Assembly: GCA_027450065.1 (NCBI GenBank)
Contig: DAIDKK010000001.1
Span: forward strand, 13,438-77,437
Origin: Candidatus Saccharimonadota bacterium
GTDB taxonomy: Bacteria; Patescibacteriota; Saccharimonadia; Saccharimonadales; UBA4665
Length of the DNA stretch: 64,000 bases
Reading direction: 5' to 3'
The position numbers were made by a program, and so were the translations under genes. Positions within the stretch are counted from its first letter, which is position 1; each line of letters starts with the position of its first letter. This document shows, in pieces, positions 1 through 64,000 of this stretch. The notes beneath the pieces were generated by a model. It saw only the letters and a program-made list of their open reading frames with translations, was not told the DNA's origin and made no database searches.

Positions 1-1992
1 TCGACCAGCGATAATAAAACGGGCTGGACATGGGGGAGTAATGTTGCCTGGTTCTGCTATTCAGACAATCCATCGCCCTTGGCTTCCTTTGATGGCGCTA
101 ACTGTTCGACCGCTTGGGGTTGGGTGTTTGACCCAAGCAACTCGGGCTTATCGGTACGTGCCGACCTTCAGGTAGACGGGAATACTAAGATATGGGCAAA
201 CACCAGCACATACAGAGGTGATGTCAACGCCGCGTATGGCATTGGTGGTGTCCATGGTTTTAGCTACGACATATCGGGTTGGGTTAATGATGGTAGTGCA
301 CATACGATCAGTGTCTTTACGTATGACATAGATAGTTCCGGCAATATTACGAGGGGGCCTATCCTCATAGGCAGCAGGGTAGTTGGACCGTGCGATCCTG
401 CGCCACAAACCTATTTCGATGCAGCTAGTTGTTCGACGGCGTCGGGTTGGGCGTTCGATCGAAGTAATACAGGCGTGTCGATACCAGCCCACCTTCAAGT
501 AGACGGGAATACTAAGATATGGGGAACCGCAAATACCTCAAGACCTGATGTCAATGCAGCGTTTGGTATAGGTGGTAACCATGGTTTTAGCCTTGATATA
601 TCGAGCTTTGTATCAGACGGTGCGGTGCATACGATAAGTGTCTATACGTATAATATTAATAGCGCCGGTACAGTAACAGGAGGGCCTATCCTCATAGGCA
701 GCAAGACGGTTGGACCGTGTTATAGCTATACACTTACTCCTTCTGTATCTTCTCCGGCGGGGGCATATATTGAGGCGGGTGATGCACTCAATTTCCAGTA
801 CCAGGTTAAAAATTCCGGTCCTACTGCAAGTCTGGTCGTAGCGGATGCCATCAAGCAGTATGTGGTTCCGGTAGGGCAGAGCTTGAACACCTACACAATG
901 CAGGATAATATTACAGCCAATTGCCCAAATGCCTTTAGTACGACATTATGTGCAACGAGCTGGCAATTGCCGCCTCGTTCATTTGGAGTCGGTACTACAT
1001 CTGTAGATGCAACAGGTTCATCACCACCGTACACGCCAACGAGTACTGCAGGATTACCGATTGGGACAAGCATTTGTCAAATTTTGGCGCTTGACCCCGC
1101 GAGCCAGGATCCGTATGGCAATATCGTACATGGTCGCTGGTCTGCACCTTTCTGTGTGCGGATTGTGGCCAAGCCATACTTTACCGTTACGGGCGGCGAC
1201 ATTTCCTCGGATGGGAATATTACTTCTTGGAATGCCGATAATACTGGTGGGGCAGGTTATGCGGGCGCAGGCAGCCAGCTGGCTGCGCTTGCGACGGGCA
1301 ACATTACAAGCTTTGTGACTGGTACTGGCATGAGTGGCAACCCCTCTAGCCTCGCTTTTGCTAATACTACCGCAGCTGGTACGAAGTATGGCGGTGGCTA
1401 CACGGAAACGATGCCGACGCCCGTTATCTCGACTGCCGGAGCTACGGTACTGACCACGAGCACACCCTCTTTGTCATCTCTAAACGGTGTTTATACGCGC
1501 TCGGGAGATCTTACGCTCTGGGATCCCACACCTGCCGGCAAGAGCGTTACTATTGTGATGACCTCAGGGAATCTATACATTAGCAACAACATCTCTTATT
1601 CCTACGGAAGTCTGGCGCAGATACCACGGCTGACGGTCATTGTCCAGAACGGCAATATCTACGTCAATAACAATGTTAGCGAAATTCACGGTGTGTTTTA
1701 TGTTGGTGGAGCTGGGCAGGGTAACTTCTATAGCTGTGCCACGGGAATTGGGGCACCAAGTACTGATTACGACACCTGTAACCATCAATTAACTGTTTAT
1801 GGCGCGGTGACCGCTAATAAGCTGGTACTCAGTCGTAGCTACGGATCCGTCCATGCGACAACTGGTACCCCGGCAGCAGCGGCCGAGAACTTCTTTTACA
1901 GCCCCGAAGTTTGGCTTGCGCCCGCTACCTCTACAAGTGGCGGTACTGACACTGTGTATAACTCGTACGTTAGTTTGCCGCCGATACTGTAG
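1..1992 (+). CDS. Secreted/surface repeat protein, 5'-truncated by the window edge
   Basis: Frame 1 is open from nt 1 into ORF 79-1992. It has two tandem ~105-aa repeats (FDxxxCSTAxGWxFD..LQVDGNTKIW..HGF..HTISVxTY..GPILIG..VGPC) and a Ser/Thr/Gly-rich C-terminal half. No enzyme motif was recognised. Confidence 0.6.
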   Translation, partial: STSDNKTGWTWGSNVAWFCYSDNPSPLASFDGANCSTAWGWVFDPSNSGLSVRADLQVDGNTKIWANTSTYRGDVNAAYGIGGVHGFSYDISGWVNDGSAHTISVFTYDIDSSGNITRGPILIGSRVVGPCDPAPQTYFDAASCSTASGWAFDRSNTGVSIPAHLQVDGNTKIWGTANTSRPDVNAAFGIGGNHGFSLDISSFVSDGAVHTISVYTYNINSAGTVTGGPILIGSKTVGPCYSYTLTPSVSSPAGAYIEAGDALNFQYQVKNSGPTASLVVADAIKQYVVPVGQSLNTYTMQDNITANCPNAFSTTLCATSWQLPPRSFGVGTTSVDATGSSPPYTPTSTAGLPIGTSICQILALDPASQDPYGNIVHGRWSAPFCVRIVAKPYFTVTGGDISSDGNITSWNADNTGGAGYAGAGSQLAALATGNITSFVTGTGMSGNPSSLAFANTTAAGTKYGGGYTETMPTPVISTAGATVLTTSTPSLSSLNGVYTRSGDLTLWDPTPAGKSVTIVMTSGNLYISNNISYSYGSLAQIPRLTVIVQNGNIYVNNNVSEIHGVFYVGGAGQGNFYSCATGIGAPSTDYDTCNHQLTVYGAVTANKLVLSRSYGSVHATTGTPAAAAENFFYSPEVWLAPATSTSGGTDTVYNSYVSLPPIL

Positions 1993-2079
1993 GTCTATGA
2001 TGATTCAATACCCATATCGCCGGAAAAAAGAAAATACCCTTGCGGTGATGTATAACGCTCATGCTATAATCGAGACAAT

Positions 2080-3120
2080 ATGAGTATATTGAGTGGGGTA
2101 TCATCGTTCTTCGGTCTCGACATTGGTACTACCGGTATTCGTGTTGTTGAGCTCCGTGGTTCTGGGCCAACTCGAAGTCTCGTCAAGTACGCCTACGTGC
2201 CCGTGGAGGTTAAATTAGCTCAAAGCGATAGTCGGGCGGATCAGCAGAAACTTGCCCAGATTCTCTCTAACCTTGTCAACGAAGCCAAGTTATCAACCAA
2301 AAATGTTGCAGTCGGGCTACCAAGTAGCCGGGTATTCACGACGGTTGTCGATTTTGATCGTATTCCTCAGAACGAACTTGGTAAGGCACTCCTGTATCAA
2401 GCAGACTCACTTATCCCAACCCCACCGGCCGAGAGTAAGATAGACTGGGCTGTTATCGGCGACTCACCGAAGGACAAAACGAAACTTGAGGTACTCCTCA
2501 GTAGTGTCGCAAATAGCTTCGTGGAATCTCGTCTCGATATGATTGAATCAATCGGTCTGAATGTCGTTGCCTTTGAGCCCGATAGCCTTGCGCTTGCGCG
2601 GGCCCTTGTGCCAGCAGGGACGGTAGCACCACAGCTCCTGATAGATATTGGTCAGCTCAGCAGCGACATTGTTATTACGATGCAAGAGGCACCTCATCTG
2701 ACGCGTTCTATCCCGACTGGCGCAGAAGCCGTTGTTCGTTCCGCCATGCAGAATCTGAATATAGACGAGAAGCAGGCTCGACAGTTTGTTTACAAGTTTG
2801 GTGTCAGTAAGGATAAGCTCGAGGGACAGGTCTTCCAGGCTATTATAGGCACCGTTGATTTGCTTGTGAGTGAAATAGACAAGACAATTAAGTTCTTCCA
2901 GACTCGTTACCCAGATCAGCCCATTGAGCGCATGATTGTCACGGGGGGCGCCTCGACTATACCAGAATTTCCGCTATATCTTGCGAATAAATTTGGTGTG
3001 AATGTTGAGATTGGGAACGCCTGGCGAAATGTTGCGTTTGCCTCGGATCGTCAAAACGAGCTGCTTGCGGTATCTAACCAATTTGGTGTCGCCGTTGGTT
3101 TGGCGGAGAGGGATGAGTAA
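2080..3120 (+). CDS. pilM: Type IV pilus assembly protein PilM (actin-like ATPase fold)
   Basis: N-terminal FFGLDIGTTGIRVVEL motif, 346 aa, first gene of a pilMNO-pilBTC cluster. Confidence 0.85.
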   Translation: MSILSGVSSFFGLDIGTTGIRVVELRGSGPTRSLVKYAYVPVEVKLAQSDSRADQQKLAQILSNLVNEAKLSTKNVAVGLPSSRVFTTVVDFDRIPQNELGKALLYQADSLIPTPPAESKIDWAVIGDSPKDKTKLEVLLSSVANSFVESRLDMIESIGLNVVAFEPDSLALARALVPAGTVAPQLLIDIGQLSSDIVITMQEAPHLTRSIPTGAEAVVRSAMQNLNIDEKQARQFVYKFGVSKDKLEGQVFQAIIGTVDLLVSEIDKTIKFFQTRYPDQPIERMIVTGGASTIPEFPLYLANKFGVNVEIGNAWRNVAFASDRQNELLAVSNQFGVAVGLAERDE

Positions 3121-3770
3121 TGGTTCAGTTTAACCTCTTGCCGAATATTAAGCTTGAGTATGTCAAAGCACGACGCACAAAGTACTTGGTCACGTTCATA
3201 TCGATTGTAGTAGGTGGGGTAGCTATACTGGTGTTTGCTGTGTCTCTATTTGTGGTTGACGTGGCGCAAAAGAAAAGCTTAAGTGATCTGAATACAGATA
3301 TTGGAAAGTACAGCAAACAGTTGCGGGGTACGAAGGATCTCAGCGAAATATTGACCGTACAAAACCAGCTCAACACACTTACCGCCCTTCACGACGGGAA
3401 ACCAGCAGCAAGTCGGTTATTTGACTATATCACCCAGTTGACACCTGCACAGGCAAGCCTCAATAAATTAACAGTTGATTTTACGGGAAATACGATGTCA
3501 ATTGGTGGGACGGCCCCTTCACTAGATACCGTGAGCTTATACACCGACACCCTTAAAGCAACTCACTACACGACCGACAAAAACACCAATCAAACGGCTG
3601 CCTTTAGTAATGTCGTTTTGACCAACTTCGCGCGAGATGATAAGGGCGCAACTTTTACGATTACCCTCAGCTTTGACCCAGTAATCTTCCAGGGCACAAG
3701 TGCTGTAACGCTTATCGTACCAAGTACGGCATCTGCCGATCAAACAAATGTATTTCAGGCGGGGAAGTAG
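3120..3770 (+). CDS. pilN: Type IV pilus assembly protein PilN-like
   Basis: N-terminal FNLLPNIK (NLLP motif) followed by a single TM helix. TAATG overlap with pilM. Confidence 0.7.
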   Translation: MVQFNLLPNIKLEYVKARRTKYLVTFISIVVGGVAILVFAVSLFVVDVAQKKSLSDLNTDIGKYSKQLRGTKDLSEILTVQNQLNTLTALHDGKPAASRLFDYITQLTPAQASLNKLTVDFTGNTMSIGGTAPSLDTVSLYTDTLKATHYTTDKNTNQTAAFSNVVLTNFARDDKGATFTITLSFDPVIFQGTSAVTLIVPSTASADQTNVFQAGK

Positions 3771-3772
3771 CC

Positions 3773-4444
3773 ATGGCAAATAATCCTTCATCAAAACGAA
3801 TTCTTATAGACAAGGCGAATACCGCAGTTGTGGTAGTCGTGAGCGTGGCTGCGTTCTTAGCGGTTTTTTCGCTTGTCGCCACAAAGACACTTATCAGCCA
3901 GGCTGCATATCAAAACCGTGTTATTAGTGGCAAGCGTGTCGCCGTGAATCAACTCAAGTCAGATTTAAGCGCTATCCAGCAGCTTAAGAAGTCATATGAC
4001 GCGTTCAACTCTACGACACAGAACGCCATTGGCGGAAATCCAAATGGTACCGGCCAACAGGATGGGAATAATAGCAAGATAGTCCTTGACGCTCTGCCGA
4101 GTACCTATGACTTCCCAGCTCTGACCACGAGCCTTGAGTCACTCCTGTCTACGCAAAATGTCAAAATTAATACCATTTCTGGCACTGATGATGAGGTAGC
4201 GCAGTCCACAAACCAATCCAGCGCTAGTCCGTCACCCATTGCCATTCCATTTCAACTATCTGTGACCTCAAATTATGACAGCATCAAGAACGTCGTTAGC
4301 ACTTTTGAGCGCTCCATTCGCCCCATCCAACTCACCACACTTGATTTGTCTGGCGACCAAAAAAACTTGAATTTGTCTATCAATGCCGAAACATATTACC
4401 AGCCCGCAAAGGCACTCACCATTAATACGAAGGTCGTGCAATGA
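3773..4444 (+). CDS. PilO-like bitopic pilus alignment protein
   Basis: One N-terminal TM helix followed by a coiled-coil-like segment. Sits between pilN and pilB, with an ATGA overlap to the next ORF. Confidence 0.5.
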   Translation: MANNPSSKRILIDKANTAVVVVVSVAAFLAVFSLVATKTLISQAAYQNRVISGKRVAVNQLKSDLSAIQQLKKSYDAFNSTTQNAIGGNPNGTGQQDGNNSKIVLDALPSTYDFPALTTSLESLLSTQNVKINTISGTDDEVAQSTNQSSASPSPIAIPFQLSVTSNYDSIKNVVSTFERSIRPIQLTTLDLSGDQKNLNLSINAETYYQPAKALTINTKVVQ

Positions 4445-4692
4445 AGCAAAAAGACGTAACCCTTATTGTCATCATCGCATTTTTGAGCGCTATCGTATCA
4501 TTTATATTGTCAGGTAAAATATTTGTGACCCCTGCGAATAGGCAGCAGCCAGTTGAGGTTGTCGATAACATTTCAACGCAATTCAAACTGCCGGATTCTC
4601 GCTACTTTAATGCGAATAGCATCAATCCAACAGTTACTTCTCAACTTGGCACCGATACCAACCAAAACCCATTTAATAATACGACAAAGTAA
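4441..4692 (+). CDS. Small single-pass membrane protein of the pilus cluster
   Basis: 83 aa with an N-terminal TM helix. Translationally coupled (ATGA) to the pilO-like gene. No family recognised. Confidence 0.4.
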   Translation: MKQKDVTLIVIIAFLSAIVSFILSGKIFVTPANRQQPVEVVDNISTQFKLPDSRYFNANSINPTVTSQLGTDTNQNPFNNTTK

Positions 4693-4700
4693 GGGCTGCT

Positions 4701-6509
4701 GTGAGTGTACTATCAGCAACTGCCCAAACGCAGGTCGAGGATAAGCTTGTTGAAGACAAGATATTGACTCGTGCTGATTTGTCAGAGCTAAAAAAGCAGT
4801 CTAAAGACACGGCCACACCACTTTTTGGCCTTTTAGTCACGAGTGGAAAGGTCACAAACGAGCAGCTAACGAAAACAGTCGCGCAGGTGTCGAAGATACC
4901 GTATGTCAATCTGCTAGAGGCGAAAATTGACAATAAGGTGCTCGAACTTTTGCCCCAGGATGTTGCGGAACGATACATGGCGGTACCGCTCGGCGAAATG
5001 CAGCATCGTTTAGTGGTGGCTATGCTTGATGCAGATAATGTGCAGGCCGTTGACTTTCTTAGTAACCGCATAGGACGTCCGCTGAAGGTCTATGCGGCTA
5101 GCGAAGAGGGTATTCGTCAGATACTGCACCAGTATGAGGCAAAAATATCCGACAATCTTGTGAGTGCGATTGGTGAAATTGGCGATAACATCAAGATTGA
5201 TACGACCGACCAGCAAGAGAAGGCAGCCCAAAAGGCGGCCGAAAGAGACAGTATTAAGACAATTGTGCAGGATTCACCAATTAGCAAGGCGCTCTCGACA
5301 ATTTTGGAATATGCTGCGAAGAATCGAGCTAGTGATGTACACATTGAGCCAATGAAGGATAGTCTGAAAATCCGCTGCCGTATTGACGGTATTTTGCGCG
5401 AGATTATGATGCTACCGAAAAGCACTGAGCCTCCACTCGTATCACGTATAAAAATTTTATCCAATCTAAAGATTGACGAGCATCGAATTCCGCAGGACGG
5501 TGAATTTACGATTAATGTTGCCGGGAAAGATATCGACCTTCGTATTGCCATAAGTCCGGTCGTATGGGGTGAGCAAGTCGTCATTCGTTTACTGGATAAG
5601 ACGGGCACGAGCTTTAAGCTTGAGGATATGGGCTACACGGGTCGGAGCTTGCGAACAATTCGTGACGGACTTAAACGTACCAATGGCATGATTCTGACTT
5701 CGGGACCAACTGGCTCTGGAAAATCAACCAGCCTGTACGCACTCCTTCAGGAGGTTAAAACCGATGCAGTAAATATTGTGACGCTTGAAGACCCAGTGGA
5801 ATACAAAATGGAAGGCGTGAATCAGATACAGGTAAATGCCGATATCGGCCTGACATTCGCAAGTGGACTTCGCTCTATCTTGCGTCAAGACCCGGACATA
5901 GTGATGGTAGGGGAGATTCGTGATAGGGAGACGGCGGAGCTAGCAGTGCAGGCGAGCTTAACGGGACACCTTGTGTTTAGCACCTTGCACACTAATAGCG
6001 CAGCTGGAATCTTACCCCGCTTACTTGATATGGGTGTTGAGCCGTTCCTGATTGCCAGCACGGTACATGTCGTCATTGGCCAGAGATTGGCGCGCCGTAT
6101 TGGCAAGCAAACTGAGCAGTATCAGTCAGATGCCGTCGAAACAGCCGCTATAAAGGAGGCACTTGGCAGTTTGCTCCCGAAAGACGCCGAGCATATGAAA
6201 GAAGTCGCCAGTGATCTCGGTTACGAGAGCTTGCCTTTGGCTAGTGATACCGCTTATACTTTAACTAGGGGCAAGGAGAGTCCTGAAACCCCCGGAGGTT
6301 ATAAGGGGCGAATGGGCTTGTACGAGGTTTTCAACGTGAGCGAGCAGATCCAGCAACTCATCTTAAATCGGTCAACAAGCTCGGAGATTCAGCGCCAAGC
6401 AGAGCAAGAGGGCATGATAAGCATGCGACAAGATGGCTACATGAAAGCGCTCGCTGGCTATACAACTGTACAAGAAGTTAATCGTGTCGCTTCGGCAAAC
6501 AGCGCATAA
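4701..6509 (+). CDS. pilB: Type IV pilus assembly (extension) ATPase PilB/GspE family
   Basis: 602 aa with a GTG start. Walker A SGPTGSGKST, conserved LRQDPDIVMVGEIRD and FSTLHTN boxes, and an N-terminal GSPII_E_N-like domain. Confidence 0.9.
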   Translation: MSVLSATAQTQVEDKLVEDKILTRADLSELKKQSKDTATPLFGLLVTSGKVTNEQLTKTVAQVSKIPYVNLLEAKIDNKVLELLPQDVAERYMAVPLGEMQHRLVVAMLDADNVQAVDFLSNRIGRPLKVYAASEEGIRQILHQYEAKISDNLVSAIGEIGDNIKIDTTDQQEKAAQKAAERDSIKTIVQDSPISKALSTILEYAAKNRASDVHIEPMKDSLKIRCRIDGILREIMMLPKSTEPPLVSRIKILSNLKIDEHRIPQDGEFTINVAGKDIDLRIAISPVVWGEQVVIRLLDKTGTSFKLEDMGYTGRSLRTIRDGLKRTNGMILTSGPTGSGKSTSLYALLQEVKTDAVNIVTLEDPVEYKMEGVNQIQVNADIGLTFASGLRSILRQDPDIVMVGEIRDRETAELAVQASLTGHLVFSTLHTNSAAGILPRLLDMGVEPFLIASTVHVVIGQRLARRIGKQTEQYQSDAVETAAIKEALGSLLPKDAEHMKEVASDLGYESLPLASDTAYTLTRGKESPETPGGYKGRMGLYEVFNVSEQIQQLILNRSTSSEIQRQAEQEGMISMRQDGYMKALAGYTTVQEVNRVASANSA

Positions 6510-6526
6510 CAAGAAAGAGGCAAAAG

Positions 6527-7600
6527 GTGGCAACGCAAGGACAGCCAAGAATTGAAATACTTCTAGAAGAAGTCGTTAAGCGTAAAGCTTCAGACTTGCA
6601 TCTTCAGGTTGGCTTGCCGCCTATGCTTCGAGTCGATGGTGCGCTCGTGGCTGTTCCGGCAGCAGATGTTTTAACTGAAGAAACAGTCGAGACGCTTATA
6701 TTTGCAATTTTGGACGAAGATCAAAAGCAGATTCTACTCAAAGATAAAGAATTCGACTTTAGTTTTGCATTCGGTGACCTCGGGCGATTCCGTGTCAATG
6801 CCTTTCATGAACGGGGCAACCTAGCGGCCGCCCTGCGGCTTATCCCTAATGAAATGCTCAGCATCGAACAACTGGGCCTCCCTGCAGTAGTTGGTAAGTT
6901 TGCTGAATATCCTCGCGGGCTAGTTCTCGTGACAGGACCAACGGGCTCCGGAAAGTCAACGAGTCTTGCTGCGCTCATCCATAAAATCAACATGGAGCAG
7001 CCAAAGCATATTATTACCATCGAAGACCCGATTGAGTACACGCATAAGAGTAAAAAATCAGTCATTGTACAGCGCGAAGTACATTATGACACCTACTCGT
7101 TCAGCGCAGCACTGCGTAGCTCACTTCGTGAAGACCCAGACGTAGTGCTCATCGGTGAGATGCGCGACCTCGAAACCATTGCGAGCGCCATTACCATTGC
7201 AGAAACTGGTCACTTGGTGTTTGCGACACTGCACACCAACAACGCTGCGCAGAGCATCGACCGTATGGTCGACGTATTTCCACCTCACCAGCAGCCTCAA
7301 ATACGTGCTCAGCTGTCGAATATCTTGATGGCTATCTGTAGCCAACGGCTGATACCGGCTATCGGTGGCGGTCGTATCGCGGCAGCAGAAATTTTGGTTG
7401 CGACACCAGCCGTTCGGAACATCATTCGAGAAGGCAAAACTCACCAGCTTGACGCTGTTATCCAGACAGGTGCAGAGTTTGGTATGCAGAGTATGGATAA
7501 GCAGCTGGTACAACTTATTCACGCCGGAACGATTAGCTACGACGAAGCACGAAACTTCGCAGTTGATATTGATGAACTTGATCGTCTCATGAGGGATTAA
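6527..7600 (+). CDS. pilT: Twitching motility (retraction) ATPase PilT
   Basis: 357 aa. Walker A GPTGSGKST, LREDPDVVLIGEMRD, and the PilT signature AVRNIIREGKTHQL. Confidence 0.9.
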   Translation: MATQGQPRIEILLEEVVKRKASDLHLQVGLPPMLRVDGALVAVPAADVLTEETVETLIFAILDEDQKQILLKDKEFDFSFAFGDLGRFRVNAFHERGNLAAALRLIPNEMLSIEQLGLPAVVGKFAEYPRGLVLVTGPTGSGKSTSLAALIHKINMEQPKHIITIEDPIEYTHKSKKSVIVQREVHYDTYSFSAALRSSLREDPDVVLIGEMRDLETIASAITIAETGHLVFATLHTNNAAQSIDRMVDVFPPHQQPQIRAQLSNILMAICSQRLIPAIGGGRIAAAEILVATPAVRNIIREGKTHQLDAVIQTGAEFGMQSMDKQLVQLIHAGTISYDEARNFAVDIDELDRLMRD

Positions 7601-7604
7601 CGCC

Positions 7605-8822
7605 ATGCTTACATATACCTATACCGCTCGCAATCCCCAAACAGGTAAGATTGTGAAATCAATGGTGGAGGCAGAGAGTGAAGCCGCCGCCGCCAGATTA
7701 ATTAGTAATGAGAACCTCGTGGCCACGGATATTAGACTCCAATCCGAAAGACTGAGCATACTTGGAGGTAAGAGCAAGGTGAAGGCCAAGGACCGAGTCT
7801 TGTTTAGTCGACAGCTCAGTACGCTTATAAATGCCGGGCTACCCCTCTTGCAGGCGTTGCGTAGTGTTAACCAGCAGGCCACCAGTAAGCCGCTGAAGAT
7901 TGTCCTGAGTAAGATAATTGGAGATATTGAAGCGGGAAGTACACTCGCGACGGCAATGGGTCGTCATCCGAAGGTTTTTAACCAAGTCTATCTGAGCTTA
8001 ATAGCAGCCGGAGAGTCATCCGGTACACTTGATGCGGCACTGGATCGTCTGGCCGTTCAGCAGGAGAAAGAAGCCGACCTCAATAGCAAAATTCGCGGTG
8101 CCATGATTTATCCTATGGTTGTGCTGCTCGTTATGACGGCTGTCGTAGGTTTTATGGTGGTCAAAGTACTTCCACAGGTCAAGAATATATATGATGGCCT
8201 ACAGAATGCTAGCCTACCACTCATCACTCGCATAATGTTATCTATCTCCGATTTCACCATTCACTTCTGGTGGGTTGTACTGCTGGCTGTGGCGGTCCTG
8301 GCATTCTTTACGACTCGATGGGCTCGAACTGGGCCAGGCAAAGAGGTAATTGATACTCTTAAGATGAAGGCATGGCCAATTGGCCCATTATTCATGAAAG
8401 TATATATGGCAAGGTTTGCTCGAACAGGTACGACGTTGGTAGCGAGTGGAGTCCCCTTATTGCAGATGCTGAGTATTACCGGGCAAGCTGTTAATAATAT
8501 TCATATCCAGCGCGCTATATCGAAGGCAGCCGAAAAGGTTAAGGGCGGAAAAAGCCTAGCCGACAGTATCGAGCACGACCCGCATTTTTTACCACTTGTA
8601 CCTAATATGGTGCGAATCGGTGAACAATCAGGCGCCATTGAGCAGATGATGTCAAAGCTCGCCGATTACTACGAGAAAGAGGTTGATACGGAAGTCGATA
8701 ACATCTCCTCGATTATTGAACCTGTTATGATGGTGCTGCTCGGTATTGTTGCGTTCATTATTGTCGCGGCCGTGCTGCTGCCAATATATGGTCTCGCAGG
8801 GCAGTCAGGCTTTGGGGGTTAG
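7605..8822 (+). CDS. pilC: Type IV pilus platform protein PilC (GspF family)
   Basis: 405 aa with a duplicated GspF-type domain and 3 TM segments. Directly follows pilT. Confidence 0.9.
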   Translation: MLTYTYTARNPQTGKIVKSMVEAESEAAAARLISNENLVATDIRLQSERLSILGGKSKVKAKDRVLFSRQLSTLINAGLPLLQALRSVNQQATSKPLKIVLSKIIGDIEAGSTLATAMGRHPKVFNQVYLSLIAAGESSGTLDAALDRLAVQQEKEADLNSKIRGAMIYPMVVLLVMTAVVGFMVVKVLPQVKNIYDGLQNASLPLITRIMLSISDFTIHFWWVVLLAVAVLAFFTTRWARTGPGKEVIDTLKMKAWPIGPLFMKVYMARFARTGTTLVASGVPLLQMLSITGQAVNNIHIQRAISKAAEKVKGGKSLADSIEHDPHFLPLVPNMVRIGEQSGAIEQMMSKLADYYEKEVDTEVDNISSIIEPVMMVLLGIVAFIIVAAVLLPIYGLAGQSGFGG

Positions 8823-8946
8823 CCTATGGTGCATATCTGTGGGGAAAGCACAGAATTTCCACGGTAGTATAAAAATAAGTTGCGTTTAGGGCAGAATATT
8901 TGTATATTCAAGCCATAAGCGTTAATAAGCAAAGGGGCACTTGCGT

Positions 8947-9396
8947 ATGTACAAGAAACTTCAGCAACGTAAACAAGGGGGCTTCACTATCATCGAAGTA
9001 TTGATAGTGCTCGCAATCGCCGGCTTGATCATGGTCGTCGTATTTTTGGCTGTACCGAACCTGCAGCGTAGCCAACGGAACAACGCCCGTAAGTCAGATG
9101 CTAATAACATGCTTCAGAACCTTAGCGAGTACATCGGTAACGCAAATGGTTCATTACCATCCTCATGTACAAGCCTATCGGCCTGTTCGTGGATTACGTA
9201 TAAGCCCGCACAACTAACGACTGTTACCTATGGTACGACAGTCCCAGCTACCCCGGATAAAGCTACGGCTTATCTTATATCCGGCGTTGTCTGTAATGGC
9301 GTTACGCCAACGACAACTGGCGCAACAAGTCGCGACTACGTGATTTGGTATGGTATCGAAGGTAGTACTGGTACCGTTTGTACGCAAGGCTCCTAG
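8947..9396 (+). CDS. pilA: Major type IV pilin (prepilin with class III signal peptide)
   Basis: MYKKLQQRKQG/FTIIEVLIVLAIAGLI N-methylation motif and two Cys pairs in the C-terminal half. The ATG at 8947 is preferred over the TTG at 8941. Confidence 0.8.
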   Translation: MYKKLQQRKQGGFTIIEVLIVLAIAGLIMVVVFLAVPNLQRSQRNNARKSDANNMLQNLSEYIGNANGSLPSSCTSLSACSWITYKPAQLTTVTYGTTVPATPDKATAYLISGVVCNGVTPTTTGATSRDYVIWYGIEGSTGTVCTQGS

Positions 9397-9417
9397 CCTA
9401 AAACTGTACTGATACAT

Positions 9418-9446
9418 AAAAACAGGGCCTTCTGGCTCTGTTTTTA
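9418..9446 (+). terminator. Hairpin plus T-run after the pilin gene
   Basis: aaaaacagggccttctggctctgttttt, an imperfect GC stem followed by T5. Confidence 0.5.
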
Positions 9447-9464
9447 TGTGATACTATAGCGGTA

Positions 9465-10292
9465 ATGGATATTTTAGCAGTCGGCACTCTCGGATTGGTA
9501 CTGGGTAGTTTTGTAAATGCCTTAGTTTGGCGTTTGCATGAGCAGAGCAAACGTCACAAAAAGGCATCGAAGGTGCCAGGCAAGGACTTATCAATTCTTC
9601 ATGGGCGAAGTATGTGCCCTGATTGCCACCACACGCTTGCTGCACAGGACCTGGTGCCCGTGTTTAGCTGGTTGTCGCTACGAGGGCGCTGTCGCTACTG
9701 TAAGAAGCCTATATCAGTCCAATATCCTCTTGTTGAATTGCTTACGGCGCTGCTCTTTGTGGTCGCATACATCTCTTGGCCTTTTGGACTTAATGTACAA
9801 GGCATATTTCAGCTGGGATTTCTTGGGCTTTATATTGTATTTTTTATGGCCCTTGCAGTGTATGACGTGCGATGGTTCTTATTGCCAGACCGCCTCGTGT
9901 TTCCTCTTATTGGAATGAGTGCTATCCAGTCGATAAGTATGGCACTATGGCACGGTGACATTGTACGCTTGTGGGCGCCTCTTGCTGGTGCCGCGGTAAT
10001 ATATGGTCTATTTTGGGGACTGTATCAGGTATCAAATGGGGAGTGGATTGGCGGAGGGGATGTAAAACTGGCCATTGCACTGGGCTTAATTGCCGGCTCC
10101 CCCATCAATGCACTTTTGGTCATATTTTTTGCATCTCTGTTTGGAACTATTGTCAGTGCACCCTTGCTGCTACGAGGTAAATCAGGCCTTGCTCAACATA
10201 TTCCTTTCGGGCCATATCTTTTGGCTGCTTGCTTTATCGTTGTGCTGTACGCCGATAAATTTATTTTGTGGTATCAGCACAGTTTGCTGTAG
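9465..10292 (+). CDS. pilD: Prepilin peptidase / N-methyltransferase PilD (peptidase A24)
   Basis: CPDC...CRYC zinc-like motif, polytopic membrane protein, conserved GGGDVKLAIALG aspartyl motif. Confidence 0.85.
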   Translation: MDILAVGTLGLVLGSFVNALVWRLHEQSKRHKKASKVPGKDLSILHGRSMCPDCHHTLAAQDLVPVFSWLSLRGRCRYCKKPISVQYPLVELLTALLFVVAYISWPFGLNVQGIFQLGFLGLYIVFFMALAVYDVRWFLLPDRLVFPLIGMSAIQSISMALWHGDIVRLWAPLAGAAVIYGLFWGLYQVSNGEWIGGGDVKLAIALGLIAGSPINALLVIFFASLFGTIVSAPLLLRGKSGLAQHIPFGPYLLAACFIVVLYADKFILWYQHSLL

Positions 10293-10328
10293 TTAAACCT
10301 AGTATCGCTTATGCTATACTGAAATCAT

Positions 10329-11156
10329 ATGAAAAGGGGTGGCCTCGCGGATTCAGCACAGGGGTTTACGATTGTTGAAACACTTATCGTACTTGCCGTC
10401 ACGAGTATGCTCTTTGTTTCGGTTGCCCTGCTAATTAATGGGCGCCAAAACAGAACTGATTTCTTAGTGGGTGTACGCAGTTTACAGCAGCAGTTCCAGC
10501 AAATCATTAATGAGACGATTAGTGGGTATTATCCGAACAACGGTAATTTTAGCTGTAGCGTTGCCGGACCACCACTATCGATTATCTCTGGATCAACTGC
10601 ACAGGGCAAGAACCAAGATTGTATCTTTGCGGGCAAGGCCATTGTCGTGGGAGGAGCAGCTCATCTCAATAATTACAGTGCCTATCCGCTTGCGGGCAGG
10701 CGGGCAATCAATGGGGCAGACGTAAAAACACCACAAGAGGCTCGTGTTACTGCGATTGCCCAAAGCACTGCCAACCCCCAGGCGCCGGTTGTCGGTTTGG
10801 TGAAATTGCCGAATAATCTTGTGTATAGTAAGGCCCGGCTCGCAAATTCCCCATCCTGGACAACAGGGACCTTTGCAGTGGCATTTTTGAGTAGCTTTGG
10901 GAATTTCCAGGGCACGATAAATACAACTGGGTCACAGCAGCTAAATCTGGCCTCTTATTCGAGCTGGAGTTCTAGTATGTCTGATGCCGATAATATTAAT
11001 ACCGAGGCAAACAGGGGAGCACTACAATACCCAATCGCTTCGTCGGGCGTTGAGTACTGTTTCAATAGTGGCGGGACAGCGCAGTCTGTCATAATCGCTA
11101 TTAGTGCCGGCTTGGCAGTGACGACAAATGTAAAAACGGGGCTCAATTGTCCATGA
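10329..11156 (+). CDS. Minor pilin / pseudopilin
   Basis: N-terminal G/FTIVETLIVLAV prepilin motif, 275 aa. Confidence 0.7.
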   Translation: MKRGGLADSAQGFTIVETLIVLAVTSMLFVSVALLINGRQNRTDFLVGVRSLQQQFQQIINETISGYYPNNGNFSCSVAGPPLSIISGSTAQGKNQDCIFAGKAIVVGGAAHLNNYSAYPLAGRRAINGADVKTPQEARVTAIAQSTANPQAPVVGLVKLPNNLVYSKARLANSPSWTTGTFAVAFLSSFGNFQGTINTTGSQQLNLASYSSWSSSMSDADNINTEANRGALQYPIASSGVEYCFNSGGTAQSVIIAISAGLAVTTNVKTGLNCP

Positions 11157-11581
11157 TAGGTTTTATGAAACTACTGGCAAGAAATACGAATCGTTCTCAT
11201 CGTGAGCGTGGAGACACTATTATCGAGGTACTGATAGCGATAGGTATCGTGAGCCTTGTACTGACCTCTGCGTATGCACTTACAAACCGAAATATACAGA
11301 TTAGCCAAGAAGTTCAAGAGCAGGCCTATGCGCAGAAGTTGGTAGAGCGTCAGGTAGAGCTGTTGCGTGCAGTTCCTATAAAACCTACGATGGACGGCTG
11401 CTTTAATACGAGTGGGTTGCCCGTAAGTGGTCCAGCATGTCAGGTTACTAATGGCGGAGCTAGCTATACGCTCTTGGTGCATCCACTTGCTTCGGCTAGC
11501 CAATATAGCGTGCAAGCAATATGGCAGACTCTTGATGGCAAGACTGCAAACGTAACAGTGTACTATCAGGTGGCGTCATGA
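11147..11581 (+). CDS. Minor pilin-like protein
   Basis: RGDTIIEVLIAIGIVSLV prepilin-type N-terminus. Overlaps both neighbouring genes. Confidence 0.65.
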   Translation: MSMIGFMKLLARNTNRSHRERGDTIIEVLIAIGIVSLVLTSAYALTNRNIQISQEVQEQAYAQKLVERQVELLRAVPIKPTMDGCFNTSGLPVSGPACQVTNGGASYTLLVHPLASASQYSVQAIWQTLDGKTANVTVYYQVAS

Positions 11582-12210
11582 CTCATAGGAATACTCCAAC
11601 CAAAGAATCAGGTTTTACTATCGTGGAGTTGATGATAGCTACGCTTGTCTTTTCGGTTATCCTCACTGTTATCACTGTTGGCGTCATGTCATTTACGAAT
11701 CGATACTACAAGGGTGCAAATGTCTCAACGACCCAAAATGCCACCCAAAGCATGCTGGACACCATTACTCAGGCTATCCAGTTTGGATCTGCAATTGTGC
11801 AACCCACTTCTGCGACTACTAATTACTTTTGTGCGGGTGGCTATGCATTTACGTACGATAAGGGCGTCTTATACACTGGTTCGCAAACGGGATTCTACAT
11901 GGCACCTATGGGTAGTACCTGCGCGCCAACTACCACAGGCGGAAAGCAATTACTTGGTACGAATATGCGCATAACGAACCTTTCGGTTGTCAATATTGAT
12001 GCCAGCGAGCATCTCTACAGTGTATCTATGACGGTCGCATTTGGGGCAAATGATTTGCTCTGTTCTCCAGCACAGGGTAACTGCTATGGCAGTGCGGGCA
12101 TGACGACTTTTTGGCCTGTCGCAGATGTACGATGCAAAACAACAACTGGTTCGCAGTTCTGTGCCGTGAGTACGCTCACAACAACGGTTGAACAAAGGAT
12201 AGGCAGCTAA
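11578..12210 (+). CDS. Minor pilin-like protein
   Basis: SG/FTIVELMIATLVFSV prepilin motif. ATGA overlap with the upstream gene. Confidence 0.7.
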   Translation: MTHRNTPTKESGFTIVELMIATLVFSVILTVITVGVMSFTNRYYKGANVSTTQNATQSMLDTITQAIQFGSAIVQPTSATTNYFCAGGYAFTYDKGVLYTGSQTGFYMAPMGSTCAPTTTGGKQLLGTNMRITNLSVVNIDASEHLYSVSMTVAFGANDLLCSPAQGNCYGSAGMTTFWPVADVRCKTTTGSQFCAVSTLTTTVEQRIGS

Positions 12211-12214
12211 TAAA

Positions 12215-13270
12215 GTGTCGTGTACAATGAGAATAAGCATGAAAGCTATTCAGAATAAAGATCAACGTGGGCTTGTTTCTTTTATGATTACATTAATCAT
12301 GATGCTGGTCATATCCTTGATTGTTATAGGTTTTACGCAAGTTACCAATAGAAATCGACGCGAACAGCTTGATAGGCAACTAAGCATGGAGGCCTTTTAT
12401 GCCGCGGAATCCGGTGTAAACGCTGCGGCAAGTATCGCAAAGGCAAGCCTTTTAACCCCCCAGGGTGTTGCTGCACAGACAACGTGCAGCGGTTCAAAAT
12501 ATCCAGCGACCCCACTCAGCATTAATCCTTCGGTGGGTTATACCTGCGTGTTGGTTACGCCGAATGTCCCTAGTATCGTTACGAATGCAAATCCCCTCAC
12601 GTCATCGATATTTCCATTAGTACCGGTTGATAGTGCCGGGAATGCGGTTACCCCAACGCAGCTGACTTTTAGCTGGAGTACGGCACAGGGAACGTCGGCT
12701 ACGAGTAGCGGCTGTCAGACGTATGGGCAATTTCCGAAGAATGACGCAAGCTATACGTGCCCGTTTGGTCTGCTGCGTGTTGATCTCATGCTAGGTAGCG
12801 GTGGCGGGGGTGGGGGGTCTGCTGCTGTATTTGCGGCACGGACCGTAACGCTCTACATGCAACCACTGGCATCAGGAGGCTCTGTGCAAACCATCAATAA
12901 CTTTAGTGCACCCAAGGGGCTTATCGTTGGCTCCCAGTATAACTCAACTACTAAAACATATACTGCAACGGTTAATCTTGCTCCTGCTGCCCAGTCAAAC
13001 CAATATTATATGCGTATCACCACATTCTACCGTGATTCGCCGAGGATAGTGATAGCTGGAACAAATGCTGCCGGGGCTATCAATTTTGCTGATGCCCAGG
13101 CCATCATTGATGTAACTGGTAAAGCACAGGACGTTTTACGACGAGTGCAGGTTACGCTACCCCTTAACCAGTACACTAGCATCACGCCGGAAGGCGCAGT
13201 CCAATCTGTCGCAGGTGTCTGCAAACAGTTCTCGACATACAGTGGTTACTATCAATCAAATTGCCCGTAG
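12215..13270 (+). CDS. PilX-like pilus-associated protein (hydrophobic N-terminus without Glu5)
   Basis: RGLVSFMITLIMMLVISLIVIGF N-terminal helix and an internal Gly7 tract. The start is uncertain (GTG 12215, ATG 12227 or ATG 12239). Confidence 0.55.
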   Translation: MSCTMRISMKAIQNKDQRGLVSFMITLIMMLVISLIVIGFTQVTNRNRREQLDRQLSMEAFYAAESGVNAAASIAKASLLTPQGVAAQTTCSGSKYPATPLSINPSVGYTCVLVTPNVPSIVTNANPLTSSIFPLVPVDSAGNAVTPTQLTFSWSTAQGTSATSSGCQTYGQFPKNDASYTCPFGLLRVDLMLGSGGGGGGSAAVFAARTVTLYMQPLASGGSVQTINNFSAPKGLIVGSQYNSTTKTYTATVNLAPAAQSNQYYMRITTFYRDSPRIVIAGTNAAGAINFADAQAIIDVTGKAQDVLRRVQVTLPLNQYTSITPEGAVQSVAGVCKQFSTYSGYYQSNCP

Positions 13271-13301
13271 TTTGAGGTAAGTACTCAGATAAGCCCCACT
13301 G

Positions 13302-14231
13302 CTACATATGATGAAATTTCTCATGTACAGCGCGGAGATGCGGATCAGTCACATGTGTATAAATTTGTGTCGTCGAAATATTACTATGCCCAAGCATGGC
13401 CTGAACGGAGCGTAAATCGGCGCCATTCATCAAGAGGTTGGTTGCAAAACTATGCCGCATGGTATGAGGGCTAACGTGCTTCGTGATACCAGCGAGCAGG
13501 GCATAGTGTGCGACAAGTCTTTGTACGCTCCGAGCAGTGAGCCGGTGGTAATTGCCAGTCCGGTCTACAGTCTTGCGCCCACCATACCGAATGAAAAGTG
13601 GTTTAGTGGTGTCGGTACGCTTATCAAGATAGTCCTGTATCCACTTTGCTGCCTCAGTACTTATAAATACCGGCCGATCTTTTTGCCCTTTGCCCCTTAC
13701 CGTGAATTCACGTCGTTTGAGGTTAATATGATCCCGGTCGAGTCCAACCAGCTCAGAGACACGTAGGCCCGAGCTGAATAGCAACTCGAGTATGGCTCGA
13801 TCACGTAGCCCTGCGAGTGTATTGGGGTCTGGTTGTGCGAAAAGCCTCGCCAACTCATCTTCATTTAGAAACGTAACCTGCGGTCTGCGCGTGCGTGATA
13901 ACTCTATCGTATCGGGCGCCAGGCAGGGGATATTGCGCTTATGGCAAAATTTCAAGAAACTGCGTAGTGCGATAAGGTGGTAATTGAGTGTTGATTTTTG
14001 AAGCTCATCGTTCATATTGGTACCAAGGCGATTCAGCCAAAGGCGCCATTTACGTACAAGCTCTTGATTAATGTCCTCAACATTGATGTCGCCACCGTAG
14101 TCACTCAGGCGAGTGAGGTAGTGATCGTAATTTGCAATGGTTTTTTGTGATCTATTTTGTTCGATCTCTAGATACTCCAAGAAATCCGTTTTAGCTTTCG
14201 TAAATAACATATGCATGTATTGTAGCATCAT
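13302..14231 (-). CDS. Tyrosine recombinase XerC/XerD family
   Basis: N-terminal SAM-like core-binding domain (FLEYLEIEQNRSQKTIANY) and a C-terminal catalytic region with R..HxxR..MLGHSNISTTQIYTHV. Confidence 0.85.
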   Translation of the reverse strand: MMLQYMHMLFTKAKTDFLEYLEIEQNRSQKTIANYDHYLTRLSDYGGDINVEDINQELVRKWRLWLNRLGTNMNDELQKSTLNYHLIALRSFLKFCHKRNIPCLAPDTIELSRTRRPQVTFLNEDELARLFAQPDPNTLAGLRDRAILELLFSSGLRVSELVGLDRDHINLKRREFTVRGKGQKDRPVFISTEAAKWIQDYLDKRTDTTKPLFIRYGGRKTVDRTGNYHRLTARSVQRLVAHYALLAGITKHVSPHTMRHSFATNLLMNGADLRSVQAMLGHSNISTTQIYTHVTDPHLRAVHEKFHHM

Positions 14232-14297
14232 ATTGTGCGACGTTGGCTTTTTGTTCTGTATCTGTTACAATGGCCACAAAAGAAAGGAATACTATAT

Positions 14298-14810
14298 ATG
14301 GAAAGAACATTAGTCGTGTTTAAGCCGGATGCTGTCATGCGCGGTATTGTGGGAGAGGTACTCACACGCTTTGAGCGTGCTGGCTTTAAGATTGTGGGGA
14401 TGAAAATGTTGCAGCCTGATTACGACCACTTCTTTCAGCACTATGAGGGGATTGGCACGCTCAAAACACGTAAAGGTTCAGAAATATTTGAAGCCCAACT
14501 TGCCACTATGCAAATGAGCCCTGTTATCGCTATGGTTCTGCAGGGTGTCGAGGCTGTTGAGTTTGTGCGCAAGATGGTAGGCGATACCCAGCCAAAATCT
14601 GCAATGCCGGGCACCATCCGAGGCGATTATGCACATGTTAATTATGCACAATCTGCCGAAGCTGGATTGGGCGTACCAAATATTGTGCACGCTTCTGCCA
14701 CGAAGCAAGAAGCAGACCAGGAAATTGCTCATTGGTTTGCGGACAGTGAACTATATGAGTATCAGACTGTACATGAACAGTTCACTCAGCCAAGCAAAAA
14801 GAAAAGGTAG
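14298..14810 (+). CDS. ndk: Nucleoside diphosphate kinase
   Basis: MERTLVVFKPDAV, TIRGDY and NIVHAS (active-site His). The ATG at 14298 has an AAGGAA RBS, so the longer ORF from 14235 was rejected. Confidence 0.9.
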   Translation: MERTLVVFKPDAVMRGIVGEVLTRFERAGFKIVGMKMLQPDYDHFFQHYEGIGTLKTRKGSEIFEAQLATMQMSPVIAMVLQGVEAVEFVRKMVGDTQPKSAMPGTIRGDYAHVNYAQSAEAGLGVPNIVHASATKQEADQEIAHWFADSELYEYQTVHEQFTQPSKKKR

Positions 14811-14844
14811 ACTATCTTTATTGAGTACATTATGTACTCAATAT

Positions 14845-14919
14845 GCCCCCATAGTTCAATGGATAAAATAACTCCGTCCTAAGGAGGAGCTCTAGGTTCG
14901 AATCCTGGTGGGGGCACCA
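14845..14919 (+). tRNA. tRNA-Arg (CCT)
   Basis: Cloverleaf folded by hand: acceptor gccccca/tgggggc, anticodon loop gtCCTaa, T-loop ttcgaat, encoded CCA. Confidence 0.85.
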
Positions 14920-14962
14920 ATTAATTCAGATAACTTACGTGTAGGTTTGATACAATATAAAC

Positions 14963-15529
14963 ATGGTAAAACTCTCGGAGAGTGCTAAATTAGCTGGCAA
15001 AGCTAAATACTTTGCAGATCAATTTGAGGATGAAGGGGTACTGTATGTTTTTCGTAAACACCCCATTGTCATGCGTAAGGGTCTCGTCCTAGGGTCTCTG
15101 GGGTTGCTGGTTGGGCCTCTCTATACCCTTATTCTCACGTATACAAATACGGCCACGCCACCGACAATGACATTTTTCTATCTGAGCTTTCTTGTGAGCA
15201 TAGGGATAGCATTACTTTTGTTTTTCCCCTCATGGATGAGCTGGTACTTCAGCGTCTTTATCGTGACGGACCAACGCTTTATCCAAATTACGCAAAAAGG
15301 CTTCTTCAGCCGAAGCGTCGTTGACATGGGTCTTAATCAGATACAGATGGTCAATTACGAAGTTAAGGGCCTTCAAGAAACTCTACTCGGATATGGTACG
15401 ATAATGATGCAGACTTTTGTGGGGGATTTACTAATTCACTACATTCATCACCCGGCAAAGATACAGAAGCATCTGCTCGAAATCCTGCGCGATAATGGCA
15501 TTACTGCCACAACGAGATTAGTTGAGTAG
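14963..15529 (+). CDS. Membrane protein with bacterial PH-like (YdbS/YdbT-type) domain
   Basis: Two TM helices followed by FIVTDQRFIQITQKGFFSRSVVDMGLNQI, typical of bPH_2 domains. Confidence 0.5.
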   Translation: MVKLSESAKLAGKAKYFADQFEDEGVLYVFRKHPIVMRKGLVLGSLGLLVGPLYTLILTYTNTATPPTMTFFYLSFLVSIGIALLLFFPSWMSWYFSVFIVTDQRFIQITQKGFFSRSVVDMGLNQIQMVNYEVKGLQETLLGYGTIMMQTFVGDLLIHYIHHPAKIQKHLLEILRDNGITATTRLVE

Positions 15530-15539
15530 AGGAAAAACC

Positions 15540-16667
15540 ATGAAAAAACTTAAAAGAGTACCACTATCCAAATTACCTCACATAGCAAAAGTGCGAGTAG
15601 CCCTACCAAAGGTTGCCAAGCGTTTTCGAAAGCCGAATCTGCAGCAGCAAGCGGTTGAAGCGCTGAAGGCCGCCCCCCGAATCACTAACGAGACTATTGC
15701 TGAGCATCGTGAAATTGTGCTTAAGGGTGCCCGGAAATACAAATATCCGCTCCAGCATTCGAAACATCGTATCGTTATGGTCTCCACGGCGTTGCTAAGT
15801 GTGGGTATTATCAGCTTTTTTGTCTACACAAGTCTGAGCCTCTATAGGTTCCAGAGCACTTCCTTGTTTATGTACCATGTGACACAGATTGTACCCTTTC
15901 CAGTTGCTAGAGCGGACAAGAGCTGGGTCTCCTACGAGAGTTACCTCTTTGAGCTACGACGATATATGCACTACTACGAAACGCAGCAACAAGTAGACTT
16001 TAGTTCTACCTCGGGTAAATTCCAGCTTGATACCTATCGGCCTAAAGCGCTCCAGCAGGTTATTGATGCGGCCTACGTGAAAGAGCTTGCTGCTCAGCAC
16101 CACATACGTGTCTCGTCTGGTGAAGTGAACGATGCAATCGCAACGCTTCGGACTCAAAATCAGCTCGGAAGTAGTAACCAAGAACTCGGGAGCGTTACGC
16201 AGAAATTTTTTGGCTGGTCAATTGATGATTTGAAGCGCCAACTCAAGCAAGAGCTTCTTGCCCAGAAGGTGGCCGCTACACTTGATACTACAGCATATGC
16301 GAAAACCCAAAACGTCGTATTGCAACTTCAGAACGGAGCAGATTTTGCGACGCTGGCAGCCCAAATATCTGACGATCCTTCTACGAAGGGAAACGGCGGG
16401 CAATATAATGACCAAGCAATCACCATGAGCAGCCAAGAGGTGCCACCACAGGTTGTTCGTGAACTCATGCAAATGAAAGTAGGTGAGACATCAGGCATTA
16501 TCACCACGCCAACGTCGTTTGAGGTGGTAAAACTACTCGCTGTTGACAACGGCAAGTATAAGGCTGCGCATATTCAAATCAATTTTAATGACATTCAGAC
16601 CTACCTGCAGCCTCTCGAAAAGAAAAACCCTCCCAAGCACTTCATTAGTACAAAAGTGAAATCCTAG
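15540..16667 (+). CDS. Membrane-anchored peptidyl-prolyl isomerase (parvulin, PrsA/SurA-like)
   Basis: N-terminal TM helix and a PpiC-type segment (DFATLAAQISDDPSTKGNGGQY). The ATG at 15540 has a GAGGA RBS. Confidence 0.7.
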   Translation: MKKLKRVPLSKLPHIAKVRVALPKVAKRFRKPNLQQQAVEALKAAPRITNETIAEHREIVLKGARKYKYPLQHSKHRIVMVSTALLSVGIISFFVYTSLSLYRFQSTSLFMYHVTQIVPFPVARADKSWVSYESYLFELRRYMHYYETQQQVDFSSTSGKFQLDTYRPKALQQVIDAAYVKELAAQHHIRVSSGEVNDAIATLRTQNQLGSSNQELGSVTQKFFGWSIDDLKRQLKQELLAQKVAATLDTTAYAKTQNVVLQLQNGADFATLAAQISDDPSTKGNGGQYNDQAITMSSQEVPPQVVRELMQMKVGETSGIITTPTSFEVVKLLAVDNGKYKAAHIQINFNDIQTYLQPLEKKNPPKHFISTKVKS

Positions 16668-16745
16668 CAGCAAATAGTTGCATTCTGGCTGCTTCCTTGC
16701 TAGACTTACCTCTGTTGCAGTAATACTTTTGCACAACGGCAAAAA
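16668..16745 (-). ncRNA. ffs: Candidate SRP (4.5S-like) RNA, domain IV
   Basis: The minus strand reads AGGUAAGUCUAGCAAGGAAGCAGCCA, resembling the conserved AGGUCAGGUCCGGAAGGAAGCAGCC. Flanking 5' gcaaaagtattactgca and 3' tgcaactatttgc can pair. It lies in an otherwise unexplained gap. The pairing that closes the apical loop is atypical. Confidence 0.4.
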
Positions 16746-16789
16746 GGAAAAGAGCAGCCAAAGTTGGCGGATTAATTCCGCAACCCCGA

Positions 16790-16825
16790 GCGATGAGAAA
16801 AACCGTAGGTTTTCTCTTGCATCGA
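16790..16825 (+). promoter_or_regulatory. Leader hairpin motif directly upstream of tRNA-Asp (GCGATGAGAAAAACC-GTA-GGTTTTCTC...CATCG)
   Basis: Hairpin folded by hand. A near-identical motif lies upstream of 5S at 51816-51844. Confidence 0.5.
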
Positions 16826-16902
16826 GGGCTCGTAGTGAAGAGGCCTATCACGTCTCCCTGTCACGGAGAAGATCGCCGGTTCGAATCCGGTCGGGCCCGC
16901 CA
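16826..16902 (+). tRNA. tRNA-Asp (GTC)
   Basis: Acceptor gggctcg/cgggccc (one G-U pair), anticodon stem tctcc/ggaga with loop ctGTCac, T-loop ttcgaat, encoded CCA. Confidence 0.9.
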
Positions 16903-17046
16903 AACAAAATGCCTCATCGCAAGATGGGGCTTTTTGTTTGGGTAGACATGGTACGTGATGCGAACGGGCAAAGCCGGTGCGGACGCCAAGGAGCCGAGCG
17001 CAGAAGTTTACTTTGAGCACGGTGACTGCGTATTGCTCATGCAACC

Positions 17047-17064
17047 ATCCGGTCGGGCCTACCA
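17047..17064 (+). repeat. Duplicated 3'-end fragment of tRNA-Asp (atccggtcgggcc..cca)
   Basis: 13 of 13 nt identical to 16885-16897 and ends in CCA. Followed by a hairpin terminator (aaaatgacccatac..gtatgggtcatttt). Confidence 0.7.
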
Positions 17065-17176
17065 AGAATAAAATGACCCATACCAAAAAAGAGTATGGGT
17101 CATTTTTCTTTGGGCCAACCTGTCAGGGGGGTGCATATATATTGACTAAAATCCATTATTATGATTATATAAATAT

Positions 17177-17674
17177 ATGTCAGAAAGAATGCCTCAAAAT
17201 CCCGAAGCTTCGAAGCAGACCGTTGTAGACCTATACGATGAAGCTGCTCATTATCTTGAAACAATGCTCGGGGCGGGGCGTGCCGTGATTGAACCCGCAG
17301 CATCGCCGTACCGGTTAAGGGTAAGCTGCGACGTGGTGGCACTAAATGGGAAGACTCTTCATCTCGAATACGACAGAGCACGTGATGAAGATAATCCAAC
17401 GGAAGTTGATGAAGATGTGCCCCTAACTTTTGCAGATGAGGCGAGTATTAATCACTGGTGGACCCCCATTAGCGTACGAGTTTATGATGCACAGGGAAGT
17501 CTACTGCATGCGTATGATGTCTCTACTGCGGAAGATGTTAATACCGCAATTGCATATGACAGAAAAGGTATAAAGGACCCGCTAACAGGTGATTTGCCAA
17601 CGATTACCGCGCTCGACGCCCGTGAGATAATGGCGCATCTAGAATGGGCGCTCGATCCCCAAGATCAGCTGTAG
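17177..17674 (+). CDS. Hypothetical acidic protein
   Basis: 165-aa ORF with plausible composition. No motif recognised. Confidence 0.45.
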   Translation: MSERMPQNPEASKQTVVDLYDEAAHYLETMLGAGRAVIEPAASPYRLRVSCDVVALNGKTLHLEYDRARDEDNPTEVDEDVPLTFADEASINHWWTPISVRVYDAQGSLLHAYDVSTAEDVNTAIAYDRKGIKDPLTGDLPTITALDAREIMAHLEWALDPQDQL

Positions 17675-17700
17675 CTCTATTCCCGAACTGGCATAATCGT

Positions 17701-18123
17701 TTACTTATGGGTGGGTTTACTTACTGATCCACAGTACTTGCAGCGTTTTGCTGCGGCCGGGATAGCACTCAGGCATTCAGGACATTGGCGTTCGGCAGGG
17801 GTCTCAACCTCTTCACCTGGCTTCATGTGGGACATGAGTTTATTCAATGGGGCCACAACAAAGAAGAATATGACAGCCGACAAAATCAGAAATGACACAA
17901 TTGCGTTCAGGAAATCACCATACAGGAATGTACTGTGATTGATGGTGAAACTAAGTCTGGAAAAATCAGGCTGTCCACCAATAGCGGCTATCAGCGGGGT
18001 AATGAGCCCCTTGACCATACTCGTAACGACTGCGCCGAAAGCAGCGCCGATCACAACGGCAATAGCTAGATCAACAACATTACCGCGCAGCACAAATTTC
18101 TTAAAGTCTTTTAGCATGTTCAC
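17701..18123 (-). CDS. mscL: Large-conductance mechanosensitive channel MscL with C-terminal zinc-ribbon extension
   Basis: MLKDFKKFVLRGNVVDLAIAVVIGAAFG signature with 2 TM helices. The C-terminus carries CPECLSAIPAAAKRCKYCGS. Confidence 0.9.
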   Translation of the reverse strand: MNMLKDFKKFVLRGNVVDLAIAVVIGAAFGAVVTSMVKGLITPLIAAIGGQPDFSRLSFTINHSTFLYGDFLNAIVSFLILSAVIFFFVVAPLNKLMSHMKPGEEVETPAERQCPECLSAIPAAAKRCKYCGSVSKPTHK

Positions 18124-18237
18124 TCTCCCTTATGCTTACTCGTTGTATTGTATCGCGTGTAAATGATGGGTCAAGGGGTTTGTGTGGCGGTTGTATCTGG
18201 TATAATAATGTCGCTGAGGCATATACGAACAGTATAA

Positions 18238-18313
18238 GCCACCTTAGCTCAGTTGGTAGAGCGACACATTCGTAACGTGTAGGTCGCCAGTTCGATCCTG
18301 GCAGGTGGCTCCA
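18238..18313 (+). tRNA. tRNA-Thr (CGT)
   Basis: Acceptor gccacct/aggtggc, anticodon loop ttCGTaa, T-loop ttcgatc, discriminator T, encoded CCA. An extended -10 (TGGTATAAT) lies at 18198-18206. Confidence 0.9.
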
Positions 18314-18445
18314 TTATAATGAGACAAAACCAAATGGTTTTTTCTCATCGCTTCGCTGCTCTTTTTCCTAAAATGGTGTTACAAAAACGAAGTGAATTCG
18401 TCTTTGTAACAGATGTATAGGCGGCCACCAGCCGATATAAAATTT

Positions 18446-18555
18446 CAATCCAAGGAGCGAAGTCGAATGAATGGAATTTTAAGATGAAGAGCATAGGCTT
18501 AGGCCGAAGCTTTTGCCGAGAAGGCAAAACGAGGCAGGGCTGCAGGCTCTGACGA
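18446..18555 (+). promoter_or_regulatory. Conserved ~110-nt leader abutting tRNA-Gly (paralog of 29121-29228 upstream of tRNA-Pro)
   Basis: Alignable by eye over the full length with the reverse complement of 29121-29228, including the exact 18-mer taggccgaagcttttgcc. Both copies end ..gacga at the tRNA 5' end. Confidence 0.7.
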
Positions 18556-18630
18556 GCGGGTGTCGTATAACGGCCATTATGCAGCCTTCCCAAGGCTGAG
18601 ACGGGGGTTCGACTCCCCCCACCCGCACCA
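18556..18630 (+). tRNA. tRNA-Gly (CCC)
   Basis: Acceptor gcgggtg/cacccgc, anticodon loop ttCCCaa, T-arm ggggg-ttcgact-ccccc, encoded CCA. Confidence 0.85.
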
Positions 18631-18758
18631 ATAGAAATTCCTTAGCCATCGACTGGGGTATTTCTATGGCTAGGGCTGAAATGAATGCGAGCCCCAGTAG
18701 CGACCTGGCCAAACCTTACACTATGCCTCTCAGTCTGCTACAATAATCGTCAGCATTT

Positions 18759-19118
18759 ATGACGGGCAAAAAACACTTCATTCAAGATCGCAGCGCTTTA
18801 TTACTGGTGAGTACGAACGCATTTTTGGCGCTCGCGGCCGTGGTACTTATATCTCTTAAGCTGAATGCCAGCAAAGGTACTGTTAACTATATCGTGTCGT
18901 ACCGGGCATCACTCGGCATAGACAGCTATGCACAAGGAACATTTTGGGACATTATGAGCTTTATTGTCGCGGCGGTGCTTATCCTGACCCTAAGCGTACT
19001 ACTTGCAGTCCGTACCTATCATATTAAACGGGAGCTTTCTATGGCGGTACTCATACTTACCATTCCGCTTCTTGTCCTTTTGATAATTGTCAGCAATGCA
19101 TTGCTCATTTTGCGATAA
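18759..19118 (+). CDS. Small polytopic membrane protein
   Basis: 119 aa with 3-4 predicted TM helices. Immediately precedes the GT2 gene. Confidence 0.5.
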   Translation: MTGKKHFIQDRSALLLVSTNAFLALAAVVLISLKLNASKGTVNYIVSYRASLGIDSYAQGTFWDIMSFIVAAVLILTLSVLLAVRTYHIKRELSMAVLILTIPLLVLLIIVSNALLILR

Positions 19119-19121
19119 GCT

Positions 19122-20741
19122 ATGACAGATATAGAGATACCCCTCGAAAGAAACCGTAAGGGTCACTATCGGTTTTTGGAAATAATGCCAGGGTTACTGA
19201 GTTGGGGTATGCTGGCGCTACCTTTTGTACTGAGCCTGATTAATGTAAAGCTCGCAGCTTTTTTTATGTTCGTCTACGTACTCATAAATTTTACTCGTGG
19301 TGCGGCAGGGGGGTTTCGAGCCATTCAGGGCTACCGAACGATGCGGCAGCACCAACAATTGCCATGGGCCACCATGCTCCAAGAACTTCGCGATGGAGCC
19401 ATACCTTCTCGCGCTGAGCGGCCAAAATGGCACCACTATGCGATAGATAGAACTGCCTATCGCCCACTCCTTATGCCACCCGAGGAGCTTATTCACGCTG
19501 TTATCATTGCGACGTATAAGGAATCACGAGATATTCTTGCCCCAACAATCGAGGCGCTACTTGCTTCGGACTACAATATGAAGCAGGTTATTTTTATCCT
19601 GGCCTATGAAGGGCGAGCAGGAGAGGAAACCGAAAATCGTGCCAAAGAACTTGTTGCAACATACGGTTCGCGGTTTTTGGATGCATTGGCCATCAAGCAC
19701 CCTAGCAATATCCCGAATGAGATTGTTGGTAAGGGAGCAAACGTTACCTACGCGGGGCGGCAGCTCAAGCAGTATCTCGAAGACCGTCACATTGATCCTT
19801 TGCGTGTTCTCGTTACGACACTTGATGCCGATAATAGGCCCGACAAACATTACCTAACCGCCCTGAGCTATACCTATATAGTATGCCCCGATCCGGTCCA
19901 CAGTTCATTCCAGCCGGTAGCGCTCTTTGCGAATAATATTTGGGATGTGCCGGCGCCCATGCGTGTACTTGCCACCGGAAACTCGATTTTTCATCTGGTT
20001 ACCTCATTACGGTCGCATGCTCTCCGAAACTTCTCCTCACACGCTCAGCCTATGGTTGCCCTCATACAGACTGATTTTTGGAGTGTTCGGACTATCGTGG
20101 AAGATGGTCACCAGTTTTGGCGATCATATTTCCGCTTCGATGGGAATTATCGCGTACTGCCACTCCATCTACCCATCTCACAAGACGCAGTCCTTTCCGA
20201 GTCGTACCTCAAGACAATCAAGGCTCAGTTTCTCCAGATTCGGCGTTGGACGTATGGGGTTTCGGACGTCCCGTACGTCATTCATATGGGGTTATTCCGT
20301 AAGAATACGATTCCAAAACGTGATTTATTAGCCAAAACATGGCGCTTGCTGGAAGGGCATGTTAGCTGGGCGGTCGGACCATTACTTGTTCTCTTCGGTG
20401 GCTTTATACCTGTTATGTTTCACTCCAGGAGCTATGCGGCGCTTGAATTACCTATTATCGTGAGTCGTATACAGACAATTGCTCTATCGGTTGCCACGGT
20501 CAGCGTTTTCTTGGCGCTGAAAACTCTACCCAAAAAGCCAGCTCGGTACAAGCGTCACCGCACTATCTTTATGGTGCTGCAATGGGTGTATCTACCAGTG
20601 ACCACCATTGTCTTTAACTCGTTTGCAGCACTTTACTCTCAGACGCGTCTTCTATTTGGCCGATATATGTCCAAGTTTGATGTGACAGAAAAAGCTGTTG
20701 TATCTGATGCAACCGGAACAGGTCGAACTGCGAAGCTGTAA
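19122..20741 (+). CDS. Membrane glycosyltransferase, family 2-like (processive synthase type)
   Basis: N- and C-terminal TM helices flank a GT-A domain (VIIATYKESRDIL..., TLDADNRP, QxxRW-like QIRRWTYG). Confidence 0.7.
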   Translation: MTDIEIPLERNRKGHYRFLEIMPGLLSWGMLALPFVLSLINVKLAAFFMFVYVLINFTRGAAGGFRAIQGYRTMRQHQQLPWATMLQELRDGAIPSRAERPKWHHYAIDRTAYRPLLMPPEELIHAVIIATYKESRDILAPTIEALLASDYNMKQVIFILAYEGRAGEETENRAKELVATYGSRFLDALAIKHPSNIPNEIVGKGANVTYAGRQLKQYLEDRHIDPLRVLVTTLDADNRPDKHYLTALSYTYIVCPDPVHSSFQPVALFANNIWDVPAPMRVLATGNSIFHLVTSLRSHALRNFSSHAQPMVALIQTDFWSVRTIVEDGHQFWRSYFRFDGNYRVLPLHLPISQDAVLSESYLKTIKAQFLQIRRWTYGVSDVPYVIHMGLFRKNTIPKRDLLAKTWRLLEGHVSWAVGPLLVLFGGFIPVMFHSRSYAALELPIIVSRIQTIALSVATVSVFLALKTLPKKPARYKRHRTIFMVLQWVYLPVTTIVFNSFAALYSQTRLLFGRYMSKFDVTEKAVVSDATGTGRTAKL

Positions 20742-20746
20742 GAGTA

Positions 20747-21151
20747 TCAGGCTTTGTGATAGGCAGCATACGAGATGGCTGCCACTCTATCAAACCGCTG
20801 AAGCGTGTTGTATGCAACTGAACGTATAGCTGCAACCTCGATAGAGGCCCCAGGACGGGTTTTTAGCAGGTGAGCGATAACTGTGGCGGCTAAGGCGCTC
20901 GCTGCATCTATAGCGTCGCTACGATGTCCAAGCGCTTGTACAAGACTCATAAAAAGCGTATCACGGCTAAAAGGCTCAATCGAACCATCTGGCCGAGTAA
21001 TGCTGAGGCTTAGAGAGAGGTCGGCCGATTCTACGGTAGTGAATATGGCCCCACAATGTTTGCAGGCTCGTCGTCGCCATACGTGACCGTGGCGCCTCTG
21101 TTCTCGGGAATTTGTGACGTAGGTTGAATTACCGCAATATATGCATACCAT
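20747..21151 (-). CDS. nrdR: Transcriptional repressor NrdR
   Basis: N-terminal zinc ribbon CIYCG...CKHCG followed by an ATP-cone-like region, 134 aa. Confidence 0.85.
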   Translation of the reverse strand: MVCIYCGNSTYVTNSREQRRHGHVWRRRACKHCGAIFTTVESADLSLSLSITRPDGSIEPFSRDTLFMSLVQALGHRSDAIDAASALAATVIAHLLKTRPGASIEVAAIRSVAYNTLQRFDRVAAISYAAYHKA

Positions 21152-21566
21152 GTCAACATATTGTCATATCGCTTGTAAAAAAGCCAGTGGAAAACTTAGT
21201 CGTATCGTGGAAAACCCCGTGATACTAAAAACCCGGCCTTCGCTTATGCGAAGGCCGGGGCATTGTCTTATGAATGGTTTATGCAGTCCTTACCCGGCGG
21301 ATTCGAACAATTCGTTTCACGCTGGGCAGCTCTTCATAAAACAACTGAAAGCCCTGCAAAGAGCTCGGTTGCTTGGTACTCACCAAAATACCTCGATTAA
21401 CTGGACTAGTGTACTACTCGAAAACTTGCAAGTCAATACATGTGATGATATACATAAGCATTATAACAGGGGTAGCGATATAAGATTGCAGCTTGATTGC
21501 AGCCTGCCTTATCTGCTATAGTATCTTGAGCTTCGACAGGTACGATATGATAAATACGTATCGAGC

Positions 21567-21643
21567 GGGCGATTAGCTCATTTGGCTAGAGCGCCACATT
21601 GACGTTGTGGAGGTGATAGGTTCGAATCCTATATCGCCCACCA
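21567..21643 (+). tRNA. tRNA-Val (GAC)
   Basis: Acceptor gggcgat/atcgccc, anticodon stem ccaca/tgtgg with loop ttGACgt, T-loop ttcgaat, encoded CCA. Promoter TTGATT-18-TATAGT (with upstream TG) at 21493-21522. Confidence 0.9.
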
Positions 21644-21800
21644 CTAAAATACCCCCGGTCTCGGGGGTATTTTAGTGGTGGGGTAGTGCTAGATGAAAAG
21701 TGGCCGAAGGCAGTTCGATAATCGAGCGATGAGCGAGATTATATGCAGAAACCGAGCTGACCAGCAGCTATAAGAATATGTCAGCCCGGCTTGAAGCTAT

Positions 21801-21819
21801 AATCCTATATCGCCCACCA
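21801..21819 (+). repeat. Second copy of the tRNA-Val 3' end (aatcctatatcgcccacca)
   Basis: 19 of 19 nt identical to 21625-21643. Followed by its own hairpin, which pairs with the CCA. Confidence 0.8.
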
Positions 21820-21880
21820 TATAAAAACCACCCCTTGAGGGTGATTTTTATATGGGGAAACAGGCCGATTCCACGAAGTG

Positions 21881-21893
21881 ATATCGCCCACCA
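21881..21893 (+). repeat. Third copy of the tRNA-Val 3' end (atatcgcccacca)
   Basis: 13 of 13 nt identical to 21631-21643. Followed by a perfect 19-bp hairpin, caccaaagtaaaacactcc / ggagtgttttactttggtg. Confidence 0.75.
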
Positions 21894-22404
21894 AAGTAAA
21901 ACACTCCTTTCATGGGAGTGTTTTACTTTGGTGACTATGAATAATTCGAGAACTGTAGAGTGAGCGAAACGAACGAAGGCTCAACAAGCACGAAGCGTAC
22001 TATCCTACAATGACCCATGCCTTAACCCCTATCAAATCGAATAGCATTTTTGCATTCCGCAACATTATTAAAACTCGCAAGGCGCACAGCCTATCAGCTG
22101 TGTGGGCAGATCGTTGATGCTATTCAGATTTGTCATAGGAAACTATGACAGCCCAAAAACCTAGCTATATCCCATATCTCAGCCGAGGCATAAAAAGAGC
22201 GAAATACGGTTATCCACTTATCCACAGAAGCAGACAAAGATTCATTAAAAAGGGGCTAGCCAAATCAGGCTAGGTACTTTATACTAGCTCGTGAGGTGAG
22301 GTTCTGCCGAGAGGTTTTAACCGAACAGAAAAACACTTGGATGCAATTGCGAGAACATCCAAGTGTTTTTTATTGCTATGCAAATTAGTACGACCGACGC
22401 TTTT

Positions 22405-22597
22405 GTGTAAGGGTTAAGAGTGTTAAAATAGCCAGTAAGCATTGATGTGGACTCACCACCCACGGAGCTTCGTTGATGTGGCGACAGGGTACGATAACCG
22501 TAGTTGCAAGAGTAAAAGCTTAGGTGGAACCTTCGGCTGATGGCCGAACCCGAGCACGCTAGAGAACATGGGTATGTTCAGTAGCGTGTTTTTTATT
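22405..22597 (+). promoter_or_regulatory. T-box leader (Thr-specific) controlling thrS
   Basis: Antiterminator with helix A1 gcttagg/cccgagc, the 7-nt bulge UGGAACC (canonical UGGNACC) and hairpin A2 ttcggc-tgatg-gccgaa. It is mutually exclusive with the terminator gagcacgctagagaacat..atgttcagtagcgtg followed by T6. A candidate ACC specifier lies at about 22456. Confidence 0.8.
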
Positions 22598-22625
22598 TGG
22601 TTACTTAATGGCAAGGAGGCTTACC

Positions 22626-24485
22626 ATGGCTGATACACAAGATAAACTCTATGCGATGCGACATAGTCTGGCGCATATTATGGCGACAGCAATACAAGAT
22701 CTCTGGCCAGACGTTAAGTTGGGCGTTGGCCCGGTGGTAGAGAATGGCTTTTATTATGATGTCGATCTTGGGGATATAAAACTGAGCGAAGAAGATTTTC
22801 CGCGCATCGAAGCAAGCATGCAGGCTATTATTAAGACTGCCCAGCCTTTCGAGCGATTTACGATGCCAATTGCTGAGGCTCTTGAATGGGCTCATAAATA
22901 CGGCCAGCCCTACAAGGCGGAATTGCTACATGATTTACAACGAGAGGGCACTACTGTCGCAAAAGATTTGAATGCTGCCATGATGGGTTTGCCGGCTGGT
23001 GTTGGCGGCACAACAGCTCCTCAGGTGATTACCGAAGTATCTTTCTACAGAAACGGAGATTTTACTGACCTGTGCCGGGGCCCACACGTCGAATCGACGA
23101 ATAAAGTCGGGGCCTTTAAGCTGATGCGGGTCGCGGGAGCCTACTGGCGCGGTAAAGAGACGAATCCGCAGATGCAGCGTATCTACGGGGTGGCTTTTGA
23201 GACGCCCAAAGAGTTACGTCAGTACCTCGATATGCTCGAAGAGGCAAAAAAGCGCGATCACCGCAAGCTTGGGCAAGAACTAGACTTATTTATCACCTCC
23301 GACATGGTTGGCTCGGGCCTGCCTATATTTACCCCAAGGGGCACGGTGCTCCGCGAAGAACTGGCTGCCTTTAGTAATGCGCTACGCGAAAACTACGAGT
23401 TCCAGAAGGTGTGGACGCCGCATATGACCAAAAAGGATCTCTACGAGGCGAGCGGTCACTGGGCAAAGTTTGGTGATGAGCTCTTTCTGGTCAAAAGTCA
23501 GGAAACGAGTGATGAGCTGGTGCTGAAGCCCATGAACTGCCCACACCACACGCGTATTTATGCCTCTCAGCCGCGTAGTTACCGCGATTTACCGGTACGC
23601 TACCTCGAGACTACCACGGACTACCGGGATGAAAAGACGGGCGAGCTCGGTGGCTTGAGTCGTGTGCGGGCGCTCACGCAAGATGATAGCCATGTATTTT
23701 GTCGCCAGGATCAGATTGAAGCGGAGATTGATAATCTTCTGAACTGTGCGCGGGAGCTTTATAGTACAGTCGGCATGGATTTGCGCGTTCGTCTGAGCTA
23801 TCGGGATAACACTGATGCTTATCTGGGAGATATGACACTCTGGGAAAATGCCCAGAAGCAACTCAAGGCGGCCGTCGTGGCAAATGAGCTTCAGTATTTT
23901 GAGCAAGATGGCGAGGCGGCATTTTATGGGCCAAAAATAGACTTTATGGTAACGGACGCCATTGGCAGAGAACACCAGCTGGCAACGGTTCAGCTTGATT
24001 TTGTGCAACCAGAACGATTTGGCCTGGAGTATACGGCCGAAGACGGTTCGTCGCAGCGACCTATTATGATTCATTCTGCATTGCTCGGCTCAATTGAGCG
24101 GTTCCTATCGGTGTATATTGAGCATACCGCTGGAAAATTCCCAGTCTGGTGCGCGCCGGAGCAGGTACGTATTGTAAGCGTGAACCAAGAGGAAGAGACG
24201 CTGGCATTCGTGAATGTGCTACGCCAAAAAGGCAGAGAGCTGGGTCTACGTATCGAGACAGATAATACGAATGAATCTGTCGGCAAGAAGATTCGTGCCG
24301 CCGAACTGTGGAAGGTGCCGTATGTTATCGTTGCTGGCGATAAGGAGATAGCCGGCGGTGAACTGGTGCCACGTATTCGCAAAGACTTGGTAGTCAGTGA
24401 AATAGCCAAAAGCTATACAGCAGACGAGTTTTTACGCACGGTAGCTAATGAAGCCAAAACCCGCGTCAATAAATCTTCGATGTAA
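22626..24485 (+). CDS. thrS: Threonyl-tRNA synthetase (no N-terminal TGS domain)
   Basis: Starts at the editing-domain motif AMRHSLAHIMATAIQDLWP and has class II catalytic motifs and an anticodon-binding domain. The ATG at 22626 is preceded by AAGGAGG. Confidence 0.9.
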   Translation: MADTQDKLYAMRHSLAHIMATAIQDLWPDVKLGVGPVVENGFYYDVDLGDIKLSEEDFPRIEASMQAIIKTAQPFERFTMPIAEALEWAHKYGQPYKAELLHDLQREGTTVAKDLNAAMMGLPAGVGGTTAPQVITEVSFYRNGDFTDLCRGPHVESTNKVGAFKLMRVAGAYWRGKETNPQMQRIYGVAFETPKELRQYLDMLEEAKKRDHRKLGQELDLFITSDMVGSGLPIFTPRGTVLREELAAFSNALRENYEFQKVWTPHMTKKDLYEASGHWAKFGDELFLVKSQETSDELVLKPMNCPHHTRIYASQPRSYRDLPVRYLETTTDYRDEKTGELGGLSRVRALTQDDSHVFCRQDQIEAEIDNLLNCARELYSTVGMDLRVRLSYRDNTDAYLGDMTLWENAQKQLKAAVVANELQYFEQDGEAAFYGPKIDFMVTDAIGREHQLATVQLDFVQPERFGLEYTAEDGSSQRPIMIHSALLGSIERFLSVYIEHTAGKFPVWCAPEQVRIVSVNQEEETLAFVNVLRQKGRELGLRIETDNTNESVGKKIRAAELWKVPYVIVAGDKEIAGGELVPRIRKDLVVSEIAKSYTADEFLRTVANEAKTRVNKSSM

Positions 24486-24486
24486 T

Positions 24487-24828
24487 ATGAAAAAAACCAC
24501 CAGTACCAACGAATCTAATTTTCGGGAGCGAGTTGAAGTGGTGGTGGCCCAGATTCCTCGTGGCCGAGTCATGACGTACGGCCAGATAGCGGCACTGTGT
24601 GGTAACGCACGGGCAGCACGGATTGTGGGGGGTATCGCTCACTTTGGCGACACAAATTTGCCGTGGCAAAGAGTCGTCAACAAACAGGGAGGCCTTGCGA
24701 GTGGGTATCCTGGCGGCCGGGCTGGGCATAGGCAGGTGCTTGCAGCCGAAGGCGTGTTAGTCGCTGACGATATGCGGGTCGCTGTTTCCAAGTTGCTTTG
24801 GTGGCCGCCCGAACGGCGCAAGGTATGA
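24487..24828 (+). CDS. Alkyltransferase-like (ATL/YbaZ) MGMT-family DNA-binding protein lacking the catalytic Cys
   Basis: VAQIPRGRVMTYGQIA...LPWQRVV in place of the PCHRV motif, 113 aa. Confidence 0.7.
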   Translation: MKKTTSTNESNFRERVEVVVAQIPRGRVMTYGQIAALCGNARAARIVGGIAHFGDTNLPWQRVVNKQGGLASGYPGGRAGHRQVLAAEGVLVADDMRVAVSKLLWWPPERRKV

Positions 24829-25694
24829 AACGAGAAAACCCCCTAGTCGTTATTGTGGGAGAGACTGCTAGTGGCAAATCTGCACTGGCGATGGAAATTG
24901 CGGAGCGCTTTAATGGTGAAATAGTGTGTGCCGATTCCTGGACGGTGTATAAAGGGTTCGATATTGGCACCGCTAAGCCAAGTTTGGCCGATCAGCGGGC
25001 CATACCGCACCACCTACTCGATATAGCAGAACCAAGCGAAGGGTTTAGCGCTGCGGTGTTCAAGGAAGTGGCCCAACATGCCATACAGGACATCCAGAAC
25101 CGTCGGAAATTGCCCATTCTTGCCGGCGGCAGCGGTCTTTACGTCGATAGTGTGCTGTATGATTATGGATTTCTTGAGCAATCTGATCCCGTCAAACGCG
25201 CATTATTAGATGCAATGGAATTACCAAGCCTAATTGCTCATGCAAATAAACTTGGACTCGATATGATGGATATTGATATTCGTAATAAGCGGAGGGTCAT
25301 TCGCCATATCGAGAATATGGGCGTGCGCCCCACAAAGCAGCCGGTTAGACAGAGTACACTCGTGTTGGGGCTGCAGGTTCCCCGTGATGAGCTTGCCAAA
25401 CGAACGGAGGCACGAGTCGACGCGATGATGGCACAAGGATTAGAGGACGAGGTGCGGCAATTATCCGCACGGTATGGCTGGGATGCGGAACCCATGAAAG
25501 GGATTGGATACCGTGAATGGCAGGATTACTTTATGGGCACACAAACATTTTCAGAAACTCGCCAAAAAATCCTGCAAAATACAAGACAGCTCGCCAAGAA
25601 ACAGCGAACGTGGTTCAAACGTAATAATAGTATTCAATGGATAAATACAAGAAGTAAAACTGTAGATTTAGTAACAACGTTTTTGAACAATTAA
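24825..25694 (+). CDS. miaA: tRNA dimethylallyltransferase
   Basis: P-loop IVGETASGKSALA followed by DSWTVYKGFDIGTAKP. ATGA overlap with the upstream gene. Confidence 0.85.
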   Translation: MKRENPLVVIVGETASGKSALAMEIAERFNGEIVCADSWTVYKGFDIGTAKPSLADQRAIPHHLLDIAEPSEGFSAAVFKEVAQHAIQDIQNRRKLPILAGGSGLYVDSVLYDYGFLEQSDPVKRALLDAMELPSLIAHANKLGLDMMDIDIRNKRRVIRHIENMGVRPTKQPVRQSTLVLGLQVPRDELAKRTEARVDAMMAQGLEDEVRQLSARYGWDAEPMKGIGYREWQDYFMGTQTFSETRQKILQNTRQLAKKQRTWFKRNNSIQWINTRSKTVDLVTTFLNN

Positions 25695-25760
25695 GATTTT
25701 TGTGCAACCGCCTGGTGCTGCTATACTATCTACAGAAACTTGAACAGGAAGGAACGCGCT

Positions 25761-26381
25761 ATGGTTGAGCAACTATTTGGATCGAAGACTCGTGTAAAAT
25801 TGCTGCGACTATTTTATAGCAATCCAAACCGTTCTTTCTATGTGCGTGAAATAACCCGTAAGATTGAAGAGCAGATTAACTCGGTCCGCAGGGAGCTTGC
25901 AAACCTTCTTAATATTGGCATCATCACGAGCGACACGAGCAACAATAAAGTCTACTACGAGGTTAACCAAAAGTACGAGTACTACGCACCGTTGCAAGAT
26001 ATATTCGGAGATACGAAGCAGCGACGTAAAGTGACGAAAGCAGCCATCAAGACTGAAGGGGAACCAGTGACGATAGAAACAGATGAGGAGAAGTCTGATT
26101 TGAGAGCACTCGGGAATGTAGAGGTTGCGTGTTTCTTGGGTCAGTTTACTCGAGATGAGACGAGTGGTGTCGATATTCTGATTGTTGGAAACGTAAATCA
26201 TAATGCTGTTTCCAAATACGTTACGGAACTCGAGCGGCAAGAAGGCAAGGATTTACGTTACACCGTATTCACACTCGATGAATTTCGTTATCGCATGCAA
26301 ATAAAAGATCGATTCATATCAAATGTACTGCGTTCAAAGAAGCAGGTACTTGTTGATAAACCGGGCCTGCTGAACGAGTAA
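25761..26381 (+). CDS. Winged-helix (ArsR-like) DNA-binding protein with a C-terminal nucleotidyltransferase-like domain
   Basis: LFGSKTRVKLLRLFYSNPNRSFYVREITRKI wHTH. The ATG at 25761 has an AGGAAGGA RBS. Confidence 0.6.
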   Translation: MVEQLFGSKTRVKLLRLFYSNPNRSFYVREITRKIEEQINSVRRELANLLNIGIITSDTSNNKVYYEVNQKYEYYAPLQDIFGDTKQRRKVTKAAIKTEGEPVTIETDEEKSDLRALGNVEVACFLGQFTRDETSGVDILIVGNVNHNAVSKYVTELERQEGKDLRYTVFTLDEFRYRMQIKDRFISNVLRSKKQVLVDKPGLLNE

Positions 26382-26491
26382 CCCCTCGCTAGATAGCTTG
26401 CAACTTTTAGTTTTAAGGGTCGTACGCTATAGTATAGTCAGCGGCTGGCACTGTGCCGACCCTCTGGAAACATAAGTATTATTGGAGTTTT

Positions 26492-27115
26492 ATGGATATA
26501 CAGTTCTATGGTGCGAATTGCATCGTTATCTCTACCAAACAAGCGCGATTTGTATTTGATGACACACTGGAGAGTCTAGGCGCAAAATCTATCGTACGCG
26601 ACGGTGACATTTGTTTGTTTACGTCAGCGCATCCAACCCCTATTACGCAAGCGAAAATGTGCATTGACGTGCCAGGTGAGTACGAGATTAGCGGTGTTAA
26701 CATACGTGGCCTGCAGTCTCGTGGGCATACAGATGGTGAGACCGAGCGAACAGCAGTTATGTATAAGGTGTCTGTCGGTGACGTGAAAGTCCTCATAACG
26801 GGGCATGTATATCCCAAATTTAGTGATGCAAAACTTGAAGACATCGGCTTGGTTGACATTATGTTTATCCCTGTAGGCGGTCATGGTTATACACTTGATC
26901 CTGAAGGGGCCCTGCAAGTTATAAAGCAGGTAGAACCAAAGGTTGTGGTACCGACCCATTACGCCGATCCAGCGCTAACCTATGAAGTCCCGCAGGCCAC
27001 ACTCGATGAAGCACTGAAAGTAATTGGGATGGAGCCAAGCGAAACGACGAAAAAACTGCAGTACAAGCCTGCCGAGATAACGACCTCGACACAGCTCATC
27101 GTACTTGAGAAATAG
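26492..27115 (+). CDS. MBL-fold metallo-hydrolase-like protein
   Basis: MDIQFYGANCIVIS... with the beta-lactamase-fold pattern (ITGH, PVGGH). The metal ligands are only partly recognisable. Confidence 0.55.
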   Translation: MDIQFYGANCIVISTKQARFVFDDTLESLGAKSIVRDGDICLFTSAHPTPITQAKMCIDVPGEYEISGVNIRGLQSRGHTDGETERTAVMYKVSVGDVKVLITGHVYPKFSDAKLEDIGLVDIMFIPVGGHGYTLDPEGALQVIKQVEPKVVVPTHYADPALTYEVPQATLDEALKVIGMEPSETTKKLQYKPAEITTSTQLIVLEK

Positions 27116-27214
27116 TAGTATCAACGTTTATCTATAGCTACTCTGTGAAGGGTCAATGCTATTAAAAGAACCGCATCCTTACCGGCTGCGGTTCTTTATA
27201 CGAGAAGGCTTGCG

Positions 27215-27406
27215 CTAGGCGAGGAGCCCCTTTTTCTTTAGGGTGCGAATCGCCTGTGTGCTTATCTTAAGCTTCACTTTTTTGCCGTCTACTTCGACCG
27301 TCTTATTTTGAAGATTTGGCTTCCAAACCTTTTTGGTGTGGCGCTGAGAAAAGCTGACATTACTGCCGTATTGCTTGCCCTTGCCGGTAAGTTCGCATTT
27401 CTGCAT
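27215..27406 (-). CDS. rpmB: 50S ribosomal protein L28
   Basis: MQKCELTGKGKQYGSNVSFSQRHTKKVWKPNLQ. Confidence 0.9.
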   Translation of the reverse strand: MQKCELTGKGKQYGSNVSFSQRHTKKVWKPNLQNKTVEVDGKKVKLKISTQAIRTLKKKGLLA

Positions 27407-27489
27407 TATATTTCTCCTAATTCAAGGAGTTATTGTATAGTTTTTGTCCTCGTAAGTCAACGCCTAGCTTGGTATACTAGAATGTAGAC

Positions 27490-28098
27490 ATGGAATTAAG
27501 TGGATTTTTACTATTATTGGTAGCTATTGTATGTATTCTGATTGCCATGGTGGTACACGAATTCATGCATGCGTATGTTGGTTATCGGCTCGGTGATACA
27601 ACAGCCCGCGACGAGGGAAGGTTGTCTCTCAATCCTATGCGGCATATTGATCCGTTTACGACGGTGCTACTACCAGCGCTCGCGTGGGTATTCTTTGGGT
27701 TTATTGTCTTGGCTGCCAAGCCAGTTCCATTCAATCCACTCAGAGTGAAGTATAGGGAATTCGGCGGCGCACTTATTGCTGCCGCAGGTCCTTTTGCAAA
27801 TCTGGCTTTAGCAATTGTGGCTGCGCTGCTTTACCATGTAGTGGCTGGTGGGCTCCCCGGGCAGGTACTTGCGATATTTATCAAGCTCAATGTAGCGTTG
27901 TTTGTGTTTAATCTTATACCTATCCCACCTCTCGACGGATCGCGTATTTTGTATGCCTTTGCACCAGAACCTGTGCAAAATTTTATGGAAAGAATTGAAC
28001 CATACGGTTTCTTTATTATCCTGGGGCTGATCTTACTAGGAGGTTTTGGAAGTGCTATCGTGGGGCTCAACCAGTTTGTGCTCAACCTACTCCCATAA
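27490..28098 (+). CDS. Site-2 protease family (M50-like) membrane metalloprotease
   Basis: HEFMHAYVGYRLGD within a TM helix, polytopic, with a conserved LIPIPPLDGSRIL motif. Confidence 0.75.
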   Translation: MELSGFLLLLVAIVCILIAMVVHEFMHAYVGYRLGDTTARDEGRLSLNPMRHIDPFTTVLLPALAWVFFGFIVLAAKPVPFNPLRVKYREFGGALIAAAGPFANLALAIVAALLYHVVAGGLPGQVLAIFIKLNVALFVFNLIPIPPLDGSRILYAFAPEPVQNFMERIEPYGFFIILGLILLGGFGSAIVGLNQFVLNLLP

Positions 28099-28324
28099 GG
28101 TATACTGTATGGGCTGGGTATGTTCGCTTCTCGGAGCGGATGCCAACATATGATTATCTGAATACTAATCATACGGGAGCTTTATATGCTAGTAACCGTG
28201 GTTACTAGTTGCGAGCACCCACCTGGAATTTTTCAGGTTTAATCAGTTGGCGCCCAGCAAAAAAGCCCTGCCGATATGGCGGGGCTTTTTATGTAGATTA
28301 TGTAGAGCCAAGGAGCGGCTGTTC

Positions 28325-28879
28325 TTAATTGTGAATTTTTCTATAGTGCTTATATCCAAGCAAACTCAGAACTGCCATAGCGATAGCTGCCACAAAAGAA
28401 GCAAGCGCTACCCATTTTGCAATGATGCCAAATGTCCAGAAGCCATAACCATCACCAAGTAACATTCCTCGAAGCGTCTCTCCCTGGAACAGGGTTGCCT
28501 TTTGCGCTTGTAATGTTGCATTCGTGGGGTTGGCCTTTGCCTCGGTGCTAATTTCTGCGTAGGTTTTGCCGCCGGCAATGGCTTCCAGGTGACGACCGAT
28601 AAATCCATCGGCATATGCCTTTGCCATCTCGCCGTCTGCAACTTGCTTACCACCATATTTTTGCAGATCAGGGAATTCGCTTGCTGGTAGGCCTGCGCTT
28701 CCTGCAGCGGGGAAGAATATTTTCTGCGAGCTTAGCTGATCGTGAACCATATTCGTTGCAAACCTAAATCCATACCAAGCCAATGATCCGACTACTATCA
28801 GCAACACAGTCGCCGCTGTGCCGAGTAGTACGAAGACTTTGTCGATAGTCTTTCTATCTGATGATTTTTTCTTGGGCAT
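28325..28879 (-). CDS. Hypothetical membrane protein (N- and C-terminal TM helices)
   Basis: 184-aa ORF with coding-like composition. No motif recognised. Confidence 0.5.
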   Translation of the reverse strand: MPKKKSSDRKTIDKVFVLLGTAATVLLIVVGSLAWYGFRFATNMVHDQLSSQKIFFPAAGSAGLPASEFPDLQKYGGKQVADGEMAKAYADGFIGRHLEAIAGGKTYAEISTEAKANPTNATLQAQKATLFQGETLRGMLLGDGYGFWTFGIIAKWVALASFVAAIAMAVLSLLGYKHYRKIHN

Positions 28880-29003
28880 ATATCTACCTTCTGTTAAGAT
28901 TTTTACATTGTATTCATAGCATAATGCTTATGTATAAAAATAGCTACAACTTCTAGGAGGATGCTCGCGTGCTGTATTTGGAAAGGGGTAGAGGCACATC
29001 TTT

Positions 29004-29049
29004 GACCATACGAAAAGGGCCACATAAGCGTGGCCCTTTTCGTATGGTC
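29004..29049 (-). terminator. Perfect 19-bp hairpin terminator that includes the last 5 nt (ACCA end) of tRNA-Pro
   Basis: gaccatacgaaaagggcca / tggcccttttcgtatggtc. It is palindromic, so it can act in both directions. Confidence 0.7.
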
Positions 29050-29120
29050 GGGGTGACAGGACTTGAACCTGCGACCTCACGGCCCCCAGCCGTACGCGCT
29101 ACCAACTGCGCTACACCCCG
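29045..29120 (-). tRNA. tRNA-Pro (GGG)
   Basis: Reverse complement: acceptor cggggtg/caccccg, anticodon loop ctGGGgg, T-loop ttcaagt, encoded CCA. Confidence 0.85.
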
Positions 29121-29268
29121 TCGTCGAAGCCTGCGCACAAGCCTCATCGTGCCATTTGGCAAAAGCTTCGGCCTAGTACGGTGCTTCTCCTCTCAAAACT
29201 TCATTCGGTCGCTTCGCTCCCTGGATTAAAGTTTTGGATTGCTTCATGCAATGTGTTCGATTATAGCA
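29121..29268 (-). promoter_or_regulatory. Extended -10 promoter (TGCTATAAT, 29260-29268) plus the conserved leader upstream of tRNA-Pro
   Basis: The reverse complement of 29121-29228 aligns with 18446-18555. Confidence 0.65.
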
Positions 29269-29308
29269 TTTTAGAGATTCGATGAGTATGGCATGCTAAG
29301 ATAAGCGT

Positions 29309-30013
29309 ATGTGGAATGAAACAAAACATGGCCTATATAAACAATTTGTTTTCGAAGACTTTCAGCATGCGTGGGATTTCATGACTCGCACCGCCGAGGT
29401 CATTAGCCAGCTTGATCACCATCCACGCTGGCAAAATGAATGGAACGTTGTTGAGTTTTGGTTGACAACTCATGGCGCCAGGCGTGAAATTACGGACAGG
29501 GACTGGGAACTCGCACGAGCCATCGATGCGCTTTCAGAAGATCCTGCTCCGTCAACTTTAGTAGATAAAAACACAACAAAAATAACAGAGGTGCAGTTGT
29601 ATGCAGACGGTGGCTCTCGTGGCAATCCAGGACCTTCTGCAAGTGGATTTGTTATTCTCGATATGACGGGAAACATTGTGCACGAGCAGGGTGTATATCT
29701 AGGAATTACAACGAATAATCAGGCAGAATACCAAGCTTTAAAAATTGGTCTTGAGACTGTACTAGAAAAATTTCAGTCGCGTGAGGTACACGTGTACATG
29801 GATAGTCTGCTGGTGATAAACCAAATGAAACGGATATTCAAAGTTAAGAATCGCGATCTGTGGCCCGTTCATGATGCTATCGTGAAACTTGTTCCAAGAT
29901 TTCAAAAAGTTAGCTTTGATCACGTGCCACGTGAATTAAATAAGCTAGCAGACACAGAAGTAAATAAGGCACTGGACAGCGAGCTCAAGATAAATACTCA
30001 GCGCATTGCGTAG
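29309..30013 (+). CDS. Fusion protein: pterin-4a-carbinolamine dehydratase (PCD/DCoH)-like domain plus RNase HI domain
   Basis: The N-terminus (FVFEDFQHAWDFMTRTAEVISQLDHHPRWQNEWNVVEFWLTTH) is PCD-like. The C-terminus (LYADGGSRGNPGPSASGFVI...TNNQAEYQAL...YMDSLLVINQM) is RNase H type 1. Confidence 0.8.
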   Translation: MWNETKHGLYKQFVFEDFQHAWDFMTRTAEVISQLDHHPRWQNEWNVVEFWLTTHGARREITDRDWELARAIDALSEDPAPSTLVDKNTTKITEVQLYADGGSRGNPGPSASGFVILDMTGNIVHEQGVYLGITTNNQAEYQALKIGLETVLEKFQSREVHVYMDSLLVINQMKRIFKVKNRDLWPVHDAIVKLVPRFQKVSFDHVPRELNKLADTEVNKALDSELKINTQRIA

Positions 30014-30080
30014 ATTATGGGCAACGGTTGTAATATTCTTTTTTCTATAGTGTTTTAGGGTGATGGTATACTGAAAGGGT

Positions 30081-30416
30081 CAGATAGTTAACTGATCGCT
30101 GGCTTCCTAACGGAAGCGAGAGGAAAGTCCGGACAGCACAGGGAAGGACAGTCGCTAACGGCGACCGGGGGTAACCCTAGGGAAAGTGCCACAGAAACGA
30201 AACAGCTACAGTTTACTGGAGCAAGGATGAAACGAGTGGGGTAAGAGCCCACAGTCATATATGGTGACATATATGAGAGGTAAACCCTGTCCGCTGCAAG
30301 GAGTAGGCTATCAGAGTACCCGCTACGCCTGCGTTAATAATCCGCTTGAGCCCACTGGCAACAGTCGGCCTAGATAGATGATCAGTCACGACAAAACCCG
30401 GCTTACCGATTATCTG
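30081..30416 (+). ncRNA. rnpB: RNase P RNA (bacterial type A, compact)
   Basis: GAGGAAAGTCCGG and ACAAAACCCGGCTTA conserved blocks. P1 is cagatagt/attatctg and P2 is actgatc/gatcagt, both paired by hand. Confidence 0.9.
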
Positions 30417-30425
30417 GCAGATATG

Positions 30426-30455
30426 AAAACACCCCGCTATAAACGGGGTGTTTTT
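30426..30455. terminator. Bidirectional hairpin terminator shared by rnpB (+) and rplT (-)
   Basis: aaaacaccccg-ctataaa-cggggtgtttt with A and T runs on both sides. Confidence 0.75.
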
Positions 30456-30472
30456 CTTTGCAGGTTTGGTGT

Positions 30473-30817
30473 TTATTTGGTCGAAGCTTTGACGATTGCT
30501 TCAAAAGCCTTTGGTTCATTTACAGCTAGCTCGGCAAGAACTTTACGGTCGAGCTCAATGTTGGCGGTCTTCAAGCTGGCAATCAGCTGGCTGTAGGTCG
30601 TTCCATTCAAGCGTGCGGCTGCGTTTATACGGGTATTCCAGAGTGCACGAAAGGTGCGCTTGTGGTTGCGTCTATCACGATAGGCAAACTGTAGGCTGCG
30701 TGTAACGGCTTGCTTGCCACGCTTGATACTAACCCGGTTTGGGTGGGACATGCCCTTTGTCGCTTGCCGAATTTTCTGGTGCTTCGCGTGACCAGCAACG
30801 CCTCGTTTGACTCGCAT
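30473..30817 (-). CDS. rplT: 50S ribosomal protein L20
   Basis: MRVKRGVAGHAKHQKIRQATKG... Confidence 0.9.
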   Translation of the reverse strand: MRVKRGVAGHAKHQKIRQATKGMSHPNRVSIKRGKQAVTRSLQFAYRDRRNHKRTFRALWNTRINAAARLNGTTYSQLIASLKTANIELDRKVLAELAVNEPKAFEAIVKASTK

Positions 30818-30819
30818 TG

Positions 30820-31014
30820 TTAGACTCCTAACTTCTTACGGATTATCTTGGTGTTGGTTGCGGATAATGTTTCCAGGCCTGCAAGCTTGCGCTTACGAGC
30901 ACCGGTCTTCTTCTGCAAGAAGTGACTGGCGTGGCTATGACGGGTGCGTACTTTACCATTTTTAGTAACGCGTACACGATCCTTGGTGCCGCTATGACTC
31001 TTTAACTTTGGCAT
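30820..31014 (-). CDS. rpmI: 50S ribosomal protein L35
   Basis: MPKLKSHSGTKDRVRVTKNGKV... Confidence 0.9.
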   Translation of the reverse strand: MPKLKSHSGTKDRVRVTKNGKVRTRHSHASHFLQKKTGARKRKLAGLETLSATNTKIIRKKLGV

Positions 31015-31525
31015 GTTGGGTGCTCCTTATGACGAATGTTAACTGCTTGCCGTTTAATTGTGGCGTTTGATCAACTGCGATAGTATCACCGAATTGGTTA
31101 ATAACGCGCTCTGCAAGCTTAAATCCAATATCTTTGTGTGCTAGTTCGCGTCCACGGAAGAAAAGGGTTATTTTTACCTTGTGACCTATTTCTAAGAAGC
31201 CACTAACTTTCTTCATTTTCACCGCAAGATCATGATCGCCAATCTTGAGCCCGAAGCGCATCTGCTTCATATCAAGGACTTTCGTATTCTTACGATTACG
31301 CTGTTGTTGCTTCGTTTTTTGGTAATTGTATTTGCCCCAGTCAGTTATCTTGCATACCGGTGGGTCGGTATTTGGTGATATCTCGACAAGGTCAAGCTCT
31401 TGTTCGGCGGCGAGTTGCAACGCTTCTCCGCGGCTCAATATTCCGAGCTGTTTACCATCTTGGTCAATAACCCGAAGCTGTGGTGCCCGAATCTGTGTGT
31501 TCAGGCGCGTACTAGTGCTGATTAT
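30992..31525 (-). CDS. infC: Translation initiation factor IF-3 with a non-AUG start (ATA at 31525 or ATC at 31522)
   Basis: The ORF-track Met (a TTG codon) would cut off the conserved N-domain (LNTQIRAPQLRVIDQDGKQLGIL). An in-frame TAA lies 4 codons upstream of the ATA, and AAGGAG lies 4-7 nt upstream. Confidence 0.85.
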   Translation of the reverse strand: MISTSTRLNTQIRAPQLRVIDQDGKQLGILSRGEALQLAAEQELDLVEISPNTDPPVCKITDWGKYNYQKTKQQQRNRKNTKVLDMKQMRFGLKIGDHDLAVKMKKVSGFLEIGHKVKITLFFRGRELAHKDIGFKLAERVINQFGDTIAVDQTPQLNGKQLTFVIRSTQHAKVKES

Positions 31526-31600
31526 GGATCTCCTTTATATTTTTCGTCTCTAGATTGTAACAGACAAGGGAACAGAGGTCAACGTTGAATCTGTATAGAC

Positions 31601-33136
31601 TTACTGTTCATCGTATTGGTGGGGCCGATACTGGAGCGCTTCAGCGATATGTTTTACGGTGATAAGGTCCGAATTATCCAGATCGGCAATGGTACGAGCC
31701 ACTTTTACGCTCCGCATGTAGGCTCGCGGGCTAAGACCAAATTTTTCTGCTGCAGTATCAAGCATATCTTTTGCCTGTGGTTCAAGTTTTGCGTGTGATT
31801 TTACTTCACGGTTGTTCATATCAGCGTTTAATTTCGTTGCGCTGTTAAAACGTTGTGCCTGTCGATCTCGAGCCTGTGCCACCTTTACTCGGACTGTTTT
31901 AGTTGTCTGGCCCGATGAAGGAGTATCTGATAGTAACCGCCGGTTATCGATTTCATGCACGTTTACGTACAAATCAATTCGGTCGAGAATCGGGCCAGAC
32001 AGCTTTCTTCGATACTGTATTACCTGGTGGGGGAGACAGCGACAGGGCTTCGTTGTTCCATAGTTACCGCAAGGGCAAGGATTTGCGGTTGCAACAAAAA
32101 TAAAATGAGCTGGATATTCGGCAGTTTCTTTCGCGCGTGCAATCGTTACCTTCCTATCTTCCAGTGGTTGCCGGAGCGCTTCGATAGTCACTCGAGCAAA
32201 TTCAGGTAATTCATCAAACAGTAGCACGCCTCTATGACTTAAGCTCAATTCGCCAGGCCGTACACTATTACCACCACCGACGATTGCAACATTACTGGCG
32301 CTGTGATGGGGTGAGCGAAACGGACGGCAAGTTATAAGTTGATTGAAGTCATTACTGGCGAGGCTATGGAGGTGGGTGACCTGAAGCATTTCCTCACGGC
32401 TCATCGGAGGAAGTAAACCAGGCAGCACTTGGGCAAGCATGCTTTTGCCAGTTCCGGGCGGGCCGCCCAGTAATACGTTATGACCACCGGCAGCGCTAAT
32501 CTCGATAGCTCGCTTACCGAGCTCTTGCCCTATAACATCTTCCAGCAGGGGTTGATTGTTGTCTGCGTCTGGGGTTGCATCTAGGGAATTCACGATTCGA
32601 GCAGTATCAATAATAGGGGGCTTCTTTTGCTCATTGAGATAGCTATATAGCTCCGTAAGACTAGCGACGGGTATAATTTGTATGTTGGGCACTAGCTTGG
32701 CTTGCTCAAGGTTGCCCTGGGGAATGATAAAGGTATCGATACCGTAATGTTTACCGGCGAGTAGCTTACCGATAATGCCCCGAACTGGCCGTACACCACC
32801 TTCGAGGCCAAGCTCACCAATTATGGCACAGTTCTTGGGCACGTGAAGCAATTGTCCGGATGCTTGCAGGACGGCGGCCGCAATAGCTACGTCAAAGCCA
32901 GTACTTTCTTTAGGAATATCTGCAGGCGCTAAATTGATTGTGATGCGTTTAACGGGAAGTGTAAGGTTAGAGCTGGCAAACGCATTCCGAATTCTTTCTT
33001 TCGCTTCGTCAACGGCTTTATTGGCGTACCCGACGATAAGAATATTGGGCAAACCTTTAGTGAGCTGACACTCAATATCCACAACCAAACCATTTTGGCC
33101 AGTTTCCACCACCCCACGTATGTGCTGGGCTCTCAT
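31601..33136 (-). CDS. comM: YifB/ComM family Mg-chelatase-like AAA+ ATPase
   Basis: N-terminal Lon-protease-like domain, Walker A GPPGTGKS and the Cys cluster CPCG...C.C. The start was taken at M17 of the ORF. Confidence 0.85.
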   Translation of the reverse strand: MRAQHIRGVVETGQNGLVVDIECQLTKGLPNILIVGYANKAVDEAKERIRNAFASSNLTLPVKRITINLAPADIPKESTGFDVAIAAAVLQASGQLLHVPKNCAIIGELGLEGGVRPVRGIIGKLLAGKHYGIDTFIIPQGNLEQAKLVPNIQIIPVASLTELYSYLNEQKKPPIIDTARIVNSLDATPDADNNQPLLEDVIGQELGKRAIEISAAGGHNVLLGGPPGTGKSMLAQVLPGLLPPMSREEMLQVTHLHSLASNDFNQLITCRPFRSPHHSASNVAIVGGGNSVRPGELSLSHRGVLLFDELPEFARVTIEALRQPLEDRKVTIARAKETAEYPAHFIFVATANPCPCGNYGTTKPCRCLPHQVIQYRRKLSGPILDRIDLYVNVHEIDNRRLLSDTPSSGQTTKTVRVKVAQARDRQAQRFNSATKLNADMNNREVKSHAKLEPQAKDMLDTAAEKFGLSPRAYMRSVKVARTIADLDNSDLITVKHIAEALQYRPHQYDEQ

Positions 33137-33459
33137 ATACTTGTAGGCCCGATTATACAACCGAATTAATAGAAAGCAACCCATCGTGTAGGTCGATGGG
33201 TTGCTTGGCCGATAATAGATTTTTCAGGTGTTGGTTTTTCGTGAAACAACGGCCTGCGAGAAGCCGTTGTTTGTATTTGTTTCGTCTTTTTATTTTTGAG
33301 CACTTTTTTTACTCAAGTGCTACGAATATAATATGCGTAACAAACATGCTTGTCAATAATAAAAACATAACCGAAATGTGTATTTTTGCTGACATATTTA
33401 TACCGCATATACACGGTCTTTTGTACAAGCAGTTAGCATCCATGAAAAGCAAAAGCATA

Positions 33460-33488
33460 TTGACAAATGGGCTGCTATGTAGTAGCAT
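33460..33488 (+). promoter_or_regulatory. Sigma70-type promoter TTGACA-17-TAGCAT
   Basis: The -35 is at 33460-33465 and the -10 at 33483-33488. It drives the ~195-nt structured leader ahead of ORF 33691. Confidence 0.5.
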
Positions 33489-33690
33489 TGAACTTGGTAA
33501 GCCAAAACAAAAACTTACAATTTACGTTTAGCGCTCGACTCACCTTACCGGTGATGAGAGCGGTCAGTCAAGTCGAAGGCGATAAGCGCTATATAGTTAT
33601 TTTAACGAGCGGATTTATCGCCTTTCGACACCAAGTATAGTATCGAGCGCCGTAGGCAATCAGCCTGCGGCGTGTTTTAATGAAGGATAG

Positions 33691-34053
33691 ATGAATATGC
33701 GAAAACAAGCAGCCAGAACAGCCTTAATATGGGGGATTCTCATCATATTCATGCTGTTCACTCGTCCAGTAAACATGCCGGTGTATATCTTATTTATCCC
33801 ATTTATAATGTTGGCGTTTGGTGTTTTTAGCTTGTGGCAACTTATCATCATGATTTACACACATGCAGGAGGCAAAAAAGATGGGGAATTGTCGAGAAAG
33901 CAGCGCGCTGCAGGCATTTCCGTGAGCCTGCTATCGGTTGTAATTATTGGTCTGCAGTCTATAGGAGAAATGACTCCAAAAGATGTCATCACCGTTTCCT
34001 TGCTCGCACTTGGAGCGTATTTTTACTTCGTACGAAATCTGATTCGGGACTAA
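33691..34053 (+). CDS. Small polytopic membrane protein
   Basis: 120 aa with 4 hydrophobic helices and a GAAGGA RBS. First gene upstream of the T4CP-like ATPase. Confidence 0.55.
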   Translation: MNMRKQAARTALIWGILIIFMLFTRPVNMPVYILFIPFIMLAFGVFSLWQLIIMIYTHAGGKKDGELSRKQRAAGISVSLLSVVIIGLQSIGEMTPKDVITVSLLALGAYFYFVRNLIRD

Positions 34054-34109
34054 CCAAAATACCCAGCAGGTCTACTCATGGGAGCCGTAACGGTATATAC
34101 TTAATAGAG

Positions 34110-34388
34110 ATGGATAATTTACCTATACCAATCCAGCCGGAAGCGCAAAATATGCCCGCATATGTTGCTCAAGGTGTCCAGCCAGCAGGACAAAGCCCGA
34201 CCATGCTAACCTCTACTGACCCAAAAATATTATTGGATCAAGCGACAGCGCAGGTTGAACAGATTGTTGCGGCTACGCCTTTGAGCCCTTCCAATCGAGC
34301 CATGCAGATTCAGACGGTCAAAGCAGCTTATGTAAAGGCCCGCTATAATATTGAAATTCCAGCTCAACCAGCTCAATACTATGAATAG
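34110..34388 (+). CDS. Small hypothetical protein (92 aa)
   Basis: This is the C-terminal part of ORF 33834-34388. The N-terminal 92 codons overlap the previous gene out of frame and are Arg/Cys/His-rich, so M93 was taken as the start. Confidence 0.4.
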   Translation: MDNLPIPIQPEAQNMPAYVAQGVQPAGQSPTMLTSTDPKILLDQATAQVEQIVAATPLSPSNRAMQIQTVKAAYVKARYNIEIPAQPAQYYE

Positions 34389-34423
34389 TAATTCAAAGAA
34401 ATAACTGCGGAATATAGTAAACG

Positions 34424-37339
34424 ATGTTATTAAGTCTACAAAAATTGAATGAAAAAAAGCTACGTTATGAACGTGGTTTATCCATGGTACCACTTCTCAT
34501 CCACCTGCCTCCTGCGAGTGAAGACACGGAGTTAAATGGGCGAGATGTGAGGGATCTAGTAGATGAAAATATTTCAAAAGCACAGATTATTTACAACATT
34601 ATTTCTAGCACGATTGAAGAAAATTTTAAAAATCGTTTTCACGGACAAAGACATTTCGCATTTGAGATTGTAGGGTCAAAAGGCTTTGTACATCTATATG
34701 CTGCAGTGCCGGCGGACTTCATTGACGTCATGCAGCAAGCGATAGTGAGCGCATATCCAAGCGCCCGAATAGAAATTGTTTCCGAACACAATATTTTTAG
34801 TCAAGTGGGTGGCATGAATGCAATTATTGGAGGCCAGCTCAACCTAAAAGAAAAGTTCGCCTACCCAATCGCAACATACCAGGATTTAAAGCGGGATGCG
34901 TTCCAGTCTATTCTAAACGCACTATCTGGTATGCAAAATGATGATGGTGCTGCGATACAGATACTCTTTCGACCAACCAATGAAGGCTGGAGAAAAGAAG
35001 CTTCTAGCGTCGCAAGCGCCAAGCGCAAAGGAACCGACAAGCCAATATCGGCTGGGGCATTAGCGAAGGATTTTGTGACGGCATTCGTAAAGCCACCTGA
35101 GTCCAAAGATCAGCTGGATAAACCGAAAGAAATCTCATCTCTCGAGCAATCAATTATTGACGCCATTGAAGATAAGACACGCCACCCAGGTTTTGAAGTG
35201 GCTATTCGTGTGATTGCGTCGTCGAACCTCTCGCAGCGCTCTCAGACGACTATTAATAATATTGTGGCAAGTTTTTCGTTGTTTAACGCGCCGGGCAAGA
35301 ACGGCTTCGAGTATCATGCCACGCACGATCCGTCTGATCTAGTCACGAATTATCTGCTACGTACATTCCCGCAGCACAAAAAAAAGAATATTTTGAACTC
35401 AGTAGAATTGGCGACAATATTCCATTTTCCGGATCAACGAAATATCCCAACTTCGCAGCTAGAGCGCCAAGATTCAAAGCAGGTTGACGCGCCACGCAAT
35501 ATGCCTGAGTCTGGACTGCTTTTGGGGTATAACATGTTCCGCGGGACGAAGAAGCCGGTGCGGATTGGCCTGTCCGATCGGCAGCGGCATATGTATGTCG
35601 TAGGGCAGACTGGTACCGGTAAATCAACTTTTCTGGAGAATCTAGCCTTGCAAGACATGCTGCGGGGGGATGGCTTTGCGTTTGTGGATCCACACGGTGA
35701 TACGGCTGAAAAACTGCTAGCAATGGTGCCGAAAGAGCGAACTGAGGACGTTATCTATTTCTGCCCCTCCGACATGGCCTACCCGATGGGGCTGAACCTG
35801 TTCGAATTCCATACGCCGGATCAAAAGGACTTCCTTATTCAGGAGGTACTCAATATGCTATATAAGTTGTATGACCCACAGCACCAAGGCATAATGGGGC
35901 CGCGCTATGAAAGCATATTTCGCAATGCTGCATTAGCCGTTATGGCAGACCCTGCAGGTGGAACTTTCGTTGATATACCGAAGCTATTCCGTGATCCAGA
36001 ATTTTTACGACAGAAACTAAAGCACGTCGTTGATCCAAACGTGTTGGACTATTGGCAGAAGGAATATCCCGCAAGCCAGCGTTCAAACGATGCCGGCGAA
36101 GTGACGAGCTGGTTCGTTAGTAAATTTGGCGCATTCTTGAGTAACGAGATGATGCGCAATATCATCGGCCAGACAAAAAGCGCCTTTGATTTACGTGACA
36201 TCATGGACAACAAGAAGATTTTACTCGTGAACCTCAGCAAAGGTCGCACGGGTGACCTGAACAGTAAGCTACTTGGTATGATTTTTGTGATGAAATTTCA
36301 AGCGGCGGCCATGAGCCGTTCTGATGTCCCCGAAAGCGAACGCAAAGATTTTGCATTGTATGTGGATGAGTTCCAGAATTTTTCAACCGATAGCTTTGCA
36401 ACCATAATGAGTGAGGCTCGAAAGTATCACCTGAACCTTATAGTAGCAAACCAATTTACCACACAGCTCACAGAAGAAATCAGGGATGCCGTATTTGGAA
36501 ATATTGGTACGATAGTAGCATTTCGCATTGGACAAAACGATGTCGATAGTTTGAGCCGCTATTTCCAGCCGCAATTTGATGGTGATGATTTATTGCGAGT
36601 GCCGAATGCAAATACGGTCGTACGTACCTTGATAGGCGGGGTTCCAACTCAGCCCTTTAGTATGGCGACATTACCGCCCCTAGGAAACCCCAATCCTGAC
36701 TTAGCGGGTGCGCTCAAGCAGCTTTCAGCTGCAAAATATGGTCGACCTCGAACGGTAGTCGAGAAAGAAATATTTGAACGTCTTGCTACAAAAGCGCCCG
36801 CGCCAATGCCATTTGCCAATCCGTTTGCAACATCTGGGGCGACCCAACCAGCTACTCGTATACCAGGGCCTTCACCTGCAGTACCAGCTGCTACTTCAGG
36901 TTCATTTTTGGACGAATGGCTGGCGAAGCAAAAGACAATGGCAGCAGCTCCTGATCCTAAGCTTTCTTCGCTATCTCAACCAACTCAGGCAGGTAGCCCT
37001 GTCGCGGTGCCTACTCCCTCGGTAGCCTCCGCGATAACTCAGCCTACCTCGTCGCAGCAACTCACCCCATCAGATAGTGAGTCAGCCGATTCATATGACG
37101 GCGGAAACGTGTCGAGCGCACAGCTTGATCAGCAAGAGGTGAAAGATATTGCAGCTGAACTCAGAAAAGGCTTGAGCGCGCCTGTAGAGGCCCCAGGGGC
37201 CCCATCTACGCCACCCAATACTCCACCAGCTGCCCCTCCAGTTCTGAATGCGATGACACCTAATACCTCACTTGCGGAGGATGACACAATCTATATTGAT
37301 AGTGATGGTGTTATGCATCAAAAGGGTGTCGATTCCTAG
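34424..37339 (+). CDS. Soluble FtsK/HerA/TraG-superfamily ATPase resembling type IV secretion coupling proteins (TraD/VirD4-like) with a long disordered C-terminal tail
   Basis: Walker A VVGQTGTGKSTF, Walker B FALYVDEFQNF and a TraG-D_C-like block NLIVANQFTTQL..GNIGTIVAFRIGQND. There is no N-terminal TM helix, and the last ~240 aa are Pro/Ala/Ser/Thr-rich. Confidence 0.7.
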   Translation: MLLSLQKLNEKKLRYERGLSMVPLLIHLPPASEDTELNGRDVRDLVDENISKAQIIYNIISSTIEENFKNRFHGQRHFAFEIVGSKGFVHLYAAVPADFIDVMQQAIVSAYPSARIEIVSEHNIFSQVGGMNAIIGGQLNLKEKFAYPIATYQDLKRDAFQSILNALSGMQNDDGAAIQILFRPTNEGWRKEASSVASAKRKGTDKPISAGALAKDFVTAFVKPPESKDQLDKPKEISSLEQSIIDAIEDKTRHPGFEVAIRVIASSNLSQRSQTTINNIVASFSLFNAPGKNGFEYHATHDPSDLVTNYLLRTFPQHKKKNILNSVELATIFHFPDQRNIPTSQLERQDSKQVDAPRNMPESGLLLGYNMFRGTKKPVRIGLSDRQRHMYVVGQTGTGKSTFLENLALQDMLRGDGFAFVDPHGDTAEKLLAMVPKERTEDVIYFCPSDMAYPMGLNLFEFHTPDQKDFLIQEVLNMLYKLYDPQHQGIMGPRYESIFRNAALAVMADPAGGTFVDIPKLFRDPEFLRQKLKHVVDPNVLDYWQKEYPASQRSNDAGEVTSWFVSKFGAFLSNEMMRNIIGQTKSAFDLRDIMDNKKILLVNLSKGRTGDLNSKLLGMIFVMKFQAAAMSRSDVPESERKDFALYVDEFQNFSTDSFATIMSEARKYHLNLIVANQFTTQLTEEIRDAVFGNIGTIVAFRIGQNDVDSLSRYFQPQFDGDDLLRVPNANTVVRTLIGGVPTQPFSMATLPPLGNPNPDLAGALKQLSAAKYGRPRTVVEKEIFERLATKAPAPMPFANPFATSGATQPATRIPGPSPAVPAATSGSFLDEWLAKQKTMAAAPDPKLSSLSQPTQAGSPVAVPTPSVASAITQPTSSQQLTPSDSESADSYDGGNVSSAQLDQQEVKDIAAELRKGLSAPVEAPGAPSTPPNTPPAAPPVLNAMTPNTSLAEDDTIYIDSDGVMHQKGVDS

Positions 37340-37425
37340 GCTGAATAGGGGGCCCTCCCATCTTGTAGAAACGTCAAAAAGAAGTTATACTAGATTCAGT
37401 ACAAAGGTGTAGAACCAAAATCTAG

Positions 37426-39417
<1,992 letters not shown>

Positions 39418-39418
39418 T

Positions 39419-42019
39419 ATGGACGACCAGATTTTAGACAACACTACTTCCGACGCCGATGAAGAAGAACGGCTTATGCGCCGACAAAATGCCGTCGAGA
39501 TCATAGAGGGAACTCACCATTCACGGCTCGTTGAACGACGCACTGTTGAGAATGTCATGGAAGATGGCTACTTGCGCTATTCCATGAGCGTCATCATTGA
39601 TCGAGCACTCCCAGACGTTCGTGACGGTATGAAGCCTGTACATCGCCGCATTATGTATAGCATGAGTGAAGAGGGGTTACGCAGTAGTGCGCGTCACCGC
39701 AAGAGCGCCAACGTGGTTGGTGCTGTCATGGGTAAGTATCACCCTCACGGTGACTCATCTATCTACGACGCAATGGTTCGTCTCGCGCAACCATGGGCGA
39801 CGCGCTATCCACTCGTGAATGGGCAGGGAAACTTTGGCTCGATGGATGGAGATCCGCCAGCTGCTATGCGGTATACCGAGGCTAAAATGCATCGTGTTGC
39901 TGATGAGCTGCTTGCAGATATAGATAAAGACACTGTTGATTTTAGGGATAACTATGACGGTACGACACAGGAGCCTACGGTCCTCCCCGCTAAGCTGCCA
40001 AACCTACTTCTCAATGGTCAGGTTGGTATTGCTGTTGGTATGGCTACGAATATTCCACCACATAACTTAAGCGAAGTCGTTGACGCTACGGTATACAAAA
40101 TCGATCATCCTGATGCGTCGCTTGATGATTTGCTGCAATTTATTACTGGCCCAGATTTCCCGACTGGCGGTATTGTGTACGGTGCTGGTTCAATTAGACA
40201 GGCATACGCCACGGGTCGTGGAGGAGTAGTCGTACGTGGTGTGGCTGAAATTGTTGAAGGTGCGAAGGGCCGTCATCAAATTATTATCACTGAAATACCA
40301 TATGCCCTGAATAAAGAGAGTCTGGTTATCAAGATAGCTGATCTTGTAAAGGAAAAGCGCATCGTCGGCGTGAGTGACCTGCGAGATGAAAGTGCACGAG
40401 GGAATGTGCGTATTGTTATTGACCTTAAGAAAGATGCGTATCCCAAGAAACTCCTCAACCAGCTTTACAAGCTGACCCCGCTACAGACAAGCTTCCACTA
40501 CAACGTCATGGCACTTATAGATGGTATTCAGCCACGCGTTCTTGGCCTGCAGGATATTCTGAGTGAATACATAAAGCACCGTCAGCATGTCGTTCGTCGT
40601 CGAACGGAGTTCGAGCTCCGTAAGGCTAAAGATCGAGCGCACGTGCTGGAGGGTCTTAAAATTGCACTTGATCACATCGATGAGGTCATTGCGACAATTC
40701 GGGCGAGCCAAACGACAGAAGTAGCCCAAGCAAACCTTATTACACGATTCAAGCTTAGTGAGATTCAGGCGAAAGCAATCCTCGCCATGCAGCTGCGTAC
40801 GCTCGCAGGGCTGGAACGTCAAAAAATCGAAGATGAACTTGCTGAACTCATGAAGTTAATTGGTGAACTCGAAGCAATCCTAGCGGATGAAGCCAAAATT
40901 CTAGGCATCATTAAAACTGAGATTCTCGAACTCAAAGAGAAATACGGTGATGAACGACGAACTAAAGTCATCTCACAGGAGCTTAACCGGCTGAGTGATG
41001 AAGACCTCGTGCCTGATGAGCAGGTTGTTGTAACTCTTACATCAGCAAACTACATTAAGCGAAGTACCCTGATGGAGTATAAGCGTCAAGGCAGGGGCGG
41101 TAAGGGACGCCGCGGTATGGCTACTCGAGAAGAAGACGTTATTGAGCATGTCGTGAACGCATCGACACACGACTTTTTGCTCTTCTTTACAAATAGAGGA
41201 CGTGTATTCCGTCTGAAGACATATGAAGTTCCTGCTACGGGCCTGAACGCAAAAGGTGTCGCGATTGTGAACCTGTTGCAGCTACAGCCTGAAGAGACGG
41301 TCAGCGCAGTTATAAACATTTCTAAATCTGAGGCAGCAGCGAACTTGCTCATGTGTACTGTACGTGGTGTCGTGAAGAAGACACCATTTGAGCAGTATCA
41401 AAATGTTCGTACGACAGGTCTTATTGCTATTAACCTTGATGATGGCGATGAGTTGAAGTGGATACGTACCACCAACGGTGATAATGAGGTTATTATTTCC
41501 ACGAGCCAAGGACAGGCAATTCGCTTCCACGAGCGCGATGCGAGGCCAATGGGTCGCGTCAGTCGTGGTGTACGTGGTATCCGTCTGCGAGCAGATGACC
41601 ATGTTATCGGTATGGACGTCGTTGATGAGCATTCGAGCGTGTTCGTTATCAGTAAGTATGGCTACGGCAAGCGGACGAAGGTGTCTCAATTTACTCCTCA
41701 TGCACGTGGCGGCGTTGGCATCCGCTCTGCAGTCGTGAATAGTAAGACGGGTGAGCTTATAGGGGTGAATACGCTGAGCGACAGCGATGACCAGGAGGTG
41801 ATTATTATCTCGCAGAATGGTCAAACCATTCGTCTTGGTCTTAAAGACATCCCAGCACTTGGCAGAGCTACCCAGGGCGTACGTATCATGCGCATGAATG
41901 ATGGTGACCAAGTTGTGTCACTGGCGCTTGTTGAGAAATCTGATCAGAATGAAGAAGACGACGAAGAAGTTAGGGATGGTGCCGAGCTCGACCAAACGAG
42001 CGATGAGTCTCAAGAGTAG
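39419..42019 (+). CDS. gyrA: DNA gyrase subunit A
   Basis: [28 protein letters not shown] (QRDR region) and C-terminal beta-pinwheel repeats. Confidence 0.95.
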
Positions 42020-42128
42020 TATCGAGAGTAGCCTACTTGCCAGGCGCGTAGTTACGGCAAAGTAGGTGCCCAAGCGCGGCCACGCATAGCCGATGTGCGA
42101 AATACTACAATATAGGGCAATTATATCC

Positions 42129-42157
42129 TTGACTTGAAGCATGTTGACCGCTACAAT
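42129..42157 (+). promoter_or_regulatory. 16S rRNA promoter TTGACT-17-TACAAT
   Basis: Exact hexamers with 17-nt spacing, about 185 nt upstream of the 16S 5' end. Confidence 0.6.
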
Positions 42158-42209
42158 AGGTCGCTAGTGCTTCCTGAGGCCTATTTTGGTGTCTGTAGAA
42201 GTGAACGTT

Positions 42210-42243
42210 AAAAATTGAATAGTGCAAATCAACGTCAATTCAC
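42210..42243 (+). other. 5' arm of the 16S processing stem (pairs with 44061-44094)
   Basis: aaaaattgaatagtgcaaatcaacgtcaattcac is complementary to gtgaacttgacgttgattgcactattcagttttt, with a few G-U pairs and one bulge. Confidence 0.75.
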
Positions 42244-42340
42244 TTGCTAGATAAGTTATCTAGCGTGAATTGTTTTAGAAATTTCGAATCATAGATTCAA
42301 AAAGTAAGTCAGTTTTATACTGGCGCTAAGACAAATTCTT

Positions 42341-43931
<1,591 letters not shown>

Positions 43932-44060
43932 AGGGAGAAACTAGCATCAGAGCGGAGCAATCCTTCTGAGAGCTAGGTCGATTTCGATAAGTTGTAAATC
44001 AGTACTGACAACTTATGTATCCATCTTCGGATGGACGAGACATTCAGTTTCTGAACCTTT

Positions 44061-44094
44061 GTGAACTTGACGTTGATTGCACTATTCAGTTTTT
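44061..44094 (+). other. 3' arm of the 16S processing stem
   Basis: Complement of 42210-42243. Confidence 0.75.
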
Positions 44095-44112
44095 AAGACA
44101 GAACGATAAAAA

Positions 44113-44147
44113 AGGAGCCCAATTTTGCGAGAGGGCTTCTTTTTTTA
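44113..44147 (+). terminator. Intrinsic terminator directly after the 16S unit
   Basis: ggagccc..gggcttc hairpin followed by T7. Confidence 0.6.
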
Positions 44148-44253
44148 TGCAAAAAATTAGCGCCTTCAACTCCGTTGGTGTACTGTTGAAAACAGTTGAA
44201 AAGTAGTATACTTAACTTGTCTTTTTAAACAATAAAAAATATCAAATCAAAAA

Positions 44254-46023
44254 ATGGCTATACCAAAATGGCAGCAAAACGTGCCAAGTAATCGCGTAAT
44301 ATTTCCGATGCGTTATTCAGTATTGCGCCGAGCTGGCGCGGTTATATTTGTGGTGGCATGCATCCTCGGTAATAGCGTGAATATATCTGGAGTGGTTGCG
44401 AGTGGTATCCAGCCGGAACCAATTACCCAGCATGCTTCACGCAATGCGTGTGGGCAGGTTTCGTCGAATCGGGCTCGCTGTCTCTCGACTATTTCAACGG
44501 AGCGAGTGGCGGATCCTATCACGGCCAGTCCGAACACGAGTGGGTTCTATGGTCCAACCGAATTTCATACTGCCTACCAGCTTCCTTGTACTCCTGGGGG
44601 TGTGGTGCAGGCGGTCTGTGCGACGCCGTCAACCTATGGCCCAGAGACAATTGCCATCGTGGATGCGGGTGGCTATGCGAGTACGAGTGGGACACTAGAG
44701 GCAGATCTACAGACGTATACGACTCATTATGGTCTGCCAGCGTGTACGGCAGCAAATGGTTGCCTGACAATTGTCAATCAAACTGGCGCCCCATCACCAT
44801 TGCCCGCAAATGTGAGCAGTGGTTGGAGCAATGAAATTGCCCTTGACGTTCAAGTTGCTCACACCATATGCCAGACCTGTAAGATAGTATTAGTTGAAGC
44901 AAATGATGACACGCTGACAAATCTAGTAGCAGCAGAAGACGCGGCGGCAACTTTTGCTCCCGTGGCAATATCAAACAGCTGGGGGGCAACAACCGATGTC
45001 AGTGCTTACGACAGCCACTTTACGCGTACTGGTGTGGCTGTGGTGGCTGCGACTGGTGATAACGGCACGAATAACAATGGCCAAAGTTGGCCGGCAGATA
45101 TACCGGCAGTTATTGCTGTGTCAGGTAGCACATTACGGCTGAACACGAACAATACTTGGGCAAGTGAAACATTGTGGTCTGGTTCGGGCGGTGGCTGCAG
45201 TACTTCGTACACTGCTCCAGCATGGCAGACATCGAGATCAGACTGGGTCACAAATGGCTGCAGTAATGGTGGCCGGGCTTTTGGAGACGTGGCGGCTGAC
45301 GGTGACCCGAATACCGGTGCAGCCGTATATGTTGATTCTGGATGGTATATGGTGGGAGGAACTTCGCTGGCCTCACCACTCATAGCGGCGATGTATGCGC
45401 TTCAGGGTGCTATGCCAGCCGGAACAAGCGCGGTAAAGACCTTGTACCAAAATAGCTCACAAACAGCCTTTCACGACATCACATCTGGTAGTGATTGCGT
45501 AACGAGTGGCCAGTTGGATTGTACAGCCAGTGCGGGGTTTGATGTCCCCACTGGGCTGGGGGCTCCTACTGGACTAAGCGCGTTTGTGGCTGATCCTACG
45601 CCGCCGTATAACCTTATGGCCAGCCACATAAACCAAACGCAACTTAATATCTCTTGGGCCACTGCGTCTGCCCTCAACGGTATATCGAATTACCAGATAT
45701 ATCGTGATGGTTCACTAACCAGCACAAGTACAGCGAATGGCTTTAGTGACACGGGCCTCACCCCCAATAGCTATTATACGTACTACCTTAAGACGGTTGA
45801 TAATAAGGGGGGTGTCTCGTCGCCATCAGAGACGCTTGCGGCCGATACGTTCTTGCTGCCTGATATCAATCGTGATGGGCACATCAATCTACTGGATTTC
45901 AGCTTGCTCGCAAGCAAATACGGCCAAACAGGAGGTTCGCTAGGACGAAGTGACATTAACGGTGATGGGGTAGTCAATCTACTGGATTTCAGCTTGCTCG
46001 CAAGCAAGTACGGCACAGAGTAG
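44254..46023 (+). CDS. Secreted S53 (sedolisin/kumamolisin-like) serine peptidase with an FN3-like domain and a C-terminal two-segment dockerin
   Basis: N-terminal TM/signal segment, a pro-domain-like region, WSGSGGGCS and GGTSLASPLIAAMYAL (catalytic Ser). The C-terminus has DINRDGHINLLDFSLLASKYG and DINGDGVVNLLDFSLLASKYG. Confidence 0.75.
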   Translation: MAIPKWQQNVPSNRVIFPMRYSVLRRAGAVIFVVACILGNSVNISGVVASGIQPEPITQHASRNACGQVSSNRARCLSTISTERVADPITASPNTSGFYGPTEFHTAYQLPCTPGGVVQAVCATPSTYGPETIAIVDAGGYASTSGTLEADLQTYTTHYGLPACTAANGCLTIVNQTGAPSPLPANVSSGWSNEIALDVQVAHTICQTCKIVLVEANDDTLTNLVAAEDAAATFAPVAISNSWGATTDVSAYDSHFTRTGVAVVAATGDNGTNNNGQSWPADIPAVIAVSGSTLRLNTNNTWASETLWSGSGGGCSTSYTAPAWQTSRSDWVTNGCSNGGRAFGDVAADGDPNTGAAVYVDSGWYMVGGTSLASPLIAAMYALQGAMPAGTSAVKTLYQNSSQTAFHDITSGSDCVTSGQLDCTASAGFDVPTGLGAPTGLSAFVADPTPPYNLMASHINQTQLNISWATASALNGISNYQIYRDGSLTSTSTANGFSDTGLTPNSYYTYYLKTVDNKGGVSSPSETLAADTFLLPDINRDGHINLLDFSLLASKYGQTGGSLGRSDINGDGVVNLLDFSLLASKYGTE

Positions 46024-46038
46024 AAAGGGTGACACAGG

Positions 46039-47337
46039 TTAACTGCTGGAGGGTACCTGCTTACGTGGTGCCAGGAGATGACGAACCTTTGTAGCGTAGC
46101 TAGGGTTGAGGAAGTATAGAGCTGCGAAACCAATCACTAACACTGCAGCAGTACTCATGAATATCGTAGTACTGTGCTTTGCGGAAACGGCAACAGGAAA
46201 TATGACTGCGATGTTCTGCGTGGCCGGTATTACGCTACCCGCAACAGGAGTACTGTCGACGTACGCAACGGCGCTGTACGTCTGATTACCATCGGTGTAG
46301 GTCAGGTGATGTTCACCTGGTGTAACGTTTGTAAAGGTGGCAACACCATTTCCATCTGTCTTCACTGTCTGCACCACTGAATGTAACGAGACTTTCTGAT
46401 GGATGAGCGGCTGATTATTTTTGCCGAGTACAGTTACGCTGACAGTGTAGCCATTCGTCATAAAGTGCTGAACGCTCATTTTAGTCTGCGTTCCATCAGT
46501 AGCTTCGGCAACCACTTGATAATAATACGTCGTTCCTGGCGTGAGAGGTGTCTGGTTGCCGAGCTTAAGACTGGCGGTCATGGTTTGGCTCGCTACGTTC
46601 GTACGGACAGTAAGACTATCTGGGGCGGTACCATACAGGGCGTATATATTGAGGTTTTGATCACTCCTAACGCTAAGTGTGGCAAAGCTATACTCTGGAC
46701 TAATTTTTGTCATGAGGTGAGGAGCCACTAGGGGAGATATAGGTACAGCTGGCGTAGTCGGGGGGGTAGGAGTAGCTATGGCGGCAGTAGATTTTATCGA
46801 AGTGCCACTTGTAGGAGATTTAGCACTTATGACTGGCGTTGGTGTAGGCGCAGGAGCCGGTGGGCTTGTGAAGCCGATTGAGGCATTTGAAATTGAGGGG
46901 TTTGTATAGCTACCACTACTGGTTGCGTTAGCATTACTTATAGCTAGCGTTGCTGTTCCGCTTGGCACAAGCGCCGTTACACTGAAGGTTGCAATCAATG
47001 AATCAGAGCTGACGCCTCCCGAAAGATTCCCGAGTGCAACGGTGAAGCCGCTTCCGGAGACCGTTTTTTGAAGCTGGGCGGAAAAAGGTGATGCCGACGT
47101 GTCCACGCTGTTTAGCCTGAGTAGCGACGAGTCAAGGCTTACAGTTGCTTGTACACCATCAACGGTTGCACCAGGATTAATGCGCAGAGAAAGAGTCTCA
47201 GAATTACCATCTTGCAGGCTACTTGCGCCAGGCGAGATATAAATAACCCCACTTCCCGCGAAGGCAAGCTGAGTAGTAAGGGGCGTCAGGAGAGTGCCTA
47301 CGAGGAGAGCACTAAGAAGCTTTTGTTTAATATTCAT
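46039..47337 (-). CDS. Cell-surface protein: signal peptide, cohesin-like domain, Pro/Thr linker, FN3-like and CarboxypepD_reg-like domains, C-terminal TM anchor
   Basis: The N-terminus (MNIKQKLLSALLVGTLLTPLTTQLAFA) is followed by a cohesin-like beta-sandwich pattern (LSLRINPGATVDGVQATVSLDSSLLRLNSVD...). The linker is PPAPAPTPTP and the C-terminal TM helix is TTIFMSTAAVLVIGFAALYFL. Confidence 0.5.
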   Translation of the reverse strand: MNIKQKLLSALLVGTLLTPLTTQLAFAGSGVIYISPGASSLQDGNSETLSLRINPGATVDGVQATVSLDSSLLRLNSVDTSASPFSAQLQKTVSGSGFTVALGNLSGGVSSDSLIATFSVTALVPSGTATLAISNANATSSGSYTNPSISNASIGFTSPPAPAPTPTPVISAKSPTSGTSIKSTAAIATPTPPTTPAVPISPLVAPHLMTKISPEYSFATLSVRSDQNLNIYALYGTAPDSLTVRTNVASQTMTASLKLGNQTPLTPGTTYYYQVVAEATDGTQTKMSVQHFMTNGYTVSVTVLGKNNQPLIHQKVSLHSVVQTVKTDGNGVATFTNVTPGEHHLTYTDGNQTYSAVAYVDSTPVAGSVIPATQNIAVIFPVAVSAKHSTTIFMSTAAVLVIGFAALYFLNPSYATKVRHLLAPRKQVPSSS

Positions 47338-47436
47338 TATTTATTTTTTACCTACTACTAGAGTATAAACACAAGGCATTCTCTTTGCAACGAGGTGCAA
47401 TTAATCTGTCAGTTACGGACGTCTGTCTATTAACTG

Positions 47437-47465
47437 TTGAGTTTTATATGTTTTTTCGCTAGAAT
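47437..47465 (+). promoter_or_regulatory. Promoter TTGAGT-17-TAGAAT ahead of tRNA-Ala/tRNA-Ile
   Basis: Hexamers with 17-nt spacing, 20 nt upstream of tRNA-Ala. Confidence 0.5.
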
Positions 47466-47485
47466 ACACCGGTAGTTCACAGCAA

Positions 47486-47562
47486 GGGGACATAGCTCAG
47501 TTGGCTAGAGCACCTGCTTTGCAAGCAGGGGGTCCGGGGTTCGAGTCCCCGTGTCTCCACCA
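47486..47562 (+). tRNA. tRNA-Ala (TGC)
   Basis: G3-U70 pair (ggggaca/tgtctcc), anticodon stem cctgc/gcagg with loop ttTGCaa, encoded CCA. Confidence 0.9.
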
Positions 47563-47612
47563 TATGGGGGCGCAGTGCCTAAAGCGCAGCGTCTCCACCA
47601 TTTACAATTTAG

Positions 47613-47739
47613 GGGCGATTAGCTCAGCTGGCGCGGTTTACCGCAAAGATATGTAAGAGCGCACAGCGCTTTAATCAGCTGAACGTCACTAAACCGAGAA
47701 CTGCGGTATCAGACTGCGGTTCAAAACCACATACGTTGT
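47613..47739 (+). pseudogene. Degenerate tRNA-Ile fragment(s)
   Basis: 47613-47631 (gggcgattagctcagctgg) is identical to the first 19 nt of tRNA-Ile. Scattered matches follow (agagcgc, cgtcact, ggttcaaaacc), but no cloverleaf can be folded. Confidence 0.55.
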
Positions 47740-47816
47740 GGGCGATTAGCTCAGCTGGTTAGAGCGCGTCACTGATAATGACGAGGTCGGAGGTTCGAGT
47801 CCCTCATCGCCCACCA
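47740..47816 (+). tRNA. tRNA-Ile (GAT)
   Basis: Acceptor gggcgat/atcgccc, anticodon stem cgtca/tgacg with loop ctGATaa, T-loop ttcgagt, encoded CCA. Confidence 0.9.
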
Positions 47817-47908
47817 AATATGAATAGTCCGCCTTGTGGCGGATTCTTTATAAAAGTACTAAATTTCTTCAGGGGAAAACCTGTTGCAAATATGACTACG
47901 GAGTAGTC

Positions 47909-47937
47909 TTGACCGCCCCTGTTTAAAGTAGTACAAT
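47909..47937 (+). promoter_or_regulatory. 23S-5S promoter TTGACC-17-TACAAT
   Basis: Same architecture and the same -10 hexamer as the 16S promoter. Confidence 0.55.
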
Positions 47938-48173
47938 CTTACGGTTGCTTGAGTTTAGACATTGAGGCGTTGGTTATCCATCACTCATGGCTAAACCGCC
48001 AAGCTTTAAGCTTAAACTCAAGCGAAAAACTCTTAATCAAAAGTCTTAATTTATGGGGCTGAGGTAGAGTGTCTTGAGTCGTAATTTAACAACTAGATCA
48101 AGTTAGAGAAGAGATAAAGTAAAAGACAAACGGCTATTGGAATTACTGCCGCGATTTTATGCGCGGAGTAGTA

Positions 48174-48193
48174 CATACCAATAACTAGTCAAT
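48174..48193 (+). other. 5' arm of the 23S processing stem (pairs with 51672-51691)
   Basis: cataccaataactagtcaat versus attgactagttattggtgtg, 19 of 20 complementary. Confidence 0.7.
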
Positions 48194-48270
48194 TGCACTT
48201 AAGACAGTATTGAGGTTTACGATGTTTACATCGTAGTGAAAAACCCTTCGGGGTGTCTTGTACTGAATTT

Positions 48271-51616
<3,346 letters not shown>

Positions 51617-51671
51617 ACCTATGAGACAAGCCCATTTGCTTGGGTCTGGCTCATAGGTAAAAAGAGTGCAT

Positions 51672-51691
51672 ATTGACTAGTTATTGGTGTG
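51672..51691 (+). other. 3' arm of the 23S processing stem
   Basis: Complement of 48174-48193. Confidence 0.7.
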
Positions 51692-51859
51692 GTAACACAC
51701 TAGTTTGTTTAAAACTTTATCGTCTAACTTGTAGGACATCGAGTATCGCAGCACTTTCTTTCCTGAGTGAGGGAAAAGCGCAGCCGGAGTCGGCGAATTT
51801 ATTTCGCGACACCGCGCGATGGGAAAAACCGTAGGGTTTGTCCCATTAAGCGAAGCGTT

Positions 51860-51973
51860 CTCGGTGCCCATAGCGAGAGGGAAACACCTGTTCCCATACC
51901 GAACACAGCAGTTAAGCCTCTCAGCGGTTACAATACTTGGGTCTTCTAGCCCTGGGAAAATAGCACGGTGCCG
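51860..51973 (+). rRNA. rrf: 5S rRNA
   Basis: Aligns with Gram-positive 5S (catagcgagagggaaacacctgttcccataccgaacacagcagttaagcctctcagcg...). Helix I is CGGUGCC/GGUGCCG with two G-U pairs. Confidence 0.9.
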
Positions 51974-51980
51974 TTTTATA

Positions 51981-52008
51981 AAAAAGACTTCCGAAAGGGA
52001 GTCTTTTT
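51981..52008 (+). terminator. Intrinsic terminator of the 23S-5S unit (GAAA tetraloop hairpin)
   Basis: aaaaagacttcc-gaaa-gggagtcttttt. Confidence 0.75.
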
Positions 52009-52273
52009 TAGTGCACCGTGCTATTTTCCCAGGAAAATGATTGATTAAAATAGCACACGCCTCTTTTCCGTTGAACAAAAGGGCCCTGGTGCCGTCATAT
52101 GATAAAACGATGTAGATACAATAAAATTAAAAAACTATAGTTGACATAAGCAAAAAGCTATGATACCATAAGCACAGTTCGAAAGGATAAGAGGGTTTAC
52201 GAGCCATAGTTTGGCATATCGTAGGCCTTTTTCTTTTGAAGCCCAATATTATTAAACACTGGGAGGTGTTAAA

Positions 52274-52477
52274 ATGGCAGGAACTAAAGCAGGTGGCATG
52301 GCCGCAGCAGCTACTAACAAGAAAAAGTATGGTAGTGATTTTTATGCAAAGATTGGCGCCAAGGGCGGCAAGCTCGGTAAAACTGGTGGCTTTGCAGCAG
52401 GTGATGAAGGACGCGAACGCGCACGCGTGTATGGCGCAATCGGTGGTCGTATTTCACGACGTACCAAAAAAGCCTAA
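52274..52477 (+). CDS. KGG-repeat general stress protein (YciG/GsiB-like)
   Basis: 67 aa, GGMAAAATNKKKYGSDFYAKIGAKGGK...GGFAA, with a GGGAGG RBS. The overlapping ORF 52236-52562 was rejected. Confidence 0.7.
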   Translation: MAGTKAGGMAAAATNKKKYGSDFYAKIGAKGGKLGKTGGFAAGDEGRERARVYGAIGGRISRRTKKA

Positions 52478-52506
52478 GCTATCGGCGTATAAAAAAGAGC
52501 CTCTTC

Positions 52507-53028
52507 TTACAGGCTCTTTTTTTGTGTCTTTCGGTAAGGCCGGCATAAACGCGACTGCGTGACTTGCCAGCCCGTGCCACAGTTAGAGCATCTATAGGAG
52601 CTCCTAGTGGTCTGTAGGCAATGCTCGTGACAGGTTGGGCAAGTCGATCGTACATGCAACCAATCACGGTAACTATCGAGAGAATCTTGAATGTACTCTT
52701 CATTAATACGTAGTCGATAGTTATTCGAGAGCTCACGAGCCTTATCCCAGGCGGCAATCTCAATACGCAAAAGCTCCATGTCACTTGTGTAATCAGTGTG
52801 TCCCAATAATGCATGGCCGAGCTCGTGCAAGAGGGCCCACTCGCCACGAGTATTGTGGAGCGCTGTTTCTGAGTAGGAAATGAGTTGCTTGCCGGCATGC
52901 CAAGAGAACCGATTCGAGGCTACGAATCGTAGCCGGGGGTAGTCTTCCTCTAGTCGCCGAAGAAGTGTAGCGGCTTTATGTATAACGTTGTCTGGCATAA
53001 TCATAGCATCCATATATAACTGCTTCAT
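52507..53028 (-). CDS. HEXXH zinc metalloprotease (ImmA/IrrE, DUF955-like) with a C-terminal zinc ribbon
   Basis: LLHELGHALLGH, then CPTCHEHC...CSNCG. The start is uncertain, and it overlaps the 3' end of the glucokinase gene. Confidence 0.55.
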   Translation of the reverse strand: MKQLYMDAMIMPDNVIHKAATLLRRLEEDYPRLRFVASNRFSWHAGKQLISYSETALHNTRGEWALLHELGHALLGHTDYTSDMELLRIEIAAWDKARELSNNYRLRINEEYIQDSLDSYRDWLHVRSTCPTCHEHCLQTTRSSYRCSNCGTGWQVTQSRLCRPYRKTQKKSL

Positions 53029-53788
53029 CGGGGCGCATTGCGGGTAAGATTGGTGGAATCTGTAACATGGGAGTCTCGTACTGCTTCATATCCTTAAGCA
53101 GTAGGTCATGAAACCTATCGAGGTAATGTCCAGCACCGCCACCAATAACAATGGCTTCTGGTTCCAAAATAGCAATAAGCTCAATGAGACCGGGCGTAAA
53201 AGTTCGAACAATTTCCGCCCAGATGGCTTTATCTTCGATTTCTGAGGCCATTTTGCCATACTTCTTGACAATGGCACTGCCGGACCCGAACGTTTCCCAG
53301 GGTACTAGCTTGCCATGGTGTTCCAGTAGGATTGTTCTGCCACCACCATCGCCGATTGTTTCGTCAATCTTGCCATCGACCGTAAGGCCGATACCTATGC
53401 CGGTGCTGATGGTCACATAAAGAACTCTTTTATATTGTTTTTTTAATAACATGTATTCACTAAGGCCTGCAAGCTTTGCGTCGTTTTCTATGCGCATTGG
53501 GCACTGGGTAATGCGCTCGATATCCCTGAGAAGATGCAATTTTTTCCAGTTCGGACGGTTGCCTAATTGCTCAACGATGCCTTGCGTGCGGTCAATTGAG
53601 CCAGGTGCTCCAATGGCGCCCGCGCGAAAGTCATGTGTAGTAAATGAGTCTACGGCATGGGTAAGCTCTTCCAAGAAATCCTCGTATGTTTCTGGGGTTG
53701 GGAATTTAATGGACTCCTGAATAACCCCCTCGTCCGTCAACGTGGCAATCAGGGTTTTTGTTCCTCCAATGTCGATAGCTATGTACAT
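52976..53788 (-). CDS. ROK family sugar kinase (glucokinase-like)
   Basis: MYIAIDIGGTKT N-terminus and an actin-fold ATPase pattern, 270 aa. Confidence 0.75.
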   Translation of the reverse strand: MYIAIDIGGTKTLIATLTDEGVIQESIKFPTPETYEDFLEELTHAVDSFTTHDFRAGAIGAPGSIDRTQGIVEQLGNRPNWKKLHLLRDIERITQCPMRIENDAKLAGLSEYMLLKKQYKRVLYVTISTGIGIGLTVDGKIDETIGDGGGRTILLEHHGKLVPWETFGSGSAIVKKYGKMASEIEDKAIWAEIVRTFTPGLIELIAILEPEAIVIGGGAGHYLDRFHDLLLKDMKQYETPMLQIPPILPAMRPDEAVIYGCYDYARQRYT

Positions 53789-54030
53789 ACTACGGCTCTT
53801 ACTGTGCTTCCTTTATGCATGTAGTGTACCACCTAGGTTTGATGAATGAAAAGGACGGCAGAACAAAGCAGTTGAACACAAAAGTTATAAAAATACCCAT
53901 GGGTTGCCCATAAGATGTAAAACAGGTATAATACATACTAATCTTTTGGATGAGCCAACTGGATCAAGCGCATCGCTGATTTTGATGGTTTGCCCGCGAG
54001 AAATACACTATACAAGGAGGCACGTAAGAA

Positions 54031-55098
54031 ATGCCAAAGAACGTAAACGTAACAATGGACGATTTGCTCGCTGGCTCTGAGCTTAAGCAGCTCGAAGCGG
54101 GTGACGTCATAGAAGGAACAATCAGCTCGGTTCGAAAGCACCAAGTCTGGATTGATTTAGGCCCAAGAGGGGTGGGGGTGGTCATGCGCCGAGAGGTCGG
54201 GCACGGTCAGTCACTCGAGGAAGGTCATCCCGTCACGGTGAGTGTTATCGATCCGGAGATGGATGAGGGCTATGCATTGCTGAGCATGCGCCGAGCTGCC
54301 AAAGACCGCGGCTGGGATGAACTGCAGCGTGTGTTTGAAGCCAGTGAAATTATTGAGATTGTTGCCTATGACGCCAATCGCGGTGGACTGTTGGTGGAGC
54401 TCGAAGGCATTCGTGGCTTCTTACCAGTGTCACAGCTGGCTGCGGGACATTACCCACGGGTTAGTGGAGCCGATAAGGATGAGATTTTACAGAAGCTTAA
54501 TGCACTTACTAATAAGCCTATTCGAGTCCGTATACTCGATGTGAGCCGCAAAGATAACAAACTTATCTTTTCTGAAAAAGAGGCCGTCAAGGACGATATG
54601 CAAGCTCGTTTTTCCGAACTGAAGGTTGGTGATGAGGTTGAGGGAATTGTAACGGGTGTAATTGATTTTGGTGCATTCGTGAATGTTGATGGCATCGAAG
54701 GCCTGATTCACATCTCAGAGATTAGCTGGGAACGTGTTGAGAACCCACGGGATTATGTGAAGGTCGGCGAAACGGTCAAGACAAAGATAATTGCTATTGA
54801 TAAAGATCGACTCTCGCTCAGTCTCAAGCAGATGACCGAAGACCCATGGCTGAAGGAAGTAAAAGCCTTCAAAAAGGGTGAAAAAGTCGAGGGCAAAGTA
54901 ACTCGCATTACACCATTTGGTGCATTTGTGCAGCTAAGCCCAAGCGTAGAGGCACTTGTCCATGTTAGTGAAATGGGCGATGACGAAAGCATTGATCCGG
55001 AGAAAATCTTCCAGCTCAATGAAAAGAAGTCATTTAAGGTCCTTGATATCGATACGGATGCCCGCAAGATATCATTGAGCCTTAAAGGTACAAAGTAA
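54031..55098 (+). CDS. rpsA: 30S ribosomal protein S1 (four S1 domains)
   Basis: Repeated S1 OB-fold motifs (G.V..V...G..V.L..GV.G..H.SE), 355 aa, AAGGAGG RBS. Confidence 0.85.
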   Translation: MPKNVNVTMDDLLAGSELKQLEAGDVIEGTISSVRKHQVWIDLGPRGVGVVMRREVGHGQSLEEGHPVTVSVIDPEMDEGYALLSMRRAAKDRGWDELQRVFEASEIIEIVAYDANRGGLLVELEGIRGFLPVSQLAAGHYPRVSGADKDEILQKLNALTNKPIRVRILDVSRKDNKLIFSEKEAVKDDMQARFSELKVGDEVEGIVTGVIDFGAFVNVDGIEGLIHISEISWERVENPRDYVKVGETVKTKIIAIDKDRLSLSLKQMTEDPWLKEVKAFKKGEKVEGKVTRITPFGAFVQLSPSVEALVHVSEMGDDESIDPEKIFQLNEKKSFKVLDIDTDARKISLSLKGTK

Positions 55099-55179
55099 CT
55101 TAAGGCGTGAGCCCCGTGGAGCTTATCTCCGCAGGGCTTACGGTATGGGCATTCAACGTAATAAGAAGGGAGCACACAT

Positions 55180-56943
55180 ATGGTAGCATCGATAGAAGTT
55201 GCAGATACTATTACTGTCGGTGAGCTTGCAGAAGTGCTCCAATTACCTGCAACCAGACTCATTGGTGAATTATTTAAAAATGGAATCGTCGCCACGATTA
55301 ATGAGCGACTTGATTTTGATACAGCTCAAATAATTGTCAGCGAACTAGGGCTCGACGTGGAACTCCACAAGAAGAGTGTAGAAATCGAGCCCGTGAAGCG
55401 TGTAAAGACTGCGCCAAGCGCCAATGCAACTGAGCGACCGCCAGTAGTTGCCGTAATGGGCCATGTTGATCACGGCAAAACGAGCCTACTCGATGCTATC
55501 CGCGGCGCCGAGGTCGCGAAGAGTGAAGCAGGCGGCATAACGCAGCATATCTCAGCCTATCAGGTAACCCATAAAGGTAGAGTTATTACGTTCCTTGACA
55601 CTCCTGGCCATGAAGCATTTGCTGCTATCAGAGAGCATGGGGCGCATCTGACGGATATTGTTGTTATCGTGGTGGCTGCAGATGATGGCGTGAAGCCACA
55701 AACAATTGAGGCTATACGATTCGCACGAAAAGCAGGCGTTCGTATTGTAGTGGCTATAAACAAAATAGATAAGGAGGGCGCAAATGAGGCCCTCGTGAAG
55801 CAGCAACTGGCAGAACAGAATCTCCTTATCGAAGAGTGGGGTGGTGATATTATGGTGGTCCCAGTTTCTGCCAAAACTGGCCAAGGTGTCGAATTACTTC
55901 TCGATATGCTACTTCTAGTGAGTGATGTAGAAGAATTACGTGCTGATGCGACAGCTCCAGCGCGCGGACTTATTATAGAAGCGCATCTTGAACACGGGCG
56001 CGGTCCAATTGCACATGCGCTTGTCGAGCAGGGTACCTTGAGACCGGGGCTGTTTGTTGTGGCGGGTCATACCTACGCAAAAATTCGAAATCTCGAATCA
56101 ACAACCAGTGAGCCACTTACCACTGCCGGACCATCGACGCCAGTCGTGATAAGTGGGTTTAAAACGCTACCTGAGTTCGGCGACCCATTTGTCATCGTGC
56201 ATAGCGAACGTGAAGCAAGAAGTATGGCGGAGGCAGCTGCGGAGCAGGCGGGTAAGACGCACCGCGCTGATATGAACAGTAGTGAACTGCTGCGTATTAT
56301 TAGTCGCTCAGACACCCTGCGGGAGCTTCCTGTTATTATTAAAGGTGACGTACAGGGTTCACTGGCATCAGTTATAGATAGCATTAAGAGCATCGACACC
56401 GAAGAAGTAGCGGTACGTGTCATAAGCTCGAGTGTTGGCATCGTCAATGAGAATGATGTGCACATGGCGAGTAGTTCTGAGCCGAAGGCTATAATTTATG
56501 GTTTTGGTACAACTGTGCCGAATAACATCAAACAGCTCGCCAGCCGTGATAGCGTATCAATCCGCTTATTTACCGTCATTTACGAACTAATAGATGATGT
56601 TCGTGAAGAACTCTCGAAGCTACTTGCTCCAGAGGTAATCAAGAAAGAACTCGGCGTACTAGAAATTAAGGGTGTGTTCAAGACAACTAAGACTGAAATT
56701 ATTTGTGGTGGTGAAGTACTGAGCGGTAAGCTGACAGCACCTGCGCAAGTAGAGATCACGAGAGGCAAGAATGTCATTGGCGAGGCTAAGCTTACCGGGT
56801 TGAAGCGTGGGCCCAATGATGCAAAAGACCTTGCCGAAGGTGAACTGGGGGGCATTAATTTGCAGACTAGTTCTCGACTTGATCTAGAGATCGGCGATAC
56901 GTTGACAGTATTTACCCTAGAAACAAAGGAGCGCACTCTTTAA
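55180..56943 (+). CDS. infB: Translation initiation factor IF-2 (short form)
   Basis: G-domain VMGHVDHGKTSLLD, DTPGHEAF, NKID. Domains II-C2 follow. 587 aa. Confidence 0.95.
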   Translation: MVASIEVADTITVGELAEVLQLPATRLIGELFKNGIVATINERLDFDTAQIIVSELGLDVELHKKSVEIEPVKRVKTAPSANATERPPVVAVMGHVDHGKTSLLDAIRGAEVAKSEAGGITQHISAYQVTHKGRVITFLDTPGHEAFAAIREHGAHLTDIVVIVVAADDGVKPQTIEAIRFARKAGVRIVVAINKIDKEGANEALVKQQLAEQNLLIEEWGGDIMVVPVSAKTGQGVELLLDMLLLVSDVEELRADATAPARGLIIEAHLEHGRGPIAHALVEQGTLRPGLFVVAGHTYAKIRNLESTTSEPLTTAGPSTPVVISGFKTLPEFGDPFVIVHSEREARSMAEAAAEQAGKTHRADMNSSELLRIISRSDTLRELPVIIKGDVQGSLASVIDSIKSIDTEEVAVRVISSSVGIVNENDVHMASSSEPKAIIYGFGTTVPNNIKQLASRDSVSIRLFTVIYELIDDVREELSKLLAPEVIKKELGVLEIKGVFKTTKTEIICGGEVLSGKLTAPAQVEITRGKNVIGEAKLTGLKRGPNDAKDLAEGELGGINLQTSSRLDLEIGDTLTVFTLETKERTL

Positions 56944-56951
56944 AAGGAAGG

Positions 56952-57335
56952 GTGTACAATAAAAGTATGTTAAAGCTCGATAACAGTTTACTAGAAGAAC
57001 TCGGACTCGGAAGCTTGCCAGATGACCAAAAGAAGGCAATGCTCCAACATATTTATGAAACGCTAGAGTTACGCGTGGGCACGCAGTTAGCCAATCAGAT
57101 GACGGATAGGCAACTCGAAGAATTTGAGCAATTCATTGATGCCGGAGGCGATAATAACCAAGACCAAGCTCTACATTGGCTCGAGACTAATTTGCCAAAT
57201 TATAAGCAGGTCGTAAATGATGTATTTGAAGCTCTCAAAGCTGAAATTAAGCAAACAGCTCCACAGATTGTAGCTGCTAGCGTACAGCAGGCCCCATCGG
57301 TTCAAGGGGGTGCTCAAGGTACCCTGTCGCAGTAA
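56952..57335 (+). CDS. Hypothetical protein
   Basis: 127-aa ORF with coding-like composition. The start is uncertain (GTG 56952 or ATG 56967). Confidence 0.45.
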   Translation: MYNKSMLKLDNSLLEELGLGSLPDDQKKAMLQHIYETLELRVGTQLANQMTDRQLEEFEQFIDAGGDNNQDQALHWLETNLPNYKQVVNDVFEALKAEIKQTAPQIVAASVQQAPSVQGGAQGTLSQ

Positions 57336-57366
57336 TAGATTGAGAGAAGTGAGTTACGCCAAACCT

Positions 57367-57393
57367 AAAATAGCCCTCTAAAGGGCTATTTTT
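57367..57393. terminator. Bidirectional hairpin terminator
   Basis: aaaatagccct-cta-aagggctatttt. Confidence 0.7.
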
Positions 57394-57403
57394 CATATAC
57401 AAA

Positions 57404-57480
57404 TGGTGGAGTATGGCGGAGTCGAACCGCCGACCTCGGCAATGCGAATGCCGCGCTCTAGCCAACTGAGCTAATACCCC
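57404..57480 (-). tRNA. tRNA-Ala (CGC)
   Basis: Reverse complement: ggggtat/atactcc with G3-U70, anticodon stem cggca/tgccg with loop ttCGCat, encoded CCA. Confidence 0.9.
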
Positions 57481-57524
57481 ACGGTGCTAGACTAGCTACA
57501 TCTTACGGATTCCGACATCTATCT

Positions 57525-58499
57525 TCAAGTACTCTTTGGAGTGGTGGTAATTCGTTCTAGGCTTTGGCCGTAGCCAGCTATGAACGCAGAGGCACTCATT
57601 TCGGATTTACCAGAAGGTTTCAACGTATCAATCGCAAGGGCTCCAGTATGAGTCTGGATAAGGAGGTCTTTATTATAAACGTATGCTGTACCAGTGGCTG
57701 CATTCATGACATAGGACCCCGCGACATGAGCGGCTGTAACAATGACGTCTTTAGTGGCAATGGTGGTATGACTTTTTGGCCACTCAAGATAAGCTCGTAT
57801 CTCTCGCTCAAGCATTGTGGCGGGCTTTTGAAAATCAAGCGTGCCATCTTCTTTGGTGAGTTTGCGAGAGTAGGTTGGCTCTGAAGCCGCTCGCGTTGCA
57901 GCTTCTTGCGGAACGGGTCGTAGGGTGCCGCTCAAATATTGGGGGAGTATGTTGCACAGTAATGTATAGCTTACTTTAATCAAATTCTGGGTTAATGTCG
58001 GGGTGGTTTCCCGGGGAACTATCTCGTACGGAGCTTGTGCAAGTAGAGGGCCTTCATCCATCGCCTTCACGAGCAGCATAAGGCTTACGCCAGTCTGCTG
58101 CTGGCCGCTTAAAATAGCAAAGGTTATAGGATCGGCTCCCCGCCATTCGGGCAGGAGGCTAAAGTGACTGTTCACAATTCCGAGCGGAAAACTATCAATG
58201 ACATCCTGCCCTACGATAATGCCAAAATCAATAAGCACCGCAACGCGACTCTTGAAACCGGCTGTCGCTATTTTGGTCGATAGCTCTGTTCTGTCTGTGG
58301 TAGTAATGATACGTAATCCAAGTGATTCAGCCGCGGTAATGACCGGTACGGCCCCTCGGTGCTGCGGTGGTCTTGGTTTTGTGATAACCGCTTCAATAGA
58401 GAAGGAGTTTGCGAGTAATTGCAGTGAAGCTGCCGCTACCGGCCCGCTCCCCAAAAAGACAATTGGCTCAGTAACTATTTTAGCCCCAGAGTTCGGCAT
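57525..58499 (-). CDS. fmt: Methionyl-tRNA formyltransferase
   Basis: Formyl-transferase N-domain (SLLPEWRGADPI) and C-domain. Lies downstream of def. Confidence 0.85.
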   Translation of the reverse strand: MPNSGAKIVTEPIVFLGSGPVAAASLQLLANSFSIEAVITKPRPPQHRGAVPVITAAESLGLRIITTTDRTELSTKIATAGFKSRVAVLIDFGIIVGQDVIDSFPLGIVNSHFSLLPEWRGADPITFAILSGQQQTGVSLMLLVKAMDEGPLLAQAPYEIVPRETTPTLTQNLIKVSYTLLCNILPQYLSGTLRPVPQEAATRAASEPTYSRKLTKEDGTLDFQKPATMLEREIRAYLEWPKSHTTIATKDVIVTAAHVAGSYVMNAATGTAYVYNKDLLIQTHTGALAIDTLKPSGKSEMSASAFIAGYGQSLERITTTPKST

Positions 58500-59052
58500 T
58501 ATTCTTAATCTCCGCCGCGTAGTCGAGCGGTTCTAACTTACCTTCACTATCCAAAATGTAAAACGCATCGGACTCCTCTTTGATGTGATCGATGAAGACG
58601 ATGCCATTCGTATGATCAATCTCGTGCTGGAACACCCGTGCTAAAAACCCATTTGCCGTCACGCGTACTTCTTTACCGTGTTCATTGAGGGCCTTCACGC
58701 GAACCTTACTATATCGTGGTACCAGACCATATACATTCTTGACGCTTAAGCAACCTTCGTAGTCTAGCAACACCTCACCTTCATATTTTGTTATCTCTGG
58801 GTTGATGAATACCCGGAAGGTCTTATCGGCTTTGTCATCAAAGTCATTGCGTATCACTACGACTCTATGCAAGGCATCGATTTGTACAGCTGCCAGTGCC
58901 ACACCAACTTCATGTTCACGACTCTGCTCCCACGAAAGCGTTGCCTCTTCCATGTCGGCTATGAGCTGCTGTATGTCATCTCCAATATAGCCAACGCGTT
59001 TCGACCGTTGGCGCAGGTGCGGATTAGGTAGGGTTATAAGTTTTCTGCTCAT
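58480..59052 (-). CDS. def: Peptide deformylase
   Basis: GVALAAVQI, EGCLS and HEIDH motifs. Confidence 0.9.
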   Translation of the reverse strand: MSRKLITLPNPHLRQRSKRVGYIGDDIQQLIADMEEATLSWEQSREHEVGVALAAVQIDALHRVVVIRNDFDDKADKTFRVFINPEITKYEGEVLLDYEGCLSVKNVYGLVPRYSKVRVKALNEHGKEVRVTANGFLARVFQHEIDHTNGIVFIDHIKEESDAFYILDSEGKLEPLDYAAEIKNNAELWG

Positions 59053-59127
59053 TATGGGTAGTATAACAGATAGTCACCCTTCTTTTAACGGATACATACT
59101 GCCGCCGGTGAATGATTCTGCTCTACA

Positions 59128-61068
59128 CTACAACAACGTCGTTGGGTCTATATCATGCGACCAGCCGGAGGGAAGCGTTTGAATAATGTCGACTAGCTGG
59201 CTCCGTGAAGCACTTTTTATAATCAGTTGCCATCTAAATTTACCGTGCTCTCGTGTATGAAAACTTGGCGATGGACCTTCGATAAGAATCGTGGGATGAG
59301 ATTTCTGCAACTTTTGCTGCAATGCAGAGGCGGTTTTCTCGGCAGCTTGAGTAGTTGCCCGGGCGCAGGTGAGTTTTAGGAGAAACGTGAAAGGGGGGAA
59401 GCGAAAGGTTTTTCGCTCGTGAATTTCTTGATCATAGAAACTAGACCAATCTTGAGTCGTGGCTGCGCGAATAATTGGCTGATCTGGATTATATGTTTGA
59501 ATAATGACCGATCCAGATCGGTGCCCACGACCAGTTCGTCCGACAACCTGCGTCAAGAGCTGGTAGGTTCGCTCACTCGCAGAATAATCAGGTATTGCCA
59601 GGCTGCTATCGGCATTTAAGACGCCAACGACTGAGAGCTTGGGAAGATCAAGACCCTTTGTAACCATTTGGGTGCCGACAATAACATCGATAGTACCCTT
59701 CTGAAGTTGTGCCAATTGTTCTTCAATCTGGTCTGACTTTTCGATGTCACTGTCGAATCGATGGATTCTTGCCCCCGGGAATAACCGTTGTGCTTCCTCT
59801 ACTACCGCCTTTGTCCCAATTGTTTTGAGCAATATATCGGTGTTGTTACACTCGGGGCAAGAAGTTGGTAGCGGCCACGTTCGGCCGCATACGTGGCACC
59901 GAGTCAGATGAGTATCACTGTGGTAGGTGAGGGGTAAATCGCAGTGCGTGCAGAGAGCCTGCCAACCGCATGCGTTACATAGTATGGCACCTGCCGTTCC
60001 GCGTCGGTTCAAAAATAAAAGTGCTTGCTCTCTGTTTGCGAGTGCTTCCTGCATAGCGCTGATGAGACGGTCGCTCACGATAGTGCTCTTCGCAAAATTG
60101 CTTCGCTCGCGCAGGTCAACAATATGGGTCGTGACTTCATGTGTGGTAGTGTGATTCTGTGTCGCCAACTGTTGGAGCGTGAGAATTGGTCGATTTTTGG
60201 CCGACGCCATATAGTATTCCTCAACATTCGGCGTAGCCGACCCACTCACCATGCAGGCATCATGTAGCTCGGCAAGTTTCGCGGCAACTCGTTCGGTGCG
60301 GTAGTACGGAGCATTCTCGTTCTTGTATGCCTGATCATGAGCTTCATCTATAACAATGAGTCCCAAATTACGCAGTGGCGCAAACAACGCCGAGCGTGGC
60401 CCTATGACCACAACCGGCAATTCGCTGCGAAGGATTTCATACCAAATGTCCCTGCGTTCGGCAGCGGTCTGGCGTGAATGAAGTACGAATACTGGTGCCG
60501 ATAGGCTTTCTTCCAGACTTTTTACAAGTTGGGCGGTTAGACCAATCTCTGGAGTTAATATAATTGCTGAACGATTTTCTTTCAGTGTCCGTATCGCGAG
60601 CTCTATGTATATTCTTGTTTTGCCGCTTCCAGTAATTCCGTGCAAAAGATGATAGCCACTGCTTTGAATCTGTTGCAAAGCGCTCCGCTGCTCGCTAGTA
60701 AGTTCGGGCAGTGAGGCGCTACCTGCAGATGTGCTACTGCTGCTCCCCGTATTCATTTTTGGAAAAGCAGTACTGGGCGGTAGAAAAAGTCGAATAACTG
60801 AACCAAATGATGCAGGATAGTAGGCGTACAGCCAGTTTATGAGCTGTAGAGATTCGGCGGGTAGGGGAGGTGCTTGAGCAATAGCCGCAATAGGTTTCAC
60901 CGCAAACGCTGGTTCGGCAGCGATACGGGCGACAATACCCAGCACTGATCTATTGCGCAAGGCAATTCGTACAACACTACCGAGCTTAAGTGCCACCGAG
61001 GAAGCATACGTCAGGGTAGACTTACCATGGTAGCTCATGTCTCCCACCAAAACCTCGTAGTAGTTCAT
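59128..61068 (-). CDS. priA: Primosomal protein N' (PriA helicase)
   Basis: DEAH-type helicase (GITGSGKT, DEAHD) with the Cys-rich zinc insertion CNACGW..CTHCD..CHVCG..CPEC. Confidence 0.9.
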   Translation of the reverse strand: MNYYEVLVGDMSYHGKSTLTYASSVALKLGSVVRIALRNRSVLGIVARIAAEPAFAVKPIAAIAQAPPLPAESLQLINWLYAYYPASFGSVIRLFLPPSTAFPKMNTGSSSSTSAGSASLPELTSEQRSALQQIQSSGYHLLHGITGSGKTRIYIELAIRTLKENRSAIILTPEIGLTAQLVKSLEESLSAPVFVLHSRQTAAERRDIWYEILRSELPVVVIGPRSALFAPLRNLGLIVIDEAHDQAYKNENAPYYRTERVAAKLAELHDACMVSGSATPNVEEYYMASAKNRPILTLQQLATQNHTTTHEVTTHIVDLRERSNFAKSTIVSDRLISAMQEALANREQALLFLNRRGTAGAILCNACGWQALCTHCDLPLTYHSDTHLTRCHVCGRTWPLPTSCPECNNTDILLKTIGTKAVVEEAQRLFPGARIHRFDSDIEKSDQIEEQLAQLQKGTIDVIVGTQMVTKGLDLPKLSVVGVLNADSSLAIPDYSASERTYQLLTQVVGRTGRGHRSGSVIIQTYNPDQPIIRAATTQDWSSFYDQEIHERKTFRFPPFTFLLKLTCARATTQAAEKTASALQQKLQKSHPTILIEGPSPSFHTREHGKFRWQLIIKSASRSQLVDIIQTLPSGWSHDIDPTTLL

Positions 61069-61149
61069 CCTTCCAGTATAGATGACTCAGTACAGATTAC
61101 CGAAACAACTTGTCAAGTAGAGCATAACTTGTTGTTACAAAAAATGGTG

Positions 61150-61205
61150 TTGAAAAGAGGGCGCTAGATTGCTATAGTACGTACAGCACGTTGTCGTTAC
61201 GACAA
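61150..61205 (+). promoter_or_regulatory. Promoter TTGAAA-17-(TG)TATAGT followed by the palindrome TTGTCG-TTA-CGACAA
   Basis: The -35 is at 61150-61155, the -10 at 61173-61178 and the palindrome at 61191-61205. It is directly upstream of the wHTH gene. Confidence 0.5.
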
Positions 61206-61240
61206 TATACGTTATGTAAGAGGTAAACAGGTAGGTAATC

Positions 61241-61528
61241 ATGCTAGATGTATTCATCACTTCCAGAGTTCGCCGTAAGATAATCGTGATTTATGCGAAA
61301 TACCCTGATTTTAAAACGCATGTACGAGGCCTCGCCAAGCTTATTAAAGAAGATGCCGGTAATATTCAGCGAGAGCTCAAGCGACTTGAAAAAGCGGGCT
61401 TTCTTATCTCCGAAAAGCAGGGAAATACGAAAATCTACCACACAAATAAGCAGTTCGTCATCTTTAAGGAACTGCAGAGTATCGTACTAAAGAGCCAGCG
61501 TACACAGCAGAAGCGCCACATTTCGTAG
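61241..61528 (+). CDS. Small winged-helix transcriptional regulator
   Basis: 95 aa, RVRRKIIVIYAKYPDFKTHVRGLAKLIKEDAGNIQRELKRLEKAGFL. Confidence 0.6.
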   Translation: MLDVFITSRVRRKIIVIYAKYPDFKTHVRGLAKLIKEDAGNIQRELKRLEKAGFLISEKQGNTKIYHTNKQFVIFKELQSIVLKSQRTQQKRHIS

Positions 61529-61596
61529 ATTTCCATGGTTTTTTATTGTGTCTACCCCTTGTCTCACGTATCTTAACCTGGTATACTCTCCGAAGT

Positions 61597-61812
61597 ATGA
61601 TAGAAGTTACCCGCAAAGATAGTAAAGAATCTGCCGAAAACCTTGTTCGTCGGTTTAATCGCCGCGTTCAACAGTCAGGTCTTGTGCTGACCGTGAAGCA
61701 AGGTCAGTATTTCGAAAAACCCTTGAGTAAGCGCGAGCGTCGCCTGAAGGCGATTGTTCGCAATCAGCGCAAGGCACTAAAACTCAAGCGCATTAAACTC
61801 GGCCAGCGCTAG
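61597..61812 (+). CDS. rpsU: 30S ribosomal protein S21
   Basis: MIEVTRKDSKESAENLVRRFNRRVQQSG. The TGGTATACT -10-like element just upstream suggests a very short leader. Confidence 0.85.
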   Translation: MIEVTRKDSKESAENLVRRFNRRVQQSGLVLTVKQGQYFEKPLSKRERRLKAIVRNQRKALKLKRIKLGQR

Positions 61813-61827
61813 TTTCCACTGCAATCG

Positions 61828-62277
61828 ATGATAAAACAGCAGCTTCAAGATGATGTAAAGGCCGCTATGCTCAGCGGTGATTCGGCGCGCGTTGAAACGC
61901 TCCGGGGGCTTAAGAGTGTGATTCTATATGCTGAGGTGGCGGCTGGTAAGCGTGAAGAGGGCTTGGGCGACGAAGAAATCCAAGTTCTATTTGCTAAAGA
62001 GGCCAAGAAGCGCCAGGAGAGTGCAGATTTATATGTACAAGGGGGTGCCCCTGATAGAGCGCAAAAAGAGCTTTCCGAAAAAGCTATTATTGAAACGTAC
62101 CTCCCGGTGCAGCTAAGTGAGGCCGAAATTCTGGCCATAATCGAAGACGTCATAGCGACACAAGGCGCAACTGGTCTGCAGGCAATAGGGAGTGTCATTG
62201 GTGCTGTTAAGCAGCGTACGGGTAGTACTGCTGACGGAAGTGTCATTGCAAGATTAGCAAAGGAGAAGTTACGGTGA
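61828..62277 (+). CDS. GatB/YqeY domain protein
   Basis: MIKQQLQDDVKAAMLSGDSARVETLRGLKSVI, typical of the YqeY family. Confidence 0.8.
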   Translation: MIKQQLQDDVKAAMLSGDSARVETLRGLKSVILYAEVAAGKREEGLGDEEIQVLFAKEAKKRQESADLYVQGGAPDRAQKELSEKAIIETYLPVQLSEAEILAIIEDVIATQGATGLQAIGSVIGAVKQRTGSTADGSVIARLAKEKLR

Positions 62278-62807
62278 TACTACTGATGGGGCCGGCTGGG
62301 GCAGGCAAAAGTATGCAAGGTCACAAGCTCGCGGACGAATATGGCTATGCCTATATTTCTACTGGTGAAGTCTTCCGTTTACTAATCACAGGGCATCGCC
62401 GCGCAGAAATGCTCGAGGGCAAATTACTGAGCGACGCCGAAACGATTCATGTACTCGACAAAGTACTCGATATTATTGATACCAAGGAGCAGTTTATCCT
62501 TGATGGTTTTCCACGGACTGCGAATCAGGTTACCTGGATGCTAGGCGAAATTGCAGCCGGTCGTTTTGAAAAGCCAATCGTTGTTCATTTGAATATCGAT
62601 GAAAATGAAATTCGAGCACGACTCAGCAAGCGCGGTCGTATTGATGATACGGACGAGGCCATCACCCAGCGGTATCAAGTGTACCAGGAGCAAACACAGC
62701 CAATTTTGCAGCAGATGGCTAAAGCGGGTATCGTGATACACGAATTAAGCGCTGTTGGCACGCCACTCGAAATCCATAAAAGTATAGTCACTGCTCTAGG
62801 TATCTAG
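62274..62807 (+). CDS. adk: Adenylate kinase (short, no zinc lid)
   Basis: P-loop GPAGAGKSMQG and DGFPRT motif, 177 aa. Confidence 0.8.
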   Translation: MILLMGPAGAGKSMQGHKLADEYGYAYISTGEVFRLLITGHRRAEMLEGKLLSDAETIHVLDKVLDIIDTKEQFILDGFPRTANQVTWMLGEIAAGRFEKPIVVHLNIDENEIRARLSKRGRIDDTDEAITQRYQVYQEQTQPILQQMAKAGIVIHELSAVGTPLEIHKSIVTALGI

Positions 62808-62809
62808 GT

Positions 62810-63556
62810 ATGACACCGAAAACAAATCAAGAAATAGGTGCGATGAGGAAGAGCGGGTTTATCCTCGCGAGTGTCCTTGAAAAAATTCGCCGTGAAGTTA
62901 TGGTAGGCATGACCCCCAAAGAGGTATCAGTACTGGCGGCCGCGGAAACTGCACGTCTCGGAGGCAAGCCTGCATTTAAGGGCTTCGAAGGCTACCCAGA
63001 TATTATTTGTATATCCAATAATAACGAGGTGCAGCATAGTATCCCGAACGAGATAGCCTTTAAAAACGGCGATATCGTTAACTTTGACTACGGCATTTCA
63101 TACGAGGGTATGATAACTGATGCAGGCATCACAGTATGTATTGGCGGTAGCCCCGATAAAGCAGCAGCTCGTTTACTGAAAGGTACCGAGGAGGCTCTGT
63201 ATGCAGGAATCGATGTTGTGCGTGAGGGGACTCGAATCGGAGACATTTCGGCAGCAATCGAACGAGTGCTGCATGCCTATGATCTCGGTATCGTCCGTGA
63301 ACTAGTTGGCCATGGGGTTGGTCACGAACTGCATGAAGCACCAGAGATTCCTAACTATGGTCGTGCTGGCACGGGCCCAGTGCTAAAGGCCGGTATGACC
63401 ATTGCCATCGAACCAATTACCACACTCGGTAGTCATAAAATATTTAGTGCTCATGACGGCTGGGCACTTTTAACAGTTGATGGAAGCCGATCAGCTCAAT
63501 TTGAACACACATTGCTTGTCACTAAAGACGGCTGCGAAATATTGACACAACTGTAG
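62810..63556 (+). CDS. map: Methionine aminopeptidase type I
   Basis: Pita-bread fold metal ligands (D..D, HGVGH.LHE, E) and FEHTLLVT. Confidence 0.9.
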   Translation: MTPKTNQEIGAMRKSGFILASVLEKIRREVMVGMTPKEVSVLAAAETARLGGKPAFKGFEGYPDIICISNNNEVQHSIPNEIAFKNGDIVNFDYGISYEGMITDAGITVCIGGSPDKAAARLLKGTEEALYAGIDVVREGTRIGDISAAIERVLHAYDLGIVRELVGHGVGHELHEAPEIPNYGRAGTGPVLKAGMTIAIEPITTLGSHKIFSAHDGWALLTVDGSRSAQFEHTLLVTKDGCEILTQL

Positions 63557-63600
63557 ATAGCTTGCCATAGCGAAACAATAAGCGGTATACTGGGGTCACT

Positions 63601-64000
63601 ATGCGCGACGGCTCTGCGACTTTTCATTACGTTGGACTCGATATTGGTACCTCACATGTACGTTGTGTGATTGGTGTGCGAGATCAAAACGCTGAAGACC
63701 CGAATGCAATTTCAATTATTGGGCACGGCATGAGCGCTAATCAAGGATTACGCAAAGGGGTGGTGATGCACGTCGATGATTCAGTCGATGCGGTCGTGAA
63801 TGCCATCACGGAAGCTGAACGTATTTCGGGCGTGCGTATCGAACATGCAACGGTCAATGTAAATGGCGTGCATGTAACTGGTATGAATTCGAGGGGTACG
63901 ATTGCGATAAGCAGTCCAAACCGAGAAATTACTGCCGAAGATAGAGATAGGGTTGAAGAGGCTGCGGCAATCGTGAAGCTTCCAGCTAATCGTGAAATTC
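63601..64000 (+). CDS. ftsA: Cell division protein FtsA, 3'-truncated by the window edge
   Basis: My own translation from the ATG at 63601: MRDGSATFHYVGLDIGTSHVRCVIG...GLRKGVV..D...V..I..AE. The frame is open to the end of the window. Not in the ORF track because no stop is reached. Confidence 0.8.
   Translation, partial: MRDGSATFHYVGLDIGTSHVRCVIGVRDQNAEDPNAISIIGHGMSANQGLRKGVVMHVDDSVDAVVNAITEAERISGVRIEHATVNVNGVHVTGMNSRGTIAISSPNREITAEDRDRVEEAAAIVKLPANREI

Follow-up and report, generated by a model that had tools for sequence, protein, structure and literature searches.

Two convergent genes in the 16S-23S spacer of a Saccharimonadia bacterium encode a dockerin-tagged S53 protease and a cohesin-like membrane protein, a candidate surface-display pair

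[quoted passage not shown] The window, meaning the whole 64-kb stretch of DNA that was analysed, carries them as convergent ORFs (44254-46023, +, and 46039-47337, -) whose stop codons are 15 nt apart, in the following setting:

42340..43929, + strand: 16S rRNA gene, upstream spacer boundary (Rfam SSU_rRNA_bacteria, 1459 bits, full model)
44108..44145, + strand: hairpin followed by a T-run, putative terminator (RNA fold -16.6 kcal/mol, z -3.1)
44159..47483, no strand assigned: two-gene module, 3325 nt, with limits taken from a co-occurring variant without it
44254..46023, + strand: S53-fn3-dockerin gene (ORF, 589 aa)
46039..47337, - strand: cohesin anchor protein gene (ORF, 432 aa)
47486..47562, + strand: tRNA-Ala(UGC), right edge of the module (ARAGORN and Rfam)
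47740..47816, + strand: tRNA-Ile(GAU) (ARAGORN and Rfam)
48273..51616, + strand: 23S rRNA gene, downstream spacer boundary (Rfam LSU_rRNA_bacteria, 2552 bits)

The ORF and rRNA coordinates bear out the first-pass annotation, which had placed a convergent pair between 16S and 23S, but its description of this location as unusual was overstated. The spacer of 4343 nt exceeds the 1500 nt above which 16S and 23S genes are classed as unlinked, and unlinked rRNA genes are reported to be common in Patescibacteria (Brewer et al., 10.1101/705046). The spacer position is also lineage-specific, since it is common to one relative only and no rRNA gene lies near the pair elsewhere among the loci examined (the rRNA scan covered loci other than L091 and L093-L095). 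The hairpin is located just 3' of the 16S gene, directly before the left edge of the module; in relative L002 the stem and T-run are also present, with changed stem bases. The 9.4-kb spacer of L002 holds five extra genes, for which no counterpart was found within the window. A promoter scan gave 7 sites where 7.5 were expected, and promoter-like sites before the 16S, tRNA, 23S and anchor genes are only suggestive.

We propose that the pair forms a minimal non-cellulosomal cohesin-dockerin display in which a membrane cohesin holds an exported S53 protease at the envelope. We regard this as probable, and the similar two-component reading of the first-pass annotation as partly supported. The anchor protein would be exported via its signal peptide, with its C-terminal helix fixing it in the cytoplasmic membrane, and would project its single cohesin outward on a stalk formed by the Pro/Thr linker together with both Ig-like domains. 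The + strand protein would be an exported peptidase of the sedolisin type (serine-carboxyl, typically acid-active) with a presumably acid pH optimum, and its C-terminal Ca2+-binding type I dockerin is predicted to plug into the cohesin of the anchor. The protease would thus be retained on the outside of the envelope rather than diffuse away, and peptides freed there from its putative substrates would be available for uptake by a cell that, in common with other Saccharimonadia, is probably reliant on external amino acids. Small genomes that lack most amino-acid biosynthesis are typical of Saccharimonadia and other CPR bacteria. Feeding on a host through the tethered protease, a role that had been raised for the pair, is speculation.

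From its N-terminus the protease has a hydrophobic helix (signal or anchor), the catalytic domain of a sedolisin (S53), fn3 and a type I dockerin. More than 100 homologues share this architecture, and the protein P0042 is 99% identical to the window protease. The features of the protease are as follows:

44314..44403, + strand: N-terminal hydrophobic segment, aa 21-50, Sec signal peptide or uncleaved signal anchor
44539..45585, + strand: sedolisin/S53 catalytic domain with E194, D198, D269 and S371
45592..45837, + strand: fibronectin type III spacer domain (Pfam fn3 at 27.4 bits, cut-off 25)
45844..46020, + strand: type I dockerin, two 22-residue Ca-loop and helix segments (D537-G557, D567-G587)
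45861..45924, + strand: direct DNA repeat copy 1, 64 nt, dockerin segment 1 (repeat search)
45951..46014, + strand: direct DNA repeat copy 2, 64 nt, dockerin segment 2, 86% identical to copy 1

The S53 assignment rests on sequence and fold matches to PDB entries; a Pfam search of the protein gave no domain of a protease family, neither Peptidase_S8 nor the Pro-kuma_activ prodomain. Using phmmer, residues 131-443 matched kumamolisin-As (E 3e-23) and sedolisin was matched at E 2e-11, and Foldseek aligned the AF2 model with kumamolisin-As at TM 0.76 (E 5e-17, 28% identity). Residues E194, D198, D269 and S371, which make up the catalytic Ser-Glu-Asp triad and the oxyanion-hole Asp, are invariant in 40 homologues and align with E78, D82, D164 and S278 of kumamolisin-As. 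The earlier call of an S53-type peptidase from the motifs WSGSGGGCS and GGTSLASP, both present in the translation, was therefore correct. The catalytic fold, triad and oxyanion Asp are shared with the kumamolisin/sedolisin enzymes (MEROPS S53; 1sio, 1gt9, 1t1e, 1ga1), but identity to these is about 28%, and the window protease has additional conserved cysteines as well as fn3 and dockerin domains at its C-terminal end, the fn3 domain resembling that of chitinase A1 (Foldseek TM 0.86). It also differs in having no recognisable prodomain of about 190 aa: only some 80 residues separate the hydrophobic helix from the catalytic domain, and the sequence match to pro-kumamolisin 1t1e begins at 1t1e residue 195. 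The Foldseek alignment to 1t1e, however, extends over 428 columns, and the protein may keep a short remnant of the prodomain. Since the canonical prodomain was not detected, the predicted activity and maturation of the enzyme are uncertain.

The N-terminal segment bears on how the protease would be held. Its Kyte-Doolittle mean of 2.12 over 19 residues lies above the threshold for a transmembrane segment of that length, and AF2 predicts a helix at 21-39. The hydrophobic segment is thus long enough for an uncleaved anchor, and the dockerin would then be unnecessary for tethering. The protease would then be self-anchored, and the cohesin-dockerin contact would assemble or position a complex in cis; it might raise the catalytic domain to the end of the stalk, or form a lattice, as the cohesin-S53-dockerin fusions could by joining head-to-tail. 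We think this quite unlikely. Long signal peptides are frequent in monoderm bacteria, a VVA|SG sequence agrees by inspection with the -3/-1 rule and is a putative cleavage site, and 12 conserved cysteines among 40 homologues (9 invariant and 3 nearly so) suggest a free extracellular enzyme, although none of these points is decisive.

The dockerin was recognised by Pfam Dockerin_1 (PF00404) at residues 537-583, with 32.6 bits against a cut-off of 22.9. Its tandem segments, each an EF-hand-like loop followed by a helix, are DINRDGHINLLD and DINGDGVVNLLD, and read exactly as the first-pass annotation had quoted them. Type I dockerins are defined by segments of about 22 residues with Asp or Asn at loop positions 1, 3, 5 and 12; across 40 homologues the D-x-N-x-D-G...D loops are kept, with D537, N539, D548 and D578 invariant and D541, D567, N569 and D571 at least 90% conserved. 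AF2 places the helices at 546-553 and 576-583. In a comparison of 20 orthologues, 17 of which have two recognised segments, position 13 was F, L or V, and the two helices were alike in 16 of the 17. Because the helices are near-identical and change in parallel between orthologues, either of them may serve as the binding face, in a dual-binding mode. The direct repeat that had been noted in the DNA is real but longer than the approximately 40 bp reported, which correspond to the near-identical core of the two 64-nt copies. The same codon is used at 13 of the 17 positions where the segments have identical residues, compared with 4-11 in relatives. This likeness exceeds what protein constraint needs and suggests recent intragenic gene conversion.

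The - strand gene had been read as encoding a signal peptide, a beta-sandwich, a PT linker, two Ig-like domains and a transmembrane anchor, and all of these are seen in the AF2 model (pLDDT 84), which contains a helix at 2-21, a beta-sandwich at 31-157, two further beta-sandwich domains and a helix at 390-410. The full-length architecture is kept in 114 of the best 150 representative clusters. The features are:

47257..47337, - strand: signal peptide, aa 1-27, ...LAFA|GSG (AF2 helix 2-21; 15-residue hydrophobic core; cleavage site placed by inspection)
46867..47250, - strand: cohesin domain, aa 30-157 (Foldseek matches to solved cohesins)
46717..46866, - strand: flexible linker rich in Pro, Thr, Ala and Ser, aa ~158-207 (P14 T9 A8 S7 of 50 residues), disordered (pLDDT <50 at 172-191)
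46201..46716, - strand: two Ig-like beta-sandwich stalk domains (sub-threshold Pfam matches; AF2 strands), aa 208-293 fn3/PAP_N-like (Pur_ac_phosph_N, E 8e-4) and aa 297-379 CarboxypepD_reg-like (CarboxypepD_reg, E 6e-5)
46102..46173, - strand: C-terminal transmembrane helix, aa 389-412, followed by a basic cytoplasmic tail (Kyte-Doolittle 2.27; AF2 helix 390-410)

Assignment of the N-terminal domain as a cohesin depends on the fold search and on Pfam matches in homologues. The modelled domain (pLDDT 87-97) superposes on the nine-stranded jelly-roll beta-sandwich of solved cohesins, namely 6kgf_A (TM 0.77, rmsd 2.5 A, E 1.6e-8), 2xdh (TM 0.77) and more than 25 others, including 5nrm_A, 1aoh and 3ul4. 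The earlier description as cohesin-like thus stands at the level of fold and family, and the condition under which the first-pass annotation would have dropped its reading, a domain matching cohesins neither by HMM nor by structure, does not apply. The window protein itself, however, had no match to Pfam Cohesin (PF00963) at E<=1. Its identity to solved cohesins is 8-17%, and a search of PDB sequences with the family profile yielded Ig-like matches for the C-terminal domains but none to a cohesin. The domain could accordingly be a generic beta-sandwich, such as a carbohydrate-binding or adhesin module, that converged on the cohesin fold and does not bind dockerins. This is very improbable, as eight of the ten best Foldseek matches were cohesin-bearing chains (the other two were pilin BcpA) and cohesins dominated thereafter. 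PF00963 was moreover matched by 16 of 41 homologues (best E 7.4e-10), and the five that were checked (P0007, P0012, P0010, P0038 and P0122) scored 27.8-39.6 bits against a gathering cut-off of 24.1 in the homologous region, residues ~37-162. Gene neighbourhoods and fusions also tie the domain specifically to dockerins.

The convergent S53-dockerin/cohesin-anchor pair occurs at 11 distinct Saccharimonadia loci with unrelated flanking genes (the window, L001, L002, L004, L006, L008, L010, L091, L093, L094 and L095); a single-protein scan of genome contigs gave 4 loci. At L009 and L090 the anchor gene adjoins a different secreted protein that bears the same kind of dockerin and no protease. Six proteins combine cohesin, S53 and dockerin in one chain, their cohesins matching the anchor-family HMM at E 1e-10 to 1e-15, and one of them (P0122) passes both Pfam Cohesin and Dockerin_1. 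These fusions start with a TM-like helix followed by the cohesin, an order that would permit chain formation and to that extent favours the self-anchored complex considered above. A cohesin was found nearby at none of 23 loci encoding dockerin-less S53 paralogues and at 4 of 6 dockerin-bearing loci fetched via the protease (hypergeometric p ~6e-4). About 20 cohesin/dockerin pairs fall into two clades. The adjacency at 11 loci, the exchange of cargo, the fusions and the lack of a cohesin beside dockerin-less paralogues add weight to the display reading.

It is also conceivable that the partner of the dockerin lies elsewhere, as another genomic cohesin, a wall or S-layer component or a host-cell structure, and that the neighbouring gene encodes an independent surface adhesin, adjacency reflecting shared regulation or surface function. 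Our view of this genome spans 64 kb, and no cohesin gene was found within 6-10 kb of the S53-dockerin genes at L017 and L096; adjacency of the partner is therefore not universal. A cultivated Saccharibacterium, Southlakia epibionticum, has an essential dockerin-domain envelope protein, SEML1_0315, for which a role at the interface with the host cell is proposed and no cohesin partner is reported; the terms S53, sedolisin, cohesin and scaffoldin are absent from the tables of that study (PMC10633639). We nevertheless consider a partner other than the neighbouring cohesin unlikely, because adjacency is kept over 11 loci whose other neighbours differ, the neighbour of the anchor gene is still dockerin-bearing after a change of cargo, and cohesin and dockerin share one protein in six relatives. 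SEML1_0315 resembles the window protease as a dockerin-bearing envelope protein of a Saccharibacterium; unlike it, SEML1_0315 has 927 aa, Ig-like domains and no protease, and it was rejected as the same system, being a homologue of neither window gene.

The closest parallels to the proposed display are OlpA and OlpC of Clostridium thermocellum, single-cohesin surface anchors that directly bind enzyme-borne type I dockerins (3ul4, 4dh2). Like these, the window pair has one type I-like cohesin on a predicted cell-bound protein for one dockerin-tagged enzyme; its cohesin model superposes on theirs at TM 0.69-0.74, and its dockerin has the duplicated Ca-loop/helix design. OlpA and OlpC are attached by SLH repeats and carry glycoside hydrolases, whereas the window anchor has a C-terminal transmembrane helix and an Ig-like stalk and its cargo is a sedolisin peptidase. 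Neither an SLH match (Pfam) nor an LPXTG sortase signal at the C-terminus, as used for cellulosome-type anchoring, was found in the anchor protein. The setting also differs, in that the host is a small-genome CPR bacterium and the window, with one cohesin and a dockerin on the peptidase only, contains no multi-cohesin scaffoldin, CBM or dockerin-bearing glycoside hydrolase of the kind that defines a cellulosome. Non-cellulosomal cohesin-dockerin modules (survey of Peer et al. 2009, as cited in PMC9012536) are likewise used outside cellulose degradation, typically with one or few modules per protein, and Archaeoglobus fulgidus 2xdh and the Clostridium perfringens toxin-complex structures 2w1n, 2vo8 and 2jh2 are among the best structural matches of the window cohesin. 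The window pair differs from both: in A. fulgidus the two modules sit on the same proteins, and in C. perfringens they connect glycoside hydrolases. Modules of this non-cellulosomal kind are not known as a conserved cassette of two genes, one for a membrane anchor and one for a protease. In Ca. Stygibacter (Cloacimonadota) a cellulosome-like complex with dockerin-bearing S8/S53 and C25 peptidases has been proposed (PMC8542988). There too a dockerin-tagged S8/S53-type serine peptidase held extracellularly by cohesins was deduced from a MAG, but the scaffoldin in that case has 3755 aa, tandem cohesins and CBMs, and the cargo is of several kinds; the window pair has one cohesin, one cargo, a TM anchor and adjacent genes.

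The module bears on how CPR bacteria acquire nutrients and on which of their envelope proteins face outward. As a conserved and easily recognised two-gene unit, it offers a concrete hypothesis of a surface-pinned acid protease and a candidate surface marker for Saccharimonadia, and for cohesin-dockerin biology it would be a minimal 1:1 system in which the anchor is transmembrane, the cargo is a protease, and both cargo exchange and fusions occur naturally. Its rRNA-spacer position is an instance of the unlinked-rRNA condition already described for Patescibacteria, which lessens the import of that position. A bolder and doubtful extension is that the module represents an undescribed device throughout Saccharimonadia: a cohesin socket with exchangeable cargos (mostly S53, CBM-like elsewhere), whose fusions would polymerise into a protease coat, and whose acid protease would be a principal route by which these auxotrophic ultra-small bacteria obtain amino acids from hosts or biofilm protein. 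Co-occurring strains would also gain or lose the 3.3-kb module in one piece, including where it sits in an rRNA spacer.

A co-occurring close relative lacks the 3.3-kb module: contigs from runs X1 and X4 (depth 15-21) align to 43910-44158 at about 97% and then continue from 47484. A foreign origin was considered and rejected, as the GC content of the module (0.49-0.53) is no different from that of its flanks and no direct repeats flank it; the inverted repeats that do are weak (70-83% complementary). Three metatranscriptomes from the same study gave matches to the rRNA region only, with no coverage of either gene, but the organism was present at only 5-9x in DNA, an abundance at which this result carries no weight. 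The window sequence occurs in mine-drainage metagenomes, a habitat consistent with an acid-active protease family.

[quoted passage not shown] The gyrB and gyrA genes are directly upstream of the 16S gene. The features of this region, in window positions, were as follows.

42340-43929, 16S rRNA gene, complete
44108-44145, 13-bp hairpin between an A-run and a T-run (-16.6 kcal/mol, z -3.1), closing the conserved 16S trailer
44254-46023, plus strand, S53-fn3-dockerin gene, ORF of 589 aa
46039-47337, minus strand, predicted cohesin anchor gene, ORF of 432 aa
47486-47562, tRNA-Ala(UGC), after the gene pair
47740-47816, tRNA-Ile(GAU), after the gene pair
48273-51616, 23S rRNA gene, complete
51860-51976, 5S rRNA gene

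All of the features that the first-pass annotation had listed for the two genes were found in the window. The direct repeat in the dockerin DNA was present as well, but its length had been put at about 40 bp and is actually 64 nt (45861-45924 and 45951-46014, 86% identity).

Using phmmer against PDB sequences, residues 131-443 of the plus-strand protein were matched to kumamolisin-As (E 3e-23), and a match to sedolisin was also obtained (E 2e-11). An AF2 model built from 40 homologues (pLDDT 85, pTM 0.75) resembled kumamolisin-As with a TM-score of 0.76 at 28% identity. Residues E194, D198, D269 and S371 align with the sedolisin Glu, Asp, oxyanion Asp and Ser, respectively, and are invariant in the 40 homologues; nine cysteines are likewise invariant and three nearly so, which fits an extracellular protease. 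Two C-terminal domains were recognized by Pfam.

aa 450-527, fn3 domain (27.4 bits, cut-off 25)
aa 537-583, Dockerin_1 domain (32.6 bits, cut-off 22.9)

Pfam gave neither a protease-family match nor a Pro-kuma_activ prodomain for this protein. Only ~80 residues lie between its catalytic domain and an N-terminal hydrophobic helix (aa 21-50, Kyte-Doolittle 2.12 over 19 residues). The helix may be either a long signal peptide, cut between VVA and SG, or an anchor that stays uncleaved. The sedolisin in the window is without a recognizable prodomain ahead of the catalytic domain, and only a short Cys-containing segment with a few predicted strands is found there (window 44404-44535, aa ~51-94, up to ~130). 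In the S53 paralogues P0096, P0098, P0106-P0108 and P0124-P0161, the dockerin is replaced by other C-terminal modules, B_lectin (PF01453) or Big_7 (PF17957), suggesting a Patescibacteria family of differently targeted surface proteases.

The minus-strand protein had no significant sequence match in the PDB and no cohesin match in Pfam, and its C-terminal half matched CarboxypepD_reg and Pur_ac_phosph_N below threshold. An AF2 model built from 41 homologues (pLDDT 84) gave the following order of elements.

aa 2-21, helix
aa 31-157, first beta-sandwich (pLDDT 87-97)
after the first beta-sandwich, disordered Pro/Thr/Ala/Ser linker
after the linker, two more beta-sandwiches
aa 390-410, strongly hydrophobic helix, then a basic tail

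Foldseek matches of the first sandwich in the PDB were mostly cohesins. Among these was 6kgf_A, C. acetobutylicum CohA2 with its dockerin (TM 0.77, rmsd 2.5 A, E 1.6e-8), and others were the non-cellulosomal 2xdh of A. fulgidus and cohesins of C. perfringens and of C. thermocellum OlpA, OlpC and CipA. The Pfam Cohesin model was matched by 16 of the 41 homologues; five matches that were checked scored 27.8-39.6 bits against a cut-off of 24.1 and fell in the homologous N-terminal region. Based on the modelled topology, the Foldseek cohesins and the Pfam matches of homologues, the minus-strand protein is predicted to be a type I membrane protein with a single cohesin at its distal end. P0040, a short member of the family, has only a signal peptide, cohesin, linker and TM helix, which identifies these as the core of the anchor. 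The architecture is widespread, with end-to-end profile matches in 114 of the best 150 representative clusters (50% identity), at ~350-590 aa.

Linkage of the two genes was followed from both sides. Among ten anchor-side contexts (the window and related loci L001, L002 (=L003, L007), L004 (=L005), L006, L008, L009, L089, L090 and L091), the part of the locus sample that was found through the cohesin gene itself, an S53-fn3-dockerin gene was adjacent and convergent in seven. Two more (L009 and L090) had another adjacent dockerin gene, whose secreted, CBM-like product has Ig/fn3 domains and a dockerin of the same style, and no dockerin was found on the remaining one, the 5.9-kb contig of L089. 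On the protease side, a convergent anchor gene was found in four of six dockerin-bearing loci (L010, L093, L094 and L095) and was absent at L017 and L096, whereas none of the 23 dockerin-less S53 paralogue loci with at least 2.5 kb of downstream sequence had a cohesin (hypergeometric p ~6e-4). The genes around the pair change from locus to locus, and rRNA flanks were seen in only one other species among the loci scanned. For 16 anchor homologues, the longest contig was of the same size as that of an S53-dockerin homologue. The protease search also returned six single-chain proteins that combine cohesin, S53 and dockerin, whose cohesin belongs to the anchor family (HMM E 1e-10 to 1e-15); the P0122 fusion was confirmed by Pfam. 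Named homologues are labelled "cohesin domain-containing" or "dockerin type I domain-containing" and come from Candidatus Saccharimonadia/Saccharimonadales.

Three independent genomic signatures of a physical or functional link, namely conserved adjacency, exchange of the cargo and fusion of the domains, connect the cohesin specifically with partners that carry a dockerin. The pair is best read as a 1:1 display system of a cohesin anchor and a dockerin-tagged sedolisin. The stalk of the anchor would hold the cohesin past the membrane, and probably past the wall, and the exported sedolisin would attach to it through its Ca-dependent dockerin. We infer this binding, as well as the cleavage of the N-terminal helix and the activity, pH optimum and substrate of the protease. 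Sedolisins (MEROPS S53) are typically acid-active, and the occurrence of the window sequence in four mine-drainage metagenomes (84-94% of sampled words present) fits such an enzyme. The protease might act on a host, on protein of the biofilm or on surface proteins of its own cell.

Several side observations were made at the related loci. The alternative cargo genes (L090 6463-7413 and L009 6422-8011) adjoin the anchor gene. Their products have no protease and combine a Cys-framed, conserved N-terminal domain (CTAP..YRIWTRM..IGNAP) with Ig or fn3 repeats plus a dockerin. The single-chain fusions (P0121, P0122, P0123, P0129, P0136 and P0139, e.g. L092 6001-8382) have a TM-like helix, cohesin, S53 domain, Pro/Thr linker and dockerin, and could, in principle, bind one another head to tail. 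At L096, just downstream of the S53-dockerin gene without a cohesin neighbour, a short dockerin-like fragment on the minus strand (8118-8180, E 3e-5) may be the remnant of a decayed gene. Seven small T4SS_pilin-family genes lie in a row at L001 809-3486, a few kb from the pair on a 1.12-Mb Saccharimonadia contig.

By analogy, the pair would work in the same mode as those C. thermocellum anchoring proteins that have a single cohesin, and as non-cellulosomal cohesin-dockerin pairs. It is not a cellulosome: no scaffoldin with several cohesins, no CBM and no glycoside hydrolase cargo is seen in the 64-kb window, and the pair has neither an SLH domain nor a sortase signal. Cohesin/dockerin modules have long been known outside cellulolytic organisms (Peer et al. 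2009, cited by PMC9012536), and dockerin-tagged S8/S53 peptidases with a giant scaffoldin were inferred earlier in Cloacimonadota MAGs (PMC8542988). One essential dockerin-domain protein, with no partner noted, has been reported in Saccharibacteria (PMC10633639), and is unrelated to both window genes. The pair was not found described in the literature searched on dockerin in Saccharibacteria, Patescibacteria or CPR, or on S53 in Saccharibacteria.

Asp/Asn is retained at loop positions 1, 3, 5 and 12 of both dockerin segments, DINRDGHINLLDFSLLASKYG and DINGDGVVNLLDFSLLASKYG. Across 20 orthologues, the helices vary at positions 15, 17 and 18 and at position 13, which is occupied by F, L or V. 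Both helices of one dockerin are nearly always of the same variant; at position 13 this holds for 16 of the 17 orthologues in which two segments were recognized. Such internal symmetry, described for C. thermocellum by Carvalho et al., is reportedly the pattern of dual-binding-mode type I dockerins. The window segments use the same codon at 13 of 17 identical residues, compared with 4-11 in relatives; this codon sharing indicates that the DNA repeat is the dockerin duplication, which has probably been sharpened by recent gene conversion.

The region from 43910 through the tRNAs was tiled by contigs from four runs, and the same order was found in an independent genome, so the assembly of the spacer is sound. 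In L002/L007 (16S 93.7% identical), gyrB, gyrA, 16S, S53 and anchor genes follow in the window's order; the spacer there has expanded to ~9.4 kb, with five further genes and a tRNA pair inverted relative to the rRNA genes. About 220 nt directly 3' of the 16S gene are conserved between the window and L002, which retains the stem at 44108-44145 with altered bases. This hairpin may be a terminator parting the 16S gene from the rest of the "operon". Promoter-like sites precede the 16S gene (TTGACT-17-TACAAT) and the 23S gene (TTGACC-17-TACAAT), in a scan that was not enriched over chance. These sites fit separate transcription of 16S and 23S, which is plausible. The location had been called unusual; it is noteworthy but not exceptional, since unlinked rRNA genes, with an ITS >1500 nt, are reported to be common in Patescibacteria (Brewer et al., 10.1101/705046), and those of the window are unlinked by this criterion (4343 nt).

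In the mine-drainage runs X1 and X4, variant contigs matched ~97% over 43910-44158 and resumed at 47484 (tRNA-Ala), skipping exactly the two-gene module, a result that rests on short Logan contigs. The variant had a depth of 15-21 versus 5-9 for the window type (2-3 times), and an X1 contig of depth 15.5 matched the gyrA-16S region at ~98%. These contigs indicate that the community also contains a close relative without the module at the rRNA-spacer site, which suggests a presence/absence polymorphism (44159-47483) between co-occurring close relatives. Since the more distant L002 has the module at the same site, its loss or relocation in the variant would be the more parsimonious reading.

The usual tRNA order in bacterial spacers is Ile-Ala, and the window has the reverse, Ala then Ile. 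Between the two tRNA genes are exact copies of 11 nt of the tRNA-Ala 3' end (47591-47601) and 19 nt of the tRNA-Ile 5' end (47613-47631), which resemble tRNA remnants of a rearrangement. The 23S match (48273-51616) spans 3344 nt against a 2925-position model and the 16S match (42340-43929) 1590 nt against 1533, and segments at about 42408-42549, 49887-50046, 50151-50359 and 50760-50935 are skipped in contigs of other organisms, suggesting CPR-type insertions in both genes.
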